From Folioceros fuciformis (Eukaryota): a stretch of 43,842 bases of DNA. Shown piece by piece: positions 1-43,842 of the stretch; within the stretch, counting starts at the first letter, position 1; each line of letters opens with the position of its first letter. Below the pieces are notes generated by a model. It saw only the letters and a list, made by a program, of their open reading frames with translations, ran no database searches and was not told the DNA's origin. Position numbers and translations under genes: made by a program. The stretch covers positions 1-43,842 of the forward strand of contig JBNGIO010004854.1 in NCBI GenBank assembly GCA_049999805.1, written 5' to 3'.

Positions 1-103
1 TAGGACGTTCGCCTAGAATGCACCAGCGCCCAGCCCGAACGGACTTACAAAGGACAGTGATAGCCCGCAGCTGCCCTCCTCGGGTTTCCCCATCCTCCCT
101 TCC

Positions 104-2690
104 CTAAACTTCCAAAAAATCGGTAGGCGACATGACTTGGAACGACTTCAACGCCTCTTTGCCATCAGCTCTTGCAAGCCAGACCACTCTATCTAAATCT
201 ATTGCATCCTCCTGTTTGTCGTCCTCCGAGTCGACTCCCCTGCTATCCATGGAATACGCATACCACCCTTCCTCGCCTCTGGTAAGTGGCTGCCTTAAAA
301 TCTGTTGCACCTGTTCCTCTAGCCCCTCATGCAGCCACAAAAAAATGAGCTTGACATGCTGAGCACCAACGCCAAATTCCCCTTTGACCTCCTCTACCTC
401 TTTCCAGCGGGAAGCGAATCTATTCCATAAATGCCCAAGTTGGAAAACGCCCCTCCGACACGCCAACCCGAAGATTTGGGACCGATATACCCTTGATCTG
501 AAATCCTGAACCCACGGCCTCGAGAATCCCTGCAAAGGAATCCCAAGAACATCATCCGCATGAGAGAAGTTACCCGGGATAATATATCATTTAACCTCCA
601 GATAACTGCTCCAGATGGACTTGAAAAGCGGGGAGCAATCTGCAGTATCAAGAAGCGGTTTGTCAGCCAGAATGTTGTCTATAGANNNNNNNNNNNNNNN
701 NNNNNNNNNNNNNNNNNNNNNNNNNNNNNNNNNNNNNNNNNNNNNNNNNNNNNNNNNNNNNNNNNNNNNNNNNNNNNNNNNNNNNGTGTTAGAAGACTCT
801 TCCAAGGATAGTACGCCGGATCTACTGCCCTGACAACCCATTGAGCATGCAAAACTTTCATCTTGGCTACCGGGTCCACCACCGCAAGACCCCCCAAACC
901 CCGCACCTGAATAATATGCTGCCAAGCCACCTTAGAGCAACCAGCCATATTATCCCCCGAACGCTTCCACAGGAAAGAGGTCAGCACCTCTGTCTTAGAA
1001 GGGGCCCACAAAAACAGATAATACCATAAGGAGGCGGTAAGGATATGATTAATCACCACCAGCCTACCTGCCCGGTTGAGTTCCAGCAACTGCGGACTAG
1101 CCGCTTTGCGAATGAATATGAGAAGCACATACTTCCTAATCTCCCCGTTCTCATCCTCCTCTTCGAAAGGAAGCCCCAAATACTTGTGTGTAGAACCCAG
1201 GGTCACTCGCCTAATGTGATTAATACACTGGGGATGCTCCCACTCCAAATGAAGACACATCATACGCGTCTTACCCCAATTCACCTTACAGCCCGACAAC
1301 TCCCCAAAGACCTTGACCTATTGGAGCAGCACTTTCAATGAAGCCTCCTCTGCTGAGGAAAAGAGGAGGGTATCATCTACGAACGCTGAGACCCTTAGCT
1401 GCATTCCATCTAGGTTTTGAATGCCCACCACTGCCGGGTCTTGCTTGACTGCTCTGAGAAAGAAGTTAGTGACAATAATAAATAAGAACGGGGCAAGGGG
1501 GCAACCCTGACGTACCGACCGAGAGATGCCAAAGCGCTCCGTAAAGGATCCATTAACATCCACCTTGGCTCCAGCATCTTTGCACAAGATGGCTATCCAT
1601 CTGCAGAAATTATTCCCGAACCTGAAACTACGAAGGCATCGCCATAGGAAATGCCACTCAACATAATCATAAGCCTTGTAAAAGTCAAGGGAAATGAAAA
1701 TGGCGGCTTGGTTTTGTACTTGAGTGTTGTACTTAGCTTCCCTAAGGAGTAGGAGGTTGTCCAGGATGCACCTATTTTGAATGAATCCTCGCTGCTCTTT
1801 CTCAATCCAATCATCAAGAAATGGAGTAATTCGGTTAGCCATTACCTTAGCAATCACCTTGTATGTGGTAGTAAGCAAGGTAATCGGGTGCCAGTTAGAG
1901 ATTGATAAACTAGTGCCTTGCTTAGGGAGGAGGGAGATAACCCCCATATTGAACCAGCTCCCCATGCTACCTTCCTCCCAAAACATACTGATGGCCTCCA
2001 TGAATAACAGCTGCATAAATTCCCAACTCCAAAGTAGGAACTCCGGAGCGATACCATCATGTCCCGGAGATTTATCCCTCGGCATCCCCTTCAGGGCCTA
2101 CAGCACCTCGTCAGCACTTATCGGCCTAACCAGAGCACTATGCTGGTCCTCGGACACTTTAGCCGACAGCGCACCGTAAGAAGAAGCCCAAAGTTGTTCC
2201 CACCTTGCCACCTTCCCAACACTGGAGAAAATGCCAACAAAGAAGAGGGTAATAAGAGTCTTTAGACCTGCAAGCGATTCTTGCACCACGCCACGCGTGT
2301 CTGGAAGGGCAGGAATGCGCGTCTTATGTTGGTTAGCGGCCACCTTATCAAAGAAGAATTTAGAGGGGCCATCCCCCTCCCTCACCCACTTAACTTTGGC
2401 CCTCTTAAACCAACCCCTAGCCCTGTCTTCTTCCAACTTGGCCAAGGCGCACTGTACCTCTATTTTCCAAGTCCCTTTCGCACTTGTGAAACCCGGCCCT
2501 CACCGCTCCTTTGTAGCCAACACAATTCCTCCCTCAAAAAACATTCTTGCAGGCGTTGTTCTCTTGCTCGTTGAACCCCTCGCCTCCTCAAATACATAGT
2601 AGCCTCAGTGTTAGCACACATCAATTTGATCGCCGCATTTCCTTCCCCCTGTTCACCTCCTTGCCAAATGCCTGACGGACGCGATCCTGG
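104..2690 (-). mobile_element. Degenerate non-LTR (L1/Tx1-type LINE) ORF2: post-endonuclease linker, reverse transcriptase and downstream region; continues towards or off the left edge
   Basis: Consecutive minus ORFs carry W..RAKVKW..EGD..SKFF, KSPGHDG, NWHPITLLTTTYKVIAKVMANR, QRGFIQNRCILDN, SLDFYKAYD, RSVRQGCPLAPFLF, FVDDT (FADD-like), KYLGLP and GLGGLAV; broken by stops, frameshifts and an N gap. Confidence 0.93.
686..785. other. Assembly gap (100 N)
   Basis: Run of N. Confidence 1.
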
Positions 2691-3740
2691 ACAGCCGGCC
2701 ATGGCTGCCTAAACCCTACGTCGCCCGGCTGTTGCTCTTAGGCTGCCCCTTGCGCCTTCTGCCAGTCGGTCCAACGACCAAGCAGGGACCCCAGCCGGGA
2801 TTCGATCCTACCCACCTGCTTGCGACCGGCCCAGGCTGGGCTACTTGGCTAAGCTCCTCAGTCGGCCGTCACCAGTCAGTAGCCCCCCTACCATCCTACC
2901 CGCATGCCTGGCCCCCCCTCCTGACCAGCACGACCAGCCGCCATGGCCAGGCCACCTGCCCAGCCAGCTTGAATTCGGTTGGCCGCCAGCTTGCTTAGGC
3001 CCTGCAGCCAGGCCGCTGCCTGGCTTCCCAATCCGGCCCCAACCTGCTGCGTCCTGATCTGCCCCTATAGCTGGCCTGCGGCCGCCTGACCTGAGCCTCA
3101 CCTGCCAGCCAGCACGGCATGGATCTGCTCGAGGCCCGCCTGGCTTGGATCCAGCGCCGCCTCTGGGCTGCTTGGTTCAGATCTACCTCTGCCGATCGAT
3201 CCGACTACTAGCAGGCCTGGATCGCCTGACCCCGCTTAGCCTGGATCGCCTGACCCCGCCTAGCCTGGATCGCCTGACCCCGCCTAGCCTGGATTCCGAC
3301 AGCCTTTAGGCTGTTGGGTCACCAACCAGCAACTACTAGGCAGTGCCGGATCCGCCTGCAGGTTTACCTTCCAGCCAGCTTGATCATCTAGCCAGCCGGG
3401 GCAAATCCAGCGCCGTCCACCTGCCTCCAGCCCGAATAGTCACTGCCAGACCGCATGCTAGCCAACCGGCAAGCCGGCTGGTCCCGCTGCGCTCCGGGCT
3501 GCCTGGCTCCAGGATCGGCCAGCCACAGCCAGCTTGGCTCACTGCCGCTACACGGCTGCCTGGCTCTTTCGTCCTTAGAGGCCGCAACCCGGCCTCTGGC
3601 CTTCCGGATCTAGCCAAGCAGCCCGCCTGCCGATCCAACCCGCCGCCTATCCTTCGTCGAGACCAGCCGACCAGTGCCTTGGTCCCACCGTGAACCCATC
3701 CTAGTCCATTCCTTCAAGCCAAGCGGCCTACTTGCCAGAT
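2690..3740. repeat. GC-rich, C-skewed degenerate repeat tract abutting LINE coding fragments
   Basis: Recurrent CCAGCC/GGCC/GGATCC words; local reverse-complement matches to 4511-5400; boundaries approximate. Confidence 0.7.
3215..3294 (+). repeat. 24-bp tandem repeat, about 3.3 copies (GCCTGGATCGCCTGACCCCGCYTA)
   Basis: Units start at 3215, 3239, 3263 and 3287 (partial). Confidence 0.95.
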
Positions 3741-3741
3741 T

Positions 3742-4510
3742 GGGAGGCTGGTCGAAAACGGCGTCGAAGTGTAGAAGACTTAAGACTCTTCTTGAAGAGG
3801 ACTTCACTTGGGATGTGGTGTGCTTGCAAGAGCATAAACTATCTCTGGAACACATCCAGAAAGTAAAGAAAATCTTCCTTCTTGGTAGAACCGAATGGGC
3901 AGCAGTTAGAGTAGAGGATACAAGTGGTGGACTCATCTCTTCTCAACGAGTGTCGGCGGCCCTCAGAGGAGTATCCATTACAGTTCACCCAGATCAAACT
4001 CATAATATCCTAGAATCGGGGCAAGATGAGGATGGGAGGTTTGTGTGGTTGGTGCTTCAAACTTCTCAAGGTCCGGTGGGTATTTGTAATATTTACGCTC
4101 CTAATAATGCCAGTGACAGGAATACCCTTTGGTGTAGGCTGGGAGATCAGCTTGATGAGCAGATTCCGTGGATGTTGGTTGGCGACTTCAACTTTGTTGA
4201 ACGCCGCGAGGATATTCGGGGGGTTAGCCCAATTGATATCCGGGCGGTGCCTTTGGCTTGGCTAGAGCTGAGAGACACGGTCTTGGCGGTGCAGGATCCA
4301 TGGGTGGCCCTCCCAGCGCATTGCCAACCACAGTCCTTGTTGTTCAGCTGGTCAAACCAACAACAACAGAACTTGGGTGCGCGCAGGTTGGATAGGTTTT
4401 ATTTACCTTTAGGGTGGTTGGCCTTCATACAGTCGTACAGTATTCTCGCTGGTACAATCCTCTCTGATCACCACCCAATTAGTCTACATTTGAGGCTTGC
4501 TACTAAGTTG
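3742..4510 (+). mobile_element. LINE APE-like endonuclease domain, N-terminally truncated and inverted relative to the RT
   Basis: ORF 3674..4612 has DVVCLQEHK, DEDGRFV, ICNIYAPN, WMLVGDFN, RRLDRFY and SDHHPISL, the EEP-superfamily motifs of LINE ORF2; the first WNVRG-like motif is missing. Confidence 0.92.
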
Positions 4511-5400
4511 GAGCGGCTGACTAGAGGCTCCAGACGGCCGGGGCCAGATCCAAAAGCCAGGCAGCGGCCAGACTGCAAGCTCCTAAGCAGGCTGTCGGCC
4601 AGTCGGATCTAGGCGGACAGGTTGGTTGATCGGACTGGCGGCCTGCCTGGGCAAATCGGCCACCCGGAGTGTAGGAGGCTTGGCTAGGCGCCCGGGCTGG
4701 CTATGGTTGGTCACAGCTGCAGGCAAGCAGTCCGGCCCAGCTGTAGACAAGCAGCCTGGTACCGGCTAGGCGAGCACTGTCGGCCGGGCGGGACGCCGGA
4801 GGCAGGCTGTTGGCAGGGCGCTCTGGGCATGGCAAGCTAGGGCCGAATTTGTAAGTCGGGCGGTGGGCTGGCTGCAAGAGCCCGAGTAGGGGTCGGCAGT
4901 GCGGGATGGCGGGATCCAAGCAGCCAGGCAGGCTGGCCTGGATTGTGGTGGGCAAGCGACCTGGTTGCTAGGCAGCCGGGGGCCGGATCGGGAAGCCGGC
5001 AGGTGGCTCAGTAGCCGCCGGATTCAGTAGGCCAGGCGGGCGGCTGCCAGGGTCGAAGGCAGGGCACTCCAGGCTGAGGTAAACAGGCGGCAGGAGCTGG
5101 ATCGAGGGCTGTTGTGGAGGGGTCAGCTAGGCCGGCTGGTTGGCCGAGCCATGGCGGCGGGGTGGAGCACGGTCTGGCCGGATCCTGGCGGCTTGGCTGT
5201 TTGCCCAGGCGGGTCTGGACAGCCAGGCCTGGCGGGTCGGGGTCCAACCCGACTGTAGTCCCGGGGGCCAGCATGTAGGCAGGCGGGGCTGATCGGGTGC
5301 CAAGCTTGTTGGCTAGTTGGCCGGCCAAATCGGCAGAAGGAAGGCAAGCTATGACGACCGGCTGGCTGGCAGTGGCAGCCACGGGGCAAGCACAGGTCGA
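4511..5400. repeat. GC-rich, G-skewed degenerate repeat tract; inverted relative of 2690-3740
   Basis: Reverse complements of about 4540-4600, 4975-5008 and 5135-5160 resemble 2980-3040, 3010-3040 and 2937-2960. Confidence 0.7.
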
Positions 5401-5910
5401 CTGCTCGATCCAAAACCAGGTGATAGCGAAGGCGTTTGTCAATGATAGCGCTGTAGGGAGGTGTCGAATTGAGGGCAAGTGGACAAGTGCGACTGGGGGG
5501 CTGGTGTTCCATGTTTCGTTGCTGAAGGCATTTGTGCAGGATGGAATGCTGGGGGCCCGAGTTCCAGAACCTGCTGGGGTTGGAAGGGGGAGGATGGATT
5601 GGGCAATTGGCAGAAGATTCATGCGAAGGAACAATGGTTATGTGGGGCGTGGAACAGTCAACCTTGGCAGATCCCAATGCACTCGAGAGCTCTGCAACGC
5701 AACCCCTGCACTGATTGGGGCCTAAGCAACGCACCCCTCCTACGAGCAGCCAGCAGGCGGAAGGTCTGAATACAGACTTGTTGCTCGCAGGCGGGGAGCC
5801 AAATGGTGGAATGTCACTTTCAGGTCCCAGGCCCTTTAAGGGCACCAGACCAGCAGCGTAGGGGCTGAACGAACCTGAAGAGGTGGAGGCTCTGAAGGGT
5901 TGCAGGATGC

Positions 5911-5987
5911 TATGAAGGGAAGGGATGGAATGATCTGAGAGAAGAAGGGTATGAAGGGAAGGGATGGAATGATCTGAGAGAAGAAGG
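5911..5987 (+). repeat. Tandem duplication with a 39-bp period (TATGAAGGGAAGGGATGGAATGATCTGAGAGAAGAAGG x2)
   Basis: Two identical copies at 5911 and 5950. Confidence 0.95.
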
Positions 5988-6849
5988 AGAGTGTTGAGAC
6001 GCACTAACCATTTTGGTAGTCTTGAGAGGTTGGTCAATTTTGGTAAGGGGTTTAGGGCACCTAGTGGTATCCAAGGGACACAACCCCTATTAGGTTAGAG
6101 ATAGGTTTAGGTCAGAGTTAGGGGCGGCTTAGCACAAAGAGAGATTGCTGGGCGGGTGACTAAGGCTAACCCTAGTAGACAGAGATGGAGGTTTGGGCCA
6201 AGGTAGTATAAGAGGCTAGATCTGTTATTGACGAGGGGGTCTACCGTGTGATTTCCCTTGACCTTGTGTGCAAACTCCCGGCCTAGAGACTGAGCCGGTT
6301 GAGATAGAACCAAGGGCTTGATTCCCCTTGCCACTAGGGGGACGTGGTGGATCCCAAGACTGCCGAGATCCATGTGGCCGGATCCGCAATGGCTGAATAT
6401 TTTGCATGCTGGCTGAGGTGAAGTGATAGGGCCTTGAGCCAGGAGGGCTATCTAGTCCTAGTTCCCACACCTGTGCTTGGAGATTGCAAGAAGCGAGGCT
6501 GTTGTGTCCTAAATTCCAAGGCTGAGCTGAATCAAAGTGAGGAAGTGTTGGAGTGAAGTGTGAGCTGCTGGAGTGCAGGAGTGTGAGCTGAAGTGAAGGG
6601 TGGATGACTGAAGTGGAGAAGTGACGGGCTGAAGTGGAGATCATGAAGGGCTGAAGGATTGAAGTGCTGGAGCGTGAGATTTGTGGATTGAGTTGAAGAT
6701 AGGCTAGGATTCTGACCCTTTTCCTGGAGAGCGGTCAGGCCTAGAGACCGGCTGATACGTAGAAGTGAGTGTAGGCAATTGTAGGTATCCTTAGCACTAG
6801 TTTACTGCCTTGGGAGCGAATCATAAGGCTGCAACGACAATAAGGGAAA

Positions 6850-7701
6850 GTGTGGCCCTTTGGTGGTTCTTGGGTACAAGAATCCACTCCACACAGAGGA
6901 AGAGGGCGTGGACGTCAAGGTTTTGGTAGAGGCAGAGGACAAGCGTCCAGGCCTGATCCCAACTCCAGTTCACAGCAGCTCGTGAAGAAACTTGGTGTGT
7001 GCACCTACTGCCACAAGCCAGGGCACAGGGCAAGAGAGTGCAGAATCAAGTAAAGAGATGATGCTTGAAAAGGAAAAGAACACGAAACAAATGTGACAAT
7101 GGCAACCACACCTGGTCTACTTGTGGCTTGTCTCTCCTCTATCACAAATAGTAAAAATCAATGGCTCTTAGATAGTGGGGCTTCTAACCATATGTGTTCT
7201 TCTAAAAAGTCTTTTCTGAACTACAGAGAGGCTCCAAGTGAGCATGCTGTTGTTCTTGGAGATAATTCTCACATTCCTATTAGAGGGATAGGAACTGTTG
7301 TCATTACTCTGCAAAATGGCAAAACTTAGGAGTTAGAAAACGTGTTGCATGTTCTAGCACTGAAGAAGAATCTCGTGAGCACTATGGCTTTAGGAAAGAC
7401 AGGCCTGTACAAAATTTTGTTTGAAGGTCTAGAGTGTGTTATAACGAGAGTAAATGCACCCACAGATGTCATTGCTAGATGCACCCTTTTATATGACCTG
7501 TATATACTTGATTTCGTCTCTTATGTTCCTCCACAGTCTGCACAATTAATGGAGAAAGCTGTTAGTAAGCCTGAACTAGTGTTTAAGTGGCACTATAGGT
7601 TGGGACATCCAAACATTCAAGCTATGAGACGTTTGCTCAGAGAAAAGATGGTCACAGGTTTCTTTGAGTCTGACTTACCAGATCTGGATCTCTGTGTTGC
7701 T
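6850..7701 (+). mobile_element. Ty1/Copia fragment A: gag zinc knuckle, protease, GAG-pre-integrase; cut off by an LTR insertion
   Basis: RG-rich tract, CTYCHKPGHRAREC, WLLDSGASNHM, KKNLVS, WHYRLGHPN...CVAC; internal stops. Confidence 0.92.
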
Positions 7702-8281
7702 TGTTGTGGAACGGAAAAGTTTGGTAATCGGTCTAGGAAAGTCTAACTTGGTTTCTTCTTATTCAGAGTAATTCGAAGGGAGGCAAGTGGAAGGTAGGTT
7801 TATGGGCAAGTACCCATAGTAGGTAGTGAGCAGCTAGTGAAGGTGTTTATGGAGTTTTTTTTAGTTCTACAGGCGATGTGATGGCACACAACCGGCAACG
7901 AGATTCCTATGCTCTACTGAGCATGATAACTCGCCATGAGAAGAGTGCAAAATGTGGTGGTTCATTTCTTTGTGTAGCCCCTCCTTATAGGAGAGATCGA
8001 CATATGAACCCTCTCCTACATGTAGGTGGTGGGCTATGCTTCTCTCACACTAGGCACCACCAACTTTAACTGCACACACCTACCAAGAGGCTAAGTCCTA
8101 CCAATAATTGCTAGGGCAGTGCGCGCGGATGAAGATGGTTAAACCGCCTAAACTGCTTAATTGTTTTGAATGTCTTAACTATATTTAATAACTGCTGAGG
8201 GTAATTATATAACCCTAAACTGAACCGTGCGCTAAACCTTTCTTACTCCGTTTTGTCGGCGCCGCCTTAGTAGTAACAACA
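7702..8281 (-). mobile_element. 3' LTR (580 bp) of minus-strand Copia element B
   Basis: Termini TGTTGT...ACAACA form a 6-bp inverted repeat; directly follows a PPT on the minus strand; interrupts element A at the CxxC of its integrase zinc motif. Confidence 0.88.
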
Positions 8282-8290
8282 CTCCCCCTC
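8282..8290 (-). promoter_or_regulatory. Polypurine tract of element B
   Basis: Minus strand reads GAGGGGGAG immediately before TGTTGT. Confidence 0.88.
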
Positions 8291-8646
8291 GCCGTAGACA
8301 AGGAGGGTGAGGGAAAGGATTCAGTCTCAGAAGAATGTCTTGCTTGGCACATGCTTGCGTGCAGCTCCTTCTGTGCGTTCTTTCTGGCTTGTGGTGGCTG
8401 CTTCAGCTTGCGAGTTGCATCATCCAGCTCATAAGCAAGGGAGTCGAGAGTCTCGAGCGGACTGGAGCCTCAAGACCCAAGTTGGCGAAGAAGCGGTGCA
8501 AAGATGGTGTTGTGACTGTTTGTGTGCGGAAGGATGCGAGCGTGAGTGCTGAGAGGTTCAGGACTGTGACTGGATTACCTCTGCCAGACGACTGATAATT
8601 GTTTGTCTGACAGTGCTGCTGTTGCGAGTGCTCCCCATGTCTTTGA

Positions 8647-10250
8647 CTATTCGGCTGCCTCGAGATAAGTCTCTTTCTTGAGTAGGCCGATACCTTGCAT
8701 GTGCTTAAGATGAAGTTGCTTTGTGAGTCCTTTCATCAAGAGGTCGGCTGTGTTCTCGGATGTGCTCACATACCTGAGCTTAACATGTTTGTTAGTCACC
8801 ACTTGTCGAATGAAGTGGTGCTGGATCTCCACATGCTTCGTTCTTGCATGCAGGATAGGGTTTAAGGTCATAGCGATTGCTGATTGATTGTCACACTGCA
8901 ACTCTGTTCCTGATCTTCGTGTATGTCGTGCAGGAACTGGTGGATCCAAAGTATTTCTTTTGCAGCAAGGGATGTGGCTGCGTACTCTGCCTCTGTTGGA
9001 TAGGCATACCGTCTGTATGTTCTTGCAAGCCCAGGAGACGGCGCTCATGTTTATCATCATATAGTATGCGGAGGTGGACTTGCGGGCGTCAAGGTCACCT
9101 GCCCAGTCGGCGTCTGAAAAAGAGGTCAATAGGCACTTCTGGGTACCTGAATCGCCTCTATATGCTATGCCCAATGATTTTTTTCCCTTCAGGTAACGTA
9201 GGATCCTCTTCACACAGGTCCAGTGCGCCATGTCAGGATTCGACAAGTACCTCGACGTCACGTTTACTGCTTGTGCGATATCTAGTCTCGTTTAGATAGA
9301 CAGGTAAAGCAGACTCCCTACAGCTTCACTGTAGGGCACATTTGCCATTTCTTCTGCCTGCTCGGGTGTTGTTGGACTGTTTAAGGCTGACACCTTTTGT
9401 CCTATGGCCATGGGAGTGGATACTGGCTTCGCATCTTGCAGGTTGAATCTAGTGAGGAGTTGCTCAACGTAGTGCTCCTGGTGTATGAAGAAGGAATGCT
9501 CATTTGTGTTCCTCTCGAACTGGACTCGTAGGGCATACCTTAGGGTGCCCATGTCAGCCACCTTATACTCGTTGGTGAGCAGGTTCTTAACATGCTGAAT
9601 CAGCTGTGGGTCAGTTCTGAAGATGAAATTATCATCCACGTACAAGGTAACAATAACGTACTTGTCTTTGTCCTTCCTTAGCACGTAGACACTTGAGTAA
9701 GCTGAGAGGGGTGTGAAGCCGCATTTCTTGAGGTATAGGTCAATTGTCTCATTCCAGACCTGCGCCAATTACTTGAGGCCGTAGAGTGATTTTCACAGCT
9801 TGCAGACTTTTCGATGGTCCTTGACAAATCCAGGCGGCTACAACATGTGTATCTCCTCGTGTAGGGTTCCGTACAGGAAAGTTGTTTTGATGTTGACTTG
9901 ATGGATGTCGAGTCTATGCTATGCAGCGAAGGCCAAGAGGATCCTTATAGATGTTGCCTTCACCACTGGACTGAAGAGCTTACTTTCTTCATAGTCGAAG
10001 CCTAGGATTTGTGTGAATCCACAGGCTACCATCCTTGCTTTGTGTCTTGAGACACTTCCGTCATGATTTAGCTTTCTTCGGAAGGTCCATTTCCAAGAGA
10101 TGGGCTTTCTGCCATGTGGTAAATCAGTAAGAATCCAAGTTTTATTGGAGATGAGTGAATCATACTCTGATTGCACTGCTGCCTTCCATTCAGGTATGCT
10201 GAGGGTTTCTTCAATTGTTGGGGGAACTCCCTACATCTCAATGGCTAAGT
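8647..10250 (-). mobile_element. Ty1/Copia element B reverse transcriptase and RNase H (pseudogenised)
   Basis: EWKAAVQSEYDSL, KARMVACGFTQ, KSLYGLK, LYVDDN, PYSEAVGSLLYL, FSDADWAGDLDARKST, CDNQSAI, HARTKHVEIQHHFIR, TADLLMKGL; several in-frame stops. Confidence 0.95.
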
Positions 10251-10529
10251 ATGCCATGTGCATGATGAGGTGTAGTTGATCCACTTGCGTCTAAGTGTCT
10301 GTAGGTGTAGGTTTTGCTGAAGGAGGAGTTCTGCCGATCAGCGTGTCTCCAGGTGTGTAAGGTAGATCCTTCCATTCTTCTATTGGTGGCCTGCTCCTTG
10401 AGGATCGCCTGAGGGTCTGTACATCCTGGGGAAGAGGCTGGGATGGAACTGAATGGGCTACAGGTTGGTAGGGAATTACCTCTAGTGCTTGCTACTTACC
10501 TATTCTGGTGCTAACATTTCAGACTTTAA

Positions 10530-10850
10530 AAGTCTTACAGAAGCAACCAAGGAGGTTGTGTGGACAGTAAGAGCATTGCGCAAGCTCGGCTTCGAACAGC
10601 AGCTCCCGATCACGCTATTCTGTGACAATCAGAGTGCGATAGCACTCACTATGAATCCCAGGTTTCACGCCCGCACCAAACATATCGAAATCCAGCATAG
10701 ATTCGTCCGAGAGATGGCCGCAGCAGGAATTATCCAGGTTGTCTATTGCCCAACTGAGAGAATGACAGCGGATATCTTGACCAAGGCCCTAGACGCGTAA
10801 AACACTATGAGCATGCAGCTGCGCTTGGCTTGAGATCCTCAGGGAAAAGC
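10530..10850 (+). mobile_element. Ty1/Copia element C, RNase H C-terminal fragment
   Basis: EATKEVVW, LFCDNQSAIAL, FHARTKHIEIQHRFVRE, MTADILTKAL. Confidence 0.92.
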
Positions 10851-11095
10851 TTGTGGTGGACAACCAGCTCCGATTCGGAGAGTAGCAAGCATGGCGATGA
10901 GCGGTGTGAGGATTGGCGGCGTCGCAAAGACTGAATGCCGAAGAACGGAGCCCGACGACGAAGTTTCTTTGTCTAGGGCAATGTTTATAGGTCTAGTTCA
11001 AGTTTCTTAAAAGGTTTTAGAAATTTCTAATCAAACAAACAAACAAATAGATAGATAATTAGTATAGAACTATAGCTACACTAACCATTCGACCT

Positions 11096-11475
11096 GAGTG
11101 GGAGTGATAGGGTATTAATTACCCTTAGTTAGGTTCAGGTCTAGGTTAGCTAACCCTAACCGTTATAACCGTCATGTCTCTTTCACGGGACATGTACGTG
11201 TAAGTGTCAGTTGCAAGATGCACGGCGCACTACGCGCGACCGATGCTTTCTCTATCGATTCTAGCATTCTACTTATCAGCCCCTGCATTCTTAGCACTAG
11301 ATTAAGAGATTCTGGAAAAACTCTAAACTTCTAAGTAATAATGCACCTAGAAGTCACTAGAGAATCTCGTCGAGATGCCTCGTAGATGTTCCAATCGTCC
11401 TCAGCGGGCTATTGAGAATTTCTATAATCAAAGAGATAAGCGTCAGCCTTATAGTGAAAGTTCAGATACCTATCA
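11096..11475 (+). mobile_element. PPT (11096-11104) and 3' LTR (11105-11475) of element C
   Basis: GAGTGGGAG followed by TGATAGG...CCTATCA, a 7-bp terminal inverted repeat. Confidence 0.8.
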
Positions 11476-11504
11476 GGAAGTGGCAGCCTACACACTCCCC
11501 CTTC
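11476..11504 (-). mobile_element. PPT and first 19 bp of the LTR of another minus-strand LTR element, apparently interrupted by element C
   Basis: Minus strand reads GAAGGGGGAG-TGTGTAGGC..., the same PPT/TG architecture as at 8282. Confidence 0.55.
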
Positions 11505-11972
11505 GTCCTAGCCTACATTCTGAATTGCTCTTTGATTCTCAGTCTACTCCTAATCTTAACAGGAGTCAACGAAGAGCTGAACTCAGAAGAAACAACAAAA
11601 TACTACGAGAAAACCCACCTGAAAATCGATGAGACAATCCACTCTCAGAGATTGCAAGCTTACGCACTAAAATTGATGAGAGATTTGCTGTTCAAGAACT
11701 AGCTATAGCAGGACTTCACGCGAGAAGTTCATCATTTGAAGCTGCAATTTTACACCTAGTTCAGCGTGTTGAAAACCACATCCCTGCATTTACAGATTAC
11801 CTTGCTGACGTTGGGTGAGCAGTGATCTGTCTTGCTGCCTTTCAAGGATTGACTCTGAACACTTGGCCAGCAGTGTTTCAAGGCTTGGATTCTGTGTCTG
11901 CAAGATTGGGTGCTCCCCTAACAACAAGAGATCCACTGCTAGATCTCACTCCACAACGAGAGAGACAGGCAT

Positions 11973-12072
11973 NNNNNNNNNNNNNNNNNNNNNNNNNNNN
12001 NNNNNNNNNNNNNNNNNNNNNNNNNNNNNNNNNNNNNNNNNNNNNNNNNNNNNNNNNNNNNNNNNNNNNNNN
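11973..12072. other. Assembly gap (100 N)
   Basis: Run of N. Confidence 1.
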
Positions 12073-12346
12073 AAAGTAACGTTTCATATCATTTCTAGCA
12101 TGAATAGGTTTCTAACCTAATGAAGTGTTATGTGCTGTAACTTACCGGTTCGCTTCACAATTGTTCATGTCTAGTCATTTTTTGCTAGATTTAGGAAGTG
12201 AGGTTGACGAGTCTTCAGACACAAAGGCTGATTTTCTACAGTCACTTGCAGCACAGTTTCAAGTATTCATAGTGCCTGCATACCTGCAACAGCAGATGTC
12301 ACTACCTCCTCTGGTGGGACTAACACCCTCTATAGGAATTGTTAAC

Positions 12347-14561
12347 ATGGCTAATAATCCAACAACATCTTTTGGCTCTTCCTACTCAGGAGAGTTCAAA
12401 GAGAAGGACATGTTTGATGGTAAACCTGCCCGGTTTGAAAGCTGGAAAGCAAGAATGAAAGCAAACCTCAATGCCAGGGATGTATGGGAGTTCGTCGATG
12501 GGACAATTCCCAACCCTGCTTCCATTCCAGCCACGACACAGAATCAGCCTACATCAAACGATATTGCTAAGTGGAAGAAAGGGCAATAAGATAGCATTTG
12601 CCATCTTACTTTCAGGCCTGGATGAGACTACTGTCTCCGAAGTTGATTTCCTGGAATCAGCAGCAGCTGTCTTGACTCAACTTGTTGACACATACTAGGT
12701 GCAGAATGTTTGTACCTTTATCCACGTTAGGAGTGACTTTCACAGTCTGCGGATGAAGGAAGGGGATCCAGTTGGAGCCTATGTCACAAAGTTGAGGTAC
12801 TTGCGGGCATAGCTTGCCGCGCTTGGGGCCAAGACGACTGACGTGGAGATGGTAGCTCAACTGTTGACCGGCCTTCCTCCTTCCTATCAGACATTTATAT
12901 CAAGTTAGAACACAGCACTTCATGTTGCCTATCAAGCAGCTGCCAGTGGTCAACCAACTACATTGAACTTGAATGCTGTCATTAGAGCATTCATGCAAGA
13001 AGAGCAGAGTTGTCACAAGCCAGGTGGCTCTCGCCTTCGTGGTGAGAAGGTCCTTTTTGCAGCTGAGGGCAAAGGACCTTGGAAGGGGAAGGGTAAAAAG
13101 GGAAACTCACCTCAACACTCGACCTTCGCTCCAGTCACTACAAAAAAGCAAGGCAATTGCCACTAGTGTCAGACTCCAGGACACTAGGAAAGGGATTGTC
13201 GGAAAAAGAAAGCAAGTGAAGCCAAGAAGGACAGCACACCTGAGGCACATGTCACCTCAAAGGACAAATCCAATTTTCCGAATCACCAAAACCACAAAAG
13301 TAGCAGCTCAGTTGTGACATTGTGCTTAACTTCTTACAGAGGAACATCTTCCTCTTGGTTTGTTGATTCAGGTGCTACAGCGCATGTCTGCAACAACAGG
13401 CAGCTCTTTTCAACCTTCCACAGACAGAAATCTCCACAATCAGTGTACGTTGGGGACTCAAGAGGTGTGGAGGTAAAAGGCTGTGGTGTTGTGTTCATAC
13501 CTTTGTTTGGTGGTGCATCCTTACGTCTTGAAGATGTGTTGTACGTACCTGATATGAGCAAAAACTTGCTATCTATTAGGGTTGTGGCATAGAGTCAGCA
13601 GTATAGCGGACAGAAAGTGTTATATCTACAATCTCTTTGATCCTCATGACTACGTTGCTAAAGCCATCCTAGTCAATGATCTGTACCAGTTGGTCACAGT
13701 TTCTAAGCATCATGCTAGGGCACTAGTTGCTGCATCCTATGCACAAGCTAACCTCTGGCATGCGAGGTTAGGTCATGTCAACAAGTTTAAGCTAGATGTC
13801 ATGGCCAACTCAAGTCTGTATAGGGAAAAACTGCCCTCCTACTTCAAGCACCTAGAAGCCTGCAGCTCTTGTATTCTATCTAAGCAGAAAGAGCTGCCCT
13901 TTAAAAATAAAGCACCCAATCGTGCTAAGGAAGTGCTTGAACTTATCCATGCTGATATCGCTGGGAGGATCCAAGTCAAGTTGTTAGGAGGTGCAGAATA
14001 CTACCTAACATTGACAGATGATTTCACATGATATACATGGACATTTCCTATCAAGCAAAAAAGTGATGTATATGAACAAATAGCTTCCTGGATTCCCATG
14101 GTTCAGTGCCAAACAGGGTATTTGGTCAAGTGTTTTCAAACTGACAATGGAGGCGAGTTCACTGGCCACAGATTTGATGATCTCTTTCAGCAGTTTGGAA
14201 TCATCAGACAGCTGCCAGTGCGCTACACACAACAGCAAAACGAAGTCGTTGAGAGGAAGAATCAAACAATCATGGGGATGACCAGAAGCATGTTATCTTA
14301 CTCAGGACTGTCAAAGAGGTATTGGGCAGAAGCAGCAGTAACTGCTACTTACATTTTGAATAGAGTTGTGACCTCTGCCCTGCTAGGGAAAACACCCTAT
14401 GAAGCATTCTGGGGAAGGAAGCCAAGTTCGTTACACCTTAAGGTTTTTGGATCTCCTGCCTTTGCCTTCATACCAGAGGCCAAAAGACGAAAGTTAGACG
14501 ATAGAGCTAAGCGGCTGGGCTTTATTGGCTACTCTGAAGAGTCCAAGGCGTACAAACTTTA
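12347..14561 (+). mobile_element. Ty1/Copia element D gag-protease-integrase (pseudogenised)
   Basis: FESWKARMKANL..DVWEFVDG (UBN2 gag), degenerate CxxC..GH...C knuckle, WFVDSGATAHV, LWHARLGHVN, LELIHADIAG, TDNGGEF, QQNEVVERKN, WAEAAVTATYILNR, KLDDRA..GFIGYSEESKAYKLY. Confidence 0.95.
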
Positions 14562-14858
14562 TGAGGCAAGGAGGAGAGGAGAAAGAGAGGTCTCACAATG
14601 TCTCTCACAGCTCTATTGCAAAGGGAGCTCAAGAGGGTATTTATACCCTCTAGAAAAGCTCCCAAGGAAGCTTCACAAGAAGCTCACAGGAAGCTATGCA
14701 GGAAGCTTCCTAAAGATTAGCTTAAGCTAATCTAAACTAATGATACTTAATTAGACACTAATCTTAGACTAATTACATTAGTCTAGTTAAACTAATCACA
14801 TTAGTTTAATTAGACTAATCACATTAGTCTAAGCACATTGGGCTTTAATAACCCTACA
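14562..14858 (-). mobile_element. Truncated LTR inserted in element D
   Basis: Minus strand starts TGTAGGG, has AT-rich ACTAAT/ATTAGT repeats and TATAAATA followed by a CT-rich leader; no matching TSD found. Confidence 0.65.
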
Positions 14859-15240
14859 CAATGCTAGAGACTTATCTCCACTAGGGCCATTGCTCAAGGA
14901 CATGGTTCCTGCTGATGTTGCCTTTCATTATCCTCAGTCTGACGGAGAGTCACCAGATGACAATTTTCATGCAGCTGTGGATGAGCTTCTACAACCTGGC
15001 GCACAATCTGGTGCACAGCTGGTTGTACCACCAGTTGTCCCAGCTGATCTACCTAAATAGCCTCTTCACCAGAATCCTGTTCAACCTGAACAACACAATG
15101 AAGATGATCAGCATGTTGCTCTAGGACCTGCTGAACAGAACAACCTTGATGAACACAATGTTGATGCACATCTGTATGAGTTTGACTTGGATGCAGGTAC
15201 TCACATTGATGTTGGCTCCAGCGTTGCACCCTTTTTCAAC
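14859..15240 (+). mobile_element. Probable Copia integrase-RT linker remnant
   Basis: Nearly open acidic/Pro/Gln-rich frame (..HYPQSDGESPDDNFHAAVDELLQP..) in the position expected after the integrase of D. Confidence 0.45.
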
Positions 15241-15880
15241 CAAAACAAACCACTACCCCAAACTTTGGAGGTTCACACAAGTGTTGAAGAGGTCGCCGGG
15301 ACTTTGATGGCAATTGCTTGCTGACTGGCACTAAACTGCTCATAACTTGGTGGCAGTGAAGCGAGGAGTTGAATTGCTGCCCTGTCTTCAGGCACAAAAA
15401 CTCCACAAGATGCCAGCTTGGCTCTGGCTGCACAAAACCTCAAGACATGGCTCTCAACAGAATCTGTCTCCTTCATGCGGAGTGTCTAGAAATGTAAGGT
15501 TGCTGCAACTTTCGTCATTATATCCTTAGATTCATAAGTATCGCCTAACAATGTCCATGCTTCATTTGATGTACTCGTCAGCTTGATGTGAGGGATCATA
15601 TCTTGGGACACTGAAGACACAAGGATTGAGCGTGCCTTCCTGTCCTTCGACTGCCACTCCTTTGCTTGCTTTGCTGTCCAGGTGGGTACAGTCCCTCCTG
15701 GTGTTGCTGGCCCTGATGGTTGACCAACAATTCTCTGTGGATTGGTGCCGTCCACCACATCCATGAGTAACTTCTCTTCGAGAATACAGCGAAGCAAAAA
15801 CTCTAGTTGTCATAATTGGAAGGAGTCAAGCGATCCTTCTCCTGGAGTCGGTCAGAACCATCTGACCTTGTTCCAGCCAT
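15240..15880 (-). mobile_element. Ty1/Copia element E gag (UBN2), degenerate and truncated
   Basis: ATG at 15880 (MAGTRSDGSDRLQEKDRLTPSNYDN*), LLMDVVDG, WQSKDRKARSILVSSVS, EAWTLLGDTYE, LLASLPPSYEQF. Confidence 0.88.
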
Positions 15881-16461
15881 TACTGCTGGAAATCAAGGGA
15901 GTATTGTGGGACAGGAACATCAGACCCGAGCTGATGTCAAATCTCTCTAATTTCCTTGGCATGTCTCTTGACCTCTAGCTCTTGAGTAACGGATGTGAAT
16001 TTTCCTAACTCTCCAATTTTCTCTAGCCTATCAAGTCTGTCAATGGCGTTGTCTATCTTGCTGGACAGTTCAACCACCCTAGCATTCTGGCTATTGAAGG
16101 CAGCAATAAATAGATCGGCCTGAGCACAATGGGTAGGGGGTGACCTACATTGCTCCTCTTGAACAGAAGCTAGTGACAATTTTCCTGTCCTGTTGAAGGT
16201 ACTTGACACAGGTGGAGACTCAGGCTGATAGAACTCTAGAGGGAAGGAATCAATGAACTGTTGTAAGAAACAAACCCTCTCAATTTGCTTGACTTGTGGA
16301 ATATTCTGCTTGAAGTAGAGGCGCTCAAAAGCCTCCTGGAAATCCACGTCCCTCAGAGTAGCTTGAGTCCTCACCTTATCATGCTTGCCACTTAGGTTGT
16401 CCACAAATGAGTGCCTGCAAAATTCCTTGCGAGGCATCCTGCTGTCGGCCTCATCAGCCAC
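15880..16461 (-). pseudogene. Extra ORF between the PBS and gag of element E, coiled-coil-like, with one premature stop
   Basis: 174-codon ORF; reading through the TGA at 15937-15939, the frame ends at TAA 15882-15880, which overlaps the gag ATG. Confidence 0.55.
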
Positions 16462-16572
16462 CGACCAGGACCAATCTTTAAAAGAAACCGTGCTGCCACT
16501 TAATTATTTCCATTTGGAGGCAGAGGAAAAATTGGAGAGTCAGGAGCAATGAGCAGGGATGCGGATCATCCT

Positions 16573-16584
16573 GCTCTGATACCA
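16573..16584 (-). promoter_or_regulatory. Primer binding site complementary to tRNA-iMet
   Basis: Minus strand TGGTATCAGAGC directly after the LTR end ...TTTTCA. Confidence 0.95.
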
Positions 16585-16781
16585 TGAAAACATTCGTGGA
16601 TCACGAGATGTGCCAAGCTAACACATAAAAAGCATACATTGATAATGATGGAAAGACACAAATAGGAGTAACCCGTAAAAAACGGTTACAACGGTTCATA
16701 GCTGTTCTTAAATAACTAAACTAAATAACCTACTCGGTATAACGTAATGTACAGTATATGTTAAACCATAAAACTCTAACA
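16585..16781 (-). mobile_element. 5' LTR of element E (about 200 bp)
   Basis: Minus strand TGTTAGAG...TTTTCA adjoining the PBS; AT-rich; outer boundary inferred. Confidence 0.7.
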
Positions 16782-16944
16782 ACAACCATTCACAAGGGAA
16801 GCAACTTGCAGGGGTGCCCATGGAAGAATATGAGCCCTCCGCTAAGCACTTCGACCACTGCAACTCTAGCCGGTTTAACCGCTAACTAAGGCTACATAAA
16901 ACGAGCTCACAATAATGATAAATCAATCTTTCTTTTCCTTGCTA

Positions 16945-17430
16945 TAGGTTTCTAAAGTTAGTGGGACATTGTGATTCTGATTGGGCATGAGATGTTGATA
17001 GTCGAAAGTCTACAACTAGATACGTGTTTTTATTGAATGGAGGAGCTACTTCTTGGAATAGTAGGAGACAACATATTGTTGCTTTGTCTTCTACCGAAGT
17101 AGAGTACATGGCAATATGCTCTGCAGCCATGGAAGCAATATTGTTGCATGGTCTATTAGAAGAGTTGGGCTTCGAATAAAGTGACCCGATAACAATCTTC
17201 AATGACAATCAAGGTTGCGTCTTCTTAACCAAGAATACTATATTTCATGTAAAGACAAAACACATTGAGGTAAAGCATCACTTCATTAGGGGGAAGCTGA
17301 GATCAAAGGAAATACAAGTGGAGTATCTTCCAATAGAAGGCACGTTGACAGATATCTTGATTAAAGGCTTGAGTTTAGATAAGCATGCTAGGTTTAACAA
17401 GATGCTTGGTTTAACAAGATGCTTGGTTTA
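16945..17430 (+). mobile_element. Ty1/Copia element F RNase H remnant (AT-rich, older)
   Basis: Translates to DVDSRKSTTRYVF..GGATSWNSRRQ..VALSSTEVEY, DNQG, FHVKTKHIEVKHHFIR, TDILIKGL; 17-bp duplication at 17391-17430. Confidence 0.9.
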
Positions 17431-17452
17431 AGGGAATAGTTTTTGAAGTGTT

Positions 17453-17736
17453 GAGTGGGAGTATTAGAAATGAATAGTTTAGGATAACAAATCAGATAGT
17501 GGTAAAAAACTTTATTTGTAGTTCAAGTAAAATTATTACTATAGAATAGATAGTATTTAAGATAGTAACATGGTTTTAAGGGGTTATATATAAGGGGTTA
17601 TGGCCGCACTCTATAGTGTAGTGGTAAATAGATAAGCATAGGTGTTTGAGATGATGAGCTCTCACATGTTTTCGGCCGTCCCATGTCTTGTAAAATATTT
17701 TCTCTCAATACAGGCTATATCTGTATGTTTCTAACA
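17453..17736 (+). mobile_element. PPT (17453-17461) and 3' LTR (17462-17736) of element F
   Basis: GAGTGGGAG then TATTAGAAA...TTTCTAACA, a 9-bp inverted repeat with one G>A change; internal TATATAA. Confidence 0.82.
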
Positions 17737-17849
17737 GGGATTGCCGGGTCTGGGACGTCTAAGGGGGGGCCCAAGCTGTTTCCCGGTGTGGAGGGGGATA
17801 TGGAAAGGCGATTCCTGGCTAAAAGCTTTCCGGTGCCCTTGCTCAACAG

Positions 17850-18158
17850 GTGATTGTTGTGCCCGGAGAGGTCATCGTGATTAGCACAGGCCACAGAAAT
17901 TTTCATTCTAGTACTAATGCTACTGGCCACAGCGCCAATTTCATCAACCCCCTGGAGCTCAGAATACTCAAGAGAGGAGCATTCGAAGCGTTGGCCGACT
18001 GCTCCATCGCCTACGCCGGAAGCTGTGGTCAGTACAAAGTACCACGTTCTTTGAAGCAATACAAGATGATCCAACTGCTCAACGGCTTGGTGTGCCAGGT
18101 CCATTTTAGTATCACCCAACCGGAGGTCACCCTCACCCACAAGGCGATCATAGTCTAA
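17850..18158 (+). pseudogene. Orphan terminal exon, possibly cupin/JmjC-like
   Basis: Preceded by an acceptor-like CCCTTGCTCAACAG; 102 open codons starting VIVVPGEVIVISTG...SANF; no upstream exons visible. Confidence 0.35.
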
Positions 18159-18333
18159 CAGAAATCCATCTTATGTCGTACAACGGACAGACAGTTCATG
18201 GATCCAGGAATACTTTACAGTCTTTTAATGCGAGGACAAGATTTCAAGCAAAAGTAAGGATGAACTTCCGAAACGCATGTTCTAACCCCATACGTCTCAC
18301 TCTGCTCCACACCAAAGATGTGGGGAAGGACAC

Positions 18334-20997
<2,664 letters not shown>

Positions 20998-22022
20998 TTC
21001 AAGGACTGTGAATCAGAAGCCAAGCAGGCCAGGCCACGCAAGGCCAGGCGAGGGAAGCTCTTGGGCGGGGGAAATGAAAATGCTGTCACAAGCTCATGTG
21101 TCCAGCCCACATCCAGCAAATGGCAGACGGCTTCAGATTTGGGTTGTAGATAGAGCTCAGAAGAATTGGAGCTGGAGGAGCTCCCCAAGAGATTCTGAGC
21201 AGGGCAGGGTGATTCCTCCAGCCTATACAAAGCTGCACTAAAAGCTGAAGCAGCCAGGGCCGGTAATATGTGAGAGATATCTGCCATCAGGCAGAGAGCT
21301 TGACAATGCAAGAGAGAGGCGGAATCTGAATTTTGGCAGCCGAGGAGGGAGGAAGGACGTTACCCCGTCCACCTGCCCAGCTAGCTATGACACAAACACC
21401 ACTTTGCGCTGGGATTTGGCCAAAAACGGAATGTTCCACAATCATGGGAACTGGGCGAACAACGCGAAGCCCTCGCATCCTGCTGGCTTTTGTATTCGCC
21501 CTTCACCATTCCAGGTAAAGAAATCAGATTCCTCGACGATTTGGAAGGACTGATGAAACTTTTGAGGCCAACAGACGGGACAGAAGTTTTGCACGAGGTT
21601 AGCTGTCGGCAATCACATTACACCATGACCCCCCAGACCCAGATACCGCTTTACTTGTACATACAGTACTCGACAGACTGTCTAAACAGGAGGAGACAAA
21701 TTCCCAACACATGGTAGCTCACAGCGAATGCGAAGGCCAGCCACCTCTTGCCCTTCGATCCTCAAGAGGGCGGCCCCGCAGGAGCCATGCTACGCTGCGA
21801 CTCGTAGCAGTTGGGATTTCTAATTTTCAAACAGATGTGACTTCAAAACTGGAGGCTCAGGGCCAGACTATTCCCAGTGCGCTGGGAGGGCCTGGCACAG
21901 GGCTGGTACGGAAAGCCCAGCACCGGGTCTCCTGCCCAGCCTTCGCTTTAGTAGAGTTGTCACTGCCGTTGTAAAACTGGAGGAGAAGAGGGAGCAATTT
22001 GGTGACGGCATTTGTTCGAAAT

Positions 22023-22129
22023 TTGATTCATTCAAAGTCTGAGGCAAGTGGCTCCCGTGAGATGAGGGAGCCAACGACATTGATTCATTCAAAGTCTGAG
22101 GCAAGTGGCTCCCGTGAGATGGGGGAGCC
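22023..22129 (+). repeat. 50-bp direct repeat x2 (period 57), each copy with a GGCTCCC/GGGAGCC stem
   Basis: Copies at 22023-22072 and 22080-22129 differ by one base. Confidence 0.95.
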
Positions 22130-22792
22130 GTGCGTGATCCTGTGCAGTTGACCTGGCTCCATACGACAAATACTCACAAAGTGCACTCACCTGTTCACTA
22201 TCAAAATGTGGGTGACCCTTGCCTATTTCGGCGTCCGAAAGGGATCCGGTTGAATCTGAGAATGGGCCCACGCTGGTATGGGACCTGGCATCTCGCAGTC
22301 AGTCAGGTTGTCAACAGTAAATCGTGGAAGGCCATACTGTGGATTGTGACAAATGAAAACGTGACCTGAGATCTTGGAAGTCAGTCACAACTTCACATCC
22401 TGTTTGGTGCCAGAAAAACCGTCTGCTAACTCAACATACAGGACACAGTTACATACTCATGAAAAACTGAGAGAAAGGAGGGTAAGGAACATCACGCACC
22501 TCATCGTCGATAAGCTGTCAAATGGGACCACCAGGAACCAGGTGCCTTTGCAACTTAAAAATGTGAGCACCTCAAAGCGGTTCATGGGTATCTCACAAGG
22601 ACCCACAGTTACATGATCGTTTACTGTACAAAGCTCTGCCCAGCCATTCTGACTAACTAGTGTTGCACATCCTACTGCGGGTCCTGGTATTAAGCTAACG
22701 TACATGTACATGCCAAGTGCATCCCTATAAATGTCACATAAATATGAGCACAATCTTTTAGCTGTCTACGTTAGGCATGCAGGTCTCATGAG

Positions 22793-24495
22793 CTAGAGTA
22801 CAAGCGGCTGGTTGAAAAACCGACCTCCAGCTACCCATAACAATCTTCTTAGCAACATTGGTAGTTGCTCAATGTCAACCAACAAGACATCCTGCATCCA
22901 ACCAGGAGCTCTACTTTTTAAACTGCCGAGCGAAACAGGCTTGTACCGCATCACTTTTTGTCCCCCGCTGATATTAGGTGGTTCGTCCCATTCTTCCAGT
23001 CTGAAAGAAAATCCTGGAACAGAGATGCACTTAGCTTGAGAGCCTGTCTTACAAACCGCCAACAGTCATCCAGTTTGGCATCACTCTTTAGAGTCCAACC
23101 TACCTGTGGATTGATGAAAGAAGACCGCATATACTGCCGCGTCCTTTTCACAAGCAGAGAACTCCATGCTTGTTAGCTGCTCCATAAACTCTTTCGCGAG
23201 TTCAAATGCTTTGCTTCCATGTTGCCCTTCACACGATTTAATTCCATTTTGCACTTCCTCTGTATGAGAACCATCGATACAAGTTGGAGGCAATGTCAAT
23301 CTCATGGGGATGATACACTTGCCAGCTGCACTGGAATTAAGCCAAGCGCAATGGACTATGCAATGCAGCTCATGCACCTTCACACCTGGCTCTTAATCAC
23401 CCGCAAATTTCCTACACCTCTCCTCCCACCCTTGGTAACCAAAAAATGTTTCTTGTCAACTTTCGTGGGAAAGACACCTCCACCATACCTTGATTAGGAA
23501 GTGTAGTGTGAACCCTGGCCTCGACAGAATGGCAAGGCTCACAGTCGGGATGTTTTCTTCTTTTCGAACCAACAGCTTCAGAGCCCTTCAGCGTCTGGTT
23601 CTCAGCTTTTGCTTCCTCCAGCTGGCTCTTGGTCTCTCTTAAGTCAACAAGAGCCTCCCTCAAAGTCACTTGCGTTTCCCTGAGCTGCATATTAATGTCC
23701 CAACACTCCTTCGAAAGACGTTCATCTGCAAGCCGCGAGCACAGCAAAGATGTTAGTGCTCATACTCACCTCCTTTCACAAAAGGCACGTCACAAGACGG
23801 TACGGCATTACACCGCAGCATACTTACTCTTGTCACGCTCCCGACTGAGTTCAGAATGAACATCACCTAACATAAACCCATGTCTGCAGCAAAAAGGGGC
23901 GGGTAGCTGTCAGAATAACCCCAGGACTTCTGAAACAAAAACGCACCCCAGTTGGCGTTTTGATCCAGCAACCTGAAAACAGTAGTGCCAAAACTCTTAG
24001 CCATCTGATCCCTTGTGCAACTTCACCTCCAGCCATGGCAGATAAACCATGCATCACCTGCGGGTGCAGACGCGATCATCACCTGTGCAAAGCATCTTGT
24101 CTAGCAGCGGCCTCAGCCTGCGCCTTCCAATGCTCAGCCTGCGCCTTCCAGAACGCCTTCTCATTCTCTAAATGCGCTATATGCGCTTCCGTAGCTGCAC
24201 GACACATCTAGGTTTAGGCAAAGCTCTAGACGGAGCTCCACAAGCCAGGCACCGGAATTATGCAAAAAGTACATGCCTGCAGAACAAAATTCCAACCTCT
24301 GATGAAATCCTTGTATCTTTCACGCTCCTCCCGAAGATCCTTCAGCAGAGATTCCCAACCCTGAGGTCCGACCAGCGCCTGCGCGTCCGTACCACCCTGT
24401 CTCTGTCCAGTTCCAGCTACCTGCCTCTGCTCCGGCTCTTGCCCCTGCCCCTGTCCCTGCCTTTGCCCCTCATCCTTCTGCTGCTCCTGCTCCAT
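22793..24495 (-). CDS. TTN9: TITAN9/Csm1 (monopolin)-like coiled-coil plus RWD-type kinetochore protein; multi-exon, middle exons uncertain
   Basis: Spliced reading LREERERYKDFIR|ATEAHIAHLENE, ELSRERDK|NERLSKE, FMEQLTSMEFS..FFHQSTG|FSFRL..MRYKPVSLGSLKSRAPGWMQDVL resembles the recalled plant TITAN9 C-terminus (H..TG.SFSL...YKP.SLG...AP.WM); exon 1 24495-24297, exon 2 24194-24083, last exon 23013-22793. Confidence 0.75.
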
Positions 24496-24845
24496 CTTGC
24501 TGTTTTCTCCTGCAGCTGGCTGCTGCCGTGAGCAGGCTCGGTCGCACTCCCGACCGGGAGCATTTGGCCTCCCTCTGACCGGTTTCCCGAGTCGGGGGAG
24601 AGACAAGAAAACGACTACATTTTGAAATGTGCTTCCGTTAGAGTTAGGGCAGTCCGTCCGTCTATAGCCAGTTTGTTAAGAAACCAGTTATGTTACCAGG
24701 AGTTCGTCAGCCAGCTGATTTGTGTCTGCTGCACAAAGCTTGCCACGTTGCGAGCAGACTTGGCAGGAAGCGGACAATCAGATTCGGCCTGGAATGGCTT
24801 GCATGACCAGCTTCTTGGAGCTCTGATAAACCTGCCGTGCCAGGG

Positions 24846-26875
24846 ATGGCCGCTTCTTCGTTTTATAGCGTTGCCCAGAAGATTTCGGACGCGACTGGTG
24901 TTCCCTTTGTGTCCGAGGAGCATGAGGATGACTTTGAGCAGATGCCTGGTTCCGGTGTCTCATCCGGCACCGGTACCGGTTCCGGTGTGTGATCTCACTT
25001 GCATTTTCTGGCGATGAAAGGTCCAGCATTCCGTGAAGCTTGGGTCCGGTACCGCAGGGGATGGGGAGAAGGATCGTAGCTTGGAGCAAAAGTTTTTGAT
25101 CCGGTTGGCGCTGGCTTTGGTGAGCTATGGGAGTTCCGCTCCAAGAACTGAGTACCTGGTGGAGAAGGCTGCCGACAAGTTGGAGACAAAGGCCCATGTG
25201 GCCGTGTTTTCATCTCTCGTGCTGCTCGTGTTTCCCATAAGCAATCATAACAAGTATGGAAGCCGGAGATGAAATGATGATGAGGCTGTATAAAGGCGTG
25301 CGTGCTCGTAAGTCTCTGTGACTGACTGGGTGTGCTTGGCTTGACGATAGTAGATCTGACACTGTGATGACCACAGTGTCGAGAAGTGTGAATGTGGACA
25401 AGCTACAGAAAATCGATGAACTGGCCAACATGGTTGGACATAAGGGAATGAACGTTTCTGCAGCAGATTGCCGACTAAGAGCAATCGCAACTTCTCCCGG
25501 GTACTTTACCAGCCGCAAGAGCCAATTGCTGTCATATGGACTCTCCTCCTTCATCTCCGCCCCTCTTTTCTTCTCAGGTCTGTTGTTGTTTTTCTCCTCC
25601 TTTACTTGCCGCACGGTCTCACTCGATCATGATCATGTTGACAAGGATGAGCCTGATAGCTACATGCTGGGCAGGGTCATTGCAGGATGCCTTCATCTCC
25701 ATGCTTCTCGGACTGGGCGTTGGGGCGCTTGCAAAACTAGCAGAGAACACCCGTGTTTTCAGACACATGCTGGAGTTCATATCGGCCTTAATGGTCGCCA
25801 TTGTAGCCAGACTTTGCTGTGTCTATCTACAAGACTCCAAGCTGTGTTTTTTCGCGATAAGCTTGTCCTCTTTGGTGTGGCTCCTCCCAGGTATGCAACA
25901 CTCGAGGCTATCAGTTTGCTTGATTCATGTAACAAGTGTCGACCATTGCTCCGGTGGATAAGAGCCTCACCTCTACTTCATGAGGGAGGGCAGGTGAATT
26001 GCTGACGGTTGGCATCAGTGAAGTTGTGGAAGAGTCTCCCATCACGGGAACTGGCAGAATCATGCGTGGCTTGGTTATCACCTTGCAACTGGGGTTTGGA
26101 CTGGCAATTGGACAGGACTTGGTATGGTGGGCAGATACGCCAGTGGACAAAAATTGTGAAGTACCGGACATGTCTCCTTGGTGGGACGTCATATGGTAAC
26201 GCACGCTTTTCCCACCCCATATCATGTGACTCGGCCTCGAACTTGGGCACCTGCTCATCACTCCTGTGATCACCAGGTTCATCGGCTTTTCGATTGCTGC
26301 CAACGTGCTGTTGAAGGGAAGGTACGGGCAGTGGTTAGGGATGACATCAGCTGCCGGAATCGGCATTCTCCTAGACAAAGCCTGCAGCACTGTTCTGCGA
26401 CCAGAGGCTTCTGCCGCAATCGCTTCAATTGGGATAGGCGTCACAGGTAATACCAGCCCTTTTCCTGCGTACACCCAGTCCGAGTGATTTGCAACAGACA
26501 GAGACGATGAGCCAGGATTCTCCCGCTGTCTCAGGTGGGATCTTAGCTCAAGTTACGAGCGATATCCCGTTGAGCATGATCTTGGCTGGAGTTCAAGTAC
26601 TGCTTCCAGGAGGTATAGGAGTGCAGGGAGTGACCGTCCTCCTCAGCGGTGGTGATGTGGTTTCTGGAATGTCGTTCGTCATGAACACGGTGGTGATCTG
26701 TCTCTCCATCACAATCGGCTTACTAGTATCCAAGATTGCGATGCACGACGGGATCCTGGGAGTAACCAAGGCTCTCGGGCACAATTCCAAGACAATTGAG
26801 GAAGAGCTGCGCAGAGAAGCTGAAAACTCTGTCAGAGACGACGAGGCAGAGGAAGACACAAGAGTGGCCATTTAG
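24846..26875 (+). CDS. ThrE/Prm10-family (threonine/serine exporter-like) multi-pass membrane protein, about 7 exons
   Basis: FLIRLALALVSYGSSAPRTE, VNVDKLQKIDEL, RLRAIATSP, LVWLLPG..LTVGISEV....ITGTGR (ThrE domain) and LLPGGIGVQG..ITIGLLVS (ThrE_2-like); GT-AG introns in consistent phase; start ATG at 24846 inferred. Confidence 0.85.
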
Positions 26876-27335
26876 AGAACTGGACGAGGCAGTCTAGGCA
26901 GTTCTGTTCTGTCCCAAATTGTGGGCATTGTGCTCCATTGCTGCCAGTCTGAGCTACATTCCTACACAGGTACTGGAGAGAACGTCACGAGCCTAACATC
27001 TGATGCAGTAGACTCAACAGCTTCACCTTCACGCGCTTGCAATGAAGAGCGTTAGCCGGAAATCATTTTGCCAAACCCCGCATCCACGCGTCCCAACTGC
27101 TGCAGGCTATTCATTCATGTGCAAGCAACCAACGAACTGATGGCAAACGACGGCAAAGTAACGGCAGCGTTCGTATCAATGCCGTCCATGGGCATTACGC
27201 CTTTCTCTGAATTCGCCGTGGGCTGTTCGTGGTATTCGAAGCAACCATGTCAAGAATGCCTGCATCCTACTGACGACATGACCATGGAGGGATAAAATTA
27301 TGTGTTTCGTGACACACGGACTGTCCACTAGAGTG

Positions 27336-30300
27336 TTAGGGGATGTCCTGGTCGGAAGAGCTTGCAAAGCCTGGCTCCGAGCTAACAGGGATCCCGACAC
27401 TCGAATTACTGCCTGTGCTCTCTGGAGGTTCAACTTTGTCTTTCTTCTGCCTCCTACGCTGGTCCAGCCCCTGATGCCTCGACATTGTGGAGACCATGAG
27501 GAGGTAAGCACTGACCACCAGCGTCCAGACAGCCACCTTCCAGTAGCTGACATGCACAAGGATGCTGATATGCTCCAGGAACCTAGATCGTGCCTCGAAG
27601 GAGGAGTTGTTTTGGTACTTGCCACCCATTTCAAGCAAGGGATCAGGATCGGCGGGTGGAGACCATGTTCTCTTGCTACTTGCCACAGGTGTATCACGAT
27701 GCTCTTCGTACGAGCTCTCTTTTTCCTGTTCAGTTTCTCCATCGAGATCTTCTTGCTCTTCCTCGTTAGTGCGGTCTTGGTCTCCCCCACCAGAATCAGA
27801 AGATAGATCTCCATGTTCTGCTGCTTCTATCTGGTCTATAGTGGGTTTTTCCTCAGCATCCTGGTCGTCTTGGTCCTCCGGACATCCTCTGTTCTTGTGG
27901 TGCAAGTATAGGGCGTCGTTGAGAGTATTTACACATTCGATACATATGCTGTCCCTTCGGAATTCATCCTCATTTATTCTGTTCAAAGTAGAGACGTCGG
28001 GAGGTTCAGGGAAGAACTGCCAGCAGATGTTTGTCATGTCCTTCGTCCGCCACTCAACCTTGTCAAATGACCAGTTGCCAATGTTCCACTCCAACCCGTA
28101 GTGGAGCACATGGGGTTCTACATCAGGACTAGGAACGTAGCCTGGATATAGCATGATGTCTTGGTTGATGATGTGCTTCAGTTTCATCTGCAAGCGAGAA
28201 ACAGAAGATCATGCAACCAAACAAAAGGAAGGACACCTGATGCAGCTGACACCGTGTTGTGCGTAAATGCTCCTCACCTCTGCAGCACCGAAGACATAAC
28301 CGTACATTTCACTGATCCAACCTTCCCCATAAACGTCCCCAGTAAAGTTTGTGCTCCAGTGTGCCCCGTCGGCACGAACCTCCTCGGTCTTGTGAAGCCA
28401 GAGTGGGGCGAATTTCCGGAGATCATCAATGTGCATCACGATGACCCCACCCACTTTCTGGCATGCCTTTGGATATCTTGTATGAAGTATCGCCAGTTCG
28501 TTGTCACATCCGATGAGATAACTGCGACCACCAGCATGAGCAAGCAAGACCACGAGCATGAATTGCACTCCACCGTCAATGCAAGTGACCACTGCAGGGA
28601 TAAATAGAGCTGAGAGATCTTACTCATATGGAGCTGAGACAGGGTGGCCAGGTGCGGCACCCAATTCCCATGGTGTTATCGGCCTACGGAGAATCATGTC
28701 AGCATCGAGAATCACAATGTACTCAGCATCCGTGTCGAAGTGATTAAGCCAATGAACGACAGCAGCAGGCTTATTGATCGCAGGATACCTGCAGCAGGAA
28801 GAGAACAGAGTTAAGGCACGAAGGGTGGAGGTGTTGCATACAGGAGGCAAGGAGATCAATGCAAAGCCTACACCTAAAGATTACCAGTCGCCGGTTAGTG
28901 GGTGCTTGCTCATGGACGGAACAACATGTGTGGTCGCGAGGTCCATACCCTTGTACGTCTTGAGATCCTCCTCCGTGCAGCTAAGCAACCGTGTGAGTGG
29001 TCCAGGTTGCCTACTCAGAGTAAAGCTGTGCACCATTCCTACCGTCTGCCAGTCAAAGTACGTTGAGCACTCGACAGAAAACAACGTGTGCATCTTGGGA
29101 CGAGGAACAGTGGCAGCGGGTTTCTTGTCATGTTTCATATCCGACTTAGCACCATTCGTCTCATTGTTCTGAGTTGTGGATGGAAGCCGCCGAACTTCTG
29201 CTGCAAGTCGGCCCTCACCGTCACCCGCATCCTTCATGCCTCCAGCTTGGGCCAACTGGAGATCTCGTACCTCGGTTGCAAACACTGAACTTTTCTGTAA
29301 CAGTCCCTCTGCCAGAAACGTCAGATAGGCAGACTTTTTGGGTCTGGGACAACCACGACGTCTGTGTGCAAGGATCAATCCTTCGTTGATGGTGTTGACA
29401 CACTCAACGCTGAGAAGCAAAGCCCGGCGTTTTCTGACATCTGACTCCATGGCAGTCACCTGCGCAAGTTGTTGCAACCAAAGTCATCGAGAGATTGTTT
29501 GACACTTGTGTTGACACATCCAATAAGCAAACTGCAACACACTCTCACCTGCTCAGGGAAGGGCGGAGGAGAAAATAAACGGTTACAGTCGTAGACAATG
29601 TCGTCTTCATGGTGTTCTAGTTTGCCGAAATGCCACTTCCCCACGTCAAACCTCAAGCCATAGTGGAGCAGTTGAGGTTCCACTCCATCCGTAGGAGTGT
29701 ACCCAGGATATATCATCAACGTATCATTGACCTTGTGACGAAGCCCAACCTGGTGACATGGTAGGTTAGAACCAGCATTCCCACATATCTGACACTGGTA
29801 CGTTAGCCTGCAATTGCACAAAGAAAGTCCAACATTAACAGCTTTGCAAACTCAGCTCAAGCAATGGAACAAATCAGAAGAACACGCAGCATACCTCTGC
29901 AGCGCCAAAGGAGTAGCCATACATTTCACTGATCCACCCTTTTTCGTATATGTCTCCAGTAATGTTCGTTCGCCAATGAACTTTGTCAACACGAACCTCT
30001 TGTGTCTTGGACAGCCAAAGTGGGGCCATTTTCTTCAGATCAGAAACATGCATCATGATAAACCCACCCACTTTGTCACACAATTCTGGATGCTTGGTAT
30101 GCAACGTCGCCAGTTCATTGTCACAGCCTATGAGGTACCTGCGTCATCACACACCCTTCGTGAGCATCAACACTACTGTTGCACAAATTTGCCAGCTTGA
30201 ACACACTTCCAAGTTGGTCAAGTCTTGACACACCCATAAGATGCTGATGCAGGTCTACCAATCTCAGCACCAACTTCCCAGGGAAGTATGGGCGCCCTTA

Positions 30301-30825
30301 CAACCATATCGGCATCCAGTATAAGCACCCAATCCACATTTTCTGCATCTGGGCTGTGATTCAACCAGTGAACAACCCCTGCTGGCTTGTTGATTGCTGG
30401 ATACCTGTAGAGAGGCCAAAACCCACAAATCGCTCAAAACCCTGTGCGTGGACACCAGCCATTTCAGGAGAAGAGCCAAGATGCAGGATATCCCACCAAT
30501 CTTTTGTGACAGGATCCAGACTCATGGACGGGACAACAACCGTCGGTGCCAGATCCATGCCCATGTAGGTTACCAGCTCGTCGTAGGTACAGCTGAGCAG
30601 GCGGGTGACGGGCCCCGGGTGCCCACTCTTCCTCAAACTGTGCATCAGACCCACAGTCTGCCAGTCGAAGTACATCTGGCACTCGGTGGAGAAGAGAGTG
30701 TGCATTCTCCATGGGCTGTTTGGTGAGGGAACGAAGGGGGGTTCATGACTCCCCTGGCACAGAGAGCTGATTACAAGACAAACGACGAGACATCCGAGAC
30801 CGGCTGCTCGCATGTGCTTTGACAT
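27336..30825 (-). CDS. SERGT1: Peptidyl serine alpha-galactosyltransferase (SERGT1/SGT1, GT96) with two tandem catalytic-type domains, a signal peptide and a C-terminal TM
   Basis: Two copies of MHTLFS.EC..YFDWQTVG..HS, GP.TRLLSCT, GMDLA, DWYPAINKP, ILDADM, YLIGCDN, GWISEMYGY.FGAAE and LHYGL; hydrophobic N-terminus; C-terminal TM followed by a basic tail. Confidence 0.93.
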
Positions 30826-32503
30826 GTCGTCGTGGATCAAGAACACGGAGGTAGGAATTGGGCAAGCAATCCTAGCTTCCTCCACCACGAACCTGCACGG
30901 CAGCCTCACACGCATTCAAGGCCATCCGGCCAGAGCCCAGCAGCTGATCTCTACGTGAGACCTTTCCAAGGTGTGCACACTGCCATTCCCTGCCCATCGG
31001 GAAGGAAGCTTGGAGGAATTGGGACGTGGGACGTGGGATGCATCAGGAGCGGGATTCCACCATCCTCACCGCCTGCGTCCTTCGCTGGGTCTGTGGCAGC
31101 TGCAGGCTGCGATGCCGGCACATGCCTGCATTTCCGAATGACAGCCCGAGTCTATCGGTAAAACCTTGCAAGCAACCAACGGTTCATTCAATTTCTTCGC
31201 AGAAAATGGGGCGGAGTGCATGCTTTTCCGTGTAGCACAGACTTCGAGGAAAGAAACAGCGAGGCTGTATGTCACGAAGGTATATATCAGGCATTCCGGC
31301 TGGAACTGGGAGTCGGATAAGGTGTGCTGGACACTCAGTGCGGGGGAGAAAGTGCACCCCTTTTCACATGGGAAGGAAAACCAATGGAAGCTGCCGAATG
31401 AGGCAAGTATGAGCCATTTTTTACACACTGGGGGTACATGTACCCAATACATAAGTATATCGAGGGAAGACACTTGTCACATGTCCTTCTCTGGTTTCAT
31501 CATGATACATGTCACAAAATTGAAAGCACCTTCGCACACAAATCGCATTATTCGTCCTGACAGACAAGAACACACCCACCCTCCTGTCAGCTTTCCTTCT
31601 TGCACTTGCCCTTCCACTCTCACTCACTTCTCACTACCCTGCCCCCTATGTGAAAGGGGACATACGTGTCTCCCTCCATAGAAACAGCACATACTGCATG
31701 TGAGTGGCTTTTTTAGACAGGTTACCTTCAAGTTACGACGTGATGATCACTACAGTGATCTGTTGTGTGCCGAGTCCCATCCCCTGACAACCCACACAGG
31801 GTGGAGTTAGTTAACCTTTGCTCTGCGAACGGAACAGCCTTCCCTCCCGGAGAGTCCCTCAGGACCGCAACAGCTACAAAACAGGAATCTCAGGTGTTGT
31901 GACGGGATACAAGCCCGAGCCCTGGGGGGGGTGGGCAGGGGGGTCGGCACCAAGTTCGAATCTCCTGATTCATATGACATGAGCGTACCAGACAGGACCT
32001 ACACACACACACGACGGCACGTCAGTGCAACTTCACAAGGCCCCGGTGAGCCTCTGCTTATCTTACGTGCGAGACCTTGCATACCCTGAGGGCCTCACGA
32101 AAAAGAGAACGGAATAACTGGTTATCAACTCAACATATGACCTTCAACCTATAGTGGTAGGTTTACCTGGCTTCCCGTGTAGAAAAACGCTTGCGGGCAG
32201 GAGCATAACTTCGGCTGTTGGGAAAAGAACAACTGCCCAGAAATGTCAAAGTCAGCATTTTATGCGGGGGGTACAATTACAGTTTGACTGGTTGAATGGT
32301 CCTATACGCAGGTATACGGACATAGCTGGACTTCTATTGATACTGGATTCCTTTCCAGGACACACAAGCAGTGCCAAATATGTTCCATCCGAAGGACATG
32401 TGTAATCACCTCAATATAATCCCACAGTAGGGACACACCCAAATTATCCACCTGAAGATGTGTGCCCAGAAACGCAGGAGCATTTGGCTAGGCTTCTACC
32501 TGC

Positions 32504-35500
32504 TCAAACATCTCCCAGAGCAGTCTCAGTGATCGAGCCGGTGGAACCGTGATCACGTGCCTGCCTGGACAACTCCGAAGTGACATGACCAGGGGCATCT
32601 TTTGCGCTGAGCGCCTCAGCTACGTCAGGAGCTCCTGCAAGATTTCAAGCCAAAGGGCCAGAGAATATTTCAAGCTAACTCAGATTTGAGGAACCTACGC
32701 ATGACAGCACGGCTATTATCAGCAAATCCTACAAAAACATTTGCCATTGAGGTATCACACCGCAAGTTCACTTGTGCCAATAGAAGCTGACAAGCTTACT
32801 GTCAAACACACTTGAGTCTTACGCACCTGGTGTCCCAGATAGCACACCTGATACTGCAGATCCTCTCTTGGATCGCCCCTGACCAATGGAAAACGGCAAC
32901 TCATGAGAAAATTGCACTCAGGGATACACCAAAGGATAACCAAAAAAAGGGCATCACGAGCAAGGAAAACTATGGACACTATGATTACTACCGACCTTGG
33001 CCTGATCGTCACAATACTTGACTACATCAGCCATACTGCACGGTTGTCCATGAACGAGAGTAAACGCCCACAACAACAGCTTCCTAGGAGCACTCACATC
33101 AACACGTTCACCCGCTTGGGATGCTCTAGCAGCATGTGCATTAGATGGAGGATAACCAAAACCCGATAATAATTCTGGACACCCCTTGATGAACATATTG
33201 ACACCCTCTGGCATGGACTGCAAAGCACTTTCACGGTGAAAGGTATATGCAGACTTGAGAAGGGTTGTTGCCTTGTCCAAGTCTTCAGGAGCAACCTTAG
33301 TGACATGTATATTCCTCATCCATGAGGGAAACGATGAAGCAGCCATGGCAGGCGCACCACGTTCAAGATTAGCATCATCATCTACCACTGCATAGCCATG
33401 ACCTGCCGGTTTCAGATCTACCGCAGCGTCTGGCAACAGATCAACAATCAAACGTGGCTCTGAAAGTTCAGTATGAGGATTTTCTGGGCAAAGTGGGGTC
33501 AAGGCAGACAAGGCTCTGAAAAGGGCTCGACACCAGGAGAGAGCTGCAGTAGTGCAGACATGCACACACAGGGGTCCAACTAACTTAGGACATTTGAACC
33601 TCTTCCTCAGCTTCTCATTCACTGCTTCGAGTCCATCCACATTATTGCTACTTTCCAAGTGAGCGAGATACTCGATTACGTAGCCACTGCAAACATTCAA
33701 AACAGTGCGCGTTAGGAGCCACAACCTGTAAAACTGAGTTCATGTACAATAGCCATCATGACATATCAGCGGAAGCCTGATGGCAATGAGAGTTAGAAAT
33801 CTGAACGTGGGATAGGCAGGAAACCCTTGACCCGAGGGGATATTTTATCAGCAGTCCATTTCTCACAACTTATACTCAACGTTCTCAAATGCTCCAAGGT
33901 GCAACGCAGCATTCCAGTCAGAAAGCGGACAGGATTCAGAAAATATACCAACCTGTAAATTGAACCATCTGAGACTTGCACTCTTGCATCCCCAGTACTC
34001 TTATCCGACCACCATGAGCTCCCATGGTCCAGGCAAACATTGAACATCTTGTCCAACAATGATTGAAAAGCTATTCCACCTGCAGCTTTCGTCCTGCCAA
34101 TGTTAATAGCTGTAGCTAAGGTTCTTATGTAGTGCCCCAACGCCACATAACAGATATCTTCCAAGCAGATAGAAAACTGCCATGAAAGATATGAATCAGA
34201 AACCAACCTGAGGACTCAGAATATGCCACCAACAAGGTTGATTTAAGAAATAAGGGAGAGCTTGAGAATTAATTTCAAGAAAAAGCAGACCTTCTTGTCG
34301 GCTCGAAGAGTAATGTATGCCCGCTCCAGTGTGCTTACATCTCCTGTGCTTTCGCAAAGAGTGAGATAAAACAACAAATACTTCCGCACACAGGTGATGA
34401 ACTTCCGTGAGCTCTCAGCGATGGCAAACTCCAACACAACCTTTCCACCATTGGAAGCAGCACCCTTTCTCCTGCACAAGGACAGGTCGTTAACAGGCTT
34501 CTTCTTCTTCTTGCCACTAGTCAATCTAGAACTTGACTTCTTCCTGCACAAAGATGAGTTCATTAACATTCTTATTTGGGTAAGGAGTTTGTTAAGAGAT
34601 GGCCATTATCACTTCTTCGCAAGTTAATTCTTGAAGGATCAAACAAGCAACAGACGCGCAACAAACGATCTCCACTTCAAGGGCGACCGACCACGAGTGG
34701 CAACACTCCGTGCCCAAATTGAAGGCCCGAAAAGGGATTCCAATCACCTTGCCGAACGGATCACACTTACCCACAGCTCACATCCCATTTCCAACTTCCA
34801 TAGACCTCTAGCTCATAGACCAACACAAAAGCACTACATAACTTCCCCACAATTACAACGGACCTAAAAGCTGCAACTTTCAAGTGCCAGCCACGGTGCA
34901 CAATTGAAGCTTTCCAGGGCCGTGCCGGCCGCACAAGACCCAGTGCTTCAATGACCCGACCCCAACGCCATGCGAAGGTGAATGGGTGGTGACTGTGAGT
35001 ACATGTGATCCCTTAGGCACAGCGATTGAGATCGCTTTTGCTAAACACCGCCCCGATGTCTCCACCTGGATTCAAGGAGCAGGACTGGCGACGCTATTGC
35101 CAGAAGACCTAAACAATGGGCGGTCCCAAAGCGAAAGTATACACACCAGCTTCACCTTCCTAACCACAATCAAAGTCAGTCAGCAAGAAAGATCACACAT
35201 AACTACGACTCTACGTCGGTAAAGCAGAAGCCCTCTGGGCACACAGGAGGCAGTGTGCTTCCGTAGGTCGGTAAGGAGCGTCCTACAACAAGGCATCGCT
35301 CCCGAGAGCCCATGTCCCCCAAGTTCCGCTCCACCCTCACATGCAGGCAAAACACACATACACACATCGGACGTGCCTCGTCACCAGCAGGGACAACCAA
35401 GTACCAGCTCGCGAATTTCGCCGGCCGGGCTTGACGTCCATATTCAAGCCATGGACGACGAACACGTCCCCGAGAGACCGGCGAAAGGGTTCCGCCATCC

Positions 35501-38500
35501 TTCTTGGTCACCGATTGCTCGGAACGGGACGAGATAATTGTGCCGAGGAGTAGCCTAGATTAGAGCCGGCCAACTGACCAGACTGGTTACTTAACTGCAG
35601 TCATGGGGTTAACTACTCAGCGTTTAGCTCATCTCATGCCGTCCGGACTCTCGGGACGGGACGCAGCATCTATGTAAGGCTGGTGAGAGCGTGCTGTGTT
35701 GCGGGCTGAGGACGAAAAATGACGATGATTTCAAATCAAGACGTCACCAGAGAGAGGAGGCGGGGGAGTTGTGCTTACTTGTTTTTCCGGGATGAGTCGT
35801 CAATTTCCCACATATAGATGATGAAGGGTGAACGGTGCGACTTAAAGCAGAAGGAAATCTCCTCTTTGGCTCGCTCGATGTCTTCCTCCCTGCCCAAATG
35901 GTAGAATCCCTTGGCTATCCGGTAACGAGCTTTGTGATAGTGCTTCAGGTCCCCTTCAATGCACATCTGCAGAGCTGCCATGCAGTCATCAAACAGCACC
36001 TTCCAAGCCTTGCCCAGGTTCTCCTCTGACACAGCATTGCTTGAGCCATGGGAACCCAGGTACTTCGCCACCTTCTCTTTTGTGACGGCCAAATATGAGT
36101 ATTGAGCTAAAACCTGTCACACGAGAGGAGCATTAAGGACACGACCAGCAAGAGAGGAGCAGAGAGAAGCATCGCAGAAGCGTACTTTGTGGCACACCTG
36201 AAGGCATCCAATGTCATCGAGCTGTTTTTTGCAAAGGAGTTTGATCCGCGAAGCATGTAACCTGTAAAACGTGTCTACAGCACTGGGATTCATTTTCACC
36301 GCCTTGGCATAGTGGGCAAGCCACTCTGTGTAAGGCCTCCCCATCTTCTCGGCAAGCTTTCCCTGGTAATGCGGATGTGTCCAATCAGGCCTGTGGTAGC
36401 AATCGACAGATGAGTAAAACTGCTGGCACCGTAAGGGTTAAAATCAGGGGACAAACAAATGGAAGTGCAGAGTTAGGGTGTACCAATCAGACCTGGAAGA
36501 CTGTGCCCTCTCGAACTGAATGTATGCCCTTTCGCATGCAGCAAGCCATGATGCATCCCTTGTGGGAACATTCTGCTGTTGATCATACGCCGGAGCGACA
36601 TTCTGGAGATTGTCATAATAAACCAGAGCTAGCAGTCCATGCACTTCACTCTGCCAAGCAACAAACCAAGGCGTTAAGTGGAAGACTGGAACTTCAGTAT
36701 TCTGCTAGACCTGTGAAACTCAATCTTGAAGCAATCCTTTATTGCAGAGAATTACTGGACTACTACTAGAGATTCGAGAACCAACCCGCAATTCTGGCGT
36801 GCTTGCTAGAGCTAGACTGACTAGGAAGCACCTGCGACTTCGTCTACGACTCGCCTCCACACGCCTTGCATAGTTGGGTTTTCGTCGCCACGAACATGCG
36901 TTGATTTTCTTGCTACCGTCATTAAGCACCAAGTCGACGTCCTGCAGTTCGAAATACAACAAACGTGAACTACAGGGTTGTATTGATCGGCATCAACTGC
37001 AGAGGTTGCTGAAAACAGAGAGGTCAGAGATGCTAAAGAGACTGAGAAACAAACCTCATCATATAAATGGGCAAGCCTGTGCCAGCTCTCAAACCGAGCT
37101 GGATTGTACATCAAATCGTACTTCACAAGATTTGCGTTTGAGAAGATGAACTGCTCTCCCTCTGTGGTCAGGATGAATCCAGGATACTTTTCTCCTGCAC
37201 TCATATCCTCAATCTGAGCAAGCAAATAGTATAGATTCTCATAAACCTCCGAATATGGATCAGGAGGTAAAACTGTGTCTTCACGAGATTTGTTGACCAG
37301 AGTTTCACCATTCTTCTCACTGCCGTGTGAAGCTTTTAAGCAAGAGGCTTCAACCTGAGGTATGGATGATGATGACGAGTACAGAGAAATATGCACCTCC
37401 GCTTCCCTTGCCTTGGAACCAACCTCATTTTGACCTAGATTATGGGGTGTGCTGCTAATCACATCCTCCTTCCCCAGCACCAGTTCCAAGATGTCTTCAA
37501 CACTTTCTCCAGACATAATCATTTCATAAAGCTTGCTCTCATCAAATGTTGGATCGTCTAAGAATAGATCAATCGGATTTCTCGACAGCACTTCATATGG
37601 AGGCTGTGGAAATTGTTCCCTAACAGCTCGCAAAACTTTCTTCAGCTTTTGAAGTCGATATCTCTGCAAAATCCAGATACAGTGTTTCAGTCCACCACAG
37701 ACTCACGTCTGTCAATCCTCACAAGCAGCACAAATGCTAAGGTAAGCAACCAATACATGTCGCCCTGTCAAGTCAGAACAGGGTGCACAGGAAACTTACT
37801 GAGCAGGAGTTCACGTAGGGCAAAATGTACTGAAGAACTCCTGCACACTGGTCCTTGGTCTGATAATCTCCTCTATTGGTGTTCTTGTGCTGCGCAATCC
37901 CTTCGGGGCTCGTTATGTCACCACCCCGCAAGTTCAGCCCGTAGAGGCAAAAGAAACTCTGATCAAGGGCACAATCAATGGCTGACTCCAGTCGTCTTTT
38001 TTCAGCCGAATTGAAGCCACTGCCATCAACCACTCTGCTAACTTCCACCGTAGCATGTGCTTTATCAGGCAAACTTGCTACATCGCTTACACCTTCACTG
38101 TCCACAACGAACTGATGCTCAGATGCAGCTGTCTCATCTAATTCATCCCATGTTCCTTTCTGATCCCTAGATCCTGTACTTTGTCCAGGTGTCTGCTTGC
38201 AGCTCATTCCTTTGATTCTCAGATCCAAAGCTCCAAGATGCTTGATAGCCATGTGTAAAAAGGTTCCCTCACCACCTTCACAATCTTCACCCGCACAGCA
38301 GAGCCCATGCTCAGCAAGAACATCATGGACTCTTACAAGCAGTGACACCTGCAGAGTAAACAGATTCCTGTCAAACAAAGACTGTAAGTGCTTCAACCAC
38401 ATTCTTCAGTCATTGAGGCGGTCATTACCTGTTGACTGATTGTGGCCTCAAGATCCAAGTACTTCAGCCTGCAGAACGCAACAGCGGCGTCTACAAGACA

Positions 38501-41500
38501 TACACCATAAAAGTGAGCACCAGAGTTTGCGCCTGGCTTCACTTGCCACAGTGAGTCTACACTCTGGCCCATTACTGTCAGAATCAGCAGCTGGAGTCTC
38601 CTGAGGAGAGAAAGTGGTACAGCCCCTTCTTCCTGCAAAGCCAATCAAACATTGAGCACTCCGGGACTAGCGATTCAAAGATTATGGTTCCATAGCAGGT
38701 TGCTTACCAAGTTCCCTGAATCAAATCTCTCCCGTACACGACCAGCACACCGTGATATACATCTTACTTCCTCCGAGATCAGCCTGGCACAGTCCAAATT
38801 TATTTCTTGGACTACATTCACATCAGAAACAGACATATGACCATGTGTGGGGAGCAAGAAACCTTCCTTCCAGTCCCCATCCCTAGAGTCTACCTCGTGG
38901 CAAAGCATTTCCAACCTTCGTGCATGACACTGCAAACTTAGGATCAAGTGCTCCGGCTTTAGCTTTCTAGAAGCCAATAGTACTAGGCGTAACCCAACAA
39001 GTTCATGAGAGCAATCCATGTCTCGAAGAGTGCACCCACCACCTGGCCTCACTTTCTCCACTGTGTCACCTTTCATTGAAAACAGGACTGGAGAAAGCAT
39101 CTCTATAACTTCCTCAAAACGACCCTGCTCAAATGCCTTCGTGCCGGCATTTCTTATTAAGTCAACAATTTCTAAACCTCCAATTTTTTTCTGTATAGCG
39201 GAAGCGGTAACAAGACAATCTACCTTGCAGTGAGGTAGAGTAACAGCTGCAACTGAGTGGTCCATTTGCTCCTTTGTCTCAAGTAATTCGTGGCATGTCC
39301 TTAGCCGCTTCAAGCCTTGCTCCTGTTGGCCAGAAATAATTTTAATGCGCCCATCCAACCAATGATAACGGACCCAAAAAGGCCATTCCTGTCCTTGGAA
39401 GGAGGACATCGTAAAGGGACTTGATTGCAGACAGAATTTTATGGGACAGAAGCCCGATCCTGCATCCTCAACCATATCACAATGAACATTATCAACACTT
39501 GAATCAGGGGTTCCTTTCTTGAATCCTATGTCTCCTGCATCAGCAACCGGTCCAATCTGAGGACAATGAACGGATCCTAAGCTGAACCCATCCGACAGCT
39601 CCACTTCTGAAGCCACATCCTCCCATACTGTACACTGATGGTATTTGGCGTCTTCCACAAGTCGTTTGGCAATATCTTCACTGATTGCACTTGCTGCTGC
39701 ATCAGCATACAGCTCAGCAAGAAACAGGCTGCACCTGATGGTTCGTTTCCTCTTTGTTGATCGCCTTATCTGCTTCTCTAGCTCTAGAACCGGTGCATAG
39801 TCCGCCACACACTTGCATGTGGCCAGTGTTTCCAGCAACCTCTCGCTCACATCATAAACACCACTGTTTGCAGTCTGATTGCGAAGAAACACCTTAACTG
39901 CTGCTTGCTGCTCATTGGCAGAGAGTGGCTGTACAGGTGAGGACTCAGCAACAAGACTCTCGCTGGCACGTTCTATACAGCTCTCTTCTTCATCCACAGG
40001 GTGAACAACAAAAGGCTCAAGCAACAGCATCAGGTCCTTTGAGTGCTTCCCATTTTCCTCAAGCTCCATACCCTTATCCTGTCCAACAGAGCACCCACTT
40101 CGCAAACGTTCAATTCGGGAACTACGACGCTCATGTAACAGATCCTGGTGACTTTGGACATACCTTCTGCCTGCATTCTTAGAATCTCCTGCCTGCCCAC
40201 CTACCTCAACTCTATCCTCTTGGCTACCGTCCAGCAAGTCAGCCCCAGAACCTTTGTTGATGGCGGCTTCCTCACACCGTGGACTCTCATCCAGAGGTGG
40301 ACATGGATTCAGTTCTGTTATACAGTGGGACACATTATCTTTCACCTGCAACGGTATATCATTTGTCCCTGTCACGTCTTCCATATCAAGCTCAGGGCCG
40401 CTCACAGCAAACTGGAGACGGGCGTTCACAATGGGACACGCATCAGGCTTCTGTAAATCTTGCAACGAGTCCTTTTCACCACCAATCAAACAATATGTTG
40501 ACAGTGAGAGCTTTTCTTGCAACACCCCTAGAAGAGAGCGCGCAAGGGTACCCCAAGACGGATCACTTATCCTCAAATCTATGCAGTGCACTCGCTGCTT
40601 CTTTGAATTGGATTCATCCGTTTCAAGCTCTTCCAACCTCCTTTTCTTCGTGAAAGACAAGCTGTGGTGTGTTGGTTTAAGGAGGTCAATGCCATATGGC
40701 AGGCAACCCGGCAAATTATTGCACAGTTTGTCCTGATTTATACTGTGATAGTTGATGCGCCCTTCCAGAACATCACGGACATACTGTGCCCTTGCATGAC
40801 GAGGTGAAAGATGTAGCAGTTGCTTTGCTACAGAAGCACATGCAAGCTCATCACCAACAGCAATCAGAACTTCCAACAACTTCTCCATACAAAGCCCTGC
40901 ACAGAACGCACACGGTGTAACGAGCCCCAACTACAAACGTCCAGTCAGACTCTCAACTCAAACTTAGTCTGTGAAGCTCAAGCTTACAGTTGCGCGGACT
41001 GCATAGCACACCCTGTTCAAAGGCTCTGCGTGCCATGAACAAACGGCCGAGCGAAACGGCAAGAGTCCCAAGTCTATTCCACATGACAACATCCTTGTCA
41101 TCCATTTCCACGGCCTGGAGATAGCAGTGCAATGCTTCTCCATGATAATCAGACCCCAGCTTGGTCAACGTTTCCGCCAGATTTTTCAAGCTCGAATACC
41201 TGAGGAAAGAAATGGAGGGTCCGTCACACAGCCAGCGACAGACGTCAGTGACTTGGGCCACAATTGATCCAGAAAACCATGGTGCAAGACAGATGCATGT
41301 CCCAAACAATGGTACGGCACGGCCATAGCACATGAAGGTCCACACGCACCTTAAATGAGGCATGAAGTTGGCACTCGATGAGCTATGCACCTGCAGCCAT
41401 TGTATCTCAATCAGAAGCAAAAAAGCAAACAAAAAGGACATCCTTCTCGCATCCCGAGACCCACCTGCCCCTGAAGAAGAGGGTTTTGCAATATCGATTG

Positions 41501-41839
41501 AAGCAAGTCCTTAGCCACTTCCAATTGCCCCGCTTGCATTTTGACGAGAGCTTCTTCATACATTTCCGTAAGGTGAAACTCCTGCCACGAATCCAAATCA
41601 GGCCACCCGCACAATCGCCGTCGCTCTTTGTCCACGAAATCCATCCCTGAACCACAAGCATACCTGCGCTTCTTTGGTAGGTACATCCTCGTCGACATCA
41701 GCATCCCCCACCTCCACATCGTTGATTGCCGCGAACGTAAACTGCACATGTGCAAACGCATCAAATGAGCCATGTCGCAACACCCAGATCCTGCTCCAAC
41801 AGCATATCCAGCCTCTAAAACCCAGTGGGACCTCACCAT
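32504..41839 (-). CDS. CABIN1: Calcineurin-binding protein 1 (HIRA complex TPR subunit), many exons; 3' end approximate
   Basis: [155 protein letters not shown]. Confidence 0.93.
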
Positions 41840-42318
41840 GATTCCTCCCGAGCTCTGTCTCACGCTTGCGATTACAGACACAGCTCCAGCACCGTGGAGA
41901 TTGCCACAACCCTAAAGCCCCTCGAGGTCCAAGGCAGGATCCTTCTTGTTGGTCGATCTAGGCAATCCGCACAAAACAGACTCGATGGGTCCATAAGTGG
42001 TCGCCCACCACTACCTACATATATAGACGTCAGAGGCCGACCAATTTCCTGTTTCGGCTATACGGTGGCCAAGATTGGACGCCTGCTCGTTCTATGTATG
42101 TAGCTCTGTTCGGGCTTCCCCTTTCCGTCGTCGTCGTCTCCTTTCCTTCTTGGCAACTCGTCAGAGGGGGAAGTCTACGTTTTAGGTTACAAGGCTCTTC
42201 CATCTCATCCGCCCTGTGGTGGGTTTCAGCTGGGCGGGACATGTAGCAACTGTGGACTGGCAGGCAGGAAGCGAGAGCGCATCTCGAACCAGCGCAGCAG
42301 GCGGATAAGGGTTTGGTA

Positions 42319-42946
42319 ATGGCTTTAGGGAGCAGGGGAGTGGTGGTGTGTGCTCGCTGGACTGCGGCCACCGCGTTGTTGCGATCTCCGTTGCTGTACC
42401 AGGCATCGCAAATTGTGTGCACGAGACGGTACGCAGCCTGGGAGGAGTCCGTGGAGGTGGACCCAGACGGCAGTGCTAGCAGGAAGCTGACGCAGGCATT
42501 GAAGGAGTTTAGATTGCAAAAGGCTGCTCCGGCCTGGCTGCCGCTCATACCCGGGAGCTCCTACTGGGTGCCGCCAGAGGAGTACGATCAGGTTGAGAGT
42601 AGTGATGACGAAAGGGAGGACGAGGAAGATGCGCATGTCATCGTGTGGCCCGAGACCACGTTCCGGCCGTCCAACCAGGCGGAGTTGTTCTCGTTGATGA
42701 CACCCATGGGCTGGCCTGCAGGAGACCTCATGTCCACCGAAGGTACGAGACTGTGCTTGTAGCCCTAGATGACATCAAGCAGCTGAGTGATACAAAGAAG
42801 TGCGCACCATGGTGCCCATGGAATCCAGCGCAGACTCCTTGACTCTCACTGGTGGTGGATGAAGGCGTGTTGATTGTTTGCAAAATTGTTCGTTCCATTC
42901 CTCTTGTGCAGAGGCGGCAGAGCAAGATACCTCAGATACTACGTGA
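42319..42946 (+). CDS. Small conserved plant protein of unknown function (AP.WLP..PG.SYWVPP family), probable organellar targeting peptide; last exon uncertain (stop at 42862 or 42946)
   Basis: KAAPAWLPLIPGSSYWVPP and ELFSLMTPMGWP motifs recalled from an uncharacterised land-plant family; Arg/Ala-rich N-terminus lacking acidic residues; donor GTACGA at 42743. Confidence 0.75.
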
Positions 42947-43600
42947 AGTAACTAGCCATGGTGAGTGAAAGCTTTAAATGCCGGGTGCACGTTCCAGGGC
43001 CTCTTCCTTCAATTTCTATGGTCAGCTGTAGAGCAGGTACATGGATGCAGCATTCAAGACGGAAGGAAGCTGCAGTGCTAGATCTCTACAAGCTGCAGTA
43101 ACTGGAGTCTTCACAAAATCCCAGCATTGGGTCCCCGACTGCCCTAATCCCGTCCGAACAGATGTAGATGGAGGTCATCGTCCCTGCACCCGCAAGCAAG
43201 GTGCTGTAAGATTATCATTTCTGTTGCTGTTTGCCTGTACATCCCAAGAACTACTGTGTTATCTCGCTTTGCAATTATTAGAGTGCTCTCCTCCCTCCAG
43301 GCTTGTGCATCGAATCTGGGGCTGCAAAGTTTTGCAGTTTCTCCGGTTCTTTCTGCCTGACTTGTCTCTGGCATAACCTGCCCAAGTTTGTCACCCGCGG
43401 AAAGATATCATTCGGACCCATTCAAGGACGTGACTAGAAACAGCGTCGATTAATCATTTTTACACAATTTGCAGTTTCCCATCTTGGTTTTTTTTGTATA
43501 TTTTCATTAAGTTGATATGTATCATATGTATGAAGCAGAACTACAACGCTCGGTCATCCGCGGTTCTGGACCCTTCCTTTTCTTTTTGTCTTTTTATTTT

Positions 43601-43723
43601 GGTGGAAATACTGATTAAAACAGCCGAAGGCTGGAAAAGAGGGTGGAAATACCCATTAAATCAGCTGAAGGCTGGGAAAGAGGGTGGAAATACTGATTAA
43701 AATAGTCGAAGGCTGGAAAAGAG
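43601..43723 (+). repeat. 41-bp tandem repeat x3
   Basis: GGTGGAAATACTGATTAAAACAGCCGAAGGCTGGAAAAGAG-like units at 43601, 43642 and 43683. Confidence 0.93.
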
Positions 43724-43842
43724 ATTACAAAGGGTGGAGAGATCCACGCAGGGACATCGGGCCGCTCATGGCACCCCAATTGTAGGGAACTAGCTAGCTG
43801 TGGGTGTACAGCCGCTAGCAGTAACGAGAGTACAGCCGCTAG

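Follow-up and report, generated by a model that had tools for sequence, protein, structure and literature searches.

Does the leader of a decayed retrotransposon copy in Folioceros fuciformis hold an extra gene, and if it does, by what route could the gag gene behind it be translated? The DNA analysed here, a stretch of 43,842 nt referred to as the window, has a G+C content of 49% and contains two runs of 100 Ns. It is plant-like, eukaryotic DNA in which many pieces of retrotransposons occur, along with host genes that look spliced. On its minus strand a long open reading frame, here called ORF0, is located between a primer binding site and a gag ATG, on the same strand as gag. A first-pass annotation, made from the letters of the window, had described this frame and had proposed that a TAATG stop-start overlap couples it to gag. 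The long sense ORF upstream of gag is present where it was described (Table 1). We favour a different account of the junction, to which we give about an even chance of being right: a forward extra ORF (5' eORF or aORF) in a Copia leader is a trait of the family, and a UGA closes it 12 nt ahead of the gag AUG.

Structure of the element copy

Read 5' to 3' on the minus strand, the copy begins with a stretch ending in CA, followed by the 12-mer TGGTATCAGAGC, a leader of 692 nt and the gag ATG at 15880-15878. The object is not a whole element but the 5' end of a Ty1/copia copy that has decayed and been truncated; it would comprise a short LTR, a tRNA-iMet primer site, the leader of 692 nt and the initial two thirds of gag. 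The 12-mer, which we take to be the usual Copia tRNA-iMet primer site, is exact, and the first-pass placing of such a site about 690 bp before the gag ATG was accurate. A count of primer sites over the whole window tolerated two mismatches and is hence little informative. According to the survey of Neumann 2019 (PMC6317226), tRNA-Met primes most Copia groups.

The gag fragment matches Pfam PF14223 (Retrotran_gag_2) in two pieces, with E-values of 1.2e-13 (15809-15489) and 9.7e-10 (15485-15276), both of which pass the curated cut-off. Because this match occurs together with the exact primer site, the element can be assigned to the Copia type, as had been proposed from the letters. Two lesions damage the gag frame, a TAG at 15805-15803 and a frame break near 15793. 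The one contig that covers the second site has one base more behind 15793. The gene is cut off at about 15277; a very abundant repeat lies at 15228-15277, and contigs have loose ends there. The gag ATG stands in a good context, with G at both -3 and +4.

The inner edge of the putative 5' LTR is the CA directly before the primer site. Its outer edge was set where the contigs of a high-copy repeat (16779-16871) depart, with loose ends at 16779 and 16871. The 43,842-nt window contains no candidate direct repeat for a second LTR, and the outer boundary is thus without second-copy support. The pol order PROT-INT-RT-RH and paired LTRs are likewise not found in this copy, which is a 5' fragment only; this concerns the copy and not the family.

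Table 1. Features of the Copia-type copy and its leader, in window coordinates.
Feature	Position	Strand	Basis
Putative short 5' LTR, about 195 bp, TG...CA	16587..16781	-	boundaries inferred
Primer binding site TGGTATCAGAGC, tRNA-iMet type	16573..16584	-	exact, zero mismatches
5' arm of 18-nt long-range inverted repeat	16528..16545	-	94% complementary
ORF0 frame, stop to stop, 188 codons	15940..16503	-	sequence reading
ORF0 from first ATG (16437), 166 codons plus TGA	15937..16437	-	sequence reading
3' arm of inverted repeat, within ORF0 (C-terminal part)	16003..16020	-	94% complementary
TGA private to the window copy	15937..15939	-	sense (arginine) codon in all covering contigs
Site at which the window is one base shorter than all other aligned copies	15898..15902	-	contig alignment
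Putative ORF0 stop (TGA) of the other copies, in the gag frame and 12 nt ahead of the gag ATG	15893..15895	-	reading with an unknown base
TAATG, TAA 15882-15880 overlapping the gag ATG 15880-15878	15878..15882	-	in the ORF0 frame only in the window copy
gag fragment, broken	15276..15880	-	Pfam PF14223, contig differences

An open reading frame in the leader

The ORF had been reported as 174 codons long, a figure that is obtained only by starting from a GTG at 16461; the ORF itself stands, with the two lengths given in Table 1 in place of that count. The chance of such a length was assessed with 5000 dinucleotide-preserving shuffles of the 692-nt leader, and a stop-free run of at least 188 codons occurred in two of them. 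Codon usage was scored against a training set of 14 long stop-free frames of the window, comprising host-gene-like frames and pieces of Copia gag and pol, some of them supported by Pfam. With stops ignored, the ORF0 frame scored +0.109 and the remaining five frames were negative; the ORF0 score was reached in none of 2000 shuffles (z 3.95). It lies within the range of the window's Pfam-supported ORFs, which were themselves part of the training set, and the base composition of ORF0 at each codon position is like that of the training ORFs. ORF0 is longer than expected by chance, and its composition is coding-like.

A single-sequence AlphaFold2 model of the ORF0 product contains one helix, at residues 102-144, with a mean pLDDT of only 44.9. 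In the best heptad register 60% of the a and d positions are hydrophobic, a modest pattern. Helix and heptads weakly suggest the coiled-coil-like C-terminus noted in the first pass, and the low pLDDT counts against it. The predicted product would be a small protein without relatives, mostly unstructured and with one long C-terminal helix.

Comparison with other copies

Contigs from sequencing runs of the same organism were aligned to positions 15200-17000 at an identity of at least 80%. Three of the runs (X1, X2 and X3) come from one study, X3 being a further run of the same sample. The fourth (X4) belongs to another study and another sample that bear the same species label, and covers only pieces of gag and the high-copy repeat. 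Differences from the window were considered for the best-supported 40 of 341, and contig depth was not read as copy number. Because G>A changes are in strong excess in X3, single differences of this run were left unused. No listed contig matches the window exactly; the closest reach 97-98% identity, and others are about 89% and about 80% identical. Contigs of about 97%, 89% and 80% identity all extend over the C-terminal portion of ORF0 and its junction with gag, and all of them have an extra base.

The TGA at 15939 is private to the window copy. On the plus strand the contigs have a G at this position, which gives an arginine codon, at 74.1 of 74.1 depth in X1 (three contigs), 55.6 of 55.6 in X2 (three contigs) and 6.39 of 8.6 in X3 (one contig). 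The expectation that other copies would read CGA at 15937-15939 was therefore borne out in every contig that covers the codon. The extra base is aligned behind 15898 in three of three X1 and three of three X2 contigs, and behind 15901 in the single X3 contig.

The 80% contig aligns over 15810-16068 with 54 differences in 259 nt and one gap, which is the common extra base, and it has 78 differences in 416 nt over gag (15310-15725). It fails the 80% threshold over 16069-16295 and 16346-16563, with an upstream length of 521 nt, about that of the window. By these alignments the last, C-terminal quarter of ORF0 is, together with the junction, about as conserved as gag, and the remaining part of ORF0 diverges faster. 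The contig of about 89% identity has an extra base behind 16229, within ORF0, with no compensating gap in the aligned stretch.

Visible substitutions in ORF0 are spread over the codon positions as three first, three second and three third. This spread was rejected as a test of selection; it probably reflects neutral decay of the dead window copy. The lesions of the window copy are one stop and then a missing base in ORF0, and one stop and one frame break in gag. Decay has gone about as far in ORF0 as in gag, which is what would be expected of two frames that were open at insertion.

The junction between ORF0 and gag

Read through the TGA at 15939-15937 (X at the stop), the ORF0 frame of the window continues as HQLGSDVPVPQYSLDFQQ and then meets a TAA that shares its last A with the gag ATG, so the letters are as first described. 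Between the TGA and this TAA lie 18 codons, and the TGA ends ORF0 in the window 57 nt before the gag ATG. The minus-strand letters at 15898-15878 are CCTTGATTTCCAGCAGTAATG. All the junction contigs (three from X1, three from X2 and one from X3) have one base that the window lacks, and the TAATG overlap can therefore be put down to the loss of one base in a decayed copy. Among the copies aligned it is a lesion private to the window copy and no trait of the family, against the proposal that the family keeps TAATG.

With an unknown base inserted at the short site, the frame reads ...QYXP* FPAV M and the TAA falls out of frame. This reading assumes that the differences beyond the best 40 of 341 spare the letters 15895-15893; among those best-supported 40, no run has a fully supported change at these letters. 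In other copies ORF0 would run for about 182 codons, if the rest of the frame matches the window. The state of the family would then be an ORF0 and a gag in the same frame, separated by one UGA 12 nt before the gag AUG. The first-pass annotation had named loss of the overlap, or an ORF in frame with gag, as results that would speak against its coupling model. What was found comes close to this: the overlap is lost and the frame is the same, but a stop still lies between the two.

The leader RNA and routes to gag

With ten ATGs in the leader before that of gag, ribosomes are unlikely to arrive at gag by plain scanning. Three short uORFs precede the ORF0 start at 16437, which has an A at -3. A uORF of 9 codons (ATG 16569) stops at 16542-16540, within the 5' arm of an 18-nt inverted repeat that encloses most of ORF0. 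The length of this repeat was matched in 3 of 300 shuffles, and its arms pair in the minimum-energy fold. Downstream of the 3' arm of the stem, and still ahead of gag, are two ATGs (15962 and 15920). The leader as a whole folds more stably than its shuffles (z -2.78, from only 20 shuffles). A search of Rfam over 15000-17500 gave only a sub-threshold snoRNA match, located elsewhere.

ORF0 would be translated from the genomic RNA. Ribosomes could then reinitiate at gag across the short spacer, arrive there by leaky scanning, or bypass the structured leader. In PMC10275272, reinitiation after a long ORF is described as usually requiring special RNA elements. The coupling elements named there and in PMC5902531 are a TURBS upstream or, in SART1, a hairpin about 34 nt downstream.

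Searches for relatives of ORF0

Word-based protein searches, at near and at longer lengths, returned no ORF0 relative. A piece of gag used as a control in the same word-based search gave nothing at 1e-5, and both word-based negatives for ORF0 therefore carry little weight. A phmmer search of 1.84 billion representatives, the one of these searches that is meaningful, found no credible relative; its sole match, a tandem-repeat protein matched in seven stretches, was taken as spurious. ORF0 gave nothing below an E-value of 0.01 in Pfam or below 0.1 among PDB sequences, and the profile and sequence searches called for at the outset thus produced no relatives in Pfam, PDB or the phmmer set. Pattern matches to ORF0 were obtained in the JGI metagenome contigs (126) and in IMG/VR (2), with none confirmed in either. 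In the ESM Atlas ORF0 had a recognition value of 1477, below the 2300 reached by 91 of 100 known-family proteins, and a best score of 0.78. Within the window, tblastn returned only the match of ORF0 to itself. Another Copia leader frame of the window, at 11375-11815, was considered as a relative and rejected, its local alignment score of 32 being equalled in 311 of 1000 shuffles.

Alternative explanations

Support for an extra ORF as a family trait comes from the contigs of about 97%, 89% and 80% identity: at 15939 each of them has a sense codon, and the extra base is common to all. As evidence for an open frame, the three contigs per run speak for the C-terminal part of ORF0 only. The leader could nevertheless be non-coding. 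The frame would then be fortuitous or a relic, the leader would serve packaging, priming or bypass, and gag would be reached by shunting or internal entry. Such a leader would agree with the orphan status of ORF0, the low confidence of its fold and its low recognition in the Atlas, with the faster divergence of most of ORF0 than of gag between subfamilies, and with the frameshift in one copy. The ten ATGs make plain scanning unlikely anyway, and the stability of the leader fold, judged on those 20 shuffles, and the inverted repeat also point this way. In plant pararetroviruses, according to PMC5902531, shunt leaders pair a short uORF with a large stem-loop. The fit to a shunt is poor, however, as the uORF stop is inside the 5' arm and the ATGs at 15962 and 15920 come before gag. 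An open run of 188 codons was seen in just two of the 5000 shuffles, coding-like codon use is confined to the ORF0 frame, and the sole in-frame stop is private to the decayed window copy. With these points against it we consider a non-coding leader rather unlikely.

ORF0 might instead be an N-terminal extension of Gag, the two forming one frame in which the UGA is read through at a low rate or arose later, with a long ORF0-Gag made beside Gag. The extra base places ORF0 in the gag frame in all other aligned copies with one stop between, a frame relation that chance would give in one case out of three. Extra ORFs are separate in some elements and polyprotein-borne in others (excluded by Neumann 2019), as stated in PMC6317226. 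The TGA at 15895-15893 is present in the window, with no fully supported change among the best 40 of 341 differences, and the good context of the gag ATG also argues against an extension. This TGA is followed by TTT, to our knowledge no read-through context, and the gag ATG lies about 20 residues before the SNY..W motif, which we take to be the usual distance in Copia gag; both count against an extension, which we hold to be distinctly unlikely. Less credible again, and improbable in our view, is a Copia lineage that acquired a 5' accessory gene in the gag frame behind one UGA, convergent with Tekay and Ogre, and that makes three products, namely ORF0, Gag and a read-through ORF0-Gag. If it were true, a dosage device of the retroviral gag/pol type would have been shifted to the front of gag. 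A family-wide TAATG overlap that couples ORF0 to gag by termination-reinitiation is very improbable. The overlap is present in the window copy, and UAAUG coupling is documented in SART1, caliciviruses, influenza B and CHV1 (PMC10275272, PMC5902531 and PMC2699510). Against this, the junction contigs are one base longer, with the TAA out of the ORF0 frame, and in the window itself ORF0 has already ended at the TGA at 15939, 57 nt before the ATG.

Comparison with known systems

The survey of Neumann 2019 (PMC6317226) took in 582 Copia and 3372 Gypsy elements and counted extra ORFs from 250 codons upwards. In its Additional file 5, 5' forward extra ORFs are given for 33% of Tekay, 23% of TatII and 21% of Ogre elements. 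The same file marks eORF-5'F with '-' for nearly all Copia lineages; the rows of Bianca and Ikeros hold two small figures whose column is ambiguous. These entries agree with the statement in the first-pass annotation that 5' extra ORFs are known in Ogre-type Gypsy elements and atypical of Copia. ORF0 is probably a 5' extra ORF at the level of the family, which is atypical for Copia and of a kind known in Gypsy lineages. Measured either way in the window, as 166 codons from the ATG or 188 from stop to stop, or as the roughly 182 codons read for other copies, ORF0 falls below the 250-codon cut-off of the survey.

The closest likeness is to Tekay (Retrosat2, RIRE3, RIRE8 and sunflower Tekay group 2), TatII and Ogre, which like this element have a sense ORF between primer site and gag. 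Their 5' ORF products also have no conserved domain, evolve fast and show no similarity across hosts. For the ORF0 of Retrosat2, PMC3485330 gives a Ka of 0.257 against 0.078 for ORF1, and relatives confined to grasses. Tekay 5' aORF proteins are described in PMC11728184 as disordered for the most part, having a long helix at the C-terminus and no between-species sequence similarity; disorder and a long C-terminal helix are also predicted for ORF0 here. By analogy, the orphan status of ORF0 fits these reports on 5' extra ORFs elsewhere. Unlike these Gypsy cases, the host of ORF0 is a Copia element, its length is 166 to about 182 codons, it would lie in the gag frame at a distance of 12 nt, and it has no sequence similarity to anything searched.

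The likeness to the UAAUG systems of SART1, caliciviruses, influenza B and CHV1 exists only in the window copy, read through the TGA; in contrast to those systems, the overlap is kept in no other aligned copy of the Copia family. A passage of PMC5902531 gives frameshifting as the route to Gag-Pol in LTR elements and names termination-reinitiation for non-LTR elements only. The shunt leaders of CaMV and RTBV are, like this leader, long and AUG-rich, with a long-range stem around most of the leader. They differ in that the uORF here runs into the stem arm before it stops, instead of ending a few bases ahead of the arm, that AUGs lie between the stem and gag, and that the leader structure here rests on one sequence.

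No description of a Copia 5' ORF abutting gag was found in the literature searched, most subscription journals being outside its scope. In plant LTR retrotransposons extra ORFs are common; they evolve fast and their function is unexplained. If the family does carry an extra ORF ending just before gag, 5' ORFs arise in Copia too and escape length cut-offs, and an ORF abutting gag would be a compact case for the study of gag translation behind a long upstream frame. The window holds a dead fragment in which TAATG is a lesion of the copy, and its value is that of a lead and not of a demonstrated mechanism. Among Copia elements, the env-like ORFs of the SIRE type (SIRE1, ToRTL1) are likewise extra ORFs with a fast-evolving product, according to PMC4093653 and PMC6317226; these follow pol, are much longer and occur in 74% of SIRE elements, whereas ORF0 precedes gag.

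Copia Fragments and Their Surroundings

The Copia fragments spread over 6844-17428 form a nest of truncated elements, with at least four further Copia fragments lying in about 11 kb of the window and matching PF22936, PF13976, PF07727 and PF25597. The decayed minus-strand Copia fragment under study is flanked by two short stretches at whose edges contigs from the organism's sequencing runs diverge. In one of these runs, X1, summed contig depth is about 81,000 at 15228-15277 and about 2,400 at 16779-16871, against 30-150 nearby. Each stretch is probably part of a highly abundant repeat and marks a border of the fragment.

Features of the window
Feature	Position	Strand	Details
Non-LTR-type reverse transcriptase fragment	1321-2097	-	PF00078 RVT_1, E 4e-32
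Copia fragment	6844-7743	+	gag knuckle, protease, pre-integrase
Copia fragment	8650-10495	-	RT + RNase H
Copia fragment	10486-10797	+	RNase H end
Second Copia fragment, long leader sense frame	11351-11815	+	93 + 61 codons, one frame
N assembly gap near second Copia fragment	11973-12072
Copia fragment	12116-15060	+	gag to integrase
High-depth stretches flanking studied fragment	15228-15277 and 16779-16871		summed contig depth, same organism's runs
Inverted repeat, leader RNA of studied fragment	16528-16545 + 16003-16020		long-range, 18 nt, 94% complementary
Copia fragment	16991-17428	+	another RNase H end
Sodium:solute symporter family gene, exons	18337-20354	-	PF00474
Direct repeat pair 1	28276-28526 / 29893-30143		inside long minus-strand ORFs
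Direct repeat pair 2	28909-29093 / 30521-30705		inside long minus-strand ORFs

Leader Features

The arms of the leader inverted repeat enclose the start and most of ORF0, the leader ORF of the studied fragment. Its 18-nt length was attained in 3 of 300 shuffles, and the fold of the leader gave a z of -2.78 (20 shuffles).

The leader frame of the second Copia fragment begins MPRR, is interrupted once, by a TGA at 11630-11632, and is followed by gag (+) from about 12347. Similarity of this frame to ORF0 was not significant, as 311 of 1000 shuffles met the alignment score. This plus-strand fragment is unrelated to the studied one.

Host Genes

The symporter exons, from a gene presumably resembling a DUR3-type urea transporter, directly adjoin the transposon nest. 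Members of the direct repeat pairs are 70-73% identical and spaced 1.6 kb apart within minus-strand ORFs, a pattern that points to tandemly duplicated gene exons.
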